Assembly: GCA_964587505.1 (NCBI GenBank)
Contig: CAZPLD010000001.1
Location: 1-45,709 of the forward strand
DNA from: an uncultured Candidatus Saccharibacteria bacterium
GTDB lineage: Bacteria > Patescibacteriota > Minisyncoccia > 2-02-FULL-40-12 > GWA2-44-9
Direction: 5' to 3'
Length of the DNA stretch: 45,709 bases
Part shown: positions 1 through 45,709 of the stretch, piece by piece
How positions within the stretch are numbered: position 1 is the stretch's first letter
Layout of the letters: each line of letters starts with the position of its first letter
Translations under genes and position numbers: made by a program
The notes under the pieces: generated by a model
Told to the model about the DNA's origin: nothing
Databases searched by the model: none
The model's input: the letters and a program-made list of their open reading frames with translations, nothing else

Positions 1-96
1 CGCCGCCTTAAGTTCGTGGAACTCTTTTCTGGCAAGGTCTCCGGCCTCTTCGGCGTTAAGAGTTACGCAATCTTTAAAAACTTTGTGAGCATTCAT
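1..96 (-). CDS. Hypothetical protein, N-terminal fragment (continues past left edge)
   Basis: ATG at 96..94 reads MNAHKVFKDCVTLNAEEAGDLARKEFHELKAA to the window edge. It has its own promoter at 156..128. Too short for the ORF track. Confidence 0.3.
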   Translation of the reverse strand, partial: MNAHKVFKDCVTLNAEEAGDLARKEFHELKAA

Positions 97-127
97 GGTA
101 ACCTTAACAACTCAAATAACTGCTCAG

Positions 128-156
128 ATAATACAACTTTAACAACAACTTGTCAA
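128..156 (-). promoter_or_regulatory. Sigma70-type promoter of the edge-truncated small gene
   Basis: Minus strand: TTGACA (156..151), 17-nt spacer, TATTAT (133..128). Confidence 0.5.
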
Positions 157-157
157 A

Positions 158-178
158 CAAAAAGCGGCTTATTGCCGC
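158..178 (-). terminator. Intrinsic terminator of the 111-aa gene
   Basis: Hairpin gcggc-aataa-gccgc overlaps the TAA stop and is followed by TTTTTG on the minus strand. Confidence 0.6.
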
Positions 179-504
179 ATGCTTGGATATAGTTTCAAAG
201 ATTCTTCAGAAAGAGCATATGCATTAATTGGCCTGCCCAAAAGCCAGTCAAGGATAATACGCTTTTTAATAGGCCATGGGCTATGCTGCGCTTTCCGGAA
301 AAAGTGCTGTCCGACACCACCCAAATCGTCATCAAAACTCTGGTAAGCGTAATCAAGGCCCATCTGTTGCCACCGGTCTTTGAAAAGCTGGCTTTGCTTG
401 TAAAGATATCTGGCCTGCACGCCAAAACGGACATAGTAGCTACCCAGGAGCATCTTCTTCAGGCCAATGTACGACTCAATTAAACAACAAAGGGCTTGCC
501 TCAT
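169..504 (-). CDS. Hypothetical protein (111 aa)
   Basis: ORF track. gaaggag SD lies 6-8 nt before the ATG. TTGACA-18-TAATAG promoter upstream and a terminator downstream. No motif recognised. Confidence 0.5.
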   Translation of the reverse strand: MRQALCCLIESYIGLKKMLLGSYYVRFGVQARYLYKQSQLFKDRWQQMGLDYAYQSFDDDLGGVGQHFFRKAQHSPWPIKKRIILDWLLGRPINAYALSEESLKLYPSMRQ

Positions 505-593
505 GTTTGTCTCCTTCTACGGTGTTTCCGATATCACTATTATGAAACTTATGGTTTAAATGTCAAGCAAAAACACTGTCAGTGAGGTATCGG

Positions 594-620
594 TAAATAA
601 AAAGCGGTTATCACCGCTTT
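594..620 (-). terminator. Intrinsic terminator of the 73-aa gene
   Basis: Hairpin aagcggt-gata-accgctt overlaps the TAA stop, then a T-run on the minus strand. Confidence 0.6.
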
Positions 621-840
621 AGAAATAAGTCTTTCCATTGTCATCATAAACTTGGAACAGGTCGCTTCTGCTGATAGCAAATTCTCTACAAAGAGAGACT
701 GCTTCTTCGGCCGTGTCAGTATCTGCCCCAATCTGATAATAGCAGGAATCAAACATTGTTATTGCCCTAAATTTTCCACGACTTGCAAATCTATCCTCGT
801 GACCAATTTCTCTTAGCTTTGGTCTTCCTTGAGTCGTCAC
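619..840 (-). CDS. Hypothetical protein (73 aa), GTG start
   Basis: ORF track. aaaggagaagg SD precedes the GTG. No motif recognised. Confidence 0.45.
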   Translation of the reverse strand: MTTQGRPKLREIGHEDRFASRGKFRAITMFDSCYYQIGADTDTAEEAVSLCREFAISRSDLFQVYDDNGKTYF

Positions 841-909
841 ACCTTCTCCTTTTCAATAAACTCAAATCTTGCCATTAAGATAGCACGTCTTTAACTACCC
901 GTCAATCCA

Positions 910-930
910 ATGTTGCGGGGGTGGGATTCG
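910..930 (-). repeat. Inverted copy of the 3' end of the tRNA-fMet gene (att-like fragment)
   Basis: Minus strand reads cgaatcccacccccgcaacat, identical over its first 20 nt (cgaatcccacccccgcaaca) to 2393..2412. It lacks the 5' T-stem strand, so it is not a tRNA. Confidence 0.8.
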
Positions 931-931
931 C

Positions 932-1612
932 CTACAATCTGGGAATATTTAAAAGACGGTCTGTTAGGGCGTTTAGTTTATATAACAAGTTCGCACTTTT
1001 CTTAATTCTAAAATCTATGGTTCCGTAATGGACATTATGATTTTCATATTTCTTAGCTGGTTTAGTTTTAACATATCTAAAATTCGTAAAGTTCTCTGGT
1101 TTTATTTTGAGATAGTTTCTCCAGAAAGAAATTATTTCTTTCTCACGGTTCTTGTGTATGGAATTGATGTGTATAGAAAATTTAATATCCATCTTTTTTA
1201 TATTATAAAAACGATAAAACCATTCAATCATAAACCTTACTATTTGTTTATTACTATTAGTAAACTGTACCGTCCCATATGTTTTTGTTCCCTCGGCTAA
1301 ATACAAAGCAAGACCCGCTATAAAGAATTCTCCTTTCGTTAATTTGTTGAGTTTTTTTGCTTCTTCTGTGGCTTGCCGTATTGCATTCACCCTTTTCATT
1401 CTCTGAAAATTCGCACCCTTCAAGCGTCCCCGGGTAATTAGGTGTTGTTTTTCATCCAAAACCATTTTTAGCTGTTTATCTGTTAATTTGATATCTCTAC
1501 ACCACAAACTAACTGTGCTTTGAGATACTTCAATAATACGAGCTATGTCTTTAATACTTTTTCCCAAACTTCTCAATTTTCGAGCTCTGATTTTTAATTC
1601 CGATTTGGCCAT
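932..1612 (-). CDS. HTH plus LAGLIDADG-like homing-endonuclease-family protein (226 aa), free-standing
   Basis: N-terminal HTH-like segment (GKSIKDIARIIEVSQSTVSLW). Degenerate LAGLIDADG motif (FIAGLALYLAEGTK). TGgTATAAT extended -10 lies 15 nt before the ATG. Confidence 0.7.
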   Translation of the reverse strand: MAKSELKIRARKLRSLGKSIKDIARIIEVSQSTVSLWCRDIKLTDKQLKMVLDEKQHLITRGRLKGANFQRMKRVNAIRQATEEAKKLNKLTKGEFFIAGLALYLAEGTKTYGTVQFTNSNKQIVRFMIEWFYRFYNIKKMDIKFSIHINSIHKNREKEIISFWRNYLKIKPENFTNFRYVKTKPAKKYENHNVHYGTIDFRIKKSANLLYKLNALTDRLLNIPRL

Positions 1613-1733
1613 AGATAGTTATAATACATTATACCACACTTTCTTTTTGGTGGAAATTGCAATTGTGCATAAAGTATGATATGTTAGATTACAGAAATCG
1701 CGGGGTAGAGCAGCGGCAGCTCGTCAGGCTCAT

Positions 1734-2373
1734 AAGAAATTGTGACCTATCATAGTAATGTGGTATGGAAAACTTCCGAAATTGCCGGAAACCCGATTCG
1801 CCAAAGGCGAAGGGCAATCAGCAGCCAAGGATTGTGTTCTTTATAATTTAGCTTCTCTTAATTGCCGATATGATTTCTCACGACGTTCTAATTCGTCCCG
1901 AGATAACTTATAGGTTTTGGGCGGACATTCAAGTTGATAGCCAATAGCAATGTCTGCTTCATGAGATTTGGTAATAAGGAATGGTTTAACTTTCTGGAGA
2001 AGAATGCAAGCTTCCCGAGATGACCAAGAAACTGTATAAGATTGTTTGCGAAGTTTTCCTGTATCAAGAGTTCTTGTTCTTCTTTTTTTATAAATTGTTC
2101 CTCCAAAGTGTTCTTGAATCCAATTAATTGTTTTCAAAGAACACATACATATCTCCATTCTCAAAGAGTAGCGAGCATTGATGTAAGGAAAAGCTGGCTT
2201 CCGACGGAAAATAGAAATATGTCCTTCTCCGTCGATAAGACCCGCTAAATAAGCAACATCGGTCATATGTAAATTATAGCACAATCAAGGTTCAGAGACT
2301 ATAATGGAAGCATCCGCCAATTGGCGGATGATGGGATAGTCCGACACTGTCAGTAATGGCAGCTAACAGCCAG
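1734..2373 (+). mobile_element. Group I intron in the anticodon loop of tRNA-fMet
   Basis: Begins after the T of CAT and ends in G. Core-like segments: gaaattgccggaaaccc (1778..1794), cagcagccaagg (1819..1830), ggttcagagactataa (2289..2304). The stem gattgtg/cacaatc brackets the ORF insert. Confidence 0.75.
1841..2266 (-). CDS. LAGLIDADG homing endonuclease (single-motif type), antisense to its host intron
   Basis: MTDVAYLAGLIDGEGHISI... Start moved to the second Met. TGcTATAAT (2281..2273) lies 6 nt upstream of the ATG. Confidence 0.8.
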   Translation of the reverse strand: MTDVAYLAGLIDGEGHISIFRRKPAFPYINARYSLRMEICMCSLKTINWIQEHFGGTIYKKRRTRTLDTGKLRKQSYTVSWSSREACILLQKVKPFLITKSHEADIAIGYQLECPPKTYKLSRDELERREKSYRQLREAKL

Positions 2374-2413
2374 AACCTGAAGGTCGTGGGTTCGAATCCC
2401 ACCCCCGCAACAA

Positions 2414-2456
2414 AAATAAATCAGGGCTACCCTTTACGGGTGGTTTTGATTTATTT
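2414..2456 (+). terminator. Long hairpin after the tRNA-fMet 3' exon
   Basis: aaataaatca-gggctaccc / gggtggttt-tgatttattt, with G-T wobbles valid on the plus strand and a T-rich tail. Confidence 0.5.
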
Positions 2457-2600
2457 CTAAGTTGCTGGAGGGAGCGAATGCTATTGAGGTATTCGCGTTG
2501 GGATTTGAAAAGCGGAGCGATGTTACAAATTGCAATCGGCAATTTGTAACCGCGAGCTGGGACTGCGACCAAAATTGCGGAAGCAATTTTGAGTTGTAGC

Positions 2601-2622
2601 CGAATCCCACCCCCCGCAACAT
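2601..2622 (+). repeat. Direct copy of the tRNA-fMet 3' end (att-like fragment)
   Basis: cgaatcccaccccccgcaacat. It differs from 2393..2412 by one extra c. There is no matching T-stem strand upstream. Confidence 0.8.
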
Positions 2623-2624
2623 GG

Positions 2625-2655
2625 AAAATAACCTAGCATTTGCTAGGTTATTTTT
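2625..2655 (+). terminator. Intrinsic terminator-like hairpin
   Basis: aaaataacctagca-tt-tgctaggttatttt followed by T. Confidence 0.55.
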
Positions 2656-2743
2656 AGTTCATGGGGGCGGGAATAAGAACCGCTGGATTTATTTTTTGGA
2701 TGATGATAAAATCAAGCCACTTCTTTGATAATGAAAGGCTGCG

Positions 2744-3181
2744 ATGAGATTCCTATTCGCTATCTTTTTTCTGGTATCTCAAGGCAAGGTTATTGACGAA
2801 ACCGTAAACATAAAATTCAACGAAATTGATGTTTCTATAAATACTAAAGTTGAGCAGAAAACAGAAAATTATATTTATACCTATGGCCTAAATAATAAGG
2901 GGCAAACATCGGTATTAATTTCCTTCTCGACGATTGACAAGATAACCAGGCCAGAACATATATTAATAGAGTTATCTTCTAAAGAAAAGAAAGATTTTAC
3001 TTTTACATCAAAAATATCTTCCGTCCGCTTTGGAAGTAAAATAGAAATATATATTCCAGACACACAACCTCGCTATCCATATGATAATAAAGGTAGGCCA
3101 GACTTTCCTGTAGGTAAGTTCTGGATGCTAACTTACGTTGATATAATAAATACTCATTTGCCATCAAACCTAGTTAATTAG
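2744..3181 (+). CDS. Hypothetical secreted protein (145 aa) in a visibly AT-rich islet
   Basis: ORF track. Hydrophobic N-terminus MRFLFAIFFLVSQG. Terminator gtgcg..cgcac plus a T-run follows. Confidence 0.5.
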   Translation: MRFLFAIFFLVSQGKVIDETVNIKFNEIDVSINTKVEQKTENYIYTYGLNNKGQTSVLISFSTIDKITRPEHILIELSSKEKKDFTFTSKISSVRFGSKIEIYIPDTQPRYPYDNKGRPDFPVGKFWMLTYVDIINTHLPSNLVN

Positions 3182-3277
3182 TGCGATAACCCCGCACTTT
3201 TTTATTTCTCCTCATCTAAGTAATATCTAAAAACCTTCTCAACTAACCCCCGAGAAGCAGTTCCAACGATTGATTGT

Positions 3278-3288
3278 CCCCGCAACAT
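3278..3288 (+). repeat. Truncated third direct copy of the tRNA-fMet 3' end
   Basis: ccccgcaacat preceded by gattgt, the same flank as the copies at 930..910 and 2601..2622. Short, so it could be chance. Confidence 0.4.
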
Positions 3289-3386
3289 AGTAAAAACAAA
3301 ACCACCAAAAGGCTGTTTTGTTTTTATTGCCAAAACAACTAAACAAGAGTATTTTAAACACAAAGTTCGTTTAAATCCGAGGGGTT

Positions 3387-4511
3387 ATGGGCTCAAAAAA
3401 ATATCTGGTTCCCGGCGCTGGTGTTGGAAAAGCCATTGCTTACACGCTTGCAAAAAGCGCCAACACGCAATTGGTGGTTATCGCGGACATGGATATAGAA
3501 AAGGCTGTCAAGGTTTCCCGTTTTGTAAATAAGTTTTGCAGTCCAAAGTGCGTTGCAATTCAATTTGATGCCGAAAAAACTAAAAATTTTGTCGCACTTT
3601 TTAAAAAGTTTGATGTGGTTATAAGCGCCCTTCCGGCTAAATATAACTTCAAATTAGCCGAGGCGGCTATTCGGGCAAACACACATTTTTGCGACCTTGG
3701 CGGAGTTGTGGAGGTAACAAAACAAATGCTCGAACTAAACAGAAAATATCCGAATATGCCGGTATCTGTAGTCCCCGACTGCGGACTTATGCCTGGCTTA
3801 GGAATTATTATATCTAAAAAACTGATGTTAGATTTGGGCGGAGCAGAATTCATTGAGATTCTGGTGGGTGGACTTCCCCAAAAACCGAAGCCCCCGACAT
3901 ATTATCAAAAAGTTTTCCATGCAGAAGGACTAAGACATATCTGCTATGACATGGCCCCGATTTTGTCCAATGGCGAAATCAAATTAGTAAAACCATTTCA
4001 TGATTATAGCCAAATAGATGTGCCTGAACTGCAAAGATTTTCTAAAAAATTCAATGGACGCGTTGAAACATTTGTTACAGCTGGGGCATCTCTTGCTGCT
4101 GAATCATTCCGCGATTGGGGCGTGAACTACTTTGCCGAGAAAACCGTCCGCTGGCCGTGGTTCGTAGATTTCTTCAAAAAAGTACCGGAATATAAATTTG
4201 AACAAGCAATTGAAGAGTATCTAACAACTCCTGTTGACGCCGAAAATCCAGATTTGGTCTGGATGCTGGTAACAGCCCGAAAGACGGGAATTAACCCAAA
4301 ATCAGTCTCGCTTTTAGATTTATATGACACTGCTACCGATCTGACAGCCATGCAGAGAACAACCGGTTTTACGACTGCTGTCATCGCCGAAATGATGGCC
4401 GAAGGAAAAACAAAGCCAGGAGTTTCCACACCGGAAAACGCTTTTGACGACTTAGGTACAAATGAAGTACTTGATAGAGTTTGCTGCTTACTGACTTTGA
4501 AAGAAAATTAA
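3387..4511 (+). CDS. Saccharopine dehydrogenase family (NAD(P)-binding) protein
   Basis: N-terminal Rossmann GAGVGKAIA. The overall layout resembles saccharopine or lysine-6-dehydrogenase-like enzymes. gaggggtt SD before the ATG. Confidence 0.65.
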   Translation: MGSKKYLVPGAGVGKAIAYTLAKSANTQLVVIADMDIEKAVKVSRFVNKFCSPKCVAIQFDAEKTKNFVALFKKFDVVISALPAKYNFKLAEAAIRANTHFCDLGGVVEVTKQMLELNRKYPNMPVSVVPDCGLMPGLGIIISKKLMLDLGGAEFIEILVGGLPQKPKPPTYYQKVFHAEGLRHICYDMAPILSNGEIKLVKPFHDYSQIDVPELQRFSKKFNGRVETFVTAGASLAAESFRDWGVNYFAEKTVRWPWFVDFFKKVPEYKFEQAIEEYLTTPVDAENPDLVWMLVTARKTGINPKSVSLLDLYDTATDLTAMQRTTGFTTAVIAEMMAEGKTKPGVSTPENAFDDLGTNEVLDRVCCLLTLKEN

Positions 4512-4530
4512 GCGGTCCCGCCAGAAAACT

Positions 4531-4557
4531 AAATGCCCCGCTTTGCGGGGCATTTTT
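4531..4557. terminator. Bidirectional intrinsic terminator between convergent genes
   Basis: aaatgccccgc-ttt-gcggggcattt flanked by A and T runs. Confidence 0.7.
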
Positions 4558-4572
4558 AATTTGTATTTATTG

Positions 4573-5052
4573 TTATTGCAAGATCTGGGCCTGAAGCAAA
4601 ATCTTTCCGATATTGCCTGATGAACCGCAGTTTACAGCCAACTCTTTAGGCAAACTTGGACTGGATAAGGTAACTATCTTGTAACCGTAAGCGGATAAAT
4701 CATATTTTGCGCTACCAATCATAACACTTTTCGTACTTGCTGACCTATTATCCAGCATAACACTGGTGCCATTTTTATAGGTAGGTCCTTGGGGAGTCAT
4801 CTGGCAACGATCGTCAAATTGAATCCTTCTGCCTTCGTACTCCTTAACGGCATCAGAATAGCTTTTAGCTGAAACGGGGGCAGTACTTTTCTTTACAACC
4901 GGCTTTGCCGTTGTTCCTGCAACGGGGCTTGGGCTTACGTTTGACTGATTTAAATCTCCAAGACCGGGCAAAGATGGCAAGTTTTTAGAATACATCCACC
5001 ACGCCCCAACACCTACTACAACCAACACAACTACCAACCAAGTCTTATTCAC
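4573..5052 (-). CDS. Hypothetical membrane-anchored extracytoplasmic protein (159 aa)
   Basis: N-terminal TM segment WLVVVLVVVGVGAWWMY followed by a Ser/Pro/Ala-rich linker. Confidence 0.55.
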   Translation of the reverse strand: MNKTWLVVVLVVVGVGAWWMYSKNLPSLPGLGDLNQSNVSPSPVAGTTAKPVVKKSTAPVSAKSYSDAVKEYEGRRIQFDDRCQMTPQGPTYKNGTSVMLDNRSASTKSVMIGSAKYDLSAYGYKIVTLSSPSLPKELAVNCGSSGNIGKILLQAQILQ

Positions 5053-5176
5053 AATAGATTTCTCAAATCATTGGGCTGTTCAAGGCCCATTAGACCGAGT
5101 TTTAATTATTACAATAAGTATACCAAATAAAAACCACAACAGCGAAAGAAGATATCCACACGGCAACAAAAAAGAA

Positions 5177-5205
5177 TTGACTAATAGCAAAATGCCTGAT
5201 ATAAT
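5177..5205 (+). promoter_or_regulatory. Consensus sigma70-type promoter of the tRNA/CDS mixed operon
   Basis: TTGACT (5177..5182), 17 nt, TATAAT (5200..5205). Confidence 0.6.
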
Positions 5206-5286
5206 AATATTAGAGTGGGCCCACCACTCCTTCCCCGCTCCGGTGGGGCTTTCGTTTAATAGGGTGACGTGGTAAATTTTCAGTAT

Positions 5287-5371
5287 GGAGGGTTCGCCTA
5301 ATGGTATGGCACTGGTTTCGAAAACCAGCAGGAGAAATCCTTTGCAGGTTCGAGTCCTGCACCCTCCGCCA
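5287..5371 (+). tRNA. tRNA-Ser(CGA), CCA encoded
   Basis: Acceptor ggagggt/accctcc, anticodon loop tt-CGA-aa, long variable arm, T-arm gcagg-ttcgagt-cctgc. Confidence 0.9.
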
Positions 5372-5408
5372 AATTGTAAAAGACCTCTGAAAATGCTAAA
5401 ATTAGGGT

Positions 5409-5831
5409 ATGGATAATCAAATAATAGCCAAGCGCTATAGAACTGAATTATCCTCGGTAAAAGAGCTCCTTTTCAAGTTCCTTTTGGTTTGGACCGGAAT
5501 CCTGCTTATATTAAGCTGGGTAGACTTTTTCTCAAAATATAAGCTATCGGAAGCGATGGTAACAAGTTATATAATCCTGTTAGGCGTTTATATAGTTCAC
5601 AAAGAAACGTCACGCTGGACCGGCGTAAAAATGGGCATCAAACCGGGGGAACTATTTGTTTATGTGTGGTGGATCTCACTCTTAAGTATGCTTATATTGG
5701 GATTTTTTGCACACCGGGAAGTATCCCCTTCTGTAAGATTCTTAGCTTATGAAGTTTTAGGAGCGTTTCTCCTTAGCGAAATATCCAAAGGAGTTAACGC
5801 CTATAAAATAACCGGCGGTAATCTTGATTAA
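5409..5831 (+). CDS. Hypothetical integral membrane protein (140 aa)
   Basis: ORF track. Four hydrophobic segments. Confidence 0.6.
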   Translation: MDNQIIAKRYRTELSSVKELLFKFLLVWTGILLILSWVDFFSKYKLSEAMVTSYIILLGVYIVHKETSRWTGVKMGIKPGELFVYVWWISLLSMLILGFFAHREVSPSVRFLAYEVLGAFLLSEISKGVNAYKITGGNLD

Positions 5832-5834
5832 ATT

Positions 5835-5924
5835 GGTGGGGTGCTCGAGTGGTTTAAGAGGATGGTCTTGAAAACCATTGTACGGGAAACCGTACCGTGA
5901 GTTCGAATCTCACCCCCACCGCCA
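5835..5924 (+). tRNA. tRNA-Ser(TGA), CCA encoded
   Basis: Acceptor ggtgggg/ccccacc, anticodon loop ct-TGA-aa, long variable arm, T-arm gtgag-ttcgaat-ctcac. Confidence 0.9.
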
Positions 5925-6517
5925 TGACCAGGGTCGTTGATTTAAGAAAAAAAACAGGGAAAAAAGAAACATCTCCCATTGTTGAGAAGGCGCCTTTGGT
6001 TGAAGAAAAACCGAAAGAAAAAGCGCCAGTGCTTGTGGCAACCCCAACTCCCGAAACGACAAAAAGGATTGAATGGGAAGCGCCGTCGTTCTATTACAAT
6101 CCGCAGAAAAAATATCTTACTTTAGTTGTAATCGGTTTGTTTTTCGGAGCAAGTGCCATGCTCTTCTACCGCTTGGATACGTTAACCGCTATTTTTCTTA
6201 TCCTATCTTCTCTGGTATTGATACTCTACGCCAACAAAAAACCGGCTCTGTCCAAAATTATTTTAAATCATGCTGGAGTGACAATAGACGACCATTCCTA
6301 CTACTATAAAGATTTAAAATCATTTTGGCTGGATTACGAACCAAACGGCCCAAAAGAACTAAGTTTAGAAGCAAGAAAATGGTATATGCCTTACGTTAAA
6401 GTTTCCATCGAAAACCAAAATCCGGTGGAAATACGGTCATTAATGATAAACTTTGTCGCTGAAAGAGAACATGAGAAATCATTGGTAGACCTCATCAGCA
6501 GGAAAATAGGATTATAG
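5924..6517 (+). CDS. Hypothetical membrane protein (197 aa)
   Basis: Start moved from 5897 (inside the tRNA) to the in-frame ATG at 5924 (MTRVVDLRKK...). Two TM segments, then a soluble C-terminal domain. Confidence 0.6.
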   Translation: MTRVVDLRKKTGKKETSPIVEKAPLVEEKPKEKAPVLVATPTPETTKRIEWEAPSFYYNPQKKYLTLVVIGLFFGASAMLFYRLDTLTAIFLILSSLVLILYANKKPALSKIILNHAGVTIDDHSYYYKDLKSFWLDYEPNGPKELSLEARKWYMPYVKVSIENQNPVEIRSLMINFVAEREHEKSLVDLISRKIGL

Positions 6518-6534
6518 TAGATCTGATTCAAATT

Positions 6535-6609
6535 GCGCTCGTCGTTCAACGGATAGGACATAAGCTTGCGGAGCTTATAATCGTGGTTCGATTCCACGCG
6601 AGCGCACCA
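6535..6609 (+). tRNA. tRNA-Arg(GCG), CCA encoded
   Basis: Acceptor gcgctcg/cgagcgc, anticodon loop tt-GCG-ga, T-arm cgtgg-ttcgatt-ccacg. Confidence 0.9.
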
Positions 6610-6616
6610 ATAAATT

Positions 6617-6650
6617 AAAAGCGGTCGTCTATGATAACCGCTTTTAATTT
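6617..6650 (+). terminator. Intrinsic terminator ending the tRNA/CDS operon
   Basis: aaaagcggt-(11 nt)-accgctttt followed by aatttt. Confidence 0.6.
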
Positions 6651-6702
6651 TGACCGGCAAGTGTTAAAATATGGACACTTCAACAAGTTCGGTGTAAACC
6701 AC

Positions 6703-8853
6703 ATGACAGACCTCTCCCTATCTATCGAAAAATTAAAAAACGTGGGACCAAGAAATATCCCCCGCCTCGCCAAACTCGGCGTAAAAACGGTAAGAAATCT
6801 TTTGTGGCATTTTCCCGTCCGCTATGAGGATTACAGCAAGGTTGTAACAATCTCCGAAATTGAACCCGGTCAAAAAGTAAACATCCAAGGGGAAATTTTA
6901 AAAATGAGCAACCGGATGATATTCCCCAGAAGAATGTCAATAACCAATGCTCTGGTCGGAGACGAGACCGGAGCTGTTAAGGTGGTCTGGTTCAACCAGC
7001 CATTCATCGCAAATTCCCTGAAAGAAGGAACGTTGGTCAGTTTAGCCGGAAAGGCCAATCTGGATAAACATGGTTTGTATCTTTCCAGCCCGACTTACGA
7101 AAAAATAAACGATATTGAATTTAAAAACTACAATTTAACTCATACCGGCGGTCTGATACCTATCTATCCCGAAACGGAAGGGGTTACTTCAAAATACCTG
7201 CGTTTTCTTATCAAACCAATTTTAAAGGACTTGGAAGTTCCGGACCCGCTACCGGCAGGGGTGATTAAAAAATATAACCTTCCACCTTTAAGCGAAGCTC
7301 TGACTAAGATTCACTACCCTACCAGTAATCAGGAGGCGGAAACCGCAAAAGAACGCCTCGCTTTCGACGACCTGCTTCTTTTCCAGTTAAAAGCCCTTCT
7401 TGAAAGAAGAAAATTAAACCAATTGAAATCGGTCCGAATTAAATTTGATAAGGACCTCATCCAAAGTTTTATCTCTCGCCTGCCATTTGAACTGACAAAA
7501 GACCAGAAAATAGCAGCTTGGGAAATTTTAAAAGACCTTGAAAAAACCTACCCCATGAACCGGCTTATGGAAGGAGATGTCGGAAGCGGCAAAACCGTTG
7601 TTGCTCTTATGGGAGCCGTTCAGGTTGCCAAGATAGGCTATCAGTCGGTATTTATGGCTCCGACAGAGGTCTTGGCCAACCAGCATTTCCGAACAATGTC
7701 CGAATTATTAGGCAATAACTTTCTGAACATCGGACTCCTGACCGGTTCCGAGGCCAGATTTAACAAAGAAAGAGTGGAGAAAACAAATCTGAAAAATAAA
7801 ATAGCCCGAGGCGAGGTGGATATTCTTATTGGAACTCATGCTGTGATACAAAAAGATATTCATTTTAAAAATCTTGCCTTCGTTGTTTTAGACGAACAAC
7901 ACAGGTTTGGAGTGGCCCAGCGAGCTGCATTGGTTAAGCCTTCGTCCCGAGCTCAGGCCGAGGGGAACAAAGAAATTGTACCCCACCTCTTATCTATGAC
8001 CGCTACCCCTATCCCCCGCACCCTTGCCCTGACTATCTACGGCGACTTGGATATTTCAATAATCAAAGAAAAACCCAAAAACAGGCAGAAAATTATTACA
8101 AAAGTTGTTTCTCCTTCCCAAAGGAAAGCTGCTTACAAATTTCTGCGTGACGAGGTGGTCTCTGGCCGGCAAGTTTTTGTCATTTGTCCGAGAATCGAGC
8201 TTGCCGACCCAACAAAAGAAATTAAGGGTAAGAACGGCCAGTCCAAAATGAATGTGCTTTGGGCTGAAGCTAAAGCGGTTCAGGAAGAATATAAAAAATT
8301 ATCAGAAGAGATATTTCCCGACCTTAAAGTGGCAATGCTCCATGGAAAAATGAAGCCGAATGAAAAAATTGAGACGATGCAAAAGTTCAAAGACAAAAAA
8401 TATGGGATTTTGGTTTCAACTTCAGTTGTTGAGGTGGGAGTAGATATTCAAAACGCCACCATTATGATGATAGAAAACTCCGAAAGATTCGGACTTGCTC
8501 AACTGCATCAATTCAGAGGTCGGGTCGGAAGAGGAGAACATCAGTCATACTGTCTTCTATTTTCTTCAACGGCAGACAAAAATATAAATCAAAGATTAAA
8601 AGCTCTGGTGGAGTGCGATGATGGATTTGAACTGGCAGAAAAAGACATGACCATCCGCGGACCCGGAGAATTCTTCGGCGTTAAGCAGTCCGGTCTTCCC
8701 GATTTGGCCATGGCTTCTCTTGCCAACGTAGAGCTAATCAAAAAAGCCCGGCTTGAGGCCCGGCTTTTGCTTAAAGAAAATTCCAACTTGAGCAATCATC
8801 CGCTTTTGAAAGAAAAACTGGACAGCTTCCAGCGTCTTACTCATTTCGAATAA
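6703..8853 (+). CDS. recG: ATP-dependent DNA helicase RecG
   Basis: OB wedge region. Helicase motifs GDVGSGKT, DEQHRFG, SMTATPIPRT, QLHQFRGRVGRG. Start moved to the ATG at 6703 because 6631..6702 overlaps the upstream terminator. Confidence 0.9.
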   Translation: MTDLSLSIEKLKNVGPRNIPRLAKLGVKTVRNLLWHFPVRYEDYSKVVTISEIEPGQKVNIQGEILKMSNRMIFPRRMSITNALVGDETGAVKVVWFNQPFIANSLKEGTLVSLAGKANLDKHGLYLSSPTYEKINDIEFKNYNLTHTGGLIPIYPETEGVTSKYLRFLIKPILKDLEVPDPLPAGVIKKYNLPPLSEALTKIHYPTSNQEAETAKERLAFDDLLLFQLKALLERRKLNQLKSVRIKFDKDLIQSFISRLPFELTKDQKIAAWEILKDLEKTYPMNRLMEGDVGSGKTVVALMGAVQVAKIGYQSVFMAPTEVLANQHFRTMSELLGNNFLNIGLLTGSEARFNKERVEKTNLKNKIARGEVDILIGTHAVIQKDIHFKNLAFVVLDEQHRFGVAQRAALVKPSSRAQAEGNKEIVPHLLSMTATPIPRTLALTIYGDLDISIIKEKPKNRQKIITKVVSPSQRKAAYKFLRDEVVSGRQVFVICPRIELADPTKEIKGKNGQSKMNVLWAEAKAVQEEYKKLSEEIFPDLKVAMLHGKMKPNEKIETMQKFKDKKYGILVSTSVVEVGVDIQNATIMMIENSERFGLAQLHQFRGRVGRGEHQSYCLLFSSTADKNINQRLKALVECDDGFELAEKDMTIRGPGEFFGVKQSGLPDLAMASLANVELIKKARLEARLLLKENSNLSNHPLLKEKLDSFQRLTHFE

Positions 8854-8880
8854 TAACCGGCATTATGCCGGTTATTATTT
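8851..8880 (+). terminator. recG terminator
   Basis: taataaccggca-tta-tgccggttatta plus ttt. Confidence 0.65.
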
Positions 8881-9012
8881 GCGTCTTGGAAAATGTTTTT
8901 TCTTAAATTCTTCTATCTCTTTTGGGTCAGTTATTCGTTTGGCTCCCAAGGCCTTGGCAATTTCATCAGGATCTATTTTTTTATATTCTTTGGGTTTTCT
9001 TTTATTGGACAC
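8875..9012 (-). CDS. Possible small basic protein (45 aa), GTG start
   Basis: GGAGG lies 5 nt before the GTG at 9012. Reads VSNKRKPKEYKKIDPDEIAKALGAKRITDPKEIEEFKKKHFPRRK. Below the ORF-track cut-off. Confidence 0.3.
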   Translation of the reverse strand: MSNKRKPKEYKKIDPDEIAKALGAKRITDPKEIEEFKKKHFPRRK

Positions 9013-9082
9013 GAGTCCTCCGGTAAACTAAGGAACTGAATCCCAAAATAACACGGATTAGTTAACCTCGCAACTATTTTTA

Positions 9083-10642
9083 TTACTTCGACCTTACCTT
9101 GGGAGTTACCCAAAATCCCATGTAGCGCCCCAACATTAACCTTGTTTGGGCCTCCAATGCCGGTATAGAACCGAGAAATATCGTGGTTGCCGGAAACAAG
9201 ACCCATTGAACCAGCATCCAGAAGTATTTAAATTTGCCGTATTTTAGAGGCTTGGGCGGAAGCAGAACAATGGACAAGATGGCCGAAGAAACTAAACCAA
9301 GCATTGAAAGGGTCATTATTATTCTGGTGAGGTATGGAAGGTTAAAAGAAAGAACCGTTCGGTTGAATTCCGGGCCGCCCAAAAGAACCGGCAACCAGCC
9401 AAGAGCAAAAATAAGCAGAGCGTTAGTTGCCCAAGAGTGGTTTCCTTCAATTACCATAAACCCGTAGTGCCATTTTTTGAAAAGTGGGATGGCCTTGTTT
9501 CTCATAAACCCGAACATGAAATAAGGAATATTTTCGGCTCCATATGCCCAGCGCCTCTGTTGTTTGTAAATATTTTTCAGCGTCTGAATATTGGTGGGCG
9601 CAACGTTAGCATCCATAGATACCGGATAAAACAACGGTACAACTTTATAATCGCCGTCGTACCTTAAAAAGCATTGCCAGAATATGCGGGAGTCCTCTGA
9701 AACCATATTCTTTTGCCAAAATCCGACATCAACCAGCGCTTGGAACGGCATTGAGTGGGAAGAAAACGTGGTGGCTGTTTCTGATTTTTCCTGTTTTACA
9801 GTATGCCAAAATGTTGCCGCAAAAGCGACAACTCTGGCAAATGACGGGGCTTCCCAAATATTATTGACATATAAAGGGATCGGCTGATATGAAGCCCGCA
9901 AAGGATTTTCGGTAGTAAGAAAAGTGTGGGTCAAAACTCCAAAATATTCGGGGAAAACAACAGTATCAATATCAAAGTTAGAAATAAGAATTTGCTCATA
10001 TGGGATCTGTCGGACATCTATGATAGATTCCTTGACCACTTTGGCGGCATAGGCAGTGTTGGAACCCTTGCCTGGAATCTCGTCGGAAAGATTAGCAGGA
10101 TGCATTATAGAAACAAGGTCTAAAAAAGAATTTTTATAGTTTTTTTCAACTTCACGGACCACTTCTTCTGTCTCTTTGCCGCCTCTTTCTTCCCAGCAAA
10201 TAGCTACTATCATTTTAGATTTGGGGTAACTAGTTTTTAAAAGACCCTCCATCGTAGTGGCAATAATGGAATAGTCTTCTTTGTATATAGGCAGCAATAT
10301 AAAATGATAGATGTCCTGCCACGATTTAATAGTTTTTAGTTTATAGTCTTCAGTTTTAAGTTGGTTGAGTTTGTCCAACCAGTTCACGGTCAGATTTTTT
10401 TTCAATTTGTTATAAGAAACCCGAAGATGCAAAGATAGATACACAGTCTTGATAAGCCAATAAACATCGAAGGCGATTATAAATATCGCCATAAAAAAGG
10501 GAGCTAAAAACGATAACACTACAACCAAACACAGGCTGAACCAAGCCAGAAAACCGGGCATTATTTCCAAAGCTCGGTATAAACGATGGTCTTTTCGATT
10601 ATTCAAGTCGGTTGCCCGGCCAATGTGGAGATAGTCAAACAT
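9083..10642 (-). CDS. Family-2 glycosyltransferase, membrane-embedded (processive-synthase-like)
   Basis: N- and C-terminal TM helices. GT2 core with a QQRRWAYG (QxxRW) motif. Confidence 0.75.
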   Translation of the reverse strand: MFDYLHIGRATDLNNRKDHRLYRALEIMPGFLAWFSLCLVVVLSFLAPFFMAIFIIAFDVYWLIKTVYLSLHLRVSYNKLKKNLTVNWLDKLNQLKTEDYKLKTIKSWQDIYHFILLPIYKEDYSIIATTMEGLLKTSYPKSKMIVAICWEERGGKETEEVVREVEKNYKNSFLDLVSIMHPANLSDEIPGKGSNTAYAAKVVKESIIDVRQIPYEQILISNFDIDTVVFPEYFGVLTHTFLTTENPLRASYQPIPLYVNNIWEAPSFARVVAFAATFWHTVKQEKSETATTFSSHSMPFQALVDVGFWQKNMVSEDSRIFWQCFLRYDGDYKVVPLFYPVSMDANVAPTNIQTLKNIYKQQRRWAYGAENIPYFMFGFMRNKAIPLFKKWHYGFMVIEGNHSWATNALLIFALGWLPVLLGGPEFNRTVLSFNLPYLTRIIMTLSMLGLVSSAILSIVLLPPKPLKYGKFKYFWMLVQWVLFPATTIFLGSIPALEAQTRLMLGRYMGFWVTPKVRSK

Positions 10643-10698
10643 ATAAATCTTCTAAACTTTACGCCAAAAATCTATTTTTTGCAATAAAAATCCCGATA

Positions 10699-13131
10699 TT
10701 ATCGGGACTCTGGAAATGCTATTTCCAAAACTTGGTCAACAGACTCAACAAAATAAAACTTGAGTTTGTCCTTGACGGCCTGGGGCACATCATGGAGGTT
10801 TCTTTCGTTATCTTTCGGCATGATTATTTCTTCAATTCCAGCCCTTTCAGCAGCTACGATCTTTTCTCTGATCCCGCCGACCGCCGTAACCATTCCTTTC
10901 AAATTGATTTCCCCCGTCATTGCCAGGTTTGGTTTTGCTGCCCTATCTGTTATTTCCGAATATAAAGCAGTAAAAATAGTGACTCCGGCAGACGGTCCGT
11001 CTTTCGGAACCGCACCTTCTGGTATGTGCAAATGAATAAATTTTTCCGCCAAGCTTTGGGCCAACTTATGATCTGTTTTCCCTAGCCTGTTTCTAAGCAA
11101 GGTCAGGGCAACCTCATCGGACTCCTTCATCACATTGCCTTGCATTCCGGTTCGGGCAAAAACTTTTTTATCATGTAATCTTGGATTCATTTCCACTTGA
11201 ACATAAAGTATGTCTCCTCCGACAGGTGTCCAGGCAAGACCTATAGCTTCCCCGATTATGGTTGGTCTGGCTCGGTCTTTAACAAATCTGGGCGGTCCAA
11301 GATATTCGTAGACTTTTTGTTCATTTACCTCAAATTGAACAATCGGTTTGCCTTCATTTTTTGATCTAAGGTATTCCCGACAAATCTTTTTGATAATTTT
11401 TGAGAGAGCTCTCTCTATGTTTCTGACTCCTGCTTCATGTGTATAACCCCTGATGATCTTGGAGATCAACTCACCTTCCCAGACAACTTCAATATTGTTT
11501 TGGGCGAGACCTAAGTCTTTCATCAACCGAGGAAGCAAGTGTCTCTTAGCAATTTCTACCTTCTCAACTTCTAAATATCCGGGCAGACGAATGACATCCA
11601 TTCTATCCTTAAGGGCGGGGTGGATGGTATCTTCTTGATTTGCTGTAGCGACAAACAGAACTTTCGAAAGGTCAAACCCACAAGCTGTCCAATGGTCCTT
11701 GAAAGAGTTATTCTGTTCGGGATCCAAAACTTCAAGCATGGCCGCCGAAGGATCGCCTTGAGCAGACATGTTTCCCAATTTATCTATTTCATCAATAACA
11801 AACAATGGATTCTTGACCCCGCACCTTTTCATTAGCTTCAAAACCTCTCCGGGTTCAGCACCGATATATGTTATAGCATGACCCCTGATCTGGGATTCAT
11901 CTTTGATACCGCCCAAAGACATTCGGGTGTATTTTCTGTTTAATGCCCTAGCAATGGACTTGGCTAAAGATGTTTTGCCTACTCCGGGGGGACCCACAAG
12001 GCAAATGATGGAACCTTTGCTGTTGGCATTGAGAATTCTTGGAGCAACTTGGTCACAAATTGAATCTTTTTCATGAATAAGACCATAGTGGTCTTCATCG
12101 AGAATCTGGGATACTTTAGTAATATCGCCCTCTTGAACTGTTTCATCTTTCCAAGGAAGGTCGAGAATGAACTCGATACGCCGCATATATTTGGGCCATT
12201 CATAAGTATTCGCTTGCGGATTCCCGAAAGATTTCAGTTTTTTCATATCCTCAACCACTATGTCCCGGGCATCTTCATTCATGTGCTCGCGAATTACTTT
12301 GAACTTTTCCCATTGCTTTTTAATCTCGGCATGGACATTTTTAAAAAAATCATCTTCACTTTGGTTTTTTGAATCCGGAACGTTAGCGCTTCTGTCCCTT
12401 CTTATCAGCTTTTCATCTTTTAACACACCCTGCTTCTGAATTTCCAAAAGGCTCAATCGTTCTTTCAGCTTCTTAATGCACAGTTCGATTCTTTCCGGCA
12501 AGCTCGTGCTTTCAAGAAAGGGCTGTTTATCTTTCTGAAAGAGATCCGGAAGAGAATGGAGGGCTGTCCAAACAAAATTATCTACAGCATCCACGTCTTC
12601 TTTGTCGATATTCTCAAAATCATCAATAATTTCCCTGATAAACCTATCGTCAAAATCATAGTAACCCTTAGACCTGATCAAAAAACCAACAAGAAGATCT
12701 CTGATTCTTATCATGCTAGCCGTGACTTGCTGGTGGGCTTGGACAAAGTAATCATCATAATTTTCGTCTTCTACTTTTTTGACGGTCACCCTCCAAAGTC
12801 CCCCATCATAATCATCTAATTTTTTGAGACTAAGCATCTCGGCCCTGAACATGCCTCTTAGAGTAATTATCGGATTCCCGATATAAAGTTCTGCTGCTGC
12901 AACAACACCCACTTTATAAAACATGTCTGGAACTTCTTTGATTCTCGGATCCGACATTACCCCAAAAAGATAGGGACTTAGGCCCTCCCGTACGATCTGT
13001 AAAATTCTCTTAGAAGATTTGTTTTGGTCTAAAAATACACGAACAGTAACGTTTGGCATTACCATCACGCTCGGAGGAAGATTAAGTAAGTAATGCTCAT
13101 TTGGAAGCATAATTTGCCGGCTTGGGTGCAT
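10699..13131 (-). CDS. lon: ATP-dependent Lon protease (LonA type)
   Basis: LON N-domain. Walker A GPPGVGKTS. Protease motif PKDGPSAGVT and GGIREK. Confidence 0.92.
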   Translation of the reverse strand: MHPSRQIMLPNEHYLLNLPPSVMVMPNVTVRVFLDQNKSSKRILQIVREGLSPYLFGVMSDPRIKEVPDMFYKVGVVAAAELYIGNPIITLRGMFRAEMLSLKKLDDYDGGLWRVTVKKVEDENYDDYFVQAHQQVTASMIRIRDLLVGFLIRSKGYYDFDDRFIREIIDDFENIDKEDVDAVDNFVWTALHSLPDLFQKDKQPFLESTSLPERIELCIKKLKERLSLLEIQKQGVLKDEKLIRRDRSANVPDSKNQSEDDFFKNVHAEIKKQWEKFKVIREHMNEDARDIVVEDMKKLKSFGNPQANTYEWPKYMRRIEFILDLPWKDETVQEGDITKVSQILDEDHYGLIHEKDSICDQVAPRILNANSKGSIICLVGPPGVGKTSLAKSIARALNRKYTRMSLGGIKDESQIRGHAITYIGAEPGEVLKLMKRCGVKNPLFVIDEIDKLGNMSAQGDPSAAMLEVLDPEQNNSFKDHWTACGFDLSKVLFVATANQEDTIHPALKDRMDVIRLPGYLEVEKVEIAKRHLLPRLMKDLGLAQNNIEVVWEGELISKIIRGYTHEAGVRNIERALSKIIKKICREYLRSKNEGKPIVQFEVNEQKVYEYLGPPRFVKDRARPTIIGEAIGLAWTPVGGDILYVQVEMNPRLHDKKVFARTGMQGNVMKESDEVALTLLRNRLGKTDHKLAQSLAEKFIHLHIPEGAVPKDGPSAGVTIFTALYSEITDRAAKPNLAMTGEINLKGMVTAVGGIREKIVAAERAGIEEIIMPKDNERNLHDVPQAVKDKLKFYFVESVDQVLEIAFPESR

Positions 13132-13206
13132 TTTTCTTTATCCTCTGGTTGGTAACGAACTTGCCGATAGTATACAAATTATCCAGGAAAAATCAATATT
13201 TTTTGC

Positions 13207-13234
13207 TTGACAATGAATTTCTTTATACTAAGAT
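13207..13234 (+). promoter_or_regulatory. Putative prkA promoter
   Basis: TTGACA (13207..13212), 16 nt, TAAGAT (13229..13234). GGAG SD before the ATG. Confidence 0.5.
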
Positions 13235-13276
13235 TGATGAGTTCAGAACTTTAAAAATAATCGCTTAGGAGACGCA

Positions 13277-15364
13277 ATGTCAGAAGGAAAGAAAAACGGC
13301 TTGAACGGCATCATCCAAAAAGATGCCGAGCGGAAAAGAGACAAAAAGAAGCTTCACAAAGAAATAACATTCCGTGAATATTTGAGCCTGGTGGCGGAAG
13401 ATCCGGCCATAGCCCAGCTTTCTGCTTCAAGATTATGGGAAGTAATTCAAAACGCCGGAGTGGTAAAACTCCCCGAAGAAGAACAGTGGATGGGAGTTTC
13501 TACCGGATATGACCTTTTCCGTAAAGAACTTTACGGGGTAGACAAACCCATATCTGAAGCGGTCGAACATATAAAAGTCGGGGCAACCCGCGGCTCCACT
13601 GGAAAGTATCTTTTGATCCTTGTCGGCCCTCCGGGAGCAGGAAAATCAACTTGGGTAAGAATTCTGGGCAAGGCACTGGAAAATTATAATACTCGTCCCG
13701 TATTTTTCGTTAAAGGATGCCCAAAACACGAAGAACCTCTCCACCTACTCCCCCGCTATATGCGGGATGAGGTGGCAAAAAAACAAGAAGACTGTTCAGA
13801 ATGCTTTAAATCAGACAAACCAAAACATATTCACCTTGGGATCCAAATAGAAGGAGACCTTTGTCCTGTTTGCCGAGACCTCCTGGAAACAAAATATACT
13901 GATTCAGACGGAACTGTCCGTTGGTACGAAGTTCCGGTCGAGACATTCACTTTCTCAATTCAAGGCCGGCGCGGAATCGGTTCATTTGAACCGTCAAACG
14001 AAATAACCTCCGATACCACGGCTCTAAGCGGCCGGGAAAATATCGGAATAACTTCAAATCCGGCCTACGGCCACAAACATCCACGGGCTTTTGAAATAAG
14101 CGGCGAAGTTCCCGCTGGAGAAAGAGGTTATCTTGAAGCAAGAGAAGCTACTTCAAGCGATCCTAAGGTTTTGAGACTTTTCTTCAGCGTTGCTGAAGAA
14201 AAACAGTTGAAAATAGAGGGGTCTTATTTCCCTCATCTTTCAGTTGATACTGTCTTCATCGGCCATACCAACCTGACCGCTTTTAAGGAGTTCTCTACAA
14301 ATAAAAAATATGAGGGGCTCCATGATAGATTTATCGTGGTGCCATTCCACTATCCTCTGCGCATAAATGACGAAGTAAAACTCTATAGAAAACTCATTGA
14401 AAGAGAGAGTGATTTTATCCGGCTCAAGAAATGCCATATCGCACCGGGAGCATTAGAGCTTGCGGCTTTATTTGCCATCCTGACACGTCTCGTGCCATCA
14501 CAAATGGGCGTTGACGTCCTAACAAAGGCCAAAGTCTATAACGGCGATAGAGCATTGACAGAACTTAGAGATAAAGACAAAAAGCCAATTGATGTCCGAG
14601 AACTTATCGAAGAAGGCCAGACCCCAACAGACATCGCCAAAAAAGAAGGCATGTTCGGGGTCAGTTCCCGAACTGTTCTTGCCGCTTTAAACAGCGCCCT
14701 GGCTAAAGAATCAGATGCCAACAACGGATGCTTAACCCCTCTTCGGGCCTTAACAACCTTGAGAGATATTTTTGAACACCGAATGGGCTTTGCTCCGGAA
14801 GAGGTCAACCGCTACAAAGAATTGCTTTCTTCAAGTGAGGGCGGTACCGTTATTGCCGAATACAAAGAATTCACAATAAACGCGGTCCAAAAAGCATTTC
14901 TTAAGGCTTATGGCGATTTAGCCCGTCAAATGTTTGATGACTACATAAGAGAAGCCAGGTTTTATAGGGACCAAAAAAGAAAGTTCATTAAAGGCCGCAT
15001 CGACATTGCTCGTGATAAACTGAGCGGTAAACCTAAAGAGCCCAACGTAAAACTATTGCGGGAAATAGAAGAACATATTCCAATTTCCGAATCAGAAGCT
15101 GACAATTACCGCGGAGAGATTTTGGAAGAAGCCGGAAAAATCACTTATGACACTTATCCCGACTTAGCTCGCGCTGTTGAAAAGAAACTCCTTTCTGACT
15201 CAAAAGATATGTTAAAGACGGTCTTATCCGCTCATAAACTCAAAAACGAAGAGTCAAAGAAACGGGCCAACGATCTTTTCTCTGAACTTACCGGCCCCGG
15301 AGGGTTCTGCAAAACTTGTGCCAAAGAGATCATAGAAAAGGCCGACGAATTCCTAAACGAATAA
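13277..15364 (+). CDS. prkA: PrkA-family AAA+ serine protein kinase (YeaG/PrkA)
   Basis: Walker A GPPGAGKST. Cys cluster CPKHEEPLHLLP...CPVCRDL, typical of PrkA. Confidence 0.9.
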   Translation: MSEGKKNGLNGIIQKDAERKRDKKKLHKEITFREYLSLVAEDPAIAQLSASRLWEVIQNAGVVKLPEEEQWMGVSTGYDLFRKELYGVDKPISEAVEHIKVGATRGSTGKYLLILVGPPGAGKSTWVRILGKALENYNTRPVFFVKGCPKHEEPLHLLPRYMRDEVAKKQEDCSECFKSDKPKHIHLGIQIEGDLCPVCRDLLETKYTDSDGTVRWYEVPVETFTFSIQGRRGIGSFEPSNEITSDTTALSGRENIGITSNPAYGHKHPRAFEISGEVPAGERGYLEAREATSSDPKVLRLFFSVAEEKQLKIEGSYFPHLSVDTVFIGHTNLTAFKEFSTNKKYEGLHDRFIVVPFHYPLRINDEVKLYRKLIERESDFIRLKKCHIAPGALELAALFAILTRLVPSQMGVDVLTKAKVYNGDRALTELRDKDKKPIDVRELIEEGQTPTDIAKKEGMFGVSSRTVLAALNSALAKESDANNGCLTPLRALTTLRDIFEHRMGFAPEEVNRYKELLSSSEGGTVIAEYKEFTINAVQKAFLKAYGDLARQMFDDYIREARFYRDQKRKFIKGRIDIARDKLSGKPKEPNVKLLREIEEHIPISESEADNYRGEILEEAGKITYDTYPDLARAVEKKLLSDSKDMLKTVLSAHKLKNEESKKRANDLFSELTGPGGFCKTCAKEIIEKADEFLNE

Positions 15365-15382
15365 ATAAAACAACTAACCAAC

Positions 15383-15408
15383 AGCTTCCTTTACGGAAGC
15401 TTTTTTTG
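15383..15408 (+). terminator. Intrinsic terminator between prkA and yeaH
   Basis: agcttcc-tttac-ggaagct followed by T7. Confidence 0.7.
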
Positions 15409-15454
15409 TTGTTATCCTTTTTTCAGAAATTTAAAAATTTATTGAGGCATACTC

Positions 15455-16774
15455 ATGTCCATCATAGTAACAGAACCGGTAACCAAGCGCGGACGCAAAG
15501 ATGCCCGCCGGCACCGGGAAAAACAAAGAGAAGCCATAATCGGAAAACTTCCCGAAATCATCGCCGATGAATCAATTATTACCCGGAAGGGAAACAAAAC
15601 AATAAAGATTCCGATAAGAAGCATCGACCTGCCCCACTTCCGCCCAAAGACCGAAGGTAATCCGGAAGGTATAGGTCAAGGAGACGGAAAGCCCGGAGAC
15701 GTTATAGGTCATCGGCCCGGCCAAGGCAAGCCTGGAGAACCCGGCCAAGAACCGGGGGTAGATTATATAGAAACAGAGGTTGAAATAGAAGAGATCATTG
15801 AGCTGATGCTTGAAGATCTTGGTCTTCCGGAACTGGAGGAAAAAGAAGTCAAAGAATTAGTCGTAGAATTGGGATATAAGATAGGCGGAATTGTAAGATC
15901 CGGCTCTTGGCCTTTGTTGGACAGAAAGGCCACTGCCCAAGAGGGAATGAAAAGGTTTTGGAGTCTTTTAGAAGCTCTCAAAGCGGAAACCGGACTTGAT
16001 GAGCTCACGTGCTTTAACGCTCTTAAACAGGCCGAGGGATTGCTGGAAACAGCTATTGAAATTATTAAACAAAACCAGATAACGCTCAAAGAATCTGCCT
16101 TAACCCCCTTCCCCATCTTTGAAGCTGGTGACTTGAGATATCGTGAAATCCAGCAAGATGCGGAAAACCAGTCCAATGCCGTTATTGTTGCCATGATGGA
16201 TGTTTCTGGTTCCATGGGCGATATGAAAAAATACCTAGCCCGGGCAATGCTGTTCTGGTTAGTGGCATTTTTAAGAAAATTATATAAAAACGTAGAGGTT
16301 AGATTTATAATTCATCATTCTACGGCCAAGTTAGTGGACGAAGAGGATTTCTTTAAGACCGGCGAGAGTGGCGGAACTAACTGCTATACGGCCTATGAAC
16401 TGGCAAATGGATTGGTTGATACGGAATATCCAACCAGCCGTTGGAACGTTTATATATGGCATTTTTCCGACGGCGAGGACTTTAGCCCCGATAGAACCAT
16501 TGAGGAGCTGGAGAAACTAATAGACAAAAAAGTTAACATGGTTGGCTATGGAGAGGTTCAGCCGGATGCTAATCCGACCTTATTTCAAAATAATAGATCC
16601 GGACTCTGGGATAAATTTAAAAATTACTTCACTTTGAAAGAAGTCCGTGATAATGGTTTGGGATTAGCTGAAGGCAAGAAGGAACTGCCACTTTTGTGCA
16701 TCCGTCTCATGGAGCGGGAACATATTTTACCAGCCCTGAAAGCATTCTTGAGAAAGGATAGGTGGGCTCAATGA
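15455..16774 (+). CDS. yeaH: YeaH/YhbH family protein (DUF444, vWA-like)
   Basis: Basic N-terminus, Gly/Pro-rich linker, C-terminal vWA-like MMDVSGSMGD. Confidence 0.88.
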   Translation: MSIIVTEPVTKRGRKDARRHREKQREAIIGKLPEIIADESIITRKGNKTIKIPIRSIDLPHFRPKTEGNPEGIGQGDGKPGDVIGHRPGQGKPGEPGQEPGVDYIETEVEIEEIIELMLEDLGLPELEEKEVKELVVELGYKIGGIVRSGSWPLLDRKATAQEGMKRFWSLLEALKAETGLDELTCFNALKQAEGLLETAIEIIKQNQITLKESALTPFPIFEAGDLRYREIQQDAENQSNAVIVAMMDVSGSMGDMKKYLARAMLFWLVAFLRKLYKNVEVRFIIHHSTAKLVDEEDFFKTGESGGTNCYTAYELANGLVDTEYPTSRWNVYIWHFSDGEDFSPDRTIEELEKLIDKKVNMVGYGEVQPDANPTLFQNNRSGLWDKFKNYFTLKEVRDNGLGLAEGKKELPLLCIRLMEREHILPALKAFLRKDRWAQ

Positions 16775-18273
16775 AGAAGCAGGAAATGGAACGTTTGTTA
16801 GAGATTGAAAAAAGAATAAAAGAAATAGCGGAAAAATCGGGCCTCTTAACAACCGAGATTACATTTGAAGTAACCACGGCCCAGAGAGTTCTTGAAGGAA
16901 TGGCGTATGGATTCCCGGTTAATTTTTCCCATTGGACATTCGGCCGGGATTACGAAAAATACCGTACAATTTACGAACACACCGGGGCAGGGATCCCATA
17001 TGAACAGGTCTGGAACTTTGACAAGCCAAAAGCATTTTTGGTGGAAACCAATCCGTTTGCCCTAAATGTCTTGGTAGTAGCCCACGTTTACGGCCACGTT
17101 GATTTCTTTTTAGCCAACCGGTACTTAAGACACGGACGCTCTTTCTCTAATATTGCCGAGGAGGCAAGAAATGCCTCTAAACGATTTAAAGAATATGAAG
17201 CGCGCTATGGCCAAAAAGAGGTTGAGAGAATAATTGATGCCGGAATGTCTATACAGTGGCACCAAAATCCCGACCCCTTCTTTGAAGAACAAGACGAAGA
17301 AGTCGTCAGGGAAAGATTAATAGATTTAGAGAGGCTGAAACTTGAAAAATTCGAAGATATAAAGTCACAATTCAAAAAGCCTGAAACCGAACAAGAAATT
17401 AGTCTGACAGAGAAGAAGTTGGAAAAACTTTTGGCCAGAACCCCGCCTGAACCAACCTACGACATTCTTAACTATGTAACCAAAAAATCGCCGAGACCGC
17501 TAAAACCTTGGATGATTGATGTTCTAACGGTAATCAGGAACCAAGCCCGCAGTTTAGCTCCCAACAGAAAAACCAAGGGGCTTAACGAGGGTTGGGCTAC
17601 ATACTGGCACGTCAGAATAATGAGACGGCTTTTTGAAGAAGGGCTCATTACACCTGAAGAACATGGGATATTCAATGATTTTCATTCCGGTGTAACTCGA
17701 GAAAATAAGGCGGGCTTTAATTGGTACCGAATTTATCTTGCCCTGTTCGAAAACATTAAGGAGAGGTGGAATAAGGGTCAATTCGGCAGAGAGTACGAAG
17801 AAGAAAGAAATGCCTTTAAGCACTCTCGGTGGGATACAGCTGCCGAGCTGGGAAACCAGAAAATATTCGAGGTGCGTTCTTTTTACAGCGACCGCATGGC
17901 CGTAGAGGAATTTTTCACCGATGAGTTCATTAGAGAACAGCAGTTGTATATCTGGGCTGGAATGCCAGGAGAAAACGGCGAGGTTATTTATATAATTGCC
18001 GAAGATGACCCGGAAGAAATCAGGAACATCCTAAAGGTGCAGTTTACTCATTATGGGATTCCACTCATCAGGGTTGAGAATGGAAACCACAACAGCCAAG
18101 ACCATCTTTTGCTTAAACATGTCTGGAATGGGTACGATCTTGATTCCAAGTACATGAATGCCACTTTAGAGAAAATTCATTATCTCTGGGGGGGGAAAGT
18201 ATTCCTGGAAACACGCGTTGAAAATAAAGAAACAACGGTAACATTCGACTTTAACAATAAAAAAAAGAAGTAA
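16771..18273 (+). CDS. spoVR: SpoVR/YcgB family protein
   Basis: HWTFGRDYE...VVAHVYGHVDFF motifs. The ATG overlaps the yeaH TGA (ATGA). Confidence 0.88.
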   Translation: MKKQEMERLLEIEKRIKEIAEKSGLLTTEITFEVTTAQRVLEGMAYGFPVNFSHWTFGRDYEKYRTIYEHTGAGIPYEQVWNFDKPKAFLVETNPFALNVLVVAHVYGHVDFFLANRYLRHGRSFSNIAEEARNASKRFKEYEARYGQKEVERIIDAGMSIQWHQNPDPFFEEQDEEVVRERLIDLERLKLEKFEDIKSQFKKPETEQEISLTEKKLEKLLARTPPEPTYDILNYVTKKSPRPLKPWMIDVLTVIRNQARSLAPNRKTKGLNEGWATYWHVRIMRRLFEEGLITPEEHGIFNDFHSGVTRENKAGFNWYRIYLALFENIKERWNKGQFGREYEEERNAFKHSRWDTAAELGNQKIFEVRSFYSDRMAVEEFFTDEFIREQQLYIWAGMPGENGEVIYIIAEDDPEEIRNILKVQFTHYGIPLIRVENGNHNSQDHLLLKHVWNGYDLDSKYMNATLEKIHYLWGGKVFLETRVENKETTVTFDFNNKKKK

Positions 18274-18286
18274 AGTATCCGCAATT

Positions 18287-18310
18287 AACGCTGCTTATGC
18301 AGCGTTTTTT
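18287..18310. terminator. Bidirectional terminator between spoVR and holA
   Basis: aacgctgc-ttat-gcagcgtt plus a T-run. Confidence 0.7.
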
Positions 18311-18312
18311 AG

Positions 18313-19266
18313 TTAGGACAAAACAAACGAGAATAATGAGTCGGTTAGATTAAGAGTCCCTTCCTTGGAATGGGTATCCAAATCGAGTAGATGACTATAA
18401 ATATTTTTTAACTCATCTAAGTTGAACTTCCCCGCACTCTGGTATGTTTTTCTAGCTACGAACGGATGAAGACGGGCTTTCTTAACTATGGCATCAACAG
18501 ACATCCCCCTGTCCGACAAGTCTTTAACCGCCAATAGATTTCTAAAGCCGTATACAATCATAGTCAGAAGATAATAAGGGTCCCGGCTGTTTTTAATCTC
18601 TTTGAATAAGATCTCATAGGCTTTCGGCTTATTCTTTCCGGCAATGGCGTCAATAAGATCAAACATATTCAGGTCAATTTTTTTGAAACCAAGAAGCGCT
18701 ACGTCTTCTTTTTTTATAGCACCGCCCGTTTTAAAGCTGCACAATTTATCAATCTCGTTCGCCAAAGCCCAGCTCTCGTTTCCTGCGGTTACAATCAGTT
18801 CTTTTATCGCATCCTGCTCTACAGAATATTTTCTTAAAGCAAACTCGCTCTTTATCCATTTTGCCAGCTTTTCTCTTTCAAGATACTCAACATTCCTAAC
18901 AACACTATCTTTTCCGGCCAATAAATTAAAAAGTGTTCTGTTCTTTGTTAGCTCTTTTCCCTCTTGGTTCTCAATAACCAGAAGGACAACATCTTTTTCT
19001 TTAAGAAGGTTCTGGGTTTGGATAAGCTCCCCTATCCGGTCCGAGTCGGCTTTCTTGGAAAATAAATTTTTCAGAACTATCAATTTTACCCCTCCGAACA
19101 AAGAACCGCTCTTAACAGCGTCTTCGGCCTTGGCCGTCTCGCCCGCATCGGAAAGGTCAAATTTAAAAAAAATACCACCCGGATGCTTTTTCCGGTAGTT
19201 GTCCAAAACGACATCGCTGTTTTGTTTCAGCCGGTAGCCGTCCGGCCCATATAGAAATATGACCAT
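18313..19266 (-). CDS. holA: DNA polymerase III delta subunit
   Basis: Size and the N-terminal IFLYGPDGYRL pattern are typical of HolA. Helical C-terminal domain. Confidence 0.7.
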   Translation of the reverse strand: MVIFLYGPDGYRLKQNSDVVLDNYRKKHPGGIFFKFDLSDAGETAKAEDAVKSGSLFGGVKLIVLKNLFSKKADSDRIGELIQTQNLLKEKDVVLLVIENQEGKELTKNRTLFNLLAGKDSVVRNVEYLEREKLAKWIKSEFALRKYSVEQDAIKELIVTAGNESWALANEIDKLCSFKTGGAIKKEDVALLGFKKIDLNMFDLIDAIAGKNKPKAYEILFKEIKNSRDPYYLLTMIVYGFRNLLAVKDLSDRGMSVDAIVKKARLHPFVARKTYQSAGKFNLDELKNIYSHLLDLDTHSKEGTLNLTDSLFSFVLS

Positions 19267-19267
19267 T

Positions 19268-20266
19268 TTAATTCGTTACAATTTCTATCCAGATCTTGCC
19301 TGGTGCGAATTGAATTTCCTTTCCCGAATCATCATAAAAATATAATTTGCTGTCCAACCGGGCGGAATCTTTGTTCCATTTTCCGTTTATCACAACTCCA
19401 TTCTGATAGATCCGGGCCACTCCTTCGCCTTGAACATTAACGCTTATGTACTGTTCCTTCAAAAATTTTGAAGCCGTATTCATTATTATCACGACACCAG
19501 CTTTTACCGCCTGGCCATTGTTTTTATCAATCTCGGCGTTGCCATTTCTATATCGGCCATACAGATTCGTTTCGGAATCATATGTCCAACTAACGGCATG
19601 CGAACCCGGATAATTTATACTTATCCGGTCGGTCAAATTGGACAGGTTTTTCTTCGGCTCTTTCTCTTGGTGAGGGTATCCGGGAAAATTATTTTTAAAA
19701 TCATATTTGAGGTCTTGAGCAGTTTTTGTTAAAAGGTCAAGATTTGTAAATCCGTTATGAGGCGGACGAATTCCTGCTTTTCTGTAAAATATCTCGCCTT
19801 CGTATTTTAAAGCATCAATGTTATCCACTATTTGGTTGTCCAGTTTTTCAAGAGCTCCTTGCTCTCCGCCCCAATGGGCATATATTATTTTCATGCCTGC
19901 TGCCAAAGGAATAAAGTCGTCTCTGGCCGATCTTACCGAGCCAATTTCTTTCGGCTTTTCGCACTGAAAAACGGCCATAAACCGGGTAATCCCGGTCGGA
20001 TCAACCGGCATCTCAAAAACCATATCAGCTTGACTTATTCCGGAAAGAGGCCTGGCCTCTGGATCCGATGCCATCATGACAGCAATAGGCCTGATATCGA
20101 CATCTGGACAAGGAAGTCCGGTAAGCGTGGATGTGTTGTCTTTATTTATAATGCTTATCCCGTTATTGATAATGATCTCTTTATTCCACCAGACAATAAA
20201 ACTTATTACAAAAACAAGTGTAACTGCCCCGGTCAGTATTAGAATTTTATTTAAATTGAATTTCAT
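19268..20266 (-). CDS. DUF3048-family (YerB-like) extracytoplasmic protein
   Basis: N-terminal TM segment. RPIAVMMASDPEARPLSGISQADMVFEMPV and SVRSARDDF segments are typical of DUF3048. Confidence 0.75.
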   Translation of the reverse strand: MKFNLNKILILTGAVTLVFVISFIVWWNKEIIINNGISIINKDNTSTLTGLPCPDVDIRPIAVMMASDPEARPLSGISQADMVFEMPVDPTGITRFMAVFQCEKPKEIGSVRSARDDFIPLAAGMKIIYAHWGGEQGALEKLDNQIVDNIDALKYEGEIFYRKAGIRPPHNGFTNLDLLTKTAQDLKYDFKNNFPGYPHQEKEPKKNLSNLTDRISINYPGSHAVSWTYDSETNLYGRYRNGNAEIDKNNGQAVKAGVVIIMNTASKFLKEQYISVNVQGEGVARIYQNGVVINGKWNKDSARLDSKLYFYDDSGKEIQFAPGKIWIEIVTN

Positions 20267-20271
20267 GGTTT

Positions 20272-20301
20272 TAGCGACTAGCCAATAGCCACTAGTCGCT
20301 A
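20272..20301. repeat. Hairpin tagcgactag-(10 nt)-ctagtcgcta in the mutM/DUF3048 spacer
   Basis: Perfect 10-bp arms. The left flank and arm (20264..20291) resemble 29216..29243. Confidence 0.5.
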
Positions 20302-20315
20302 TTCGCTAATAGCTA

Positions 20316-21194
<879 letters not shown>

Positions 21195-21206
21195 ATATAA
21201 TAAACT

Positions 21207-23879
21207 TTAAATTGATTCCATTTCGGCCCAATTTTTACCATATTTCGCGTCAACTGTTAAGGGCACCTCGAGTTTGTGAATGTTTTCCATTATGTTTTTG
21301 ATCTTGCCCGACCACTCTTTGACCAATTCGTTTTTTACTTCAAACAGAAGCTCGTCGTGCACTTGTAGCAATAGTTTTATGTTTTTTTCGGCTTTTTCTT
21401 TGTGAATTAGGTCATGGATCTGTACCATTGATAATTTAATCAGATCTGCAGCTGTTCCCTGAACGGGCATATTGATGGCCATTCTTTCGGCTTGGCTTAC
21501 AAGCTGGGGCATACCTGAAAACGCTTCAGGCAACGACCTTCTTCTGCCGAAAATTGTTGTTACGTAACCATCCCGATGGACTTTGTCTTTCATCTCTTGC
21601 ATATATCCGGCTATTCCGGAAAATTCACGCATATACCTGTCAATAAATTCTCTAGCTTTGGTTCTATCTACTCCGGAAGCTCTTTGAAAACCCATGATTC
21701 CCATCCCGTACAAAATGCCGAAGTTCAAAACTTTGGCCTGCCGGCGCATATTGGTAGTGACCTTGTCGGGAGCGACGCCGAATATCTCGGCTGCAGTCCG
21801 GGTGTGAATATCTTCTCCCCTTTTGAACGCCTCCGTCATTTTTTTATCTTTTGAAATATGGGCAGCAATGCGAAGTTCAAGCTGGGAATAATCCAGAGAC
21901 AGCAACTTATATCCCGGCGAAGCTACAAAAACTTTGCGGAACTTTTGGCCCAGTTCGGTGCGTATAGGAATATTCTGTAAATTAGGCTCCTCGCTCGAAA
22001 GCCGGCCAGTCGTGGTTCCAGTCTGGTTCAAGGTAGTACAAAGACGACCGGCTTTGTTTACCAGCGCCGGAAACGGTTCAATATATGTTGTTTTTAATTT
22101 TTGAAGTTCGCGGTATTTCAGTATCAAATCAATGATTGGATGGGTATCAGATAATTTTTCCAGCTCCGGTGCAGCTGTCGATATGGCCCCTTTGCCTGTT
22201 TTCTTCAATTTGCCGGTAAGTTTGAGCCGTTCAAATAATATTTTTGAAAGCTGTTGGGAGGAATTGACATTGAATTCTGTACCGGCCAGTTCATATATTT
22301 TCTTCTCCAGTTTTCTAAGTTCTTTATCGGTTGCTTTGCCAAGTTTGATAATTGCGCCAATGTCTATTTTTACTCCGGCCAGCTCCATCTCGGCCAAAAC
22401 TATTGAAAGAGGCAGTTCTATTTTTTCAAGTACCCAAAGGGTATCGCCGTAGCGCAGTTTGGCGGTTAATTTATCTTTTAGTTCCAATATAAAACCGGGT
22501 CTTTTACGCAGATTGGGGTCGATATTTTTCTTGAATTCCGTAAAATATATCTTATCCAAAGAATAATCTTTCATATCGGAGTTCGATAAGTAAGCGGCTA
22601 ATTTTGAATCAAACTCAATCCCTTCCAGATGAATTCCTTTTTGCAGAAGATATTTGGATATGGCCTTAAAGTCATGGCCCGATTTCTTTATCTTTTTGTC
22701 CTCCAGAATCTCTCTAAGCTTACAATGGGGGTCTTTGTTTTTTAAAAAATTATCAAATGACATAGAGACCGACTCTTTGTCATCAAATGCTACATTCAAA
22801 TTATCCTGCTCTATGTCAAAAGCAAAGGCTTTTTGTTTGGCCATTTTTTCAAGCAAGGCGGCAATGTCCTTAATATTCTTAAGCTCTTTGACGCTTGAGC
22901 CCTCCGTCACAGGAAGAAGCGAGGCCTGCTCCTGCACCGTCGCGGAACCATCCAACTCCGAAACCCTCTTCAATAAGCTGAAAAAGCCCATTTCCTGGAA
23001 AATTCTGGCGATATCGCCCCGGTTCACTTTCTTTCTCCAGTCGGCATCTTCGAGTTTGAAATCTATTTCAACATTTTTGATAATGGTGGAGAGTTTTCTT
23101 GAAAAAAGAGCCATGTCCTTGTTCTCAATAAGTTTTTGAACCAATTTTTCTGAAAGAGGCGGTTTTATTTTGATTGTTTTGTTTTTTTGTTTAGAAATTA
23201 GTAATTGGTAATTAGAAATTTCCTGATAAAGACCCTCCAGGGATTTAAATGTCTTTATCAGGACAGATGCGGTCTTCTCCCCTATTCCCGGAACGCCGGG
23301 AATGTTGTCCGATGGGTCTCCTTTGAGCCCTTTGAAATCAACCAGCTGCTCCGGCTCGAGATTATAGCGTTTCCTGACCTCTTCTTCGTCATACATAACC
23401 GTATCAGTTACTCCTTTTCTTAAAGTCAGAACAACCACCTTATCGTCTTCCACAAGCTGAAGAGTATCCAAATCTCCAGTAGCGATAATTGTCTGGAGAT
23501 CTTTTTCTTTCCTGGTCTTCTCGGCGATAGAACCGATAACATCATCGGCTTCAAAGCCGGCTTTTTCAAAAATGGGAATACCAAAGGCAGTCAGGACTTC
23601 TTTTACTAACGGGACTTGGCTATGCAAACCCTCGGGCGCTTTTTCACGGTGAGCTTTATATTCCGCAAATTCTTCATGGCGGAATGTCGGGCCAGCCAAG
23701 TCAAATGTGGCCACGATATAATCGGGTTTTATGTCTTTGATGGCTTTTATCAATACCGACGTAAAACCATACACAGCGTTAGTCAAAACGCCTGTCGGCG
23801 AAGCCAGTGTCTGGGGCAAGGCATGAAAAGCCCGGTGAACCAATGCGTGTCCGTCAATTAGAATCAGTTTTTTAGTCAT
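21207..23879 (-). CDS. polA: DNA polymerase I
   Basis: 5' nuclease domain. 3'-5' exo-like FDIE. Polymerase motifs DYSQLELRI, RRQAKVLNFGILYG, QVHDELLFE. Confidence 0.95.
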   Translation of the reverse strand: MTKKLILIDGHALVHRAFHALPQTLASPTGVLTNAVYGFTSVLIKAIKDIKPDYIVATFDLAGPTFRHEEFAEYKAHREKAPEGLHSQVPLVKEVLTAFGIPIFEKAGFEADDVIGSIAEKTRKEKDLQTIIATGDLDTLQLVEDDKVVVLTLRKGVTDTVMYDEEEVRKRYNLEPEQLVDFKGLKGDPSDNIPGVPGIGEKTASVLIKTFKSLEGLYQEISNYQLLISKQKNKTIKIKPPLSEKLVQKLIENKDMALFSRKLSTIIKNVEIDFKLEDADWRKKVNRGDIARIFQEMGFFSLLKRVSELDGSATVQEQASLLPVTEGSSVKELKNIKDIAALLEKMAKQKAFAFDIEQDNLNVAFDDKESVSMSFDNFLKNKDPHCKLREILEDKKIKKSGHDFKAISKYLLQKGIHLEGIEFDSKLAAYLSNSDMKDYSLDKIYFTEFKKNIDPNLRKRPGFILELKDKLTAKLRYGDTLWVLEKIELPLSIVLAEMELAGVKIDIGAIIKLGKATDKELRKLEKKIYELAGTEFNVNSSQQLSKILFERLKLTGKLKKTGKGAISTAAPELEKLSDTHPIIDLILKYRELQKLKTTYIEPFPALVNKAGRLCTTLNQTGTTTGRLSSEEPNLQNIPIRTELGQKFRKVFVASPGYKLLSLDYSQLELRIAAHISKDKKMTEAFKRGEDIHTRTAAEIFGVAPDKVTTNMRRQAKVLNFGILYGMGIMGFQRASGVDRTKAREFIDRYMREFSGIAGYMQEMKDKVHRDGYVTTIFGRRRSLPEAFSGMPQLVSQAERMAINMPVQGTAADLIKLSMVQIHDLIHKEKAEKNIKLLLQVHDELLFEVKNELVKEWSGKIKNIMENIHKLEVPLTVDAKYGKNWAEMESI

Positions 23880-23885
23880 TAGAAA

Positions 23886-24326
23886 TTAGTAATTAGTAAT
23901 TAGTAATTTTCTGGTCTTTTTATCAATATGGTCAATATGAACCGTAATGTGTTTCTTTGGGAGTATTTCTTTTACTCTCTCTGCCCATTCTACGAGGACA
24001 ATATTGTATGGCTCGTGAATAATTTCTTGAAATTCAGGGATTTTTAAATCTTTAGGATTATCTACTCTGTAACAATCGAGGTGATAAAGACTAAATATTC
24101 CGTGAGAAACTTTGTACTTTTTCATTAAAACAAATGTCGGACTTTTTATTTTTTCTTTAATCCCTAAAGCTTTAGCGAATCCTTGTATAAAAGTTGTTTT
24201 TCCGGCACCCAACTCCCCTTCCAAAGCTATGACCGCCCCCTTCTTTGTCTTAATAATTTTGCGAGCTAAATCCGCGGCAATCTTTTGGGTTTCTTTAACA
24301 CTTTTTGATAAAAATTTCATAAACAA
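23886..24326 (-). CDS. tsaE: tRNA t6A biosynthesis ATPase TsaE
   Basis: GELGAGKTTF P-loop, SPTFVLMKKY, YHLDCYR. Confidence 0.85.
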   Translation of the reverse strand: MFMKFLSKSVKETQKIAADLARKIIKTKKGAVIALEGELGAGKTTFIQGFAKALGIKEKIKSPTFVLMKKYKVSHGIFSLYHLDCYRVDNPKDLKIPEFQEIIHEPYNIVLVEWAERVKEILPKKHITVHIDHIDKKTRKLLITNY

Positions 24327-24366
24327 TCACTAGTATTATGTTATCAAATTTAATTTACCCTCTTGA

Positions 24367-24401
24367 GTGTCCTATTTTATGCAAATGCTTTTTTTAGGAC
24401 A
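24367..24401. repeat. 35-bp direct repeat, copy 1 (contains 7-bp inverted arms tgtccta/taggaca)
   Basis: gtgtcctattttatgcaaatgctttttttaggaca, identical to 25009..25043. Confidence 0.85.
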
Positions 24402-24410
24402 CTCACCATC

Positions 24411-24992
24411 TTATTTCAAAAATATTCCTGTTTTTTCAGCAAATTTTTTCCTAAGAAGTTGGTCTTTATCCAAATCATGAGCCACAAAAAAGTGTATATA
24501 CTGTTCCACTTCAAAAGCTTTTGCTATTACTGCCAACTCTTCCCGGCATTCAAAAGGGTGTGTCCAAAGACTTTTTTGAGCCATAATAAACCCCAATTCC
24601 TTCAGCTTACTTAACAGAGCTTGTCTGGCTTGTTTCTTTGGGCCAGGAATATCAAATGAGCAAAACCTCCAAAAACCGTCCCACTGTTCAGGTTTTTTGA
24701 CAGTTAGTTCGTCCAAATTATACCTACTAATCAAGTTTTTACCTAAATTAGTAATTTCTACATTATAACTGCCATCTGAATTTTGTGAAACATTAATTCT
24801 TCTTTTGTTTTTAAGCCGATTAATTTCTCTGTGAAAATCTCCCCATTTTTTACGATCCAATTCTCTTTTAAAGGCCTCCCCTATTTTAAGACCAAAGTAA
24901 GGGTTTGTAGAAGCTAAAACAATCGAACCCCCTACAGCTAAAGCCTTCAATAATTTAAACGAAAAAGATTCCTTAAGTTTTCTTTTAGCCAT
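24411..24992 (-). CDS. PaaX-like transcriptional regulator family protein (193 aa)
   Basis: wHTH-like segment, then WDGFWRFCSFDIPGPKKQARQALLSKLKELGFIMAQKSLWTHP, matching the PaaX (Cas2-fold-like) signature W.G.W...IP....R..L...L...GF. Confidence 0.6.
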   Translation of the reverse strand: MAKRKLKESFSFKLLKALAVGGSIVLASTNPYFGLKIGEAFKRELDRKKWGDFHREINRLKNKRRINVSQNSDGSYNVEITNLGKNLISRYNLDELTVKKPEQWDGFWRFCSFDIPGPKKQARQALLSKLKELGFIMAQKSLWTHPFECREELAVIAKAFEVEQYIHFFVAHDLDKDQLLRKKFAEKTGIFLK

Positions 24993-24998
24993 TATTAA

Positions 24999-25026
24999 AA
25001 TATACCAGGTGTCCTATTTTATGCAA
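24999..25026 (-). promoter_or_regulatory. Putative leaderless promoter of the PaaX-like gene, embedded in repeat copy 2
   Basis: Minus strand: TTGCAT (25026..25021), 16 nt, TATATT (25004..24999), then 6 nt to the ATG. No SD. Confidence 0.45.
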
Positions 25027-25043
25027 ATGCTTTTTTTAGGACA
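25009..25043. repeat. 35-bp direct repeat, copy 2
   Basis: Identical to 24367..24401. Confidence 0.85.
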
Positions 25044-25092
25044 TTTCGTTTTATTGTTTTATTTAACGGGTAATAATAGTAATTTCTCAATG

Positions 25093-25116
25093 AAAAAACC
25101 GCGCTGGATTGCGCGG
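25093..25116 (-). terminator. Intrinsic terminator ending the GC-rich two-gene unit
   Basis: ccgcgc-aatcca-gcgcgg followed by T6 on the minus strand. Confidence 0.7.
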
Positions 25117-25149
25117 CGGGCTCTGAAGCCCTGGGTAGGAAAGAACTTT

Positions 25150-25575
25150 TTACTTGAAACTGTCGCAGGCGCCTTCGGGGTCCCGACGAAGTGTCAGCAC
25201 GTAGTGCCGCTGACAGTCAGCATAGGAACTCCATTGGGGCTGTGGGGGCGCCGTGTTCTGCTGAACCGGCGACACCACAGACGTGGCGGGCTGGGCGGCT
25301 ATTGAAGGAGTGGCCAATGTCTGATGACCTGCTGCTGACCACCCCCCCACGAAGCTTACGAATGATAACCAGGCGAGGATAGCGATTCCTCCCAAGAAGA
25401 CCATAACTGTCTTGAACATATTCCATTTATGTTCAATCGTGTCCTGTTGAAGAATCAGGGGTTCTGTCAACTTTGACAGGCCGAAGGTCATCTGTCCCTT
25501 CCGTCCCCCAGGAGTCGGTCTTGCTGTGGTCGGCGACGCCTTAGGCGCCGCCGGTGTTGTTGGTGTTGTCGCCAT
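25150..25575 (-). CDS. Hypothetical single-pass membrane protein (141 aa), GC-rich
   Basis: ggaggt SD. Pro/Thr/Ala-rich N-terminus. TM segment VMVFLGGIAILAWLSFVSFVGGW. Confidence 0.6.
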   Translation of the reverse strand: MATTPTTPAAPKASPTTARPTPGGRKGQMTFGLSKLTEPLILQQDTIEHKWNMFKTVMVFLGGIAILAWLSFVSFVGGWSAAGHQTLATPSIAAQPATSVVSPVQQNTAPPQPQWSSYADCQRHYVLTLRRDPEGACDSFK

Positions 25576-25581
25576 TTCTGT

Positions 25582-26436
25582 TTACCTCCAGACCAGGATA
25601 AGTCCCGGTCGGCTTTCGGGTTTAGCCGGCGCTACGCCGACCCGGCCAGTAAGACCGTCGTTACCGACGACCATACTTACGATTTCGCCAGTGTAATCCC
25701 CTTCCAACAGAGCACACTTCTGTTCCTTTGGTAAAAGGGTTTCGAACGGCTTCGTATCTCTATAGACACGAAGTGGGCTAGAACTCTGGTTCTCCAGAGT
25801 GACCATCTCCTGTTCCATGCAGTTGAGACGATCACCTGGCAAACCAGCTCCCCAGAATGGAGAAGTAGGCCCACCCGGCCTCGTGCCGACTGCGACAGGA
25901 GTTCCGTCGCTGGCAATCCGCCTGCCTTGTTCCGGCGACGGAGGCGTGACGATAGTCCCGTTGTCGCGCTGGTCTTTGGGCTGACCTCGATACCGGGAGT
26001 CGTTCACCAGAACGAATCCTGCCGCTGCTTCAATCCAGCCGGCCGCGCCACGCGGATTGTTGATGATCCGACGCGTTCCGTCAGCCAAGGCCACGATCCC
26101 GCCGGCACGCTCGATGCGCTGCCGTCCGGAAAGCGGTTGCCAGTTGCGGTCATACATCTGGTAGAATCCCCTGTTGGGCATCGGGAGACCGTAGGCCATC
26201 CCGTTCCAGATGATGTCTTTCGCCAGCGACCGATACCCTGCCCGGTGTAGCTGGTCCGAGAGACCATCCACTAAGCCAAGGTTGTCGGCAGTGAGCATCA
26301 GCGCTTGATTCCCCTGGAACTTGTACCACCAACCATCGAGGGTCTGAGGAATGTACCCCAAACCCTGGGCGCTGGCCGGAACGGCCGACGCCAGAAATGC
26401 GAAAACGAACAACACCGACACGAGCTTCTTGGCCAT
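25582..26436 (-). CDS. Hypothetical secreted protein (284 aa), GC-rich
   Basis: Start moved to the ATG at 26436 (aaggagaggg SD). Signal peptide MAKKLVSVLFVFAFLASAVPASAQG. Confidence 0.65.
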   Translation of the reverse strand: MAKKLVSVLFVFAFLASAVPASAQGLGYIPQTLDGWWYKFQGNQALMLTADNLGLVDGLSDQLHRAGYRSLAKDIIWNGMAYGLPMPNRGFYQMYDRNWQPLSGRQRIERAGGIVALADGTRRIINNPRGAAGWIEAAAGFVLVNDSRYRGQPKDQRDNGTIVTPPSPEQGRRIASDGTPVAVGTRPGGPTSPFWGAGLPGDRLNCMEQEMVTLENQSSSPLRVYRDTKPFETLLPKEQKCALLEGDYTGEIVSMVVGNDGLTGRVGVAPAKPESRPGLILVWR

Positions 26437-26488
26437 GCTACCCTCTCCTTGTCCTTTCGGACGAAATTCGATTTTCAAAGATACATAT

Positions 26489-26517
26489 ATTATAACAAAT
26501 ATCAGTTAAAATGTAAA
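26489..26517 (-). promoter_or_regulatory. Consensus promoter of the GC-rich unit
   Basis: Minus strand: TTTACA (26517..26512), 17 nt, TATAAT (26494..26489). Confidence 0.6.
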
Positions 26518-26556
26518 GGCCCCATTAAATGGGGCTGAAAACCTGGCTTTTTTGGC

Positions 26557-26955
26557 TTACTTCCTAAAGAAACGCCATCCTCTTGAAACTTGACCATCCT
26601 TCTCTTCTCTGTCGTAAACATAGCTCCCAACCTTCTCGGGCTTAATCTTGTTGCCATTGGGAACAGAGGCAACCGCAGATTCAACGCTTGCTCTTACACC
26701 ACCTAACGGAAGCATGGCATAAACTTCGCTATTTGGTGCGATGTCGAAAGGCCACCACTCTTTTACGCCGTTCGGGAACTTTACCAAGAGAGTAACTTGC
26801 AACGGAGAGCCGGTGTTGTTTTCCAAAAAATAAGGAAGCGTCTGGACTTTGGCCAAAGGCCTTTGCTCGTAATACGGACGATGATACATCTGAGCACTGG
26901 CCAAAACGGGAAGAGCAAACAAAAAGACCAAAGAAATGAGAACTGATTTCCTCAT
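26557..26955 (-). CDS. Hypothetical secreted protein (132 aa)
   Basis: Signal peptide MRKSVLISLVFLFALPVLASAQ. Own TTGACA-16-TAGAAT promoter. gaggaaag SD. Confidence 0.6.
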   Translation of the reverse strand: MRKSVLISLVFLFALPVLASAQMYHRPYYEQRPLAKVQTLPYFLENNTGSPLQVTLLVKFPNGVKEWWPFDIAPNSEVYAMLPLGGVRASVESAVASVPNGNKIKPEKVGSYVYDREEKDGQVSRGWRFFRK

Positions 26956-27023
26956 GTGACTTTCCTCAATATTTCAAACAACCTCCACCATTCTATACAA
27001 CTATTAAGTTTTGTCAACTTAAA

Positions 27024-27389
27024 CTAAACATCTATGTTTTTATAGTGTCTTATTTTGGCCATATCTCTTGGCTCGTCCAATCCTATTGAAATTACATCGA
27101 TTTGCCATTCCTGCAACGGACTATATTTCTTTTCGGCAAGATAAGTCCTTGCGGTTCGGACGACCTTAATGATCTTAGAACTATTGGCCCTCAACTCCGG
27201 CTCAAAGCCGGAAATTATTTTTCTGTTGGCTTTAACTTCAACAAACACCAAAATCCCCTCTTTTAAAGCAATGATATCTATCTCGCCCCACGGTTTTCTG
27301 TAATTTAGTTCTAATATGGCGTATCCCTTCTTCTCTAAATACCGGGCAGCCAAGTTTTCCGCCAAAAATCCCAGTTCGGATGTGCTCAT
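27024..27389 (-). CDS. yraN: YraN family (UPF0102) endonuclease-like protein
   Basis: GFLAENLAARYLEKKGY...GEIDIIA...VFVEVK pattern. Confidence 0.85.
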   Translation of the reverse strand: MSTSELGFLAENLAARYLEKKGYAILELNYRKPWGEIDIIALKEGILVFVEVKANRKIISGFEPELRANSSKIIKVVRTARTYLAEKKYSPLQEWQIDVISIGLDEPRDMAKIRHYKNIDV

Positions 27390-27485
27390 TTGGCCAAATT
27401 ATCACCTTTTTCTTGTCCACACAACAAATTGACTTTTGGACCTCGAAAATGCTAAACTCAAGAGGTAATTCTCGCAAGAGGATTT

Positions 27486-28694
27486 TTGCTTAATAGAGAG
27501 TCATTTAACTTAAAAACGATTAGTAAATTACTCAAAAAAATCACAGCCCTTTTGCATAAAAGCCGAGGGGAAGGGTCGTTTTGGCCTAAATTTAAAAGCT
27601 TCACCGAAAGCCGTTTGTTTAACTTTTATGGAACATTGGCTTTGGTACTTTTGGTTTTAATATTCAAGGGAACAAGTAAAGGTCAGGACACCCTATTCAG
27701 TGATTTACTAAAGAAAACCATAGAAGAAACTTCTGCTTCAATAATCAATATTACTCAATCCCAGAACCAATTAGCCGATATTAACAGTTTAGTAGCTCTA
27801 AGCGGCCAGAATCTTGGCCGTGGAGGAGAAGATTCCAACAACCTTGACCCATCAACAATTCAAGAAAACTCCTTAATGGCCAGTAATCCTACCGCAACGG
27901 ATTATATTGAGGCCGGCTTTAAAAGCAATCAAATTGCAGAATACACTGTCCAGTCAGGAGATCTTTTATCTTTTATAGCTTCCGACTATGGGGTAAGTGT
28001 TGCTTCCATAATGTGGGCAAACAATTTAGCCAATGCCAATAGTATTTACCCGGGGCAAATTTTAAGAATCCCTCCAGTTTCAGGAGTCATACACAAGGTT
28101 AAAAACGGAGATACGGTGGTCTCAATTGCCAAGAAATACGGGGTTGAGCCAGACAAAATATTATCCTTCAATAACCGAAAAGAGGGTCAGCCATTGGATA
28201 TTAATGAGGAAATAATCGTTCCGGATGGGCAGATTAAGTCGCTTGTTGTAACTAAATCTGGAACGCAATCGGCAATAGCCCAGAGGTTTTCAAACCTCCC
28301 TGATTTGGGTGATTATATTTTGGTTCCCACCAAAGGACGGATTAGCCAATGGATTCATGGGAGAAATGGGGTAGATATAGCCGCTTCTTGTGGCACTAGT
28401 ATTTTTGCGCCTGCTGATGCTACTGTCGCAATTGCTGATATCAGCGGCTACAACGCAGGATTTGGCATGTACATTAAACTCATTCATACGAATAGTCCCA
28501 ATGGGATTCAGGCCGAGTCAGTTTTAGCCCATTTATCAAAATCATTAGTGAAAACAGGGGATTCGGTAAAAAAAGGCCAATTAATAGCCCTAATGGGATC
28601 TACCGGCCGTTCTACAGGTTGCCATCTCCACTGGGAAGCCCACGGCTACAAACTACCATTAACCAACCTCCGAATAGGTTCATATTTTAAATAA
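27486..28694 (+). CDS. LysM-domain M23 family metallopeptidase
   Basis: N-terminal TM segment. Two LysM-like repeats (YTVQSGDLLSFIASDYGV, HKVKNGDTVVSIAKKYGV). M23 motifs HGRNGVDIA and STGCHLHWE. TTG start as in the track. Confidence 0.85.
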   Translation: MLNRESFNLKTISKLLKKITALLHKSRGEGSFWPKFKSFTESRLFNFYGTLALVLLVLIFKGTSKGQDTLFSDLLKKTIEETSASIINITQSQNQLADINSLVALSGQNLGRGGEDSNNLDPSTIQENSLMASNPTATDYIEAGFKSNQIAEYTVQSGDLLSFIASDYGVSVASIMWANNLANANSIYPGQILRIPPVSGVIHKVKNGDTVVSIAKKYGVEPDKILSFNNRKEGQPLDINEEIIVPDGQIKSLVVTKSGTQSAIAQRFSNLPDLGDYILVPTKGRISQWIHGRNGVDIAASCGTSIFAPADATVAIADISGYNAGFGMYIKLIHTNSPNGIQAESVLAHLSKSLVKTGDSVKKGQLIALMGSTGRSTGCHLHWEAHGYKLPLTNLRIGSYFK

Positions 28695-28719
28695 AGTGTT
28701 CCGCACGGAACAGCCGCTC

Positions 28720-28818
28720 AACCCTAACCCATTCTCGGGCACGGCATAAATTCCTACTGGAATTTTGCCTCGTACTCACTCCGTCGAGTTCTGTAAGTCC
28801 CTCTAATGGATTAGGGTT
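28720..28818. other. 99-nt rod-like inverted-repeat element after the LysM-M23 gene
   Basis: Outer arms aaccctaacccatt / aatggattagggtt (1 mismatch). Inner arms ggcataaattcc / ggaattttgcc. Confidence 0.4.
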
Positions 28819-28837
28819 TCGCTCATTTTTGAAAATA

Positions 28838-28888
28838 AAAAAACCCGCCTTTCAGCGGATAAAACAAGAGCCCGCTGGGAGCGGGCTC
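28838..28888 (-). terminator. Tandem terminators of the 62-aa gene
   Basis: Minus strand: gagcccgc-tccca-gcgggctc plus ttgtttt, then ccgc-tgaaag-gcgg plus T7. Confidence 0.6.
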
Positions 28889-28902
28889 CGTCGCGGGCAG
28901 TG

Positions 28903-29091
28903 TCATTCATGGCGAGGCAGGGCGCCGAGGTATTCATTGAGTTCCTCAACCCACTGTTGATTGATGGGCCAATTGGCTTCAAGACATCTCTCGATTGTTG
29001 CCTTCAATTCGGTAATTCTTGCCCCTCTAATCTGTTCCTCCCAAATGATTCTGGGTACAATCCCAATAGGTGGTGCTAAAGTACGATTCAT
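28903..29091 (-). CDS. Hypothetical small protein (62 aa)
   Basis: GGGAGG SD lies 4 nt before the ATG. Dedicated promoter and terminators. Confidence 0.5.
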   Translation of the reverse strand: MNRTLAPPIGIVPRIIWEEQIRGARITELKATIERCLEANWPINQQWVEELNEYLGALPRHE

Positions 29092-29131
29092 ACTGCCTCC
29101 CTGTGGTCAGGTTTGCTGTCAGAATATTTAT

Positions 29132-29161
29132 ATCATACAACATCCAAGGATATCTTGTCAA
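29132..29161 (-). promoter_or_regulatory. Promoter of the 62-aa gene
   Basis: Minus strand: TTGACA (29161..29156), 18 nt, TATGAT (29137..29132). Confidence 0.55.
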
Positions 29162-29165
29162 CCAA

Positions 29166-29185
29166 CCAAAAACCGGCCTTTTGAG
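29166..29185 (-). promoter_or_regulatory. Conserved 20-nt promoter-upstream element, copy A
   Basis: Minus strand CTCAAAAGGCCGGTTTTTGG. Near-identical copies at 34638..34657 and 35105..35125. Confidence 0.5.
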
Positions 29186-29220
29186 ACGATTTATATTACT
29201 TCAACGAAAGATGATAATGG

Positions 29221-29365
29221 TTTAGCGACCAGCCATATACCCACAGGGAGAACTTGCGCAGGCATTTCGGCTTGGTTCTTCGAAACGCCGAGCATGTAGA
29301 TAGCGCCGAGCCGCTGGAGCGAGACGACTATCGGTCGAGTCGGGGGTATGTGGCTGGGAGCTAAA
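29221..29365. other. 145-nt GC-rich rod-like inverted-repeat element abutting the comM stop
   Basis: Arms tttagcgaccagccatataccc / gggtatgtggctgggagctaaa, with further internal pairings. Confidence 0.4.
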
Positions 29366-29367
29366 CA

Positions 29368-30900
29368 CTATGCTAGCTCGCTTAACATTTTTTCGTTCAT
29401 GCGCAGATTTACCGCTTCGGCGACATGTTCCTCTTTGATTGATTCCGAGCCGTCCAAATCAGCGATGGTACGAGCTAATTTCTTGGTCTTATGATATGCC
29501 CTCAACGACTGGTTCTTTGAGTTAATGGCCTGTTTGAGCAGATTCTCGGCTCCTTTGTCCAAAACACAGTATTTATCTATGTTTTTATAGTCAATCTCGG
29601 AATTAGCCAAAAGGATTGTATTCTTGAATCTTGATAGCTGAACTTCTTTGGCTTTATTGATTTGAGCTTTGATCTCCGCCATTTTTATCTCTTTTGGGGG
29701 ATATACTTGGCCAACTGTTTCGCGCGGAACATTTATCTGGATATCTATCCTGTCCAGCAACGGCCCTGATACTTTCTTTCTGTATTTTAAAATTTGAGTT
29801 GGGGAGCAATAGCAAACGCCCTTTTCCTCGCCAAAATTACCGCAGGGACAAGCATTCATTGCGGCCACTAAAGTGAAGTTGGCCGGCAAAATAACCGAAC
29901 TCGAAGCTCTGGAGACAGAGATTGTGCCTTCTTCTAGTGGTTGTCTTAAGCTTTCCAGGACATTTCTAGGAAATTCTGGAAGCTCATCCAGAAATAAAAC
30001 CCCTCTGTGGGCCAAGCTTATCTCTCCCGGTTTTGGCCACGTACCCCCTCCGACCATTGCCGGAGCAGATGTTGTATGGTGCGGACTTCTGAAGGGCCGT
30101 TTGAAAGATAGGGGAGAGTTCTTATAAAGTCCGACTGAACTGTATATCTTGGCCACCTCAATTGCCTCTTCAAAAGACATTTTAGGCAATAATTCCGCAA
30201 GAGCTTTGGCAAGCAATGTCTTACCGGAACCCGGGGGACCTGACATGAGAATATTGTGGGCTCCGGCCGCAGCAATAATAAGGGCCCTTTTGGCTGTTTC
30301 CTGGCCTTTTATAGACAATAGCAGGCCATCATCGGTTTCATCCAAAAGTTGGGACTCCTTCATCCGCTGGCTGGACAATGGCCGTGTGTTATTGAGATGG
30401 TCAAAAACTTCTTTTACATTCTTTGCTCCAACAACATTAAGACCTTGAACTATCTGGGCTTCAGCAAGATTGGAATAGGGGACTACCAGCTCTTTAAAAC
30501 CAAGCTTTTTGGCCAAAATTGCCGAAGCCAAGATGCCATTGGTGTGTTTTAAAGAACCATCCAAAGAAAGCTCGCCAACAAATAGTTTTTTGGAAGAATC
30601 GAACTGAACTTGTTTGGTCTCCATCAGGTAGCCGACGGCAATGGGTAAATCGTAAGAAGGACCTTCTTTTTTGAGGTCAGCCGGAGCCAAATTTATAATA
30701 ATTTTCCTATGTTTCGAGTTAGGTGCCGCAAGTGAGCTGTTTTTGATAGCCGAGGCAATCCTGTCCTTTGACTCTTGGACCGCTTTATCGGGAAGCCCGA
30801 CAATATTAAAAGCATGAATACCGGGAGTGGAGTCAACTTCCACTTCTATGAGCTGGGCATCTATGCCGTTTATTGCTGAAGAAAAAAGTCGTATGGACAA
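29368..30900 (-). CDS. comM: YifB/ComM family Mg-chelatase-like AAA+ ATPase
   Basis: N-terminal Lon-protease-like fold segment. Walker A GPPGSGKT. GVLFLDELPEF. TTG start. Confidence 0.9.
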   Translation of the reverse strand: MSIRLFSSAINGIDAQLIEVEVDSTPGIHAFNIVGLPDKAVQESKDRIASAIKNSSLAAPNSKHRKIIINLAPADLKKEGPSYDLPIAVGYLMETKQVQFDSSKKLFVGELSLDGSLKHTNGILASAILAKKLGFKELVVPYSNLAEAQIVQGLNVVGAKNVKEVFDHLNNTRPLSSQRMKESQLLDETDDGLLLSIKGQETAKRALIIAAAGAHNILMSGPPGSGKTLLAKALAELLPKMSFEEAIEVAKIYSSVGLYKNSPLSFKRPFRSPHHTTSAPAMVGGGTWPKPGEISLAHRGVLFLDELPEFPRNVLESLRQPLEEGTISVSRASSSVILPANFTLVAAMNACPCGNFGEEKGVCYCSPTQILKYRKKVSGPLLDRIDIQINVPRETVGQVYPPKEIKMAEIKAQINKAKEVQLSRFKNTILLANSEIDYKNIDKYCVLDKGAENLLKQAINSKNQSLRAYHKTKKLARTIADLDGSESIKEEHVAEAVNLRMNEKMLSELA

Positions 30901-30927
30901 AAAAGCGCATCGCCCCTCCTGCGATAG

Positions 30928-31335
30928 TTAGAATTGCTGTTTACTGTAGGTGCCTTCCTTAATCTGTTTCTTTGTTTTAATTACCTCGTTAAGACGAGCC
31001 TCTAATTCGCTCGCCATGATCAGATTTCTATCCAGATCGGTAGCTTCATGGGCGTTCTCGTCTTCATCTTCCCCGTAATTGGGAACCTTAACTTCGTAAT
31101 CGCCCTTAACCATGGGGTTTTTTTGGGCTATAACATCAAGCTGGGTCCTTAAAGACTTCTCTTCTGCCTCAAGATCCTCATATAATTTTTGTAATTCTTC
31201 CTTCGTCATATTGGTATAAACATAATAACCGTAATCTTTTAATAAAGCAATCAAATTAGATTCGATTGTAGCTGGCTTGGCCAAGAATGAAGCAGGGCTT
31301 AAAAACTTTCTGCGTTTGAACCAAGTTCGAGGCAA
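30928..31335 (-). CDS. DksA/TraR-like coiled-coil protein lacking the C4 zinc finger
   Basis: The coiled-coil region ends ...IKEGTYSKQQF*, where the family normally continues GTYGxCxxCG. The start is uncertain (TTG at 31335 or ATG at Met43). Confidence 0.45.
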   Translation of the reverse strand: MPRTWFKRRKFLSPASFLAKPATIESNLIALLKDYGYYVYTNMTKEELQKLYEDLEAEEKSLRTQLDVIAQKNPMVKGDYEVKVPNYGEDEDENAHEATDLDRNLIMASELEARLNEVIKTKKQIKEGTYSKQQF

Positions 31336-31632
31336 AATTGAGCATTCGACTGAGGCATATTACAATATGGCGAAGGAGAAGCGGAAATTTTAACGATGAA
31401 ATTGGTCAAACCTGAAAGGCATGCCGTAGGCCCGTAACGAAGTGGGGCCAGACATGCGCAAAAGTTTTAAATCAAAAAGGCGTAGAACGCCCCTAATAAA
31501 ATATGTAGTGTGGGCTCTACGCCTTGTATCTGAAAGCCAGTGATCCAATAACAACTCAAATCACCAGCAACAAAGATCTGAACTAATTATATAAAAGTGT
31601 TGGTGACACAGCAAGTGCCAAACTGTGGATAA

Positions 31633-31679
31633 GGTGACACCATTAACTCATGGTGACATTTTCTTGGTGTCACCATTAA
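31633..31679. repeat. GGTGWCACCATTAA direct repeats (core of a GGTGACAC motif cluster)
   Basis: GGTGACACCATTAA at 31633..31646 and GGTGTCACCATTAA at 31666..31679. Related copies at 31602, 31652 and 31776. Confidence 0.6.
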
Positions 31680-31706
31680 AAGTTAGCCAATAATGCCATT
31701 TTATTA

Positions 31707-31739
31707 AACAACCAGCCACTTAGCGGCTGGTTGTTTTTA
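31707..31739. terminator. 11-bp-stem terminator-like hairpin
   Basis: aacaaccagcc-acttagc-ggctggttgtt. The T-run is on the plus strand. It lies 45 nt past the methyltransferase stop on the minus strand. Confidence 0.55.
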
Positions 31740-31783
31740 TTAAATTCTGATAGTGACAACAGGTTGTAAACAGGTGGTGTCAC

Positions 31784-32653
31784 CTATGGAATACGCACAA
31801 CTTCTGGAGAAAATCCAATCTTGTTTTGTATTGACGAGAGGGCTTCTTTGTTTATCTCAATGCCGGTACAATCCCGATTTAGCTGTTTGGCTACTTTCAT
31901 GGTGGTCCCGGATCCCAGAAATGGGTCCAAGATACTATCGCCAGGCCGGGTAAATTTTTGGATAAGCCTGACTGCAATCTCTTCCGGACATTCTGTTGCA
32001 TAATGAGTAAATGCATGATCATCTTTTACCAAGGTTTTTTTTGCAATTTTTGTCATAAAATTAGGTATGGGTAGCCTGTGTTGTAATTCGAACATGGCCC
32101 TAAACAATATCCTTGAACCGGCTAACTTGGGATGGGTTTTGTGGTTCCAAATAGGATTCCAATATAGATCCCTGAGCGCATCTTCAATCAAATCGTGGTT
32201 TTGTGGGTTTAAACCTTGTTTTTGAAACACCAAAACATACTGAAATCGGGTACTGTTCTTTGCTGATGTGTCCAATGAGCCCCTATTTTTGTGAAGATAC
32301 CTGTCCCAGACACCAATGCTTCTAAGGGGGAGCTGGCTGGGCATAGATTTAATCAAGTCATCATGAAAGGGGATATATACAAGACAATCTTTGTCTTTGC
32401 GAAAAAAATCATGAACCCAGATAGCTAAAATACCGCCTTCTTTAAGGGTATGGCAACATCCTTGCCAGACTTTTGATATTGATCTTAAGAATTCTGTATA
32501 ATCTTCAATTGCGCTAAGCTGGCCCCGATCTTGCGAGTATATAACCTCATTCCAATAGGGCGGACCGGAAAGAACCAAGTCAAACTGATTTGCCGGCAAA
32601 AAAGACTGCATTTTAACGGCATCTCCAATGAAAACTTTAGTTTCTGTATTCAT
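31784..32653 (-). CDS. Beta-class N4/N6 DNA methyltransferase (N6_N4_Mtase type)
   Basis: Motif IV-like SGPPYW near the N-terminus and the AdoMet motif DPFLGSGTT near the C-terminus (beta-class order). Confidence 0.85.
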   Translation of the reverse strand: MNTETKVFIGDAVKMQSFLPANQFDLVLSGPPYWNEVIYSQDRGQLSAIEDYTEFLRSISKVWQGCCHTLKEGGILAIWVHDFFRKDKDCLVYIPFHDDLIKSMPSQLPLRSIGVWDRYLHKNRGSLDTSAKNSTRFQYVLVFQKQGLNPQNHDLIEDALRDLYWNPIWNHKTHPKLAGSRILFRAMFELQHRLPIPNFMTKIAKKTLVKDDHAFTHYATECPEEIAVRLIQKFTRPGDSILDPFLGSGTTMKVAKQLNRDCTGIEINKEALSSIQNKIGFSPEVVRIP

Positions 32654-32740
32654 GGTCTATATAAATTCTCAAATTTTAAGCCAAGACACAAGCTGAATGG
32701 TCTCAAGAAGAGGAAAGGGGCTGTGTAATTGTCTATGAGA

Positions 32741-34102
32741 TTAAGGAGTTACAAGAGCATCGATAACCGCCCTAAAAGAGTCTCTGGAAGACCCGAGTAT
32801 TAAGTAATTTTGAAATATTGCATATGCAACCCCGAGATCTTTGTCCGGTATCCTCACGAAACGGAAATTAATGTTTGAGTAGACATCCGAAGTAAAAGCT
32901 AAATTGGAAGAAGGATTACTAATGTTGAAAAGTTTAGCAAGATCGCTAATCATTTTCGGCTCCCATGCATTCATTAGAGTGGTGGCCGAATCGTTGTCTT
33001 TCTGTGTTATTACAATGAATGGTCGCGCAGTAGAACTTCCCAATTGGCCATACAACCCAAATACCCACTCTTTGGTATCTAAAAGTCCAGTAGAATCGTT
33101 GAGTGTTGATGTGTCTATTGAAAGTTTAGTTAGAAATTCTTTAAAGCTATATTTAGACTGATTTTCATCAACAATATCAAATAATTTTATTTGACTTATG
33201 GCTGGCCGCCTGGCATTCATTTCGGCGGTTAATGCTGTCAAAAAGACGCTCGTTGAAGGAATGGAAACTTTTTCTACAATTCCAAGCTTGGCAAGCGGGG
33301 AAAGAATTGGTGTTGGTGTTACTGTCGGGGTCGGTGTAGGGGTTTCTATAACAACTTCAGGAGATAGTGTTCTTAAAACAAAGAACCAATATGAAAATCC
33401 TGCAACAAGAACCACGACGCCGATCCCGATAAATAACATATCGCGGTTGCCGCCCTTTTGTTCTTCTTGAGGAACGTAAATTTTCGGAGCCGGCGCTGGT
33501 CCTCCTGCCTTCGGAGCAGACGGAATCTTTGGAACATTAATGCCCGGAACGGTCTTGGGCGGAGCTATGGGAGCCGATTTTTGAGTTTCACCAAGGTTAA
33601 CGCTTGGAACCTTGAACTGTTGACTTGGCATTGCTGGTTTAGGAGGCATCGGTGGCGGAGGTGTAGCTGGAACAACCTGTTCAACCTTTCTGGGAACAGG
33701 AACTCCCATTGGCTGTTGGCCTTGCTTAAGCTTAGAAATGTCTTCATTCATCGTTCTTATAGAAGATTGATACTCTTTTACTCCTGGAGTTGGCAGTGGA
33801 GCGGTTGGAGAAGGAGCAGGTGCCGGTTTGGGCTGGTTAAACGGCTGGGGGGAAACATTAAACTGAGGCTTTGGCATTTCTGGTTTTGTCGGAACCGGAG
33901 GAGGTGGGGTTGATCTCGGCGCCATTGGAGGCGGCATCGGCGGTTTTGCCAAAGGTCCTGAGTCCATCGAAGGAGAGGTCGGGAAAGGAGGCTTCAGTGT
34001 TTGTGGTATAGGGGTAGGTGCCGCTGGACTTGTAGAGCTTTTGCTTAATTCTCTGACCAAGTCGTTTATGTCCATTGTCTTTGGCTTCTGATCATCTGCC
34101 AT
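32741..34102 (-). CDS. Proline-rich single-pass membrane protein (453 aa)
   Basis: About 220 aa of Pro-rich N-terminal region, TM segment MLFIGIGVVVLVAGFSYWFFVL, then a globular C-terminal domain. Confidence 0.7.
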   Translation of the reverse strand: MADDQKPKTMDINDLVRELSKSSTSPAAPTPIPQTLKPPFPTSPSMDSGPLAKPPMPPPMAPRSTPPPPVPTKPEMPKPQFNVSPQPFNQPKPAPAPSPTAPLPTPGVKEYQSSIRTMNEDISKLKQGQQPMGVPVPRKVEQVVPATPPPPMPPKPAMPSQQFKVPSVNLGETQKSAPIAPPKTVPGINVPKIPSAPKAGGPAPAPKIYVPQEEQKGGNRDMLFIGIGVVVLVAGFSYWFFVLRTLSPEVVIETPTPTPTVTPTPILSPLAKLGIVEKVSIPSTSVFLTALTAEMNARRPAISQIKLFDIVDENQSKYSFKEFLTKLSIDTSTLNDSTGLLDTKEWVFGLYGQLGSSTARPFIVITQKDNDSATTLMNAWEPKMISDLAKLFNISNPSSNLAFTSDVYSNINFRFVRIPDKDLGVAYAIFQNYLILGSSRDSFRAVIDALVTP

Positions 34103-34285
34103 GCGATAATTGTCCGCGAATGCAGTGAGTGGTTACAATTATCAGCACCCGCCTTAGGCGGGTAACCTTTTGTACCCAATCGTTTCACTCTTGGACAAAA
34201 ATTTAATTCTTAAAGTCATTTTAACACAATCATAAAATAAGTTGTAAACACACAAACAAAAAACCGAGAATATCTCGGCTGTGTA

Positions 34286-34516
34286 TTAAGCAGTTAACTC
34301 TTTCAAAATTCCCACCATTTGTTCAAGCTGACCAATACGCCGTTGAATTACCTCCCTAAATGCGTTCTGGCAACTTTCATTTGTCTCCCAATATGCAAGA
34401 AATTCTACGCTTACATTTTTCATGTTATCTACAAGTTTTCTAAAGTCGTCTCTAAATTTTTCAGGCAGATTGTCGATAATTTTTTCTGTTCGATCCTGTT
34501 CTTCAGGATTGTCCAA
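34286..34516 (-). CDS. Hypothetical small helical protein (76 aa), TTG start uncertain
   Basis: ORF track. Terminator ccgaga-tat-tctcgg plus T6 downstream and a promoter about 90 nt upstream. No SD. Confidence 0.45.
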   Translation of the reverse strand: MDNPEEQDRTEKIIDNLPEKFRDDFRKLVDNMKNVSVEFLAYWETNESCQNAFREVIQRRIGQLEQMVGILKELTA

Positions 34517-34607
34517 ACTATCTAACTAACAAATCATTCAGCTTGACCAATAGCACTGCCTTCGATACCATGGTTTTTATTCCTTTTGTAAATAACTATG
34601 TAAGATT

Positions 34608-34657
34608 CTTATATCCCTTATCAGAAAACTTGTCAAACCAAAAATCGGCCTTTTGAG
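34608..34657 (-). promoter_or_regulatory. Promoter plus conserved upstream element, copy B
   Basis: Minus strand: CTCAAAAGGCCGATTTTTGG (34657..34638), TTGACA (34636..34631), 17 nt, TATAAG (34613..34608). Confidence 0.5.
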
Positions 34658-34673
34658 CTAATAAGAATCATAC

Positions 34674-35042
34674 TTAAATAGCCAGTCCTTTTTCTTCTAA
34701 GAACTCCGAGACCGCGCGACTGAACTGGGTTTCAAGTGCTATAACCTTTTTTCTGATTCCAGGCGATTCGTCAACGTTGGCCCCAAACGAGAAATAAATG
34801 GCGGATTCGTGTAAATGAGTCCTATAATCACGCTGTATCCACAACTTGGAGTGTCCGCTTAAGCGGGAGCCGAACCGCCACTCAACTGACGATCGGTTCA
34901 TCAGCATTTCTTTGGCATATTGGAGAGTGCCGGAATCAAAATACTTTAATCCGTGTCCGCCAACAATTTCGTCATATATCTCTATTACCCTGCGCAGGAC
35001 TTCTTCGGTCAGACTTTCCAGACGGATACTTATAGTCCTCAT
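34674..35042 (-). CDS. Hypothetical protein (122 aa)
   Basis: ORF track. ggaaaggag SD before the ATG. Confidence 0.6.
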   Translation of the reverse strand: MRTISIRLESLTEEVLRRVIEIYDEIVGGHGLKYFDSGTLQYAKEMLMNRSSVEWRFGSRLSGHSKLWIQRDYRTHLHESAIYFSFGANVDESPGIRKKVIALETQFSRAVSEFLEEKGLAI

Positions 35043-35073
35043 TTACAGCTCCTTTCCCAAGAACATGGCCCTA

Positions 35074-35125
35074 ATCATACTATAATACTAATAACATTGC
35101 AAGATCAAAAAACCGGCCTTTTGAG
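35074..35125 (-). promoter_or_regulatory. Promoter plus conserved upstream element, copy C
   Basis: Minus strand: CTCAAAAGGCCGGTTTTTTGA (35125..35105), TTGCAA (35102..35097), 17 nt, TATGAT (35079..35074). Confidence 0.55.
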
Positions 35126-35203
35126 CCGATTTTGTCTATTCCCAAAAGCTAAAGTCATGGCACTTTTTACATACCCGCACAGTTTGTAAACTTATAGCGA
35201 AAA

Positions 35204-35407
35204 CCCCTTCCCCGTTTTAGACCGTTTGCCTCCGAGGGTAACACAATGATTAAATTAATCGAAAATTTGCTTATACAACAAATTTTAGCCGGAAAATCCT
35301 GTAAGGAGGAACGGATGCTAAAATTTGTTAAGCAAATTAAGAGTTAATTTAAGCATTTGTCCGAAGGAGACCGAAGGCGCAGGCAACAGGTCGAAAATGG
35401 GGAGGGG
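35204..35407. other. 204-nt rod-like structured element 8 nt downstream of the pnp stop (candidate ncRNA, 3' UTR structure or MITE)
   Basis: About 30-bp closing helix ccccttccccgttttagacc... / ...ggtcgaaaatggggagggg. Internal helices ttaaattaa/ttaatttaa and aatttgctt..aacaaattttagc / gctaaaatttgtt..aagcaaatt. Confidence 0.4.
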
Positions 35408-35415
35408 TGGAGTGC

Positions 35416-37530
35416 CTATCTTTTGCCTTTCATCGTCAAACTTATCTTCCCCATATCGTCAACCGCTTTGACCCAAACGTGGACTTTTTGACCCATTTTT
35501 AAGACATCGGTTACCTTGTTCACTCTTTGCTGGCTTATCTCCGAAATGTGTACCATGCCGTCTTTGCTGGGCATTATTTCAACAAAAGCTCCGAAGTCTC
35601 TGATGCTTACTACAGTGCCGTCAAATTCATCTCCGGATTTTACTTCATAAGTAACTTCTGCAATAAGAGCCAGGGCTTTTTTCATTCCTTCCGGAGTCAT
35701 TGAGGTGACAAATACCGAGCCGTCGTCCTCAATATCTATTTCGGCTCCCGTTTTTTCTATGATTTCATTGATTATCTTACCTCCCGGACCGATAAGGGCG
35801 CCGATTTTAGCCGGGTTAATCTTAACCGTCTCCACCCGGGGAGCATGCGGAGATAATTCCGGCCGGTGAGTGCCGATTGCTTTTTCCATTGCCGCTAATA
35901 TTTCCAAGCGGGCTTTTTTGGCCTGCGCCAATGTTTTCTCAACTATCTCAACGGTAATACCCTCAACTTTTACATCCATCTGCATTCCAGTAACGCCGTC
36001 TTTGGTTCCGGCAACTTTCAAATCCATATCGCCATGATGGTCTTCGGGGCCTTGAATATCAGTAAGAATTTTATATTTATCTCCCTTCTCATCAAGCATC
36101 AAACCCATGGCAATACCGGCAGCAGGAGACTTAATAGGAACGCCTCCGTCCATCAACGCCAATGAGGAACCGCATACGGAAGCCATGGAAGAAGAACCAT
36201 TGGATGAGAGGATTTCTGAAACAACTCTTATTGTGTAGGGGAATTTATCCTTAGGCGGAATTATCGGCTCAAGAGATCTTTCCGCCAAAGCGCCATGGCC
36301 AATTTCACGACGCCCGCCACCGCCCATACGGCCAACCTCGCCGACACTGAAAGGCGGGAAAACATAGTGGTGCATGAAGCGTTTTTTGGTAAGATCTATT
36401 TCCATCGTCTCTACCCATTGTTCAAGACCCGGAGCGGCCAAAGTCAAAACAGAAAGAGCTTGAGTGGTTCCGCGATTGAAGAGCCCTGTTCCATGCGAGT
36501 GGGGGAGAATGCCAACTTCCGCGTTCAACGGCCTTAGTTCATCAATCTTTCTGCCGTCCGGCCTCTTTTCTCCGGTAATAATATTCCTGTGAACAATGCG
36601 GTCTATTTCTTCTTCGTATATAGACCCGGCTTCGTCAATTTTTTTTCCCAATTCCGGATGTTCTTTGTATTGTTCTTTAATGTAATCTATTAATTCCTCT
36701 TTAACCTGTCCGAGGCCTTCGTAAAATTCCGATTTATTTTTCCCCGGAGCATAGAGAGTCTTTTCCAGTTTGGGATCGGCAAAGTTCCTGACTGCCAAAA
36801 CAAGCGCTTCATCGTGAGTGAATACTGACAACTCTTTTTTCTTCGGAGCTAACTCTTTGGCAATCTTATTCTGCAATTTAATTAAGACCTGAAATTCTTT
36901 AAAACCGGCGGCTATAGCATCGGCCATATCCTTTTCGGGAACTATTTTAGCTCCAGCTTCAATCATATTTATTCTATTGGCAGTTCCAGCAACTATAATG
37001 TCAAAGTCGCTTTCAGCTCTTTCTTTGTAGGTAGGGTTAAAGACCAATTTACCTCCAATTCTTCCAACTCTGACTCCGGCAATGGGGCCATCAAAAGGGA
37101 TATCCGAGGTCGTGAGGGCCAGTGATGCCCCAAAAAGAGCCGGCATATCAGGGTCGTTAATGCCGTCAAAAGAAAGGACGGTTGCGACGACTTGAATTTC
37201 ATTTCTGATGTTGTGATTAAAACGGGGACGGATTGCGCGGTCAATTACCCGGCCGGTTAAAATAGCTTCGTCCGTGGGGCGAGTTTCGCGCTTTATCCAT
37301 TTGGAGCCCTTTATCTTGCCAGCGGCATAATATTTTTCTTCGTAATCCACCGAGAGCGGCATGTAGTCCACCTGCTTTTGGTGAGCCGACATAGTGGCGT
37401 TAATAAGCACCGTTGTCTCGCCGTACTGAACACGGCAAGAGCCATTGGCTTGCCCGCCGAGACGCCCAAATTCCACCATTAATGGCTTACCGGCAAACTC
37501 TTCCTTATATGTTTTAATTCCCATGACCAA
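35416..37530 (-). CDS. pnp: Polyribonucleotide nucleotidyltransferase (PNPase)
   Basis: Two RNase PH domains, KH (IGPGGKIINEI) and S1 (GAFVEI...DGMVHISE) domains. Confidence 0.95.
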   Translation of the reverse strand: MVMGIKTYKEEFAGKPLMVEFGRLGGQANGSCRVQYGETTVLINATMSAHQKQVDYMPLSVDYEEKYYAAGKIKGSKWIKRETRPTDEAILTGRVIDRAIRPRFNHNIRNEIQVVATVLSFDGINDPDMPALFGASLALTTSDIPFDGPIAGVRVGRIGGKLVFNPTYKERAESDFDIIVAGTANRINMIEAGAKIVPEKDMADAIAAGFKEFQVLIKLQNKIAKELAPKKKELSVFTHDEALVLAVRNFADPKLEKTLYAPGKNKSEFYEGLGQVKEELIDYIKEQYKEHPELGKKIDEAGSIYEEEIDRIVHRNIITGEKRPDGRKIDELRPLNAEVGILPHSHGTGLFNRGTTQALSVLTLAAPGLEQWVETMEIDLTKKRFMHHYVFPPFSVGEVGRMGGGGRREIGHGALAERSLEPIIPPKDKFPYTIRVVSEILSSNGSSSMASVCGSSLALMDGGVPIKSPAAGIAMGLMLDEKGDKYKILTDIQGPEDHHGDMDLKVAGTKDGVTGMQMDVKVEGITVEIVEKTLAQAKKARLEILAAMEKAIGTHRPELSPHAPRVETVKINPAKIGALIGPGGKIINEIIEKTGAEIDIEDDGSVFVTSMTPEGMKKALALIAEVTYEVKSGDEFDGTVVSIRDFGAFVEIMPSKDGMVHISEISQQRVNKVTDVLKMGQKVHVWVKAVDDMGKISLTMKGKR

Positions 37531-37744
37531 ATACCAACAAAAGGGTGAGCCCGTCCTTCGCTAAAGCTTCGGAGGGTAAAAAACAATCCTGGCCAAATTC
37601 CTCGATTAGTCAAAGAATTTGGCCAATATTGCAAGCCCCATTAGTATTGTCGTTTAACGCTTTTGGTTGGTTGTTAATTAACTCGGTTTGAATATAGCAC
37701 AACTTCATTAAAAAATCCAGCTCTTCTCATCAATTTTCTGAATC

Positions 37745-37865
37745 GCTCACACAACCTCTATGCCTGACTACGGAGCTAATTTCAGAAATACAATGGGGGT
37801 CTTTGCATGCAAAGACCCCCATTGTATTGGCATGCTCCCTCCGCATGCGTAGAGGTTGTGTGAGC
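37745..37865. repeat. Nested perfect inverted repeats in the NYN-pnp spacer
   Basis: Outer 16-bp arms gctcacacaacctcta (37745..37760) / tagaggttgtgtgagc (37850..37865). Inner perfect 40-bp palindrome at 37788..37827. Confidence 0.7.
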
Positions 37866-37912
37866 TATTGAACGAAGAGTGAAGAAGTACTGAGTGGAGC
37901 ACCGCGAATGTG

Positions 37913-38425
37913 CTATTTGAGTAAAATCTTGTCTTTCAATTCCTCCAAGTCCGTGAAATTATTGGCAACATCTATCAACTTAGAACTGGTGCTCCTTTTG
38001 AACCCTGCCACTTCGACAATTGTCCCATTGAACTTAAGAAATTCCACCAACGGCTCATAGTCGCCATCCCCTGAAACAAGCACAATAACATCGACTAATT
38101 TAGAGAGGGTGATAGCGTCAATTGCAATCGCCACATCCCAGTCGCCCTTTTTCATCCCTCCGGGGAATATTTGTAAATCTTTGGACTTCAACTCATACCC
38201 GGCCTTTTCCAGCGCGTCAAAAAACGCTTTTTCTTCCTTTGTGTCTGACTTAATTACATAGGCAATGGCCCTAACTAATTGTCTGTTCGCGGTGGCTAAT
38301 TTCAAAAGTTCCCGGAAATTTACCCGTGATTTATAAAGGTTTTTGGCCGAATGATACATGTTTGAAACATCAACAAACACGCCTATCCGGTGGTTCTTTC
38401 TTTGAGGTACGGTTATCTTGTGCAT
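37913..38425 (-). CDS. NYN-domain (LabA/DUF88-like) putative ribonuclease
   Basis: IGVFVDVSNMYHS...DVAIAIDA...LVSGDGDYEPLV pattern. Confidence 0.8.
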   Translation of the reverse strand: MHKITVPQRKNHRIGVFVDVSNMYHSAKNLYKSRVNFRELLKLATANRQLVRAIAYVIKSDTKEEKAFFDALEKAGYELKSKDLQIFPGGMKKGDWDVAIAIDAITLSKLVDVIVLVSGDGDYEPLVEFLKFNGTIVEVAGFKRSTSSKLIDVANNFTDLEELKDKILLK

Positions 38426-38433
38426 ACTTTTAG

Positions 38434-38462
38434 TTACTATACTGGTCAGACCAGTATAGTAA
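38434..38462 (-). terminator. Perfect 14-bp-stem hairpin between rpsO and the NYN gene
   Basis: ttactatactggtc-a-gaccagtatagtaa. No clear T-run, so it may be an attenuator or processing site rather than a full terminator. Confidence 0.45.
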
Positions 38463-38466
38463 TGAC

Positions 38467-38733
38467 TTATTTATTGAGTCCTAATTTCTTTATTACCGAA
38501 GCGTGTCTTTTGGGGGCTTCTCTTTTCAGATAGTCCAAAAGGCGCTTTCTTTTTGATACCATTTTCAAAAGCCCGAGACGAGAACTGTTGTCTTTGCCGT
38601 GCTTCTTTAGATGCTTGGCCAGCTGTTCAATTTCCTCGGTAAACAAAGCGATCTGCGCTTCGGCAGACCCGGTATCTTTGTCGTGGATTTGAACCTTTTC
38701 GATGACTTTTAATTTTTCTTTAGGAGTTAGCAT
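38467..38733 (-). CDS. rpsO: 30S ribosomal protein S15
   Basis: 88 aa. HDKDTGSAEAQIALFTEEI...HLKKHGKDNSSRLGLLKMV. Confidence 0.92.
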   Translation of the reverse strand: MLTPKEKLKVIEKVQIHDKDTGSAEAQIALFTEEIEQLAKHLKKHGKDNSSRLGLLKMVSKRKRLLDYLKREAPKRHASVIKKLGLNK

Positions 38734-38831
38734 ATCGTTTTAACGCTAAGATATAATAGCATGTTTTAAATTTATTTGCAATAATCAAAATAAAACCGCC
38801 AAAATTGGATAAATGGCGGGTGTTTATTTTA

Positions 38832-39089
38832 TTATTTTTGGTCCAAAAGCTTGGTCAAACTTTCGTTTAAATCAGAACTCGGCCAGTCGTCAATACTGCC
38901 GATTTGTTTCTTAATCTTTTCGGCGGTTTCAATTATTTCCATCGCCTCTTCGTGTTTTTGACATTTAGCAACAATCTGGCCATTGGATGCTGTGACTTCG
39001 TAAGTCCAGTCCCTTTCAACCCGCCATGGCAGAGGATTGTTCAACATTTGGTGGAAAAGCAAGTATCTAATCATTTTTTCTTGCGTCAT
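38832..39089 (-). CDS. Hypothetical protein (85 aa)
   Basis: ORF track. Terminator-like hairpin plus T-run downstream. Confidence 0.5.
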   Translation of the reverse strand: MTQEKMIRYLLFHQMLNNPLPWRVERDWTYEVTASNGQIVAKCQKHEEAMEIIETAEKIKKQIGSIDDWPSSDLNESLTKLLDQK

Positions 39090-39152
39090 GGTTAGTCCTT
39101 TTTAAAAAATCTTAAACAAAACTAGCACCCAAGTCCCTGATTGTAAAGGTAC

Positions 39153-39180
39153 TTACATTTTGCGACGTAGGAGTTATAAT
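39153..39180 (+). promoter_or_regulatory. Putative leaderless promoter of the recombinase gene
   Basis: TTACAT, 16 nt, TATAAT (39175..39180), then 7 nt to the ATG at 39188. Confidence 0.45.
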
Positions 39181-39187
39181 TAGGTCA

Positions 39188-40123
39188 ATGAATATAAAAG
39201 ACCTTAAAATCCAATACCTTGAACATCTGGAGATAGAGAAGAATCGTTCACCTAAGACCCTGGAGAATTATGGGCGGTATTTGGATAGATTTTTTCAGTT
39301 TGCCCTTCGACAAAGCTCAGGGCAAGCCAAAGTATTAAACCCCAGCAATATTACCGAGGACTTAATCAGGCAGTACCGGCTTTATTTAAATCGACTCAAA
39401 GACAATGAGGGAAGCTCGCTCAAAAAAGTAACCCAAAACTACCACATCATTGCTTTAAGAAACTTTCTTAAATATCTGGCAAAAAGAGATATCAAATCCG
39501 TCTCCGCTGAAAAGGTAGAACTCGGTAAACAGGAGGACAGAGAAGTTACATTCCTTGAAGCGGACGAATTGGAACGACTCCTTAAGTCACCGGAAGGGGA
39601 CAACCTGGATGCCTTACGCGACAGGGCGGTTCTGGGAACTTTGTTCAGCACCGGTATGCGTGTATCGGAACTTTGTTCTTTGGATAGAGACAAAATCGAC
39701 ACAACCCGGGGCGAGCTAAGCATTCGCGGAAAGGGAAGTAAAATCAGGGTGGTATTTTTGTCCGATGATGCCAAAGAAGACATAAATAAATACCTAAGCA
39801 AGAGGTCAGACGTAGATGAAGCATTGTTTATACGTATCCCAAAATCCAAGACATTTTCAAAAGATTCCGGCTTGCGCCTTACCCCCCGAAGCATCCAAAG
39901 AATAGTAGAAAAATACGCCACCAAAGCCGGCATAGTCGGAAAGAACGTCTCACCTCACACACTAAGACATTCCTACGCTACAGATCTCCTCCGCAACGGA
40001 GCTGATATCCGCTCCGTCCAATCAATGCTCGGCCATTCATCAGTAACTACCACCCAAATCTATACTCACGTCACCGATAAGCAATTAAGGGAAGTCCATA
40101 GGAAATTCCATAACAAGAAATAA
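39188..40123 (+). CDS. Xer-type tyrosine site-specific recombinase
   Basis: SAM-like N-domain. Catalytic region with R (GMRVSEL), HTLRHSYAT, and LGHSSVTTTQIYTHV. Confidence 0.9.
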   Translation: MNIKDLKIQYLEHLEIEKNRSPKTLENYGRYLDRFFQFALRQSSGQAKVLNPSNITEDLIRQYRLYLNRLKDNEGSSLKKVTQNYHIIALRNFLKYLAKRDIKSVSAEKVELGKQEDREVTFLEADELERLLKSPEGDNLDALRDRAVLGTLFSTGMRVSELCSLDRDKIDTTRGELSIRGKGSKIRVVFLSDDAKEDINKYLSKRSDVDEALFIRIPKSKTFSKDSGLRLTPRSIQRIVEKYATKAGIVGKNVSPHTLRHSYATDLLRNGADIRSVQSMLGHSSVTTTQIYTHVTDKQLREVHRKFHNKK

Positions 40124-40124
40124 T

Positions 40125-40151
40125 AAAAAAACCGATAGTTATCGGTTTTTG
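40125..40151. terminator. Bidirectional terminator between convergent genes
   Basis: aaaaaccgata-gt-tatcggttttt. Confidence 0.7.
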
Positions 40152-40543
40152 TTCTTTAAAAATACTATCTCCGGAGTTCTGTACAAGTAGCTTCTTGTCT
40201 TGCCGCACCAACACAGATAAGTAACTTCGTATAGATAAATATGGCCGTTAATTCTTTCGGGTTTTCCGCCTAACCATTTTGTTTCGTACTCATAGTCTGG
40301 CCGCATGGGCCCTAAAATCTTAGTGATTTTCCCGATAGGCTGAAAATATTTGTCTCCGGACCAGTGGTCACACACATGACGCTCAATCCCTTTAACGAGG
40401 TCTCCTTTATTAAAGACCTTCTTTTCTTTTATTCTGACCTCGCATCTTAAGGCCTGATTTTGAGTGTGATATCTATGGCCACAAACTTCACATTGAAAAG
40501 AACGCGCAGTATGAGCAGGAACCTGCCTTACAACTTTTTTCAT
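40139..40543 (-). CDS. Hypothetical Cys-rich (zinc-ribbon-like) protein (134 aa)
   Basis: CEVCGHRYHTQNQALRC and LCWCG motifs. 4-nt overlap with the upstream M23 gene. Confidence 0.55.
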   Translation of the reverse strand: MKKVVRQVPAHTARSFQCEVCGHRYHTQNQALRCEVRIKEKKVFNKGDLVKGIERHVCDHWSGDKYFQPIGKITKILGPMRPDYEYETKWLGGKPERINGHIYLYEVTYLCWCGKTRSYLYRTPEIVFLKNKNR

Positions 40544-41373
40544 GGCTTTTCTCCAAAAATAGAAAGTTGGTTTATTATATCAATAAACAGCAACGGGTCA
40601 ACGTTGGTTCCGTTTATCTTAACTCCCAGATGAAGATGCGGTCCGCGAACAGAACCGGTTGCTCCGGCCAAGCCTACCACCTCGCCTTCAGTTACCATCT
40701 GGCCGTCACGAACTTGGATTCGGGACAGATGCATATAGTAGGAAAATATTCCCGACCCATGGTCTATAATTACCATATTTCCTTCGAGAGAAAACCTAAC
40801 GGCCGTCATTATTACCCGGCCCGAATTAATTGCCGAGACTTTCGTTCCAACGGAAGCACGAAGGTCAACTCCACTGTGATGTACGGCAAAATCGGAGGTA
40901 ATGAATATTTCCGAAAGGGGAATGTGAAACGGTCCCTCGGCATAAAATTCTTCATGGTCGGCCTTTTGATATGCCGCGGCAATTGCCGACACTTCTTTTG
41001 CTCTTCTTTTTGAGGGTTTGGCTATACCCCGACGCCGTGTTTTAACCTTGGCCGGTACAACTTTTATCTCTTGGAGACTATTCTCCATTCTTTCTTTTGA
41101 AAAAAGGTTTACGAGATATGCAGAGTAGATATCAGGCTTGGTATTAAGCGAAACTCCCACAAAAATAATTCCGTTCTTGTTGGGCTGGTATATAGTATCG
41201 AAAATTAAAATACCCGTTTCGCCAGTCGTCCTAAAATCATAAATTTTTATCACAACAAGGCCTCCGGGCTTTACCTGCGGAGTTAAAACCTCAAAGCTTT
41301 GCGCATGGGCACTGGCCAATGGGAAGAATAGAAAACACAACAACACTACCGCCAGCTGGACAAACTTTGTCAT
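40540..41373 (-). CDS. M23 family metallopeptidase, secreted
   Basis: Start moved to the ATG at 41373 (signal peptide MTKFVQLAVVLLCFLFFPLASAHA). HSGVDLRA and GPHLHLGV motifs. Confidence 0.85.
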   Translation of the reverse strand: MTKFVQLAVVLLCFLFFPLASAHAQSFEVLTPQVKPGGLVVIKIYDFRTTGETGILIFDTIYQPNKNGIIFVGVSLNTKPDIYSAYLVNLFSKERMENSLQEIKVVPAKVKTRRRGIAKPSKRRAKEVSAIAAAYQKADHEEFYAEGPFHIPLSEIFITSDFAVHHSGVDLRASVGTKVSAINSGRVIMTAVRFSLEGNMVIIDHGSGIFSYYMHLSRIQVRDGQMVTEGEVVGLAGATGSVRGPHLHLGVKINGTNVDPLLFIDIINQLSIFGEKP

Positions 41374-41496
41374 TGTTAAGGTCCTTTTAAATTCTTTGCC
41401 CCAAAATACCACAATTTTTAACTTTTGTTTAACTGGACAACGGTCAACTTTTTTGTTTAAAATTTATTTAGTCCTTTCATTATTTTGGAGAATCCG

Positions 41497-41928
41497 ATGG
41501 CTTATTCAGACAAAGTAATTGACCATTATGAAAACCCGAGGAATGTCGGCTCTTTGCCTAAAGACGACCCCGATGTAGGAACCGGCCTTGTCGGCGCGCC
41601 TGAATGCGGAGACGTGATGAAGCTTCAGATAAAAGTAAATCCAGATACGGGCGTAATTGATGATGCTAAATTCAAAACATTCGGCTGCGGTTCGGCAATC
41701 GCCTCATCTTCCCTTGCCACCGAGTGGCTAAAGGGCAAGACAGTTGAAGAAGCATTGGCAATCAAGAACACGGATATCGTTAGCGAATTGAGCTTGCCTC
41801 CAGTAAAGATCCATTGCTCGGTCCTTGCTGAGGATGCCATCAAGGCAGCCATCAGAGATTATCAGAATAAACAAGACCTAAAAGAAGAAAAGCCCGAAAT
41901 AGATTCCCAGGAAACCAAAAACCCCTAA
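41497..41928 (+). CDS. iscU: Fe-S cluster scaffold IscU/NifU-like
   Basis: MAYSDKVIDHYENPRNVG, GAPECGDVM, FGCGSAIASS, IHCSVLAEDAIKAA. ATG at 41497 with a ggag SD. Confidence 0.88.
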   Translation: MAYSDKVIDHYENPRNVGSLPKDDPDVGTGLVGAPECGDVMKLQIKVNPDTGVIDDAKFKTFGCGSAIASSSLATEWLKGKTVEEALAIKNTDIVSELSLPPVKIHCSVLAEDAIKAAIRDYQNKQDLKEEKPEIDSQETKNP

Positions 41929-41941
41929 TTGGGGTTTTTGT
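41915..41941 (+). terminator. iscU terminator overlapping the stop codon
   Basis: ccaaaaacccc-taatt-ggggtttttg. Confidence 0.65.
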
Positions 41942-42017
41942 TATGGTGCGTTTGTTTGACGAAATCAAAACTTTTTTGAACGGAACTGACGGCGTGCCAC
42001 TTAAATCAGTTCTTATC

Positions 42018-43199
42018 TTACCCGTTTGCGGTTTTTACCGCAACTTTATTTCTGACAGAGAAAACCCAAAATGCGAAGACAAAAAGGAAAATGGCGGTTG
42101 TTAAATATATTGCCTGTAAATTCCAAACTTTGCTTATCAACCCATAAATTGGAGTTAAGAGAACACCAAACAAGTTTATAAATAGCGCACTGACTGAAGT
42201 CACTGTTGCCCTGCTCATACTTTTAATGTTGTGTTGAATTTTACTTTCCATTAAAACTTGTAATGGAGAGGCGATGAAATAGGAAGCAAGGAGCAAACCA
42301 ATCATTGGAATACTTGGATATTTAGCAACAAATATTAGAAGCACAGCGCTTATAAACGGAAGCAAATAAAAAATGGAGGAAATTTTTTTGAATTTGTAGG
42401 CATAATGTGCGCCGATTGCATTTAGCGACGACCACAAAAATCCAACTATACCGAAAGCAAAAATTGGAAGTTTTGCAAGCTGATAATAAAGTTGGTCAAA
42501 TTCTTCTATATCTCCGAAGATGGAAATAGCAAAAATGTAAATAAACAAATAAAGTAAAATTTTATTTGTTTTGACTTCCTGGAAAGCAACCTTAATATAT
42601 TCAAGATAATGTACTTCGCCGGTAGAGTCAGATTTCGGAACTTCTTTGATAAGTGAGGCAAAGAAAGCAGAAAACAACAGAGGCACAATGGAAAAAAGAA
42701 CAGCCCAATCCAAATGGTAGCTTGCGATAAAACCACCGCTTACCATTGAGATCGCCAAGGCAATATTGTAGTAAAATTTCTTTTTTCCGAGCACTTTTTC
42801 ATACTCATCTTTTTTACCGGCATAAACCACAGTGTCATACAGAAGTGCCTCTGTTGTCCCAGAAACAAGTGAGCTGCCTAATGCCCAAAAAACGAAGCCT
42901 AAACCATAGAGGTAAAAATTTCCGTTAGCAAAAAACCAAACAAGGAAACATAAAGACTTCAGAACTGGGGCTATGGTTAGCATTTTTTTACGACTCCAGT
43001 AATCCGCAAGTGCGCCAGTTGGAATTTCTAAAAGCATTGCAATCGCTGCCCACCACGTTAAAAGTAAAGAAATTTGAAAAACAGATAAGCCGCGGGTGTT
43101 AAAAAGAACGTTGTAAATTGCGTATGCAAAAACAAAGTCGTAAAAAAAGCTCGTTAAATAGTAATTTCTCAGAAAGAATTTGTAAGAAAAATTCTGCAT
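42018..43199 (-). CDS. MFS-type transporter
   Basis: About 12 hydrophobic segments. GALADYWSRKKM loop motif between TM2 and TM3. Confidence 0.75.
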   Translation of the reverse strand: MQNFSYKFFLRNYYLTSFFYDFVFAYAIYNVLFNTRGLSVFQISLLLTWWAAIAMLLEIPTGALADYWSRKKMLTIAPVLKSLCFLVWFFANGNFYLYGLGFVFWALGSSLVSGTTEALLYDTVVYAGKKDEYEKVLGKKKFYYNIALAISMVSGGFIASYHLDWAVLFSIVPLLFSAFFASLIKEVPKSDSTGEVHYLEYIKVAFQEVKTNKILLYLFIYIFAISIFGDIEEFDQLYYQLAKLPIFAFGIVGFLWSSLNAIGAHYAYKFKKISSIFYLLPFISAVLLIFVAKYPSIPMIGLLLASYFIASPLQVLMESKIQHNIKSMSRATVTSVSALFINLFGVLLTPIYGLISKVWNLQAIYLTTAIFLFVFAFWVFSVRNKVAVKTANG

Positions 43200-43280
43200 A
43201 ATACTACTTTATCAAAAAGTCGCTTCCAACCTTACTTTGCGCGGCCGAATCGGTCGGGCAAAAATCGGAAAGTTTGATTG

Positions 43281-43367
43281 TGGTGCCGGTGGTGGGAGTC
43301 GGACCCACAATCCCTTACGGGCGACGCATCTTAAGTGCGTTGCGTATGCCAATTCCGCCACACCGGC
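43281..43367 (-). tRNA. tRNA-Leu(TAA), CCA encoded
   Basis: Acceptor gccggtg/caccggc, anticodon loop ct-TAA-ga, long variable arm. The T-loop reads tccgact. Confidence 0.85.
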
Positions 43368-43382
43368 ATTTTAGATAACCGG

Positions 43383-43454
43383 AGGTGCCGATGGGAATCG
43401 AACCCATGCATGGTCGTTTTGCAGACGATCGCGTTTCCACTTCGCCACGGCACC
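43383..43454 (-). tRNA. tRNA-Cys(GCA)
   Basis: Acceptor ggtgccg/cggcacc, anticodon loop ct-GCA-aa, discriminator T (typical of Cys), T-arm atggg-ttcgatt-cccat. Confidence 0.85.
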
Positions 43455-43464
43455 AATTAAAGTT

Positions 43465-45030
43465 TTATATGCTTCTCTTAATTCGCTCCTCCTCGTATAT
43501 ATCTACTATATCTCCAACCTTAACTTCTGGGAAATCTTTTGTGATAGCATCGAACCTGATGCCGGCCTCAAGACCCTCTTTAACCTCCGGCATATCTTCT
43601 TTGTTGTGCTGAAGCTGACCGATCTTGCCTGAAACTACAACCAACCCGTTCCTGATAACATCTCCCATTGCTCCCCTGACTGCCTTGCCGGACATAACCT
43701 TTCCTCCGAATATCTGGGTCCGTGTATCTTTTTTGAATGTAGCTAAAACCTTTAATTTCCCGAGCGGATTTTTCTTTATCTCGGCCCCCAAAAGCTCGCC
43801 CATCTCATTTCTGACATATTCAATCAGTTCATAGATAATTTCAAAGTTAGATATCTTAATGCCTTCTTTTTCGGCTAACTTTTTAGCTGATTCTTCTGTC
43901 CCAACCCTGAAACCGACCACTTGACACTTTGAGGCAATGGCCGTCTTCACGTCGGCTTCGGAAATATTTCCAATATCGTAAGAGATAACGCGGTATCCGA
44001 CCTCCTGTGACTTGATAGCTTTAAGCGAAGCTTCTATCGCTTCCAAAGAACTTGAAACATCCGATTTAAAAACCAGATTCAAAAACTTTTTATTCTCATC
44101 GCCCGTTTCAGCGGAACCTTTAAAGAACGAAAAGAGGGGAGCAAGGTTGACATTTTTCTCGGCAATTTGAGTTGCTTCGTCTTTATTTGGAGCCACAACA
44201 AATTCCTTGCCTATATCGGGAGCTGTCGGCCAGCCGGTAATTAAAACCGGCTGCGACGGCCTCGCTTCAACTATTGCCTTGCCCAAAAAATCCTCCATGG
44301 ACTTAATTTTCCCAACGACTGTTCCAACTACAATAAAATCTCCAAGGTTTAAAGTTCCTTTCTGAACCAACGCGGTAGCGACATAACCCCTTCTTTTGTC
44401 CAAGTTTGATTCAATTATTACTCCCTCAGCCGGCGATGATAAGTCTTCATTTAATTCTTCCAATTCCGCCACCAAAAGAACCATGTCCAAAAGAGCGTCG
44501 ATATTCCTATTAGCTTTGGCTGATATCTCTATGACTGGAACTTTTCCGCCCCAGTCCTCTACCAGAACATCTTCGGTCGCCAAGTCTTGTTTAACTTTCT
44601 GAACATTTGCCCCTTCTTTGTCTATTTTGTTAATAGCAACGATAAAAGGAATTTTCTCCTCTTTGATAATTCTGATGGCTTCTTTTGTCTGGGGCTTCAC
44701 GCTCTCATCGGCGGCAACAACCAAGATAGCAATATCGGCTACTTTTACTCCGCGAGAGCGGATGGCGGTAAATGCCTCGTGTCCAGGCGTATCCAAAAAA
44801 GTAATTACTTTTCCACCCCGACGCTCATCGGTCGGGGAGCCGACAGAATCGTCAGATTTAACAAGTGCTTGGTATGCTCCGATATGCTGGGTAATCCCTC
44901 CCGACTCCCCTTCGGCAACCTTTGTTTTCCTGATGGTATCCAAAAGCTTGGTCTTACCATGATCAACATGGCCCAAAACAACCACCACCGGCGGCCGGAC
45001 CTGATTTTGGCTTGTATTCTGGCTTGGCAT
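43465..45030 (-). CDS. infB: Translation initiation factor IF-2 (short form)
   Basis: GHVDHGKT, DTPGH, NKID GTPase motifs. C-terminal domains. Confidence 0.93.
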   Translation of the reverse strand: MPSQNTSQNQVRPPVVVVLGHVDHGKTKLLDTIRKTKVAEGESGGITQHIGAYQALVKSDDSVGSPTDERRGGKVITFLDTPGHEAFTAIRSRGVKVADIAILVVAADESVKPQTKEAIRIIKEEKIPFIVAINKIDKEGANVQKVKQDLATEDVLVEDWGGKVPVIEISAKANRNIDALLDMVLLVAELEELNEDLSSPAEGVIIESNLDKRRGYVATALVQKGTLNLGDFIVVGTVVGKIKSMEDFLGKAIVEARPSQPVLITGWPTAPDIGKEFVVAPNKDEATQIAEKNVNLAPLFSFFKGSAETGDENKKFLNLVFKSDVSSSLEAIEASLKAIKSQEVGYRVISYDIGNISEADVKTAIASKCQVVGFRVGTEESAKKLAEKEGIKISNFEIIYELIEYVRNEMGELLGAEIKKNPLGKLKVLATFKKDTRTQIFGGKVMSGKAVRGAMGDVIRNGLVVVSGKIGQLQHNKEDMPEVKEGLEAGIRFDAITKDFPEVKVGDIVDIYEEERIKRSI

Positions 45031-45039
45031 AATCTTGAA

Positions 45040-45068
45040 ATTTTACCACTTTTTGACAAAAAAATCAA
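45040..45068 (-). promoter_or_regulatory. Putative near-leaderless infB promoter
   Basis: Minus strand: TTGATT (45068..45063), 17 nt, TAAAAT (45045..45040), then 9 nt to the ATG. No SD. Confidence 0.45.
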
Positions 45069-45097
45069 CGGCTCACAAGAGTGAGTTGTTGATTAAC

Positions 45098-45188
45098 TGG
45101 CGGAAGGGGTGGGAGTTGAACCCACATGCCGCTTTTTAGACGGCCCCGGTTTAGCAAACCGGTGGAATAACCATTATCCGACCCTTCC
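45098..45188 (-). tRNA. tRNA-Ser(GCT), CCA encoded
   Basis: Acceptor ggaaggg/cccttcc, anticodon loop tt-GCT-aa, long variable arm, T-arm gtggg-ttcaact-cccac. Confidence 0.9.
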
Positions 45189-45225
45189 GTATCCATACCA
45201 AATTCACTAAATTTTACCATAAAAA

Positions 45226-45709
45226 TCACCCTCTCGCAATAACTAAAGCGATTACTTTTGTAGCACCATTGGCTTTCAAAACCTTGGCGCACTCATTTAA
45301 CGTCGCACCTGTTGTGCAGACATCGTCAATTAGCAATACCTCCCGCCCAGTTAATTTATTTCCGTTGGCAATTCTAAAAATCCCGTTCAAGTTTTTTAAT
45401 CTTTCTTCTCTGTTTTTGACATCCGCCTGCGGGACAGAATTAATTGTCCGTTCAATTATATCGCCGATCATTTCCATCTGAAATGTATCGGCTAATTCTT
45501 TGGCCAACAATTCCGACTGATTAAAACCTCGCCAATTCAAGCGCCTTGGATGAAGCGGTACGGGGATCAAAAGGGAATTGGCTCCAAAAATATTGAACTT
45601 TTTATCCAGAGTCAGCCACTTAAGGTATCTCTTCATTAAAACCGTCAATGGCTGCTCCAGATCGGGGATAAATTTATACTTTAAAAATTTGATGGATTTT
45701 TTAACCAAA
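45226..45709 (-). CDS. comFC: ComF-family phosphoribosyltransferase-domain protein, 5'-truncated by the window edge
   Basis: PRTase motif VLLIDDVCTTGATL. RLNWRGFNQSELLA. Confidence 0.8.
   Translation of the reverse strand, partial: LVKKSIKFLKYKFIPDLEQPLTVLMKRYLKWLTLDKKFNIFGANSLLIPVPLHPRRLNWRGFNQSELLAKELADTFQMEMIGDIIERTINSVPQADVKNREERLKNLNGIFRIANGNKLTGREVLLIDDVCTTGATLNECAKVLKANGATKVIALVIARG

Follow-up and report, generated by a model that had tools for sequence, protein, structure and literature searches.

The window, by which we mean the whole 45.7-kb stretch of DNA that was analysed, contains an initiator tRNA gene in two pieces, with an intron between them that carries a protein-coding gene on the opposite strand. 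Positions below are those of the window.

A split initiator tRNA gene

The tRNA gene and its flanks comprise the following features:

1651..1680, plus strand: candidate tRNA-fMet promoter, TGGAAA-18-TATGAT (consensus scan, 9/12 matches)
1699..1733, plus strand: exon 1 of initiator tRNA-Met(CAU), with the acceptor 5' strand, D arm and anticodon stem and loop to U36 (ARAGORN)
1734..2373, plus strand: group I intron of 640 nt between tRNA positions 36 and 37 (Rfam, alignment, covariation)
2374..2410, plus strand: exon 2 of tRNA-fMet, from A37 to discriminator A73 (ARAGORN)
2414..2456, plus strand: candidate terminator of the tRNA transcript, inverted repeat I2 followed by a T-rich run

An earlier note on this DNA had claimed that the cloverleaf is complete only after 1734..2373 is removed, and had suggested a tRNA search on the sequence spliced in silico. 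Both proved sound: neither default ARAGORN nor the Rfam tRNA model calls a tRNA-Met in the window, while ARAGORN returns the spliced sequence as a 73-nt tRNA-Met(CAT) and, with introns allowed, finds a tRNA-Met whose position 36 is followed by an intron of 640 nt. The initiator hallmarks that the same note had listed, C1-A72 and A11:T24, are directly readable from sequence and cloverleaf. Joined, 1699-1733 and 2374-2410 give a tRNA with a CAU anticodon in which C1 faces A72 unpaired and A11 pairs with U24 in the D stem GAGC/GCUC. Of the three G-C pairs of initiator tRNAs at 29-31 : 39-41, two are present, 29:41 being A-U in the anticodon stem UCAGG/CCUGA. This looks like a lineage trait, because many relatives likewise do without the third G-C pair (GGAGG/CCUCC).

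CCA is not encoded. The candidate promoter is separated from the tRNA 5' end by 18 nt, and its match to the consensus is weak (9/12) and not above shuffle expectation; a terminator scan made no call at 2414..2456. The split gene is the sole initiator tRNA gene within the window.

The insert as a group I intron

Within and around the insert we assign the following elements:

1730..1745, plus strand: P1 (U1730-A1745, C1731-G1744, A1732-U1743, U1733·G1742, A1734-U1741, A1735-U1740)
1746..1768, plus strand: P2 hairpin with GUAA loop (two-sided changes in 8/9 pairs; 98% of cells paired)
1773..1777, plus strand: P3 5' strand, pairing with 2306-2310 (99.4% of cells paired; 4/5 pairs compensatory)
1784..1822, plus strand: P4 (1784-1788 / 1818-1822; P and Q elements) around the P5 hairpin (1792-1814)
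1824..1836, plus strand: P6 5' strand (1824-1826) and P6a 5' arm (1830-1836)
1837..2279: L6 insert of 443 nt, the endonuclease gene cassette (aligned with L057 and L037)
2280..2291, plus strand: P6a 3' arm (2280-2286) and P6 3' strand (2289-2291) (covariation)
2295..2302, plus strand: P7 5' strand (R element, bulged A2296), pairing with 2336-2342 (S element)
2306..2310, plus strand: P3 3' strand (covariation)
2311..2330, plus strand: P8 hairpin (6/6 counted pairs compensatory)
2336..2342, plus strand: P7 3' strand (S element) (RF00028 alignment and covariation)
2347..2362, plus strand: P9 hairpin with GUAA loop (6/6 pairs compensatory)
2373, plus strand: terminal G (omega-G) (sequence; G before AAC/AAG in all relatives)

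The insert begins after T1733 of CAT and its last base is G2373. It thereby obeys the group I rule invoked on first reading, by which a U comes just ahead of the 5' splice site and the intron closes with a G; relatives, like the window, have this G directly before exon 2. Core helices P3-P8, with the P3/P7 pseudoknot and the P, Q, R and S elements, can all be drawn in the window. The three core segments singled out in the earlier note do correspond to the classical elements P (1778-1794), Q (1819-1830) and R (2289-2304), and S (2330-2342) is present as well. P1 has a GAAA loop and is paired in 95.5% of cells over 71 sequences; its U1733·G1742 wobble, at which the 5' splice site lies, is conserved as U·G in 67 of the 71, and variants with C33 in place of U33 carry a compensating A-to-G change in the P1 guide sequence. 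P4 is nearly invariant, and the C1786·A1820 mismatch seen in the window is a C·A variant found in 5/71 sequences. The 7-bp stem 1830-1836 / 2280-2286, noticed earlier as bracketing the ORF, is P6a, with two-sided changes in all seven pairs that are compensatory in relatives, and the ORF is looped out of it as had been supposed: the 443-nt cassette fills L6, which is 4-20 nt long in the ORF-less relatives L057 and L037, where the insert is missing.

The Rfam group I search suggested in the earlier note gave a divided answer. RF00028 aligns with the 3' core alone, at 24.9 bits (E=6e-4) and thus below the gathering score of 50, and in gathering mode Rfam reports no group I match in the window. 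We attribute the low score to the 443-nt L6 insert, which splits the intron. With L6 removed the intron is 197 nt long and aligns end to end with ORF-less relatives, and those tested against RF00028 all exceed the gathering score (14/14, at 52-88 bits).

Covariation was counted for 54 pairs over 71 sequences. Of the cells, 96.7% are paired, against 36-45% in controls with slid partners, and 814 two-sided changes are observed against 91-171 in these controls; none of 500 shuffles reaches the observed values. Compensatory changes occur in P1, P2, P3, P6a, P8 and P9, while P6 and P7 are invariant and P4 nearly so. The invariance of P7 in the 71 sequences arises partly since the R element served as search pattern, and its 5' strand aligns with the RF00028 consensus with high posterior probability. 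RNAalifold recovers P1, P2, P3, P4/P5, P6a, P8 and P9; P7 escapes it because it forms a pseudoknot and was placed manually on the basis of R and S. Homology and covariation together identify the insert of 640 nt as a group I intron.

A family of introns at tRNA-fMet site 36/37

At least 74 ORF-less introns (197-341 nt) occupy site 36/37 of tRNA-fMet genes in species-level genomes, nearly all of them from CPR (Patescibacteria). ORF-bearing copies number about nine in all, with none among the at least 74 in the genome-collection sample. The two kinds interleave by core identity: the core of the ORF-bearing L006 is 79% identical to that of the ORF-less L016 and 69% identical to that of the window intron. 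One ORF-bearing copy, L134, is truncated, and the patchy distribution of ORF-bearing, ORF-less and decaying copies is that of a mobile intron. On this sequence comparison, the window intron belongs to a large tRNA-fMet intron family in CPR that is mostly ORF-less. The architecture is more than chance, because it recurs in independent assemblies and its structure covaries.

Could the window nevertheless hold a dead remnant, a tRNA-fMet pseudogene with a decayed, non-splicing intron, in a genome with an intact initiator tRNA elsewhere? A score below the Rfam gathering cut-off, the mismatch in P4 and an extra copy of the tRNA 3' end downstream, a sign that the locus has been rearranged, would all fit such a history. 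We regard it as very unlikely. The L6 insert accounts for the score, and apart from the one P4 mismatch, which five relatives have in common, every core pair is canonical. The exons are intact, the same as in L132 and L134 and 1 nt different from those of the ORF-less L057, and the related genomes, at least 74 of them, keep the intron in a tRNA-fMet gene with conserved exons. The neighbouring tRNA-Met genes, moreover, are of the elongator type.

An I-CreI-type endonuclease gene within L6

The cassette in L6 holds two features:

1841..2266, minus strand: 141-aa single-motif LAGLIDADG (I-CreI-type) homing endonuclease gene, antisense to the intron RNA
2273..2281, minus strand: extended -10 promoter TGCTATAAT (TGcTATAAT), 6 nt before the ATG at 2266

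It starts 4 nt past the P6a 5' arm and runs up to the 3' arm. That the 141-aa ORF on the strand opposite the intron RNA is a LAGLIDADG gene, as first reported from the letters, is borne out by Pfam, PDB profiles and Foldseek. The Pfam match, to LAGLIDADG_1 (PF00961), scores 23.3 bits and so just clears the cut-off of 23.1. PDB profile matches include I-MsoI (5.7e-14), I-CreI (~5e-7) and I-AniI, and phrog_5046 matches at 2e-18. Residues 6-15 read YLAGLIDGEG, with D12, G13 and E14 at least 90% conserved among 18 sequences. The AF2 model (pLDDT 88.5) shows the alpha-beta-beta-alpha-beta-beta-alpha core fold (helix 2-14, strands 15-22 and 32-41, helix 44-54, strands 57-65 and 72-82, helix 83-96), and Foldseek aligns it with I-CreI over the full length (TM 0.76-0.77, E ~1e-7). 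Values of dN/dS are 0.05-0.12 at dS 0.4-1.6, pointing to purifying selection, and we take the minus-strand ORF to be a real gene. The NCBI annotation skips the ATG at 2266 and starts at Met41.

The specificity of the protein for the tRNA-fMet site is something we infer from co-occurrence, because its relatives at ~30-38% identity are mostly free-standing phage-like genes. It is also conceivable, if unlikely, that the intron splices and that the ORF is kept for a role other than homing, such as that of a maturase or a DNA-binding protein. Purifying selection fits any protein function, and ORF-bearing introns persist across diverged hosts; LAGLIDADG maturases occur in organelles, and I-AniI was among the PDB matches. 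Splicing, though, would seem to need no such protein, because the ORF-less relatives keep the intron in its absence. The acidic motif residue (DGE) is retained in nearly all members and the fold agrees with active enzymes over the full length. The interleaving of ORF-bearing and ORF-less introns, their patchy distribution and the truncated L134 fit a homing cycle of gain and loss.

Antisense orientation and a predicted leaderless mRNA

In the mobile introns of bacteria, phages and organelles the ORF is usually on the same strand as its intron, whereas here a minus-strand ORF lies within a plus-strand tRNA gene and intron. Each copy found in a tRNA-fMet intron is antisense (L001-L004, L006, L131, L132 and L134), which makes at least eight assemblies, independent of one another and produced in different studies, whose proteins diverge by up to 54%. 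L002-L004 come from Hainich groundwater (0.2-µm fraction). Could the assembler have inverted the loop between the 7-bp inverted arms of what is a metagenome-type contig? We find this scarcely credible, given that the orientation is repeated in all of these assemblies, that the promoter always abuts the 3' arm and that 7 bp are far too short to mislead an assembler.

The extended -10 box that had been noticed 6 nt from the ATG is there, read from 2281 to 2273, and is conserved in relatives. Its TG sits in the P6a 3' arm. The element TGNTATAAT occurs six times in the window, against 1.6 expected. The window, L005, L131, L132 and L134 share TGTGCTATAAT followed by 6 nt and ATG, and L006, at 46% protein identity, has TGTGCTATACT with the same 6 nt; in L001 and L003 the spacing between -10 box and ATG is 9 nt. 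The box is thus kept in the ORF-bearing relatives L001, L003, L005, L006, L131, L132 and L134. There is no Shine-Dalgarno sequence before ATG 2266 and no recognisable -35 box for the antisense transcript, and a scan found no canonical terminator for it, including between the ORF and exon 1. Because only 6 nt separate the -10 box from the ATG, we predict a leaderless endonuclease mRNA. As predicted, this mRNA is fully complementary to the pre-tRNA, which is a fact of geometry.

One might ask whether the reverse orientation is itself the main point, with the antisense RNA regulating the supply of initiator tRNA, or being repressed by transcription of the tRNA gene, through RNA duplex formation or polymerase collision. 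The full complementarity of the two RNAs, the conservation of orientation and promoter down to 46% protein identity and the lack of a terminator between ORF and exon 1 would suit such a role. A single ancestral insertion suffices, however, for a conserved orientation; ORF-less relatives manage without an antisense gene; and L143, a relative of the protein at 34% identity, is encoded in the sense orientation in another group I intron. We therefore think regulation improbable as the main point. In the same spirit, we offer as a long shot that these CPR, whose genomes are reduced, may need self-splicing for their sole initiator tRNA, and that in the ORF-bearing lineage this tRNA gene and a leaderless antisense mRNA over the whole pre-tRNA make up a sense/antisense circuit. 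If they did, high transcription of the tRNA gene would shut off the endonuclease through collision or cleavage of the duplex, transcription of the endonuclease would throttle initiator tRNA supply, and the activity of a selfish element would be tied to the capacity of its host for translation initiation.

Comparison with known systems

The tRNA-fMet gene of Synechocystis sp. PCC 6803 contains a 655-nt intron that encodes I-Ssp6803I, of ~150 aa (PMC1995217). Like the window's intron (640 nt), it lies in the anticodon loop of an initiator tRNA and carries an endonuclease of similar size, but the enzyme belongs to the PD-(D/E)XK family rather than to LAGLIDADG and the host is a cyanobacterium rather than a member of the CPR. 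I-Ssp6803I is encoded on the sense strand of its intron.

The closest precedents for the orientation are Dir.S956-2 of Didymium iridis and Dsq.L2066 / I-DsqI of D. squamulosum, rDNA introns with antisense endonuclease genes (PMC9548176). There, too, the gene occupies a peripheral intron loop on the strand opposite the ribozyme and the host RNA gene and has its own internal promoter, and concern about interference with the precursor has been raised (PMC9548176). The Didymium enzymes are His-Cys box proteins in rRNA genes, against a LAGLIDADG protein in a tRNA gene here, and their expression involves RNA polymerase II, polyadenylation and spliceosomal introns, where the window has an extended -10 box of sigma-70 type and an mRNA predicted to be leaderless. 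Separation between nucleolus and nucleoplasm has been proposed to avoid interference in introns of this type (PMC9548176), and a bacterium, unlike Didymium, has no such compartments. The earlier statement that intron-borne endonuclease genes are normally in the sense orientation thus holds for bacteria and phages in the literature searched, and does not extend to eukaryotic nuclear rDNA introns, where antisense genes have precedent (PMC9548176). For a backward endonuclease gene in a group I intron there is eukaryotic rDNA precedent and no bacterial description that we found; the literature searched for bacterial antisense intron endonuclease genes gave eukaryotic nuclear and organellar cases only, and an earlier report is possible.

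In the CPR, rRNA genes carry LAGLIDADG-encoding insertions and group I introns (PMC11270868, PMC8172020, PMC11809585). These share with the present case the radiation, the enzyme family and an essential structural RNA as host gene, but sit in 16S and 23S rRNA genes instead of tRNA-fMet. A survey of such rRNA insertions makes no mention of antisense, opposite, orientation or tRNA (PMC11270868), and tRNA group I introns in CPR appear in one sentence as a private communication (PMC8172020).

The window protein has the single motif and, over its full length, the fold of I-CreI, I-MsoI and I-CvuI, the homodimeric enzymes of algal chloroplast 23S rRNA introns, at 17-22% identity and with 141 aa against ~150-170 aa. 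Those enzymes are encoded in the sense orientation in organellar rRNA introns. The ribozyme, for its part, resembles the IC3 introns of cyanobacteria and proteobacteria, such as those of Anabaena tRNA-Leu and Azoarcus tRNA-Ile, which are small, lie in the anticodon loop and have a compact P1-P9 structure with GNRA loops on P2 and P9. They differ from it in tRNA and insertion position and have no ORF. The IC3 subclass is listed for bacteria (PMC3984707).

A proposed mechanism and its implications

We consider it likely that the locus is a tRNA-fMet group I intron of Patescibacteria, a host group assigned through the closest relatives, with a reversed I-CreI-type LAGLIDADG gene in the terminal loop of P6a. 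In this model, the intron would fold into P1-P9 within the plus-strand tRNA transcript, and a guanosine-initiated, two-step transesterification at U1733·G1742 and the terminal G2373 would remove it. Such self-splicing, which structure and homology suggest, would restore the anticodon loop CUCAU|AA. The endonuclease gene would be transcribed independently on the minus strand from the extended -10 box whose TG lies inside the P6a stem. Transcription would begin on the A of the ATG or beside it, and both the spacing of 6 nt and the conservation of this spacing point to such a leaderless transcript. A dimer like that of I-CreI is predicted for the 141-aa protein, which may cleave tRNA-fMet genes lacking the intron within the partly palindromic DNA that encodes the anticodon stem-loop. 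Repair from an intron-bearing copy would then spread intron and gene together by homing. We speculate that, thanks to the reverse orientation, expression of the endonuclease does not depend on the tRNA promoter and ribosomes stay clear of the ribozyme precursor, perhaps at the price of an mRNA complementary to the pre-tRNA.

The intron-less tRNA-fMet site reads GCAGCTCGTCAGGCTCATAACCTGAAGGTCGTGGG. Around A35, 7 of its 11 positions are symmetric.

If this reading is right, translation initiation in intron-bearing CPR seems to hinge on a ribozyme. Standard tools miss the window's initiator tRNA gene entirely, and annotation tools call the split gene of its relatives a tRNA-Leu with a misplaced intron. 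Because at least 74 species-level genomes carry the 36/37 intron, many CPR genomes have probably been scored as lacking an initiator tRNA. The locus would also be a compact case, in a bacterium, of a ribozyme with a reversed endonuclease gene inside it, in a minimal cassette of extended -10 box, predicted leaderless ORF and stop codon that fills one hairpin loop. It raises the same question as the myxomycete rDNA introns, namely how a host RNA can exist side by side with an mRNA fully complementary to it, here in a cell that has no nucleolus. A small I-CreI-type protein with a presumed tRNA-gene-specific target may furthermore be of interest as a meganuclease scaffold.

Neighbouring sequence

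Two further candidates were considered beside the split gene. The ORF at 932-1612 was examined as a second LAGLIDADG protein on account of its 'FIAGLALYLAEG' stretch and set aside: its matches are only HTH domains and phrog_4151, hhalign gives a probability of 0.3%, and there is no PDB match. ARAGORN and Rfam lend no support to 2457-2620 as a second split tRNA or a permuted tmRNA, and we leave this stretch as a duplication of the tRNA 3' end, 19 of 20 nt of which recur 208 nt downstream.

An intron-split initiator tRNA in CPR genomes

Features of the locus are as follows.
1699-1733 and 2374-2410 (+), exons of the tRNA-Met(CAU) gene
1734-2373 (+), intron, 640 nt
1837-2279, insert in the P6a loop, 443 nt
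2266->1841 (-), endonuclease ORF, 141 aa
2289-2304 and 2330-2342, classical group I core elements R and S
932-1612 (-), HTH gene, 226 aa, N-terminal helix-turn-helix; phrog_4151 'DNA binding protein', 2e-5

The earlier note had claimed that an initiator tRNA gene here is split by a group I intron carrying an antisense LAGLIDADG gene, and our reading of 1500-2700 bore out each of its coordinates. Default ARAGORN finds six tRNAs in the window, none for Met, and Rfam at gathering thresholds gives the same six and no intron, the scope of the tRNA search being one 45.7-kb contig. With introns allowed, ARAGORN places a tRNA-Met at 1699-2411, interrupted after position 36 by a 640-nt intron, and deleting 1734-2373 in silico yields a 73-nt tRNA-Met(CAT), the complete cloverleaf that had been anticipated. 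It carries both expected initiator marks, C1 opposite A72 and A11:U24; CCA is not encoded. Initiator tRNAs typically have three G-C pairs in the anticodon stem; this one (UCAGG/CCUGA) has two, a trait common to many relatives. Position 1 of intron-bearing tRNAs varies, with C1, A1 or U1 opposite A72 (L025, L029, L054, L078, L088, L120 and many 'AGCGGGG' loci); U1 would pair with A72, and no such pair is expected in an initiator tRNA of bacteria.

Scanning one genome per bacterial species with a 17-mer of the R element returned at least 119 loci. At least 74 of these have the motif within an insert of 197-341 nt that contains no ORF and comes exactly after the CAT anticodon (position 36/37) of a tRNA-Met with an acceptor stem of the same kind. 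The carriers are almost all Patescibacteria/CPR MAGs, and it is through its relatives that the window's host is assigned to this group as well. Examples among loci L007-L125 are listed here.
L057:3938-4164, ORF-less intron
L037:6111-6339, ORF-less intron
L016:1937-2225, ORF-less intron

Default tRNA finders miss these intron-bearing genes. ARAGORN with introns allowed shifts the intron by a few bases and so often labels them tRNA-Leu(CAG/AAG); their exons identify them as the same gene. An initiator tRNA may therefore be wrongly missing from annotated CPR genomes. The same R element, together with an S element, also occurs in other group I introns, which have different hosts and do not interrupt tRNA-fMet (L030, L046, L062 and L086 in Clostridium and Sarcina; L039, L041, L072, L098). 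About ten Flavobacteriaceae genomes (L023, L033, L047, L052, L071, L101, L103, L108, L114, L116) have GGTTCAGAGACTATAATTTTG.GAATTC... followed by a conserved AT-rich sequence; S element and tRNA exons are absent from them, and this conserved element is unrelated to the tRNA-fMet intron.

Group I identity and structure

The covariance-model check gave a divided answer: nothing at the gathering threshold, but in E-value mode Rfam Intron_gpI aligns to 2149-2363 (+) at 24.9 bits (E=6e-4), with high posterior probability over the R element, P3', P8, the S element and P9. Since the 5' half of the intron lies 443 nt off, the score falls short of the gathering value (50). Without 1837-2279 the intron is 197 nt and aligns end to end with those of L057 (211 nt) and L037 (213 nt), the closest ORF-less members; their exons match the window's apart from 1 to 4 nt. 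All 14 ORF-less relatives tested exceed the Rfam group I threshold (52-88 bits).

As the earlier note had suggested, we folded P1-P9 by hand on the window and then followed each pair through alignments of 71 intron sequences. In alignment A3, standard pairs fill 96.7% of 3809 cells, a share that drops to 36-45% on sliding the 3' partners by 1-3 columns; both-sided changes number 814, against 91-171 in the slid controls, and the covariation score is 0.575 versus ~0.1. None of 500 shuffles reached any observed measure, and an independent L-INS-i alignment gave the same picture. Nearly all pairs of P2, P3, P6a, P8 and P9 are compensatory, while P4, P6 and P7 are invariant, P7 in part because the loci were collected with its 5' strand as the motif. 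The splice-site U·G wobble of P1 is present in 67 of the 71 sequences, and P1 also shows a double change: twelve loci (L014, L024, L025, L028, L051, L070, L078, L095, L105, L109, L113, L122) replace the near-universal U33 with C33 (loop CCCAUAA), and there the intron guide reads GUGG instead of GUGA, a compensating G in place of A. Because pairs and compensatory changes hold across 71 sequences, with a single blemish in the window (C1786·A1820 in P4, common to 5 of the 71), we regard the proposed group I identity as secure on comparative grounds, and the intron is presumably self-splicing. The ribozyme also tolerates expansion at a second site: in some members (L001:569-1386, L088), P4/J3-4 is enlarged by 60-90 nt of additional helix between AAAUUG and CUGG.

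An antisense LAGLIDADG gene with a predicted extended -10 promoter

The P6a terminal loop is 443 nt in the window versus 4-20 nt in ORF-less relatives, and is almost exactly filled by the minus-strand ORF (ATG at 2266, stop at 1843-1841, 4 nt from the P6a 5' arm); the ORF list for the window has no comparable ORF on the plus strand of the loop. The 141-aa product matches Pfam LAGLIDADG_1 at threshold and phrog_5046 over its full length (2e-18), and a profile of 18 homologues, in which the motif D-G-E is almost unvarying, matches I-MsoI (5.7e-14), I-CreI and I-CvuI. Its AlphaFold model (pLDDT 88.5, pTM 0.81) has an alpha-beta-beta-alpha-beta-beta-alpha core and superposes on I-CreI with TM 0.76-0.77. 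Profiles and model thus identify the product as a predicted LAGLIDADG endonuclease of the I-CreI type. Pairwise dN/dS among intact copies is 0.05-0.12 at dS from 0.4 to above 1. Purifying selection thus marks the minus-strand frame as a real gene, and the claimed ORF opposite to the intron strand stands.

Homologues traced to contigs (L001-L004, L006, L131, L132, L134) have 73-92% protein identity, plus one at 46%, and in every case the ORF lies on the opposite strand within a tRNA-Met(CAT) intron. Since they come from several unrelated studies, an assembly artefact is excluded as the source of the orientation. In several ORF-bearing relatives the endonuclease gene is co-oriented with its neighbours and the tRNA-fMet gene is the opposite one. 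Other tRNA-Met genes neighbouring the locus in relatives are of elongator type: L001:1616-1688, L003:1477-1551, L131:2891-2964 and L132:2829-2900 are elongator-type tRNA(CAU) genes that, like a peptidase M16 gene, come next on the endonuclease strand.

The extended -10 consensus is TGnTATAAT, and the box noticed earlier near the ATG is kept in relatives: TGTGCTATAAT, exactly 6 nt and then ATG occur in the window, L005, L131, L132 and L134, with 9-nt spacing in L001 and L003, and L006 has TGTGCTATACT with 6-nt spacing. The TG is the end of the P6a 3' arm. A -35 box would have to lie within the invariant R element, where 3 of 6 positions match; extended -10 promoters usually have so weak a -35 match. 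The window has six copies of TGNTATAAT, where 1.6 would be expected, and one of the others precedes the neighbouring gene 932-1612. A start 6-7 bases past the hexamer would put +1 on the A of ATG, no Shine-Dalgarno was read before the ORF ATG, and the NCBI annotation (P0012, 1841-2146 (-)) holds only the last 101 aa, from Met41, presumably because the true start has no ribosome-binding site; we therefore predict a leaderless endonuclease mRNA. A scan of the window found no canonical terminator 3' of the ORF, and antisense RNA would read through P5-P1 and exon 1. Antisense transcription, its start site and its termination are our inference from these signals.

Known systems and the origin of the gene

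The intron class, enzyme family and host gene class are each already familiar. Synechocystis PCC 6803 likewise has a tRNA-fMet group I intron (655 nt) with a homing endonuclease, but that enzyme, I-Ssp6803I (150 aa), is of the PD-(D/E)XK family (PMC1995217), whereas the window's is LAGLIDADG. Insertions in CPR rRNA genes are well known to carry LAGLIDADG genes (PMC11270868, PMC8172020, PMC11809585), and CPR tRNA group I introns have received one passing mention (PMC8172020). Antisense endonuclease genes with internal promoters are described in group I introns of myxomycete nuclear rDNA, where the interference problem was raised explicitly and a compartment-based answer proposed (PMC9548176). 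Neither a 2014 review of bacterial group I introns nor a 2024 CPR survey mentions antisense or opposite-strand genes, and further literature searches for antisense intron endonuclease genes gave eukaryotic cases only. What appears to be undescribed is a bacterial tRNA-fMet intron that carries a LAGLIDADG gene in reverse, as a minimal cassette predicted to be leaderless.

The protein has many relatives at 27-38% identity (452 confirmed matches in a metagenome scan), mostly free-standing in same-strand small-gene arrays or phage genomes. Two lie in other group I introns: L143:907-1400 holds a 34%-identical relative in sense orientation, and L135:1148-1712, from a high-GC organism and a host gene that is not a tRNA, has one of 36% identity, a LAGLIDADG gene that is again antisense and lies in the P6 loop (Rfam 34 bits). 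The ORF-bearing tRNA-fMet intron cores form one cluster (76-91% identity), plus L006, whose core is 79% identical to that of ORF-less L016 and 69% to the window's, and the L134 endonuclease gene is truncated. Such core relationships and a truncated copy are what one would expect from a homing cycle, in which invasion is followed by decay and loss; one ancestral insertion with many losses would account for them just as well. As its intron-less target the enzyme would recognise anticodon stem-loop DNA, in which 7 of 11 positions are symmetric around A35. This symmetry would suit a homodimeric enzyme; activity and target are both predictions.

Neighbourhood of the locus

A copy of the tRNA-fMet 3' end (CGAATCCCACCCCC(C)GCAAC; 19/20 nt, 2393-2411 vs 2601-2620) lies 208 nt 3' of the gene. 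A hairpin (2414-2456; 2625-2654) and then GATTTATTT come after both copies, and there is a further repeat pair (2448-2467 vs 2686-2705). No tRNA, tmRNA or Rfam family was detected between the two 3'-end copies. The second copy could have been left behind by a duplication, or by an element that had integrated at the 3' end of the tRNA. On the other side, gene 932-1612 starts 87 nt upstream of the tRNA, divergent from it and on the endonuclease-gene strand, with its own TGgTATAAT box (promoter-like site 1656->1628). A LAGLIDADG-like stretch seen in it by eye was supported by no tool. The same 226-aa gene lies upstream of the tRNA in L005.

What the first reader, a model, noticed from the sequence alone, without database searches (positions are those of the whole stretch)
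24367..25043. PaaX-like regulator gene bracketed by two perfect 35-bp direct repeats that carry promoter and operator features
The sequence gtgtcctattttatgcaaatgctttttttaggaca occurs identically at 24367..24401 and 25009..25043. Each copy contains 7-bp inverted arms (tgtccta/taggaca) spaced 20 nt apart.

In the copy upstream of the PaaX-like gene, the arms straddle a TTGCAT -35 box, followed by TATATT and, 6 nt later, the ATG. That is a leaderless, autoregulation-style layout. The other copy lies between the regulator's stop codon and the start of the tsaE-polA-mutM-DUF3048-holA string. There the downstream -10 is poor.

The repeats could be duplicated operators tying the DNA-repair and replication operon to this regulator. 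They could also be the junctions of an inserted single-gene cassette.
Basis: partly seen in the sequence, partly recalled or inferred. Interest (0 to 1): 0.6.

Follow-up and report, generated by a model that had tools for sequence, protein, structure and literature searches.

The report
Palindrome pair bracketing a mini-PaaX regulator
In a groundwater Patescibacteria genome, a small PaaX-type DNA-binding protein gene is bracketed by two copies of a palindromic promoter/operator element, and relatives down to 40% identity keep a co-evolving pair of this kind, so the protein most likely controls its own gene and perhaps the tsaE-polA operon next to it.

Summary
The 35-mer occurs exactly twice in the window (24367-24401 and 25009-25043; 0 expected by chance). 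It brackets a 193-aa gene on the minus strand (24411-24992).

The protein is a "mini-PaaX": a winged helix plus a Cas2-like domain, with no ligand-binding C-terminal domain. Its best fold match is E. coli PaaX.

All 18 distinct relatives examined (40-95% identity) also carry a repeated palindrome on both flanks. Two of them are not followed by tsaE. The palindrome sequence is lineage-specific and its arms covary strongly (16 of 20 pairs change on both sides; 0 of 500 shuffles reach the observed score). A GCA-N2-TGC core is invariant in the 41 aligned copies (the 40% paralog has another centre).

The upstream copy overlaps a promoter (TTGCAT, 16 nt, TG-extended TATATT, then 6 nt to the ATG), which implies a leaderless mRNA. 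This fits autorepression of the PaaX type; E. coli PaaX binds TGATTC-N27-GAATCA.

The motif is not confined to this gene. Related genomes carry solo copies upstream of mrdA, mnmA and other genes. The window's own metagenomes hold a third copy.

A recently inserted cassette and an assembly artefact are both rejected. An RNA or DNA hairpin role, and a REP-like spreading element, are not excluded. No binding or transcript data exist.

The parts
25009..25043 (-). Upstream copy of the 35-nt palindromic element. Arms are TGTCCTA (25010-25016) and TAGGACA (25037-25043). On the gene strand it reads TGTCCTAAAAAAAGCATTTGCATAAAATAGGACAC. It is the putative operator and overlaps the -35.
25021..25026 (-). 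-35-like hexamer TTGCAT inside the upstream copy
   Evidence: conserved in all copies of the window's clade except L014_dn, which has TTGCTT
24999..25004 (-). -10 hexamer TATATT, with TG one base upstream (extended -10), lying 6 nt before the ATG, which implies a leaderless transcript
   Evidence: the same geometry is seen in relatives
24411..24992 (-). [quoted passage not shown]
24365..24404 (-). Downstream copy (35-mer at 24367-24401), with arms extended to 10 bp (GAGTGTCCTA / TAGGACACTC). It starts 9 nt after the stop codon and lies upstream of tsaE. It is a putative second operator or an mRNA 3' hairpin.
25098..25117 (-). Intrinsic terminator of the upstream GC-rich gene (GCCGCGC...GCGCGGT followed by a T-run). 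It insulates the mini-PaaX promoter from upstream transcription.
   Evidence: an equivalent hairpin is seen in relatives
18313..24326 (-). Downstream co-directional gene string: tsaE (23886-24326), polA (21207-23879), mutM (20316-21194), DUF3048 (19268-20266), holA (18313-19266). It is probably read through from the mini-PaaX promoter.
   Evidence: no predicted terminator or strong promoter between 24326 and 24411

Best explanation
The two 35-mers are paired copies of a composite cis-element, a palindromic operator that carries promoter parts. The element belongs to the gene it brackets. That gene encodes a 'mini-PaaX', a winged-helix plus Cas2-like dimerisation protein.

Shown:
- The pair is conserved at both flanks of all 18 distinct homologues examined.
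- Its arms co-evolve symmetrically.
- A GCA-N2-TGC core (axis positions 2-4) is invariant in the 41 aligned copies, and CCTA/TAGG at positions 11-14, about one helical turn out, is frequent though replaced in some lineages.
- The upstream copy overlaps the -35 of a promoter whose -10 sits 6 nt before the ATG.

Inferred:
- A mini-PaaX dimer binds the upstream palindrome and occludes RNA polymerase. This would be autorepression, as PaaX does at Px.
- The same protein binds the downstream palindrome. There it would either loop with the upstream site (a loop of about 640 bp enclosing its own gene) or act as a roadblock that meters read-through into tsaE-polA-mutM-DUF3048-holA.
- Solo copies in front of other genes in related genomes (mrdA, mnmA and others) would be further regulon members.
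- The signal sensed is unknown, because the ligand-binding PaaX C-terminal domain is absent.
For: - Fold: the AlphaFold model shows a wHTH (H10-21, H39-45, H50-62, wing 66-80) plus a ferredoxin-like Cas2 fold. The best PDB match is E. coli W PaaX 8a39 (E 9.8e-7, 195 columns), followed by Rv0674 and then Cas2 proteins. hhalign aligns residues 55-172 with E. coli PaaX 59-172.
- Known PaaX behaviour: its site is TGATTC(N27)GAATCA, and it represses its own promoter by steric hindrance (PMC9493321).
- Conservation of the pair: 16 distinct tsaE-linked loci (50-95% identity) each share a 23-41 nt repeat between the 5' and 3' flank. So do L049 and L050, which have other neighbours.
- Covariation over 41 distinct copies: 16 of 20 pairs change on both sides. 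The score is 0.355 against 0.121 when shuffled (0/500) and 0.08-0.14 when slid. GCA/TGC is invariant.
- Promoter: TTGCAT-16-TATATT with TG is detected. The -10 position and the 5-7 nt distance to the start codon are kept in relatives. In L050 the -35, the -10 and the start all lie within the palindrome.
- Purifying selection: the motif is 78-97% identical between relatives (81-89% for the window's own copies against L001 and L022), while the non-coding flanks are about 46-60%.
- In the L005 lineage the downstream copy has lost its arms but keeps the centre and has a good -10 (TAAAAT at 16 nt). This fits arms as operator and centre as promoter.
- The recognition-helix region differs between arm types.
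Against: - No binding, transcript or TSS data exist; no RNA run holds the locus.
- In L018, L019 and L020 the up and down copies of one genome differ by symmetric, compensated changes (4 pairs). This speaks for base pairing, or for a symmetrising repair mechanism, rather than base-specific readout by one protein.
- Solo copies in TGTTC-type genomes are identical over about 36 nt at 9 sites. Transcription-factor regulons are usually more degenerate than that.
- Palindromes of 38-50 nt are perfect in distant lineages, longer than a usual dimer operator.
- The downstream copy in the window lacks a convincing -10.
- One contig (L047) carries two different arm types.
Confidence: 0.55

Rival explanations
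1. The palindromes act as nucleic-acid hairpins rather than as duplex operators. One form is an RNA stem-loop at the 3' end of the mini-PaaX message, serving as a stabiliser, a processing site or a partial attenuator before tsaE. Another is a cruciform or single-strand DNA hairpin. The protein might recognise the folded form.
For: - Symmetry is kept copy by copy, even where two copies of one genome differ (L018, L019, L020).
- In the window's downstream copy the arms extend beyond the direct repeat to 10 bp.
- Predicted RNA folding energies are -18.4 kcal/mol (z -5.1) for the window's downstream copy and -38 to -42 kcal/mol (z about -9) for L016 and L018.
- On the sense strand, arm mismatches are G.T 11 times against A.C 5 times at positions 13-18. 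This is weak evidence.
- The downstream copy lies inside the probable transcript.
Against: - The upstream copy overlaps the -35 of a leaderless promoter, so it is not in that mRNA.
- No U-tract follows any copy, whereas true terminators in these genomes have one.
- The invariant GCA/TGC and the frequent CCTA/TAGG one helical turn apart, with an A/T-rich spacer between them, are sequence-specific. A hairpin does not require them.
- In the window's clade the inner 16-20 nt are unpaired.
Confidence: 0.17
2. Palindrome-gene-palindrome is a REP/RAYT-like self-propagating unit. The wHTH-Cas2-like protein would maintain or spread its cognate palindromes, which happen to carry promoter parts. The solo copies would then be dispersed progeny rather than selected operators.
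For: - Lineage-specific palindromes flank the gene in every lineage and in at least three genomic contexts.
- Solo copies identical over the ~36 nt of the motif and its arms occur at 9 other sites in TGTTC-type genomes.
- A solo copy present in L034 is absent from the syntenic region of the window.
- A third copy exists in the window's metagenomes.
- The Cas2-like domain keeps an invariant Asp (D114, FDIP).
Against: - Copy number is low: only the pair in the whole Yanofskybacteria species-representative MAG, and 3 copies in the window's population.
- There is no HUH/Y1 or other transposase motif or fold.
- The solo site at mrdA is orthologously conserved between diverged genomes while its flanks diverged.
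- 7 of 9 solo copies point at a co-oriented downstream gene.
- There are no relatives on viral contigs.
Confidence: 0.12
3. The repeats are recombination junctions (att-like or a target duplication) left by a recent insertion of a single-gene cassette.
For: Perfect 35-nt direct repeats flank exactly one gene. A tyrosine recombinase gene lies 14 kb away, at 39188-40123.
Against: - The gene lies between the same neighbours (YraN, three hypothetical genes, then tsaE-polA) in loci from 95% to 50% protein identity.
- The palindrome sequence has diverged with the lineage while staying paired.
- No deletion joint appears in four runs.
- No solo site lies in front of tsaE.
Confidence: 0.03
4. The duplication is an assembly artefact.
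For: Short-read graphs break at the repeat.
Against: Four independent runs give the same three unitigs joined through the repeat, with about 2-3 fold depth on the repeat. Dozens of independently assembled relatives show the same pair.
Confidence: 0.01

Closest known systems
PaaX repressor of the phenylacetate catabolon (E. coli, Pseudomonas) and its Px/Pa/Pz operators
   Same: It has a winged helix plus a Cas2-like central domain, and PaaX is the best structural match. PaaX binds a widely spaced inverted repeat, TGATTC-N27-GAATCA, and represses its own promoter by occlusion (PMC9493321). Here the operator-like site TGTCCTA-N20-TAGGACA overlaps the gene's own -35.
   Different: The protein is 193 aa instead of about 316 aa. 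It lacks the C-terminal domain that senses phenylacetyl-CoA. No paa genes are found among the window ORFs scanned with Pfam. The site is present on both sides of the gene, and distant lineages have perfect 38-50 nt palindromes. The organism is a Patescibacteria (CPR) bacterium.
Auxiliary operators and DNA looping (lac O1/O2, gal OE/OI, deo operators)
   Same: Two copies of one operator lie a few hundred bp apart, one at the promoter and one downstream.
   Different: Here the loop would enclose the regulator's own gene. Looping or oligomerisation of the protein is untested. This comparison rests on textbook knowledge, not on a tool result.
REP sequences and their RAYT transposases
   Same: A single-copy, vertically inherited gene is flanked by lineage-specific palindromes, and further near-identical copies lie in intergenic regions.
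   Different: The protein has no HUH/Y1 transposase fold or motif. Copy number is 3 to about 11 rather than hundreds. The flanking copies are in direct orientation. The solo copies mostly sit in promoter position.
Integron gene cassettes with attC sites
   Same: A single ORF is bounded by imperfect palindromes.
   Different: There is no adjacent IntI. The content is conserved rather than variable, and there is no attC architecture.
PadR/MarR-type wHTH dimers on 16-20 bp palindromes
   Same: The wHTH part also matches PadR and MarR operator complexes. The conserved bases lie one helical turn apart with an A/T-rich spacer between them, as expected for helix-plus-wing contacts.
   Different: The dimerisation module is different (Cas2-like), and the symmetric site is much longer.

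Membership tests
PaaX family transcriptional repressors | [quoted passage not shown] | tested here: met
   The AlphaFold model has three helices plus a beta-hairpin wing (residues 10-94). Foldseek aligns 195 columns to PaaX 8a39. hhalign covers the recognition helix and wing. Pfam's PaaX N-terminal model did not hit at E<=0.01.
PaaX family transcriptional repressors | Central Cas2-like (PaaX_M, PF20803) domain | tested here: met
   PF20803 at E 8.5e-19, 67.9 bits against a cutoff of 24, residues 102-176. Cas2 structures appear among the fold hits.
PaaX family transcriptional repressors | C-terminal helical PaaX_C domain that responds to phenylacetyl-CoA | tested here: not met
   The protein ends at residue 193, just after the Cas2-like domain. 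There is no PaaX_C hit. The whole family is 180-200 aa long.
PaaX family transcriptional repressors | Genomic association with paa (phenylacetate) catabolic genes | tested here: not met
   Neighbours are tsaE, polA, mutM, DUF3048, holA, YraN and hypothetical secreted proteins.
PaaX family transcriptional repressors | Binds a widely spaced inverted repeat that overlaps its target promoters, its own included | not testable with these tools
   The sequence layout fits: a 7-N20-7 inverted repeat over the -35. Binding itself needs EMSA or footprinting.
REP/RAYT systems | Flanked gene encodes an HUH/Y1 (IS200/IS605-like) transposase | tested here: not met
   Pfam finds only PaaX_M. Fold hits are PaaX, Cas2 and wHTH regulators.
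REP/RAYT systems | Tens to hundreds of dispersed palindrome copies per genome | tested here: not met
   There are two copies in 45.7 kb. Only the pair is found in the Yanofskybacteria species-representative MAG. The window's population has three graph branches. About 11 sites are found over all TGTTC-type contigs. The scan required an exact 25-nt centre, so diverged copies would be missed.
Integron cassette / att-flanked insertion | Presence/absence polymorphism of the cassette among relatives, with an adjacent site-specific recombinase | tested here: not met
   Synteny is conserved from 95% to 50% identity. No empty site is seen among motif-selected loci. The nearest integrase is 14 kb away. 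Caveat: most loci were fetched through the gene itself.
Intrinsic (rho-independent) terminator | GC-rich hairpin with a short loop followed by a U-tract | tested here: not met
   The scan reports no terminator at either copy. It does report the genuine one at 25117-25098. No T-run follows the palindromes in any lineage.

The most novel reading that the evidence does not exclude
Mini-PaaX genes with their two flanking palindromes are self-contained units. The wHTH-Cas2-like protein recognises the folded (hairpin or cruciform) form of its own lineage-specific palindrome and maintains or copies it to new intergenic sites. Because the palindrome carries a -35 and an A-tract, each new copy would install a promoter that the protein controls. 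This would be a REP/RAYT-like way of building a regulon in the tiny, regulator-poor genomes of Patescibacteria.
Probability: 0.12. Interest if true: 0.8.

Novelty: new variant of a known kind. Interest (0 to 1): 0.5.

Why it matters
Patescibacteria (CPR) have very small genomes, few recognisable regulators and almost no experimentally defined cis-elements.

This analysis gives a concrete regulator-operator pair that can be tested by EMSA or a reporter assay. The protein family is widespread: 444 clusters at 50% identity match at E<=1e-30 and 2572 at E<=1e-10. Strong comparative evidence (covariation, purifying selection, conserved promoter geometry) already supports the pairing.

It would place tRNA-modification genes (tsaE, mnmA), cell-wall genes (mrdA) and replication/repair genes (polA, mutM, holA) under one small regulator. 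It would also show that the PaaX architecture is used well beyond phenylacetate catabolism.

Three features are unusual for operators and hint at a mechanism beyond simple repression: palindromes on both sides of the gene, symmetry kept copy by copy, and identical solo copies elsewhere.

Tried and rejected
- The exact window protein is not on record in the contig index, so relatives were used instead.
- PDB sequence search with the family profile gave nothing significant. Only fold comparison found PaaX.
- No RNA-seq run holds the locus, so transcription starts, read-through and processing could not be examined.
- Rfam finds only tRNAs in the window and nothing at the repeats.
- Viral contigs hold no motif and no protein relatives.
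- Literature searches for PaaX in Patescibacteria or for CPR promoter motifs found nothing relevant.
- The genes that carry solo motifs in relatives (mrdA, mnmA and others) were searched for in the window. None is present.
- The region syntenic with the L034 solo site has no motif in the window.
- No second mini-PaaX gene exists in the window or next to the solo sites.
- A Flavobacteriales hit to the centre of the motif (L023, L025) lacks the arms and was treated as chance.
- The G.T versus A.C mismatch test for RNA against DNA pairing was inconclusive (11 against 5).
- Rejected explanations: terminator (no U-tract), recent cassette insertion, assembly artefact.
- Not possible: fetching tsaE/polA loci independently of the gene to look for empty sites, and recovering the contig of the third copy.

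Full report
**1. The observation**

The 35-mer GTGTCCTATTTTATGCAAATGCTTTTTTTAGGACA is present exactly at 24367-24401 and 25009-25043. There is no other match with up to three mismatches, and none is expected by chance. The pattern TGTCCTA-N(15-25)-TAGGACA also occurs only there. It is the only perfect repeat longer than 25 nt in the window. The bases next to the repeat differ, so it is exactly 35 nt.

The repeat brackets one ORF on the minus strand, 24411..24992, 193 aa. Downstream on the same strand lie tsaE, polA, mutM, a DUF3048 gene and holA. Just upstream of the upstream copy there is an intrinsic terminator at 25117-25098.

Logan assemblies of four groundwater DNA runs hold the whole stretch. 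Their graphs break at the repeat into the same unitigs, and the repeat unitig has about 2-3 times the depth of its flanks. The duplication is therefore real.

**2. The protein**

Pfam finds only PaaX_M, the Cas2-like central domain of PaaX (E 8.5e-19, residues 102-176). An AlphaFold model built on 53 homologues (mean pLDDT 76.6) shows three parts:
- helices 10-21, 39-45 and 50-62;
- a beta-hairpin wing (66-80) and helix 82-94, which together with the helices form a winged helix-turn-helix;
- a ferredoxin-like beta-alpha-beta-beta-alpha-beta domain.

Foldseek against the PDB puts E. coli W PaaX (8a39) first (E 9.8e-7, 195 aligned columns). M. tuberculosis Rv0674 is second, followed by many Cas2 proteins and PadR/MarR-DNA complexes. 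hhalign aligns residues 55-172 with residues 59-172 of E. coli K-12 PaaX.

The protein stops right after the Cas2-like domain, so the C-terminal domain of canonical PaaX is missing. I call it a mini-PaaX. The family is large: 444 clusters at 50% identity match at E<=1e-30 and 2572 at E<=1e-10, nearly all 180-200 aa long. The closest named genome is a Candidatus Yanofskybacteria MAG. Other homologues are annotated as Paceibacterota or Patescibacteria.

**3. The pair is conserved and co-evolves**

Loci were fetched for homologues of 95 to 50% identity. All keep the order YraN, two to four hypothetical genes, mini-PaaX, tsaE, polA. Every one of the 16 distinct loci shares a 23-41 nt repeat between the 5' and the 3' flank of the gene.

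In the window's clade the centre AAAAAAAGCATTTGCATAA is constant, while the arms come in at least four complementary versions:
- TGTCCTA/TAGGACA
- TGTTCTA/TAGAACA
- GGTCCTA/TAGGACC
- TGTCCCCTAAA/TTTAGGGGACA

In more distant lineages the elements are perfect 38-50 nt palindromes of quite different sequence, for example:
- GCCCACTCCTAAAATTAGCAC|GTGCTAATTTTAGGAGTGGGC
- CTTCCCCTAAAATAAGCAA|TTGCTTATTTTAGGGGAAG
- GACTGCTTTATTAATTTAGCAT|ATGCTAAATTAATAAAGCAGTC

I anchored 41 distinct copies on the symmetry axis, which gave an ungapped alignment. In it:
- GCA/TGC at positions 2-4 from the axis is invariant.
- CCTA/TAGG at positions 11-14 is frequent: C/G at 13 in 38 of 41 copies, T/A at 12 and A/T at 11 in 34, but C/G at 14 in only 16.
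- 16 of 20 symmetric pairs show changes on both sides.
- The covariation score is 0.355, against 0.121 in shuffles (0 of 500 reach it) and 0.08-0.14 when the partner is slid by 1-3 columns.

Between relatives the motif is 78-97% identical (81-89% for the window's own copies against L001 and L022), while adjacent non-coding sequence is about 46-60% identical and coding sequence mostly 73-84%, where it aligns. The element is therefore under purifying selection or is continually homogenised.

Two further homologues, L050 (47% identity) and L049 (40%), lie in other genomic contexts and are followed by convergent genes rather than tsaE. Both still have a palindrome on both flanks:
- L050: TGTCCCTAAATCTGGCAT|ATGCCAGATTTAGGGACA
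- L049: GGCTATAACAACGATCGTCGTTATAAGCC

The pair therefore belongs to the mini-PaaX gene unit and not specifically to the tsaE operon.

**4. Promoter layout**

On the gene strand the upstream copy reads TGTCCTAAAAAAAGCATTTGCATAAAATAGGACAC. It is followed by CTGG, TATATT, TTAATA and the ATG. This gives a -35 TTGCAT, a 16-nt spacer, a TG-extended -10, and a start codon 6 nt after the -10. That is the geometry of a leaderless mRNA.

The same geometry is kept in the relatives of the clade. The -10 is TATATT, TATTAT or TATCTT, the start codon follows 5-7 nt later, and the codon is ATG or GTG. In L018 and L020 a TTGCTT or TTGCTG in the palindrome centre is followed at 17-18 nt by TAATAT or TATTAT. 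In L050 the -35 (TTGTCC), the -10 (TAGTTT) and the ATG all lie within or at the edge of the palindrome. A protein bound to the upstream palindrome would therefore cover the promoter.

The downstream copy in the window has no convincing -10: the hexamer GAGGGT lies at 16 nt, and the scan reports no promoter. No terminator separates the gene from tsaE. The simplest reading is that tsaE and the genes behind it are read through from the mini-PaaX promoter.

In the L005 lineage the downstream copy has lost its arms (GGTCTTA...TAGAACT). It keeps the centre and has TAAAAT at 16 nt. This is what a promoter that escaped an arm-dependent operator would look like.

**5. Is it a dispersed repeat?**

I scanned for TAAAAAAAGCATTTGCATAAWWTAG, which leaves the arms free.

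- In one genome per species, it found the pair in the Yanofskybacteria MAG, one solo copy in another Patescibacteria MAG, and one arm-less chance hit in a Flavobacteriales MAG.
- Viral contigs gave nothing.
- Metagenome contigs gave 24 loci.

Besides pairs around the gene, there are 9 distinct solo sites. All have the arms ATGTTCTA/TAGAACAT. Their positions are:
- directly upstream of mrdA (PBP2, after mreD; two diverged orthologous loci);
- upstream of mnmA;
- upstream of a DUF4037 protein;
- upstream of several unknown ORFs;
- at two sites without an obvious downstream gene.

Seven of the nine point at a co-oriented gene. At mnmA and mrdA a -10-like hexamer lies 17-18 nt from TTGCAT, with a start codon 3-5 nt after it.

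In the window's own metagenomes the assembly graph at the repeat has three entries and three exits in all four runs. A third copy therefore exists elsewhere in that population, with other flanks.

The motif is thus a low-copy dispersed element, mostly upstream of co-oriented genes. It is neither unique to this gene nor a common repeat.

**6. Mechanism**

The best-supported explanation is a paired operator for the mini-PaaX protein.
- The upstream copy gives autorepression by promoter occlusion. This is what PaaX does at its own Px promoter, and PaaX likewise uses a widely spaced inverted repeat, TGATTC-N27-GAATCA (PMC9493321).
- The downstream copy either loops with the upstream one or blocks or meters read-through.
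- The conserved bases lie about one helical turn apart (GCA at 2-4, CCTA at 11-14) with an A/T-rich tract between them. This is as expected for recognition-helix plus wing contacts on each half-site.
- The recognition-helix region differs between arm types.

All binding steps are inferred.

Three observations do not fit a plain operator well:
- Within one genome the two copies can differ by symmetric compensated changes (L018, L019, L020).
- The outermost arms vary freely yet stay complementary, and in the window they extend further in the downstream copy only.
- Solo copies are identical over about 36 nt.

These points keep two rivals alive. One is a hairpin function, as RNA at the 3' end of the message or as DNA. 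The other is a REP/RAYT-like element that maintains or spreads its palindromes.

Evidence against the hairpin-only reading:
- The upstream copy is not transcribed from its own promoter.
- No U-tract follows any copy.
- The conservation is sequence-specific.

Evidence against the REP-like reading:
- Copy number is low.
- There is no transposase fold.
- Solo sites are orthologously conserved.

A recent cassette insertion is contradicted by the conserved synteny and by the divergence of the palindromes with the lineage. One caveat applies: most loci were fetched through the gene itself, so empty sites were looked for only among the motif-selected loci, where none was found.

**7. Comparison and novelty**

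The protein works like a PaaX-type repressor and shares two of PaaX's three domains. It fails two defining features of the PaaX family proper: the C-terminal effector domain and the association with paa genes.

I found no description of this family, of its palindromes, or of any CPR operator in the searchable literature. I therefore rate it a new variant of a known kind: an autoregulated wHTH repressor with duplicated operators. The unusual features are palindromes on both sides of the gene in all 18 homologues examined, symmetry kept copy by copy, and promoter-bearing solo copies. These justify moderate interest.

Noticed in passing
window 25090-26500 (ORFs 25150-25575 and 25582-26478, minus strand): This block is GC-rich (55-65% GC; GC3 0.61-0.64) in a genome of about 40% GC (neighbours have GC3 0.28-0.47). 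It encodes secreted-looking proteins with no Pfam match. The same GC-rich block sits directly upstream of the mini-PaaX gene in the eight relatives profiled, from 88% down to 50% identity. It is therefore a conserved compositional island and not a chimera.
   Followed up: partly
window 37748-37865: A perfect 42-nt palindrome (37787-37828, AATACAATGGGGGTCTTTGCA|TGCAAAGACCCCCATTGTATT) is nested in a larger inverted repeat, between pnp and a NYN-domain gene. The outer arm ACAACCTCTATGC.TGACT.CGG recurs in L034 and L047. It could be another dispersed element or a structured RNA.
   Followed up: no
window 900-2620: Perfect 20-nt inverted repeats carry a tRNA T-arm-like sequence (GGTTCGAATCCCACCCCCGCAACA at 2388-2412; copies at 911-930 and 2594-2614). 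They surround a LAGLIDADG endonuclease-like ORF (1841-2284) and an HTH protein (932-1612). ARAGORN and Rfam call no tRNA there. This may be a disrupted or intron-bearing tRNA region.
   Followed up: no
window 24367-24401 / 25009-25043; runs X1-X4: The assembly graphs of all four groundwater runs show a third copy of the 35-mer with other flanks. On the + strand these read ...TAAGCCAAAACCTAACGACTGTCAATCAAA [repeat] GTTTGATGGACAAATTTGAAAAACAATGTT.... The gene next to it could not be recovered.
   Followed up: partly
L047 7189-7226 and L047 1910-1934: One Hainich groundwater contig carries a TGTTC-type motif in front of mnmA. It also carries a different, perfect palindrome with the same centre (TGTACACAGAATTATGCATTTGCATAATTCTGTGTACA) between rny and the HU gene. 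One genome may therefore hold two arm types.
   Followed up: partly
L014 3296-3420 (and L015): This lineage has two tandem copies of the element upstream of the gene plus one downstream. The database's 239-aa gene call (P0019) starts inside the first copy and is probably too long.
   Followed up: no
window 23182-23225 and 23870-23913: An 84% identical TAGTAAT-rich repeat occurs inside polA and at the polA/tsaE junction. Many unrelated contigs end or branch there in the Logan graphs. It looks like a low-complexity sequence that is common in the community.
   Followed up: no
window 29168-29192, 34640-34664, 35108-35132: There are three copies of AAAAACCGGCCTTTTGAG.CGATTT. They look like weak terminators on the minus strand. 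One lies in the region syntenic with the solo motif site of L034.
   Followed up: no
window 24762-24789 (minus strand): The strongest sigma-70 consensus match of the region (TTCACA-16-TATAAT, 11 of 12) lies inside the mini-PaaX coding sequence. It may be chance in AT-rich DNA or an internal promoter towards tsaE.
   Followed up: no

Follow-up and report, generated by a model that had tools for sequence, protein, structure and literature searches.

We found that a 25-nt hairpin, AAATCGGCTCAAAAGGCCGGTTTTT (hereafter H), probably forms the 5′ boundary of self-contained accessory units, each made up of a terminator hairpin, a promoter, a small ORF and a tail, that move among intergenic gaps. Three such units lie on the minus strand of the 45,709-nt stretch of DNA analyzed here (the window; Table 1). 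The genomes of Patescibacteria (CPR) are tiny and streamlined, and little is understood of the ways in which accessory genes are acquired and expressed in them.

A scan of the window located CTCAAAAGGCCGRTTTTT(G/T)G on the minus strand at 29185-29166, 34657-34638 and 35125-35106. Three matches were observed versus 0.05 expected and none of 100 shuffles attained three, indicating that the three minus-strand copies of a 20-nt element described in an earlier note on this DNA are real. The element comprises the loop, 3′ arm and T-tract of H; the full repeat extends 5′ to about 25 nt and forms a hairpin. As the earlier note proposed, the three copies are homologous and each abuts the promoter of an unrelated small gene; all three promoters are where they were claimed to be and, as read from the sequence, start 1-4 nt past the element. 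Copy 3 lies approximately 280 nt 3′ of the pnp stop, and the ORF122 stop lies 17 nt upstream of copy 2. A supposed half-version of the element at 156..128 proved to be no copy of it, being instead a different terminator hairpin (178-164) followed by a promoter.

Table 1. Features of the H units and their surroundings in the window. L numbers denote related loci.
Feature	Position	Strand	Description
H copy 3	35106..35133	-	Intact hairpin AAAATCGGCT-CAAAA-GGCCGGTTTT with T-tract; -10.9 kcal/mol
H copy 2	34638..34664	-	Decayed 5′ arm (TTATTAG); loop, 3′ arm and T-tract intact; -1.2 kcal/mol
H copy 1	29166..29192	-	Single stem mismatch, CGTC for CGGC; -4.0 kcal/mol
Separate terminator-promoter junction, not an H copy	128..178	-	GCGGC-AATAA-GCCGC, T-tract, TTGACA-17-TATTAT
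Promoter 3 (class I)	35074..35102	-	TTGCAA-17-TATGAT; homologous promoters in L106, L114, L123, L122, L103 and L129
Promoter 2	34608..34636	-	TTGACA-17-TATAAG; promoter and 5′UTR homologous in L138, L139 and L140
Promoter 1	29132..29161	-	TTGACA-18-TATGAT; promoter and 5′UTR homologous in L135 and L137
ORF122	34674..35042	-	Real small protein; 8 homologues at 68-84% identity
93-aa gene, frameshifted	34286..34571	-	ATG at 34571; GTTA duplication at 34530-34523
Tail terminator, unit 2	34256..34280	-	AGCCGAGATATTCTCGG with T-tract; homology to other genomes stops here
ORF62	28903..29091	-	Small protein; two homologues, both 62 aa
Two tail terminators, unit 1	28843..28889	-	L135 homology stops at the second T-tract
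Family-B structured repeat	29223..29361	-	Long hairpin spanning about 139 nt; flanked by the comM stop and H copy 1
Module C	35196..35413	-	Structured, about 218 nt; follows pnp and lies upstream of H copy 3
Module D	28716..28823	-	108-nt hairpin repeat, between the unit 1 tail and the LysM-M23 terminator

On the transcribed (minus) strand, H is built like a Rho-independent terminator. The hairpin folds well only on the transcribed strand, the top strand of H, at -10.9 kcal/mol versus -6.6 kcal/mol on the bottom strand, with canonical H and copy 3 forming 10 pairs each at the former energy and copies 1 and 2 forming weak stem-loops. A TTTTT(T) tract follows the stem in 3/3 window copies and in nearly all relatives, and is missing in L135. 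The helix register is well defined, with 85.6% of cells paired compared to 29-62% when the register is slid; one-sided changes are wobble-compatible, and the restructured variants in L129 and L138 retain pairing. Double-sided covariation was absent among the aligned copies and pair statistics did not exceed those of shuffles, a test that is uninformative here because the copies are too similar. Against Rfam, tRNAs alone reached the gathering threshold in the window and nothing credible appeared at E<=1 in 28600-35500, while a search of eight related loci returned no credible family, only noise or tRNAs. Termination by H and activity of the adjacent promoters are predictions from consensus, and termination cannot be essential at every copy given the poor hairpins of window copies 1 and 2 and the loss of the T-tract in L135.

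We also scanned a genome collection for the 18-mer shared with H. In unrelated phyla it usually follows a complementary AAACCGG arm, indicating that it is an ordinary intrinsic terminator there, and the approximately 100 matches are single and spread across all phyla with no cluster, indicating that the motif is generic outside the clade of the window.

The window and its relatives belong to Yanofskybacteria-like Patescibacteria, a lineage of ultra-small groundwater bacteria. In related DNA from this lineage, a Hamming scan counted about 32 H copies in 164 kb compared to 0 in shuffles, although most relatives were retrieved by matching an exact pattern, so that H appears more conserved than it is. 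All of these copies are co-oriented with the genes upstream of them, in the sense position expected at the 3′ end of a transcription unit. A sigma-70-like promoter, recognized by its -35 box, lies next to H in 26/32 copies, and in 22 of these 26 the -35 box starts 5-8 nt 3′ of H (full range 2-17 nt). By comparison, the same hairpin in unrelated genomes has an adjacent promoter in only 3/29 copies, as do only 5/76 terminator-like hairpins in the window and none of the non-H terminators in the same related loci. The coupling of H to promoters is therefore strong and specific to this lineage, and the last two counts lead us to reject the idea that a terminator beside a promoter is simply how the genome is built. 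The earlier note had named as damaging to its proposal the case that the element is a common terminator without positional link to -35 boxes; the element is indeed terminator-like, but the link is not absent.

Each window unit carries its own small gene. The ORFs of 62 and 122 aa stand as originally described, but the third, a presumed 76-aa ORF (34516-34286), is the 3′ part of a frameshifted 93-aa gene: its sole homologue found, P0014, is 93 aa long, and the alignment reveals a 4-nt insertion in the window copy. The terminators attributed to the 62-aa and 76-aa units were found at 28889-28867, 28860-28843 and 34280-34262. ORF62, ORF76/93 and ORF122 had no match in Pfam, PHROG or PADLOC, and sequence and fold searches of the PDB with these cargo ORFs returned nothing. 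Structure prediction, which the earlier note had suggested for the small proteins, gave an AlphaFold model for ORF122 with pLDDT 86.6, but a fold search of the PDB with that model produced no match. Structured repeats flank the units: family B is multi-copy, occurs in both orientations among relatives and brackets one unit in L103; module C also lies after comM in L106, in addition to its position after pnp; and module D occurs in both orientations in L103, L106, L122 and L123.

Comparison with the related loci showed that H occupies different gaps of one conserved gene backbone in different genomes. The gap between YraN and p132 exists in both empty and occupied versions, demonstrating presence/absence polymorphism, and single units (the ORF56/87/90 family and ORF143) are found in different gaps. 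All three window units recur elsewhere as wholes, with homology that begins at H and stops at the tail terminator. Together with backbone gaps that are empty or otherwise filled in relatives, this recurrence bears out the view that the units are separately inserted mobile mini-cassettes. The class-I H-promoter head drives four unrelated ORFs, and the cargo of H units, including a HicA/HicB-like pair, TM peptides and secreted proteins, is typical accessory material. Homologous cargo is also found without H, behind other promoters, in L130-134 and L141. Units are often bracketed by inverted structured repeats of approximately 130 nt (families A and B). The contigs were assembled from metagenomes, where short repeats may in principle give chimeras; the H3-ORF122-H2-ORF76 stretch is reproduced in the independent assembly L126.

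We propose that a unit reads, in order, H, a putative sigma-70-type promoter 5-8 nt on, a 5′UTR with a Shine-Dalgarno sequence, a small ORF and a tail terminator. H would block read-through from the upstream housekeeping gene, such that the cargo would be expressed solely from its own promoter, and the tail terminator would shield the next gene. An UP-like aid to the promoter may additionally come from the T-tract (about -42 to -46) and the phased A-tracts (about -54 and -65). Units would move or swap between intergenic gaps of the conserved backbone with junctions at the edges of H, and our simplest guess for this movement is that incoming DNA, once taken up, recombines at H or at the flanking repeats.

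Several observations can be read differently. If H acted mainly as DNA on the downstream promoter, either as an UP-like or curved element or as an operator through which a dimeric regulator co-regulates the small genes, one could explain why its distance from the -35 box is tight in most copies, why the A-tracts lie about 10 nt apart upstream of the T-tract, why decayed copies 1 and 2 keep the promoter-proximal 20-mer better than the distal arm, and why the hairpin loop, which a plain terminator does not need, is conserved. However, loop conservation is partly a retrieval artefact, and with spacings of 2-17 nt the helical phase is not preserved. H matches the UP consensus (A/T-rich from -38 to -59 at a fixed distance) poorly, with a GC-rich core interrupting the A/T-rich tracts. 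In L127 and L128 an IS insertion parts H from its promoter yet the ORF is retained, and no T-tract remains in the L135 copy. The quasi-palindrome that the earlier note read as a dimeric-regulator site is part of the longer hairpin and T-tract with intrinsic-terminator anatomy, and the variable spacing, the wobble-type variation and the failure to find a cognate regulator gene associated with the units likewise do not fit an operator. We therefore consider a primary role at the promoter DNA improbable. Far less credible is the notion that there is nothing to explain, the window merely holding three ordinary, chance-alike terminators beside promoters in a compact genome. Hairpins of the form AAAACCGGC...GCCGGTTTT do arise independently in many phyla and intergenic regions are short, with the p132 promoter beginning 6 nt past the YraN stop. 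This account is nonetheless already contradicted by the comparative data, as chance does not account for the number of 20-nt matches in the window, some 30 copies at non-orthologous sites in relatives have an identical loop, neither the other terminators of the same loci nor copies of this hairpin in other phyla show the coupling to promoters, and whole units recur in other neighbourhoods.

A further alternative is that H is a DNA-level recombination site: its inverted 9-nt arms, two in number and separated by an asymmetric 7-nt spacer, resemble the core site of a tyrosine recombinase. Cassettes would be inserted or excised there together with their promoters, giving rise to arrays such as H3-ORF122-H2-ORF93. 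Both edges of H coincide with homology breakpoints, with some pairs of loci sharing only the upstream side and others only the downstream side, and in two-unit arrays (that of the window and that of L117 with HicBA) H stands at the head and between units and not at the tail. Window copy 2 resembles a hybrid whose 5′ arm is foreign and whose loop and 3′ arm are intact, all copies share a single orientation, and the insertion point of an IS30-like element in L127 and L128 is precisely where H meets the promoter. On the other hand, neither in the window nor in the related loci was a transposase or recombinase found that could be tied to the units, cargo travels without H, too, and breakpoints occur just past the -10 box of class-I promoters, ahead of the four unrelated ORFs, as well as some 20 nt upstream of H, indicating that the crossover point is not fixed. 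Wobble-only variation favors a single-stranded or RNA hairpin over a duplex binding site, and the same sequence is a plain terminator in unrelated phyla. On balance a recombination site is unlikely. It is likewise improbable that H is the core site of a novel hairpin- or site-specific recombination system of Patescibacteria, one that captures promoter-bearing, terminator-insulated cassettes and shuffles them into gaps, integron-like yet with no recognisable integrase and with the A and B repeats as accessory landing or bracketing sequences. Nor does H resemble DNA uptake sequences or MITE- or REP-type repeats. DNA uptake sequences (DUS/USS) occur about once per kb in both orientations, compared to three copies of H in 45.7 kb on one strand, and none of the commonest 10- to 14-mers is an H k-mer. 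MITE- or REP-type repeats have terminal inverted repeats, a target-site duplication and many copies scattered in either orientation, whereas H consists of one 25-nt hairpin whose orientation never varies; families A and B fit that description better, and no target-site duplication was seen when an occupied and an empty gap were compared.

Reading H as the head of accessory units, the data point to a simple reusable design of upstream terminator, predicted strong promoter, small gene and tail terminator, and the units appear to be swapped among a few permissive gaps carrying toxin-antitoxin pairs, membrane peptides and secreted proteins. If this is true, H offers a sequence handle for finding strain-variable accessory genes in these uncultured bacteria, a natural insulated expression cassette with hard-wired terminator-promoter coupling, and a starting point toward the mechanism that moves the units. 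The practical payoff would be modest unless a new recombination mechanism lies behind H units.

H units share features with several known systems. Integron attC sites are 57-141 nt long, have R''/L''/L'/R' boxes with an AAC...GTT core and lie 3′ in cassettes that have no promoter and adjoin intI. Like integron cassettes, H units line up small genes, most of them orphans, in a single orientation with a conserved structured separator, but H is 25 nt long without AAC...GTT, stands at the 5′ end of units with their own promoters, and has no intI, the units being scattered among housekeeping genes; size, position and the absence of an integrase nearby thus set H apart from attC. Phage morons are autonomous promoter-ORF-terminator units between conserved genes. 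H units resemble them in that each small orphan gene has a promoter and a terminator to itself, lies between conserved genes and is present in some relatives and absent from others, but they differ in sitting among housekeeping genes of a bacterial chromosome and not in a prophage, in carrying cargo without a PHROG match, and in having an extra conserved terminator upstream of the promoter. Viral contigs yielded only two unrelated H matches, arguing against a phage link. Neisseria minimal mobile elements place different genes in one gap between conserved flanks in different strains. H units likewise bring different genes to a gap, but the same unit also occurs in different gaps, indicating that flank-mediated replacement alone is insufficient. 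The concept of minimal mobile elements is mentioned in PMC2784325 and in other papers. Exchange by natural transformation is plausible, and another Patescibacteria group has been shown to be competent (PMC10633639).

With mobile insertion cassettes (MICs) and MITE-bracketed cargo (MITEs in general are reviewed in PMC10969869), H units share a non-autonomous nature without transposase, passenger genes and, often, inverted structured-repeat brackets (A/B, about 130 nt). They differ in that neither target-site duplication nor a matching transposase was found, that the same cargo can have A, B or C on its left, that H and not a bracket is the constant left end, and that the window units have no complete brackets. 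Promoter-terminator coupling and RNA polymerase recycling have been described (PMC11364550; bioRxiv 10.64898/2026.08.19.745784). In these reports, as in H units, a terminator lies directly upstream of a same-strand promoter, and polymerase that has terminated can slide and re-initiate at a promoter nearby; the reports concern general genome organization in model bacteria and, as far as the accessible part of the preprint goes, not one reused terminator heading mobile units. Putative mobile promoters and promoter reuse in prokaryotes (PMC3575422) likewise involve highly similar promoter regions before non-homologous genes, as with the class-I head and its four ORFs, but the H module is a terminator plus a promoter that usually moves with its ORF and tail terminator. 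Finally, H resembles Rho-independent terminators (A-tract/CCGGC stem/loop/GCCGG/T-tract) in its GC-core stem with A-U pairs, its 3′ T-tract and its position downstream of genes in the direction of transcription, and its 18-mer occurs unchanged within terminators of this type in Bacteroidota, Pseudomonadota, Bacillota and others. Unlike terminators at unrelated loci, however, which normally have different sequences, H is reused, loop included, at many non-orthologous sites with a promoter 5-8 nt on.

The earlier note had described a 20-nt element, CTCAAAAGGCCGRTTTTT(G/T)G, recurring three times on the minus strand of the window, and this was borne out, with 3 matches versus 0.05 expected and none of 100 shuffles reaching 3. 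The promoters it had placed 1-4 nt past each copy likewise read as stated (TTGACA-18-TATGAT, TTGACA-17-TATAAG and TTGCAA-17-TATGAT), and the terminators said to close the 62-aa and 76-aa units were both found in the window. The repeat reaches further 5', to about 25 nt, as AAATCG[G/T]CTCAAAAGGCCGGTTTTT (repeat family D1), and folds into the hairpin AAAUCGGCU-CAAAA-GGCCGGUUU with a U-tract after it; the original 20-mer is the loop, 3' arm and T-tract of this structure, here called H. The canonical H has a folding energy of -10.9 kcal/mol on the transcribed strand versus -6.6 kcal/mol on the other strand, which folds less well because two of the H pairs are G·U. When 16 distinct variants are aligned, pairing in the proposed helix reaches 85.6%, compared to 29-62% for slid registers, and one-sided stem changes are all wobble-compatible (U·G/U-A/C-G, C-G/U·G and G-C/G·U); being too much alike, the same variants contain no double compensatory change and no excess over shuffles in their pair statistics. 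Two diverged copies keep the stem by other means, that of related locus L129 as AAAACCGGC...GGTCGGTTTT and that of L138 by re-registering to GCTC-AAAA-GAGC. Of the window copies, number 3 is intact; numbers 1 and 2 form only weak hairpins (-4.0 and -1.2 kcal/mol), with the promoter-side 20-mer intact in both.

We found the exact 27-mer of window copy 3 in two further Patescibacteria matches syntenic with the window, L034 and L036 (the latter from Candidatus Yanofskybacteria RIFCSPHIGHO2_01_FULL_41_26), and a metagenome scan added 22 loci, most of them on groundwater contigs from Hainich (sites H41/H43/H51) and Rifle. In 164 kb of this related DNA, the contigs compared being metagenome assemblies, a Hamming scan yielded about 32 copies of H versus 0 in shuffles, an apparent conservation that is inflated by the retrieval of most relatives with exact-match patterns; all copies lie on the strand of the backbone genes. 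With promoters and terminators predicted from consensus, a sigma-70-like promoter accompanies 26 of the 32 copies, its -35 box beginning 5-8 nt past the 20-mer in 22 of these 26 (outliers at 2, 13, 17 and 17 nt), compared to an adjacent promoter at only 5 of 76 terminator-like hairpins in the window and at none of the non-H terminators in related loci, indicating that H-promoter coupling is real and lineage-specific. The H-linked promoters sort into a few homologous classes, of which class I (TTGCAAttttatttaagttgtggTATAAT) precedes four unrelated ORFs, similarity stopping just past the -10 box. A scan of 596 Gb of genomes gave 101 single matches to the 18-mer, in all phyla, and many of the outside matches carry ...AAAACCGG directly 5', which completes a perfect hairpin, AAAACCGGC-TCAAAAG-GCCGGTTTT. 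Only 3 of 29 hairpin-forming outside matches have a promoter-like site within 22 nt, so the sequence as such is a generic terminator form; judged by its sequence, the outside hairpin reads as an ordinary intrinsic terminator, one with many independent origins.

At the nucleotide level the first set of related loci contains no homologue of the coding bodies of the window units, and protein searches returned 8 homologues of ORF122 (68-84% identity), two of ORF62 (each 62 aa) and a sole homologue of ORF76 (93 aa). The window arrangement of ORF122 is repeated in L129. An IS30-like element encoding a 329-aa protein (HTH_38 and a weak rve domain) sits exactly between the H T-tract and the -35 box of the ORF122-homologue promoter in L127 (3871-5000) and L128 (117-1246), making the H/promoter junction a target for at least one transposase, and in L130-134 the homologue occupies another neighbourhood and lacks H, being preceded by a copy of structured repeat family B and another promoter. 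In L135 and L137 the ORF62 homologues are flanked by a permease gene on one side and a Wzy gene on the other; homology with the window unit begins about 20 nt before H, spans the promoter, the 5'UTR, the ORF and the two tail terminators, and ends at the last T-tract. The annotated 76-aa, TTG-start ORF of the window is the out-of-frame remainder of a 93-aa gene frameshifted by a GTTA tandem duplication, and this ORF93 unit is probably a pseudogene in the window genome; its homology with L138, L139 and L140 extends from the H loop to the tail terminator, with A(+) and A(-) copies of structured repeat family A outside. All three are therefore terminator-to-terminator units found in several genomic neighbourhoods. 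The H3-ORF122-H2-ORF76 stretch is reproduced in an independent assembly, L126.

Gene maps place the units as insertions in a backbone of shared order, rpsO, NYN (170 aa), pnp, ProRich, (MTase), comM, LysM-M23 (reverse strand), YraN, p132, p298 and onward, with the gaps that hold H differing between genomes. The window and L123 have nothing in the YraN-p132 gap, the stop codon being followed after 6-18 nt by the p132 promoter, and the same gap of L114 is filled by about 800 nt comprising A(+), H, promoter, ORF90, terminator and A(-). Single unit types also occur in two gaps, the ORF56/87/90 family after comM and after YraN, and the ORF143 unit between ProRich and comM and after NYN. Inverted copies of the ~130-nt structured repeat family A bracket the unit in at least 12 cases, and those of family B do so in L103; for one cargo the left bracket may be A, B or module C, with H as the constant left end.

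In L117 (1378-2400, oriented by H), a two-unit array in the pnp-ProRich gap mirrors the H3-ORF122-H2-ORF93 array of the window. Its first unit runs from an H variant through a promoter to a HicB-like/HicA pair (56 bits for HicA against PF07927, a weak match for HicB), and its second comprises another H, a promoter and a 59-aa TM peptide. Elsewhere H heads TM peptides of 36-90 aa, a 143-aa secreted protein, an Ocnus/Janus-family fragment and, in L118, the backbone-type p298. The predicted structure of ORF122 is confident (pLDDT 86.6, pTM 0.83) and has no fold match in the PDB (best TM 0.30), and its sequence has no match in Pfam, PHROG, PADLOC or the PDB.

Positions of H, of structured repeats and of nearby features, and backbone gaps occupied by H
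Feature	Window position	Length	Remarks
H copy 1	29185-29166	20 nt	minus strand; ORF62 unit; coordinates of the 20-mer
H copy 2	34657-34638	20 nt	minus strand; ORF76/93 unit; coordinates of the 20-mer
H copy 3	35125-35106	20 nt	minus strand; ORF122 unit; coordinates of the 20-mer
ORF93	34286-34571		frameshifted
GTTA duplication	34523-34530		in ORF93
Module B	29223-29361	139 nt	long hairpin, structured intergenic
Module C	35196-35413	218 nt	long hairpin, structured intergenic
Module D	28716-28823	108 nt	long hairpin, structured intergenic
Palindrome	37745-37866	~120 nt	minus strand; between NYN gene and pnp
35-nt repeat	24367-24401; 25009-25043	35 nt	two perfect copies
GGTGACA/TGTCACC cluster	31602-31674 and 31778-31784		four motifs within 73 nt
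Terminator past cluster	31494-31476		
GC-rich stretch	25000-27000		
Gap after comM			H in window copy 1, L103, L106, L108, L109, L123
Gap after pnp			H in window copies 3 and 2, L107, L117, L129
Gap ProRich-comM			H in L117, L120, L108, L106
Gap after YraN			H in L114, L118
Gap after NYN			H in L121

The window holds other structured repeats. The near-perfect palindrome before pnp has 16-nt terminal inverted repeats (GCTCACACAACCTCTA / TAGAGGTTGTGTGAGC), a fold of -81 kcal/mol (z = -9) and no Rfam match, and is a short relative of family A, which is abundant in related genomes in both orientations and often brackets H-headed units. Modules B, C and D are each single-copy in the window and multi-copy, in either orientation, in relatives; L034 carries module B inverted on the other side of the small ORF, and L106 carries module C after both pnp and comM. 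The perfect 35-nt repeat (minus strand TGTCCTAAAAAAAGCATTTGCATAAAATAGGACAC), with GTCCTA...TAGGAC arms around ATTTGCAT, stands just upstream of a 193-aa gene, which is missing from some relatives (L106), and just upstream of the 146-aa gene that comes next. Likely -35/-10 elements overlap this repeat, which has the look of an operator or promoter common to both genes. The GGTGACA/TGTCACC cluster, which precedes a promoter-like site and a structured stretch with a terminator at its end, is conserved in relatives and also occurs after ProRich in L106 and L108; the region has no Rfam match and could be a regulated small RNA or leader. Two secreted proteins, of 298 and 132 aa and both lacking a Pfam match, are encoded in the GC-rich stretch (0.51-0.58 versus about 0.42 elsewhere); because homologues lie at the same place in relatives, the stretch is backbone and not a recent island.

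The best-supported reading is that H would act as an intrinsic terminator that shields a promoter-driven accessory gene from upstream read-through, while the tail terminator would protect the gene downstream of the unit. The promoter may also draw help from the T-tract of H, which falls at about -42 to -46, acting jointly with A-tracts that lie about 10 and 20 nt beyond it on the upstream side; the spacing from H to the -35 box, tight but not fixed, is compatible with such assistance and is no proof of it. Close terminator-promoter pairs fit the reported ability of polymerase to re-initiate nearby after termination (PMC11364550), and they also fit the widespread promoter-terminator coupling claimed in a 2026 preprint (bioRxiv 10.64898/2026.08.19.745784). 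The earlier interpretation of the units as mini-cassettes holds, and that of the element as a regulator site does not.

Movement of the units may be a shuffling of modules, with DNA uptake and with recombination at H and at the family A and B repeats as possible routes. Site-specific recombination at H would fit the homology breakpoints at both of its edges, its position at the head of and between the units of two-unit arrays and the hybrid look of window copy 2; breakpoints also fall past the -10 box and on the upstream side of H, cargo is able to move in the absence of H, and the units have no linked recombinase, and we therefore consider this route quite improbable. Looser modular shuffling is preferred. 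No earlier description of H-headed units was found in the literature searched; they resemble what is already known, both accessory units of the moron or MIC type and the coupling of terminators to promoters.

Follow-up and report, generated by a model that had tools for sequence, protein, structure and literature searches.

Within the window, by which we mean the whole stretch of 45,709 nucleotides analyzed here, a gap of 448 bp (31336-31783) beside an orphan DNA methyltransferase gene is packed with short repeats and stable hairpins, and the question is what such a region does in a genome of about 0.72 Mb (42% G+C). The initial annotation weighed four explanations: an iteron or operator array, a cluster of targets of the methylase, a plus-strand small RNA, and the remnant of a lost partner gene such as a restriction endonuclease or controller. 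Comparison with relatives upholds the operator array, with changes, and none of the other three. The relatives at genus level entered the databases as Candidatus Yanofskybacteria MAGs from Rifle groundwater. The organisms of the Candidate Phyla Radiation are known mostly from metagenomes, and for that reason their regulation has hardly been explored.

Motif Content and Conservation of the Gap

The motif copies, the direct repeat and the hairpins reported earlier for this gap were each found at the coordinates given for them. The motif GGTGWCAC occurs at 31602, 31633, 31666 and 31776, the last three copies matching on both strands (GGTGWCACC); a variant, GGTGACAT, lies at 31652, a partial copy, AGTGACA, at 31752, and the 14-nt direct repeat GGTGWCACCATTAA at 31633-31646 and 31666-31679. 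The final copy (31776-31784) reaches the end of the methyltransferase ORF (31784-32653, minus strand) and touches its stop codon, just as had been noticed. The genome-wide count that had been suggested as a check yields 15 strand hits in 725 kb, and the 45.7-kb window has 7 strand hits against 0.72 expected, a number reached in none of 100 shuffles; all of them fall within the gap and none outside it. Elsewhere in the whole genome, each copy of the box sequence TGGTGACA lies within a long ORF. The gap itself has no credible ORF, in agreement with the initial annotation: the ORF list of the window contains none longer than 54 aa there. The small ORFs in the region of the RNA described below (30-54 aa) were rejected, because hairpin insertions of 14 nt and 80 nt separate the relatives.

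A sequence search of 40 relatives split the gap into two parts. Query positions 1-135 (31336-31470) have many matches in the same genome and in others, and positions 132-448 match at one place per same-genus genome. The block 31467-31783 shows 72-82% identity in five genomes of the genus, in which the adjoining DNA is unrelated. Judged from its sequence, the segment 31468-31784 is best read as a single-copy, conserved transcription-control module of the minus strand.

The first part has a different origin. By blastn, the segment 31311-31474 (plus strand) is a copy of a structured leader element of about 160 nt, a dispersed repeat with at least 14 copies in the genome (66-92% identity) and further copies in relatives. 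Canonical copies end ...GGAGGGCG..CAAGTTATA-ATG at gene starts, including those of rpsT, rpmJ, rpmG, nusA and greA. For the 14 copies RNAalifold predicts a fold of 32 pairs, with compensatory changes in 20, and a comparison of the element with Rfam returned no hit at E<=1. The copy in the window keeps the fold, is followed by no start codon or gene, and runs head-on into the end of the minus-strand RNA; we regard it as an orphan insertion, unrelated to the module of boxes and RNA. Both nested stems described earlier for the left half of the gap are real, but they have nothing to do with each other: the one at 31409-31457 belongs to the dispersed element, and the one at 31468-31524 (aggcgtaga...tctacgcct) is the terminator hairpin of the minus-strand RNA.

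The order of the genes is the same in all genera represented among 30 homologous loci: an orf453 homologue, boxes and promoter, the RNA, a dksA-like gene, and comM. In the window's genus the block always lies between comM and orf453, a gene for a proline-rich membrane protein with no Pfam hit. In the window, the dksA/TraR-like gene (30928-31209, minus strand) appears as an ORF of 135 aa without the C4 zinc finger; translation probably begins at M43 (ATG at 31209), for a product of 93 aa, and the gene is preceded by a promoter-like TTGCTT-17-TATTAT (31222-31250). In other genera, DksA homologues that have the C4 zinc finger are encoded directly downstream of the RNA. The gene comM (29368-30900; Pfam ComM) follows the dksA-like gene. 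The latter has been lost in five of the six genomes of the window's genus; there, 430-1000 bp of unrelated DNA lie between the RNA and comM, and yet the RNA is kept.

The same 30 loci decide the role of the methyltransferase, which is present in only three of them (the window, G002 and G005); where it is missing, the first box follows immediately on the end of orf453. We conclude that the methyltransferase is an insertion on which the block does not depend: to judge by these loci, the gene entered later, separating the upstream gene from the distal boxes, and takes no part in the module. This removes a false lead, the control region of an orphan methylase. The repeats might still be tied to the enzyme as its target cluster, as the operator of a controller protein or as what is left of a lost restriction gene, and the last box does adjoin the stop codon. 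The RNA is found in all the loci, whereas the methyltransferase is found in three, and the block lies downstream of this gene and past a terminator-like hairpin, with no remnant of an ORF in the gap. Nor does the element look like the C-box of a restriction-modification system, having no constant linkage to the methyltransferase and lying downstream of it. We consider such a tie scarcely credible.

The hairpin in question (31706-31745) lies between the distal and the proximal boxes. Its 15-nt arms (31706-31720 and 31722-31736) are 93% complementary and are followed by a plus-strand T-run, so far in keeping with the terminator annotated at 31707-31739; its form is that of a bidirectional terminator, and it stands where the upstream gene of the minus strand should end. 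In relatives, a hairpin of unrelated sequence stands at the same place, and the element is kept by structure only. It probably marks the end of the upstream minus-strand gene (orf453 or, here, the methyltransferase).

Box Arrays and the Predicted Minus-Strand Promoter

The repeat unit had been described as GGTGWCAC with a palindromic variant, GGTGWCACC. The motif is present at the sites listed, but the palindrome does not hold as the unit: the 205 GTGACA cores in the 30 homologous loci give the asymmetric consensus WTGGTGACAY, with T in 76% of the sites at position -2, G in 87% at position -1, and nothing conserved 3' of the core. The proximal TGGTGACA array of the window (31602-31674) consists of boxes at 31602-31609, 31633-31641, 31652-31659 and 31666-31674, and the distal pair (31747-31784) of AGTGACA at 31752 and GGTGTCACC at 31776-31784; in relatives the distal pair encloses a conserved TGTGCATAACCTGTTG segment that resembles a DnaA box with one mismatch. 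In most loci there is likewise a proximal cluster (-55 to -100) and a distal one (-130 to -210), flanking the terminator of the upstream gene. Four to 13 boxes are present in 28 of the 30 loci. Boxes in the same orientation are spaced with peaks at 8 bp and 11-12 bp; sense boxes typically come first and antisense boxes after them, and one antisense box has a fixed place in the promoter spacer across loci. A literature search for the box sequence found no paper.

That promoter is of the sigma-70 type and is predicted on the minus strand at 31586-31614, with a -35 hexamer TTGCTG (31609-31614), a 17-nt spacer that contains the box TGTCACC, and a -10 hexamer TATAAT (31586-31591). A simple promoter scanner did not call it, because TTGCTG matches the -35 consensus at only three of six positions. 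In the minus-strand alignment of the genus, TATAAT is invariant and the -35 hexamer, 17-18 nt upstream, is always TTGnnn; the other loci have a promoter TTGnnn-16..18-TAnnnT at the equivalent place, and boxes lie around and inside the conserved minus-strand promoter in 28 of the 30. A perfect DnaA-type box, TTATCCACA (31624-31632, minus strand), lies 9 nt upstream of the -35 hexamer and is invariant in the genus, and TTATC[CA]AC[AT] is found at the equivalent position by the -35 hexamer in 29 of the 30 loci. Similar arrangements of a DnaA box and a -35 hexamer occur at other promoters of the same genome. Several further copies of TTATCCACA in the genome belong to REP-like palindromes.

Among the genus relatives the boxes are invariant and the spacers between them variable. 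Another family of the order has TGTCATCA in place of the usual box sequence, with an unchanged DnaA-type box; such a shift of the boxes as a set is what would be expected of a site that co-evolves with a protein. Since the boxes stay invariant while their number, spacing and orientation drift, they behave like protein-binding sites and not like paired RNA. It could be argued that they act through nucleic acid structure instead, as DNA cruciforms or as RNA hairpins formed by long imperfect palindromes; a transcript of the plus strand, the comEA-type mRNA discussed below or the upstream gene's 3' UTR could carry such hairpins. The typical arrangement of sense boxes followed by antisense boxes would suit such a role, as would the occurrence of arrays in coding regions, and the distal pair of the window can form a GUGACA...UGUCAC hairpin just past the stop codon. 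However, with number, orientation and spacing (8 or 11-12 bp) all variable, it is the asymmetric 8-nt box that is invariant, and one box is fixed in the promoter spacer. The boxes also straddle a terminator and a promoter and hence do not all lie on one transcript, which argues against action through structure; we consider it improbable.

Dense short repeats in both orientations, together with a perfect DnaA box and a distal DnaA-like box, also bring to mind an iteron, a centromere or an origin-like site of replication or partition, and that the chromosome has arrays at two loci, one of them intragenic, would fit parS, which often lies so. Against this, the flanking genes are co-oriented, the cumulative GC skew has no turning point at 31.6 kb, and no rep or par gene was seen adjacent to the array. 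There are one or two DnaA boxes here, and a cluster of at least three within 400 bp is found nowhere in the genome; moreover, the positions of the boxes are fixed relative to the -35 and -10 hexamers. A role in replication or partition is thus quite improbable, and we retain the reading of the array as a set of putative operators.

The Structured RNA Downstream of the Promoter

Covariance models and folding place a structured RNA of about 115 nt, a leader or a small RNA, on the minus strand from 31584 to 31468. It is composed of a 5' tail (AG.UCUUU), a helix P1, an optional GNRA hairpin P2 and a terminator hairpin; its predicted fold is one of three separate hairpins and a free 5' tail. P1 (31536-31568; GCUGGUGAU...AUCACUGGC) contains a 3-nt bulge and has an invariant base of G-C, C-G and U.G, this third pair being U.G in 30 of 30 sequences. 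P2 is absent in the window; in relatives it reads CCUC-GCAA-GAGG, and only on the minus strand does its GCAA tetraloop belong to the GNRA type. The terminator hairpin (31474-31525) has 11 and 4 bp, a 2-nt bulge and a conserved loop of about 19 nt with CACAC, and ends in U5. Its stem is complementary at 10 of 10 positions (31477-31486 and 31516-31525), and each of its 15 pairs has compensatory changes among the 30 aligned sequences. It is the most conserved part of the RNA in sequence, and the loop and the 5' tail are also conserved in sequence. The conservation in the genus alignment stops right after the T-run (T5 at 31478-31474). The segment 31525-31477 (minus strand) with the T5 has the features of an intrinsic terminator, apart from a loop that, at 19-50 nt, is atypically large.

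The strand is decided by P1, the G.U pairs of which alternate with G-C and A-U among relatives; on the plus strand they would be C.A, so that this alternation is possible on the minus strand only. The fold energy points the same way (-38.9 kcal/mol, z -4.8, for the minus strand against -28.3 kcal/mol for the plus strand). The plus-strand small RNA of the initial annotation is not borne out. In the 30-sequence alignment, 94.7% of the cells are paired, a share that falls to 33-47% in slid controls, and double changes are seen in 26 of 33 pairs; these values are to be read with the alignment having been fitted to the covariance model, which favors structure. A first model (R1), built from six sequences of the genus, matches once and over its full length in 20 of the family's 62 genomes; a second (R2), used across the order, has full-length matches in 30 of 105 genomes and 13 of 49 genera, with one copy per genome. 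The genus G017 shares the boxes and the promoter and has an RNA built on the same plan, too divergent for the model, and so the distribution of the RNA is underestimated.

No Rfam family accounts for these sequences. Rfam 15 has no match in the window at gathering score except tRNAs; below threshold, the highest-scoring hits on 31200-31900 resemble terminators and reach 15-26 bits where 50-100 would be needed, and Rfam searches of 19 homologous loci gave no hits at E<=0.01. A 6S RNA, whose 5' and 3' ends close a rod of about 180 nt around a central bubble, was rejected: RF00013 has no hit in the genome at E<=10, and the fold here consists of three hairpins. The SRP RNA families RF00169 and RF01854 are unmatched in the genus and the family, and no GGTCCGGAAGGAAGCAGC-like site within 4 mismatches resembles SRP RNA. 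None of the family's 62 genomes has the M domain of Ffh (PF02978). Given that both SRP RNA matches and Ffh are lacking throughout the family, the RNA is not a divergent SRP RNA; it also has in P1 a 3-nt bulge in place of the symmetric and asymmetric loops. tmRNA (contig C50) and RNase P RNA (C16:6505-6884) are found elsewhere in the genome.

How the RNA relates to the genes downstream is a separate matter. In several genera the next start codon comes only 18-40 nt after the U-run, and one genome has the RNA about 30 nt ahead of comM itself; such short gaps favor a leader with a read-through terminator. The hairpin with its U5-6, however, looks like an efficient terminator, and no conserved alternative pairing that could serve as an antiterminator was seen by eye in the 30-sequence alignment. 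In 16 of 21 loci a promoter-like motif TTGnnn-17-TAnnnT precedes the ATG of the dksA-like gene by 1-15 nt, by a test that is lax in AT-rich DNA. With such hexamers in the gaps and no antiterminator by eye, a serious rival is that the RNA is the product of an independent gene for a trans-acting small RNA, with a regulated promoter of its own and an efficient terminator. The dksA-like gene and comM would then be mere neighbors and would use their own, partly leaderless-type promoters. Besides the strong terminator and the 16 loci just mentioned, an independent gene would account for the sequence conservation of the loop and the 5' tail, as is expected of seed or protein-binding regions. It is also a better fit than a leader for the retention of the RNA and its promoter in the genus after the loss of the dksA-like gene and the insertion of unrelated DNA. 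On the other side, the search for 11-mer complementarity gave 92 hits against 29-103 in shuffles, and no target stands out. The promoter test is weak in AT-rich spacers, and same-strand synteny with the dksA-like gene and comM across the order, with gaps of 18-40 nt, is the usual signature of an element that acts in cis. On balance we find the independent small RNA possible but rather doubtful.

Second Box Arrays Inside ComEA-Type Genes

The arrays are not confined to this locus. The pattern GGTGACA-N1-8-GGTGACA is found in 55 of the 62 genomes of the family, against about zero for the reversed control, and many of these genomes have a second array besides the one at the comM side. (A triple-box scan of all genomes was swamped by unrelated coding repeats and was uninformative.) In each of eight sampled cases the second array lies within a long ORF. 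For three of the eight (that of the genome studied here, C31:2866-2969, and loci L062 and L066), Pfam finds a ComEA-type HHH_3 domain and/or a lamin-tail (LTD) domain; the other five (L063-L065, L067 and L068) are homologues of the C31 protein by the look of their N-terminal sequence. Among the seven that were tabulated, the coding boxes use two or three reading frames (MSP/VSP, NVT, MVT and GD). Resampling of synonymous codons gives about one box (a maximum of 3-6 in 1000 trials) against the 8-17 observed, so that the nucleotide motif itself is under selection in the linkers of these ComEA-type genes. This makes a clear case of an array of cis-elements maintained within protein-coding linkers against codon expectation. 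Lying inside coding regions, these second arrays cannot be classical operators of their own promoter.

Across the 725 kb of the genome there are 41 copies of GGTGACA, 13 of them in the two array loci, and about 69 are expected by our own composition estimate; being not over-represented, the motif is not a DNA uptake sequence. The known sequences of that kind, DUS and USS, have hundreds to thousands of copies across a genome. In better-studied bacteria, comM and comEA are genes of DNA uptake and recombination. The boxes mark a comM locus and a ComEA-type locus, both connected with these processes, which suggests a small competence-linked regulon.

Proposed Regulatory Mechanism

Taken together, the observations lead us to propose, with about even confidence, that the locus is an operator-controlled leader or small RNA that stands ahead of the dksA-like gene and comM and belongs to a small competence-linked regulon. 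In this scheme, a putative DNA-binding protein would bind a flexible array of asymmetric 8-bp TGGTGACA boxes, placed upstream of a sigma-70 promoter and inside its spacer, with the DnaA-type box TTATCCACA abutting the -35 hexamer. The promoter would transcribe the RNA of about 115 nt, ending in the long conserved hairpin and its U-run, as the leader of the dksA-like/comM pair; most transcripts would end at the hairpin and build up a pool of small RNA, and the downstream genes would be fed by conditional read-through, perhaps controlled by way of the conserved hairpin loop. Because the same arrays are present in the ComEA-type linkers, the factor that binds the boxes would join the two loci and tie the comM side to the ComEA-type genes of DNA uptake and recombination as a mini-regulon. 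The analysis establishes the boxes, the promoter motifs, the structure of the RNA, its synteny and distribution, and selection on the nucleotide sequence of the coding arrays; protein binding, transcription, read-through and the link to competence are the parts of this scheme that we infer.

No candidate for the putative factor was found. The genome has no OmpR-type regulator, only two receiver-only proteins; WhiA, with its GACAC motif, is absent from the genus; and the neighboring products orf453, DksA-like protein and ComM are not readers of DNA sequence. A bolder version, which we put forward tentatively and hold to be uncertain, is a lineage-specific switch of DNA uptake and recombination, in which a dedicated putative factor of Yanofskybacteria-like Patescibacteria acts on TGGTGACA arrays at two places only per genome. 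The first would be the promoter of a novel class of structured RNA, leader or small RNA, before the dksA-like gene and comM; the second would be the interior of ComEA-type genes, in whose linkers the coding sequence would have been molded over several reading frames into an operator-like array. The RNA, for its part, could be a new riboswitch-like or protein-binding attenuator.

If true, this would be a switch in ultra-small bacteria that depend on scavenged nucleic acids, and DNA uptake is believed to play a central part in how these reduced cells live. An 8-bp box that marks only comM-linked and ComEA-type loci offers a handle for finding the regulator of DNA uptake, and the RNA family, absent from Rfam and supported by covariation, has a clear genomic address beside comM.

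Comparison with Known Systems

Among systems built on short repeats, the TIGR array has two alternating repeats of 8-12 nt with 9-nt spacers, in 5-15 units, and stands by a Nop-domain Tas protein (PMC12045711). This candidate, compared by description, was rejected: here one type of box occurs in both orientations with gaps of 1-6 nt, and promoter hexamers lie within the array. Pfam finds no Nop domain in the neighboring genes.

The RNA resembles leader RNAs with intrinsic terminators in that a covarying RNA with a hairpin and U-run precedes the same gene family on the same strand. It differs from riboswitches and attenuators in having no Rfam family, no antiterminator by eye and no clue to a ligand, and in that the terminator is its most conserved part. 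The position of TTATCCACA, 9 nt upstream of the -35 hexamer and conserved across the order, recalls promoters regulated by DnaA, but there is a single putative DnaA-type box at this promoter and no origin context.

The operators of CtsR (GGTCAAA) and those of the PhoB/MtrA type (CTGTCAT, GTCACA) are, like the boxes described here, short and asymmetric, about one helical turn apart, and located over and upstream of the -35 and -10 hexamers; the sequence of the box and the regulon are different, however, and the genome has no regulator of the OmpR family. With competence regulons (CRP-S/Sxy and ComK boxes) the locus shares a motif that marks comM and comEA-type genes. It departs from them in having only two loci per genome and arrays in coding DNA; arrays inside coding DNA are not known from competence regulons.

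Finally, repressors of the ribbon-helix-helix (RHH) class bind cooperatively to arrays of short units, namely the heptads (WATCACW) of omega from the pSM19035/inc18 plasmids and the 8-bp metboxes of MetJ. The arrays described here differ from both in their mixed spacing (8 and 11-12 bp), in being chromosomal and order-wide, and in occurring also within coding sequence, with no RHH gene identified. Yet, as in the omega and MetJ operators, units of 7-8 bp in variable number lie in direct and inverted orientation over a promoter and are often contiguous (8 bp here), and the core of the box (GTGA/TCAC) is similar to that of the omega heptad.

A dispersed structured RNA element

The 725-kb genome to which the window belongs carries at least 14 copies of a structured RNA of ~160 nt, an element that occurs also in relatives across the order. 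The copy in the window lies at 31311-31474(+), and further copies (contig:position in the same genome) were found at C15:~6830-7000(-), C11:11167(+), C16:6426(-), C16:12979(-), C14:16279(-), C58:2881(-), C8:8351(+), C37:3631(+), C24:2412(+), and C10:13162(+). Every canonical copy is followed immediately on its 3' side by a start codon, the genes behind these copies being rpsT, rpmJ, rpmG, nusA, greA, a glycosyltransferase-like gene, and others. The 3' hairpin of the element sequesters GGAGG, and covariation was observed in 20 of the 32 pairs when the copies of this genome were compared with each other. The element has no match in Rfam. It resembles an RNA that acts genome-wide in cis-regulation or in the control of translation.

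Genes and elements around the box array

The beta-class N6/N4 DNA methyltransferase (window 31784-32653(-)) sits between the GGTGACA box array and orf453, a proline-rich membrane-protein gene, in just three members of the genus, at 65-79% amino acid identity; it is an insertion, and no restriction partner is present. Of the six genomes in the genus, only the window's own retains the DksA/TraR-like gene (listed ORF, window 30928-31335(-)); the five others have lost it. Its zinc finger is missing in the window, and other genera keep the full C4 finger; the first 42 residues of the listed ORF are probably a conserved promoter-like region, TTGCTT-17-TATTAT. Apart from those in the two array loci, the genome contains 28 copies of GGTGACA, versus ~69 expected by our rough estimate from base composition, a deficit that may be due to avoidance of stray sites.

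In relatives from several genera, a second conserved element (...CCAAGAGTGAAACGATTGGCTTACAAAAACTTAACCCCGCACCAAACCCGCCCCCTTTCTGAATGGCGGTCAGCGGAAAAGATTGGTGCGGGGTT and a T-run), closed by a long helix and without a match in Rfam, is located between the ~115-nt structured RNA of this locus and the dksA-like gene, 20-130 nt downstream of the RNA (loci L017, L018, L021, L023, and L027); it is absent from the window. In addition, a hairpin of ~80 nt (GCCCCGCTCTTGAAAAGCAC...GTGCTTTTCAAGGGCGGGG) is inserted behind the RNA's 5' tail in L018 (genome G003) and L027 (G009), which represent two different genera. The insertion points to a hairpin element that is small and mobile.

Signal-recognition particle

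Neither the SRP RNA (RF00169, RF01854) nor the Ffh M domain (PF02978) was detected in any of the 62 family genomes, 42 of which are at least 90% complete, and no SRP54-type GTPase motif was found among the ORFs of the window's own genome. The whole family seems to be without the signal-recognition-particle pathway.

DnaA-type boxes in the genome

The DnaA-type box TTATCCACA is followed by a palindrome, (A)TAACGACCTTCAAGGTCGTTA(T), at six sites of the genome, some of them within ORFs: C28:6590, C29:1017, C31:2980, C31:4799, C31:5522, and C59:2683. Further copies of the box are positioned just 5' of -35-like hexamers or precede start codons by a few bases (C31:439, C63:1156, C9:12962, C35:4067, and C11:17827); in this genome, the box may be an element that recurs at promoters or 5' ends. 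One third of the genome's 'DnaA boxes' are due to the palindrome-associated sites. Two of these sites flank the ORF C31:4800-5516, which, judged by eye from its sequence, looks like a candidate IS200/REP-associated tyrosine transposase; together, the sites and the flanked ORF resemble a REP/RAYT-type system.
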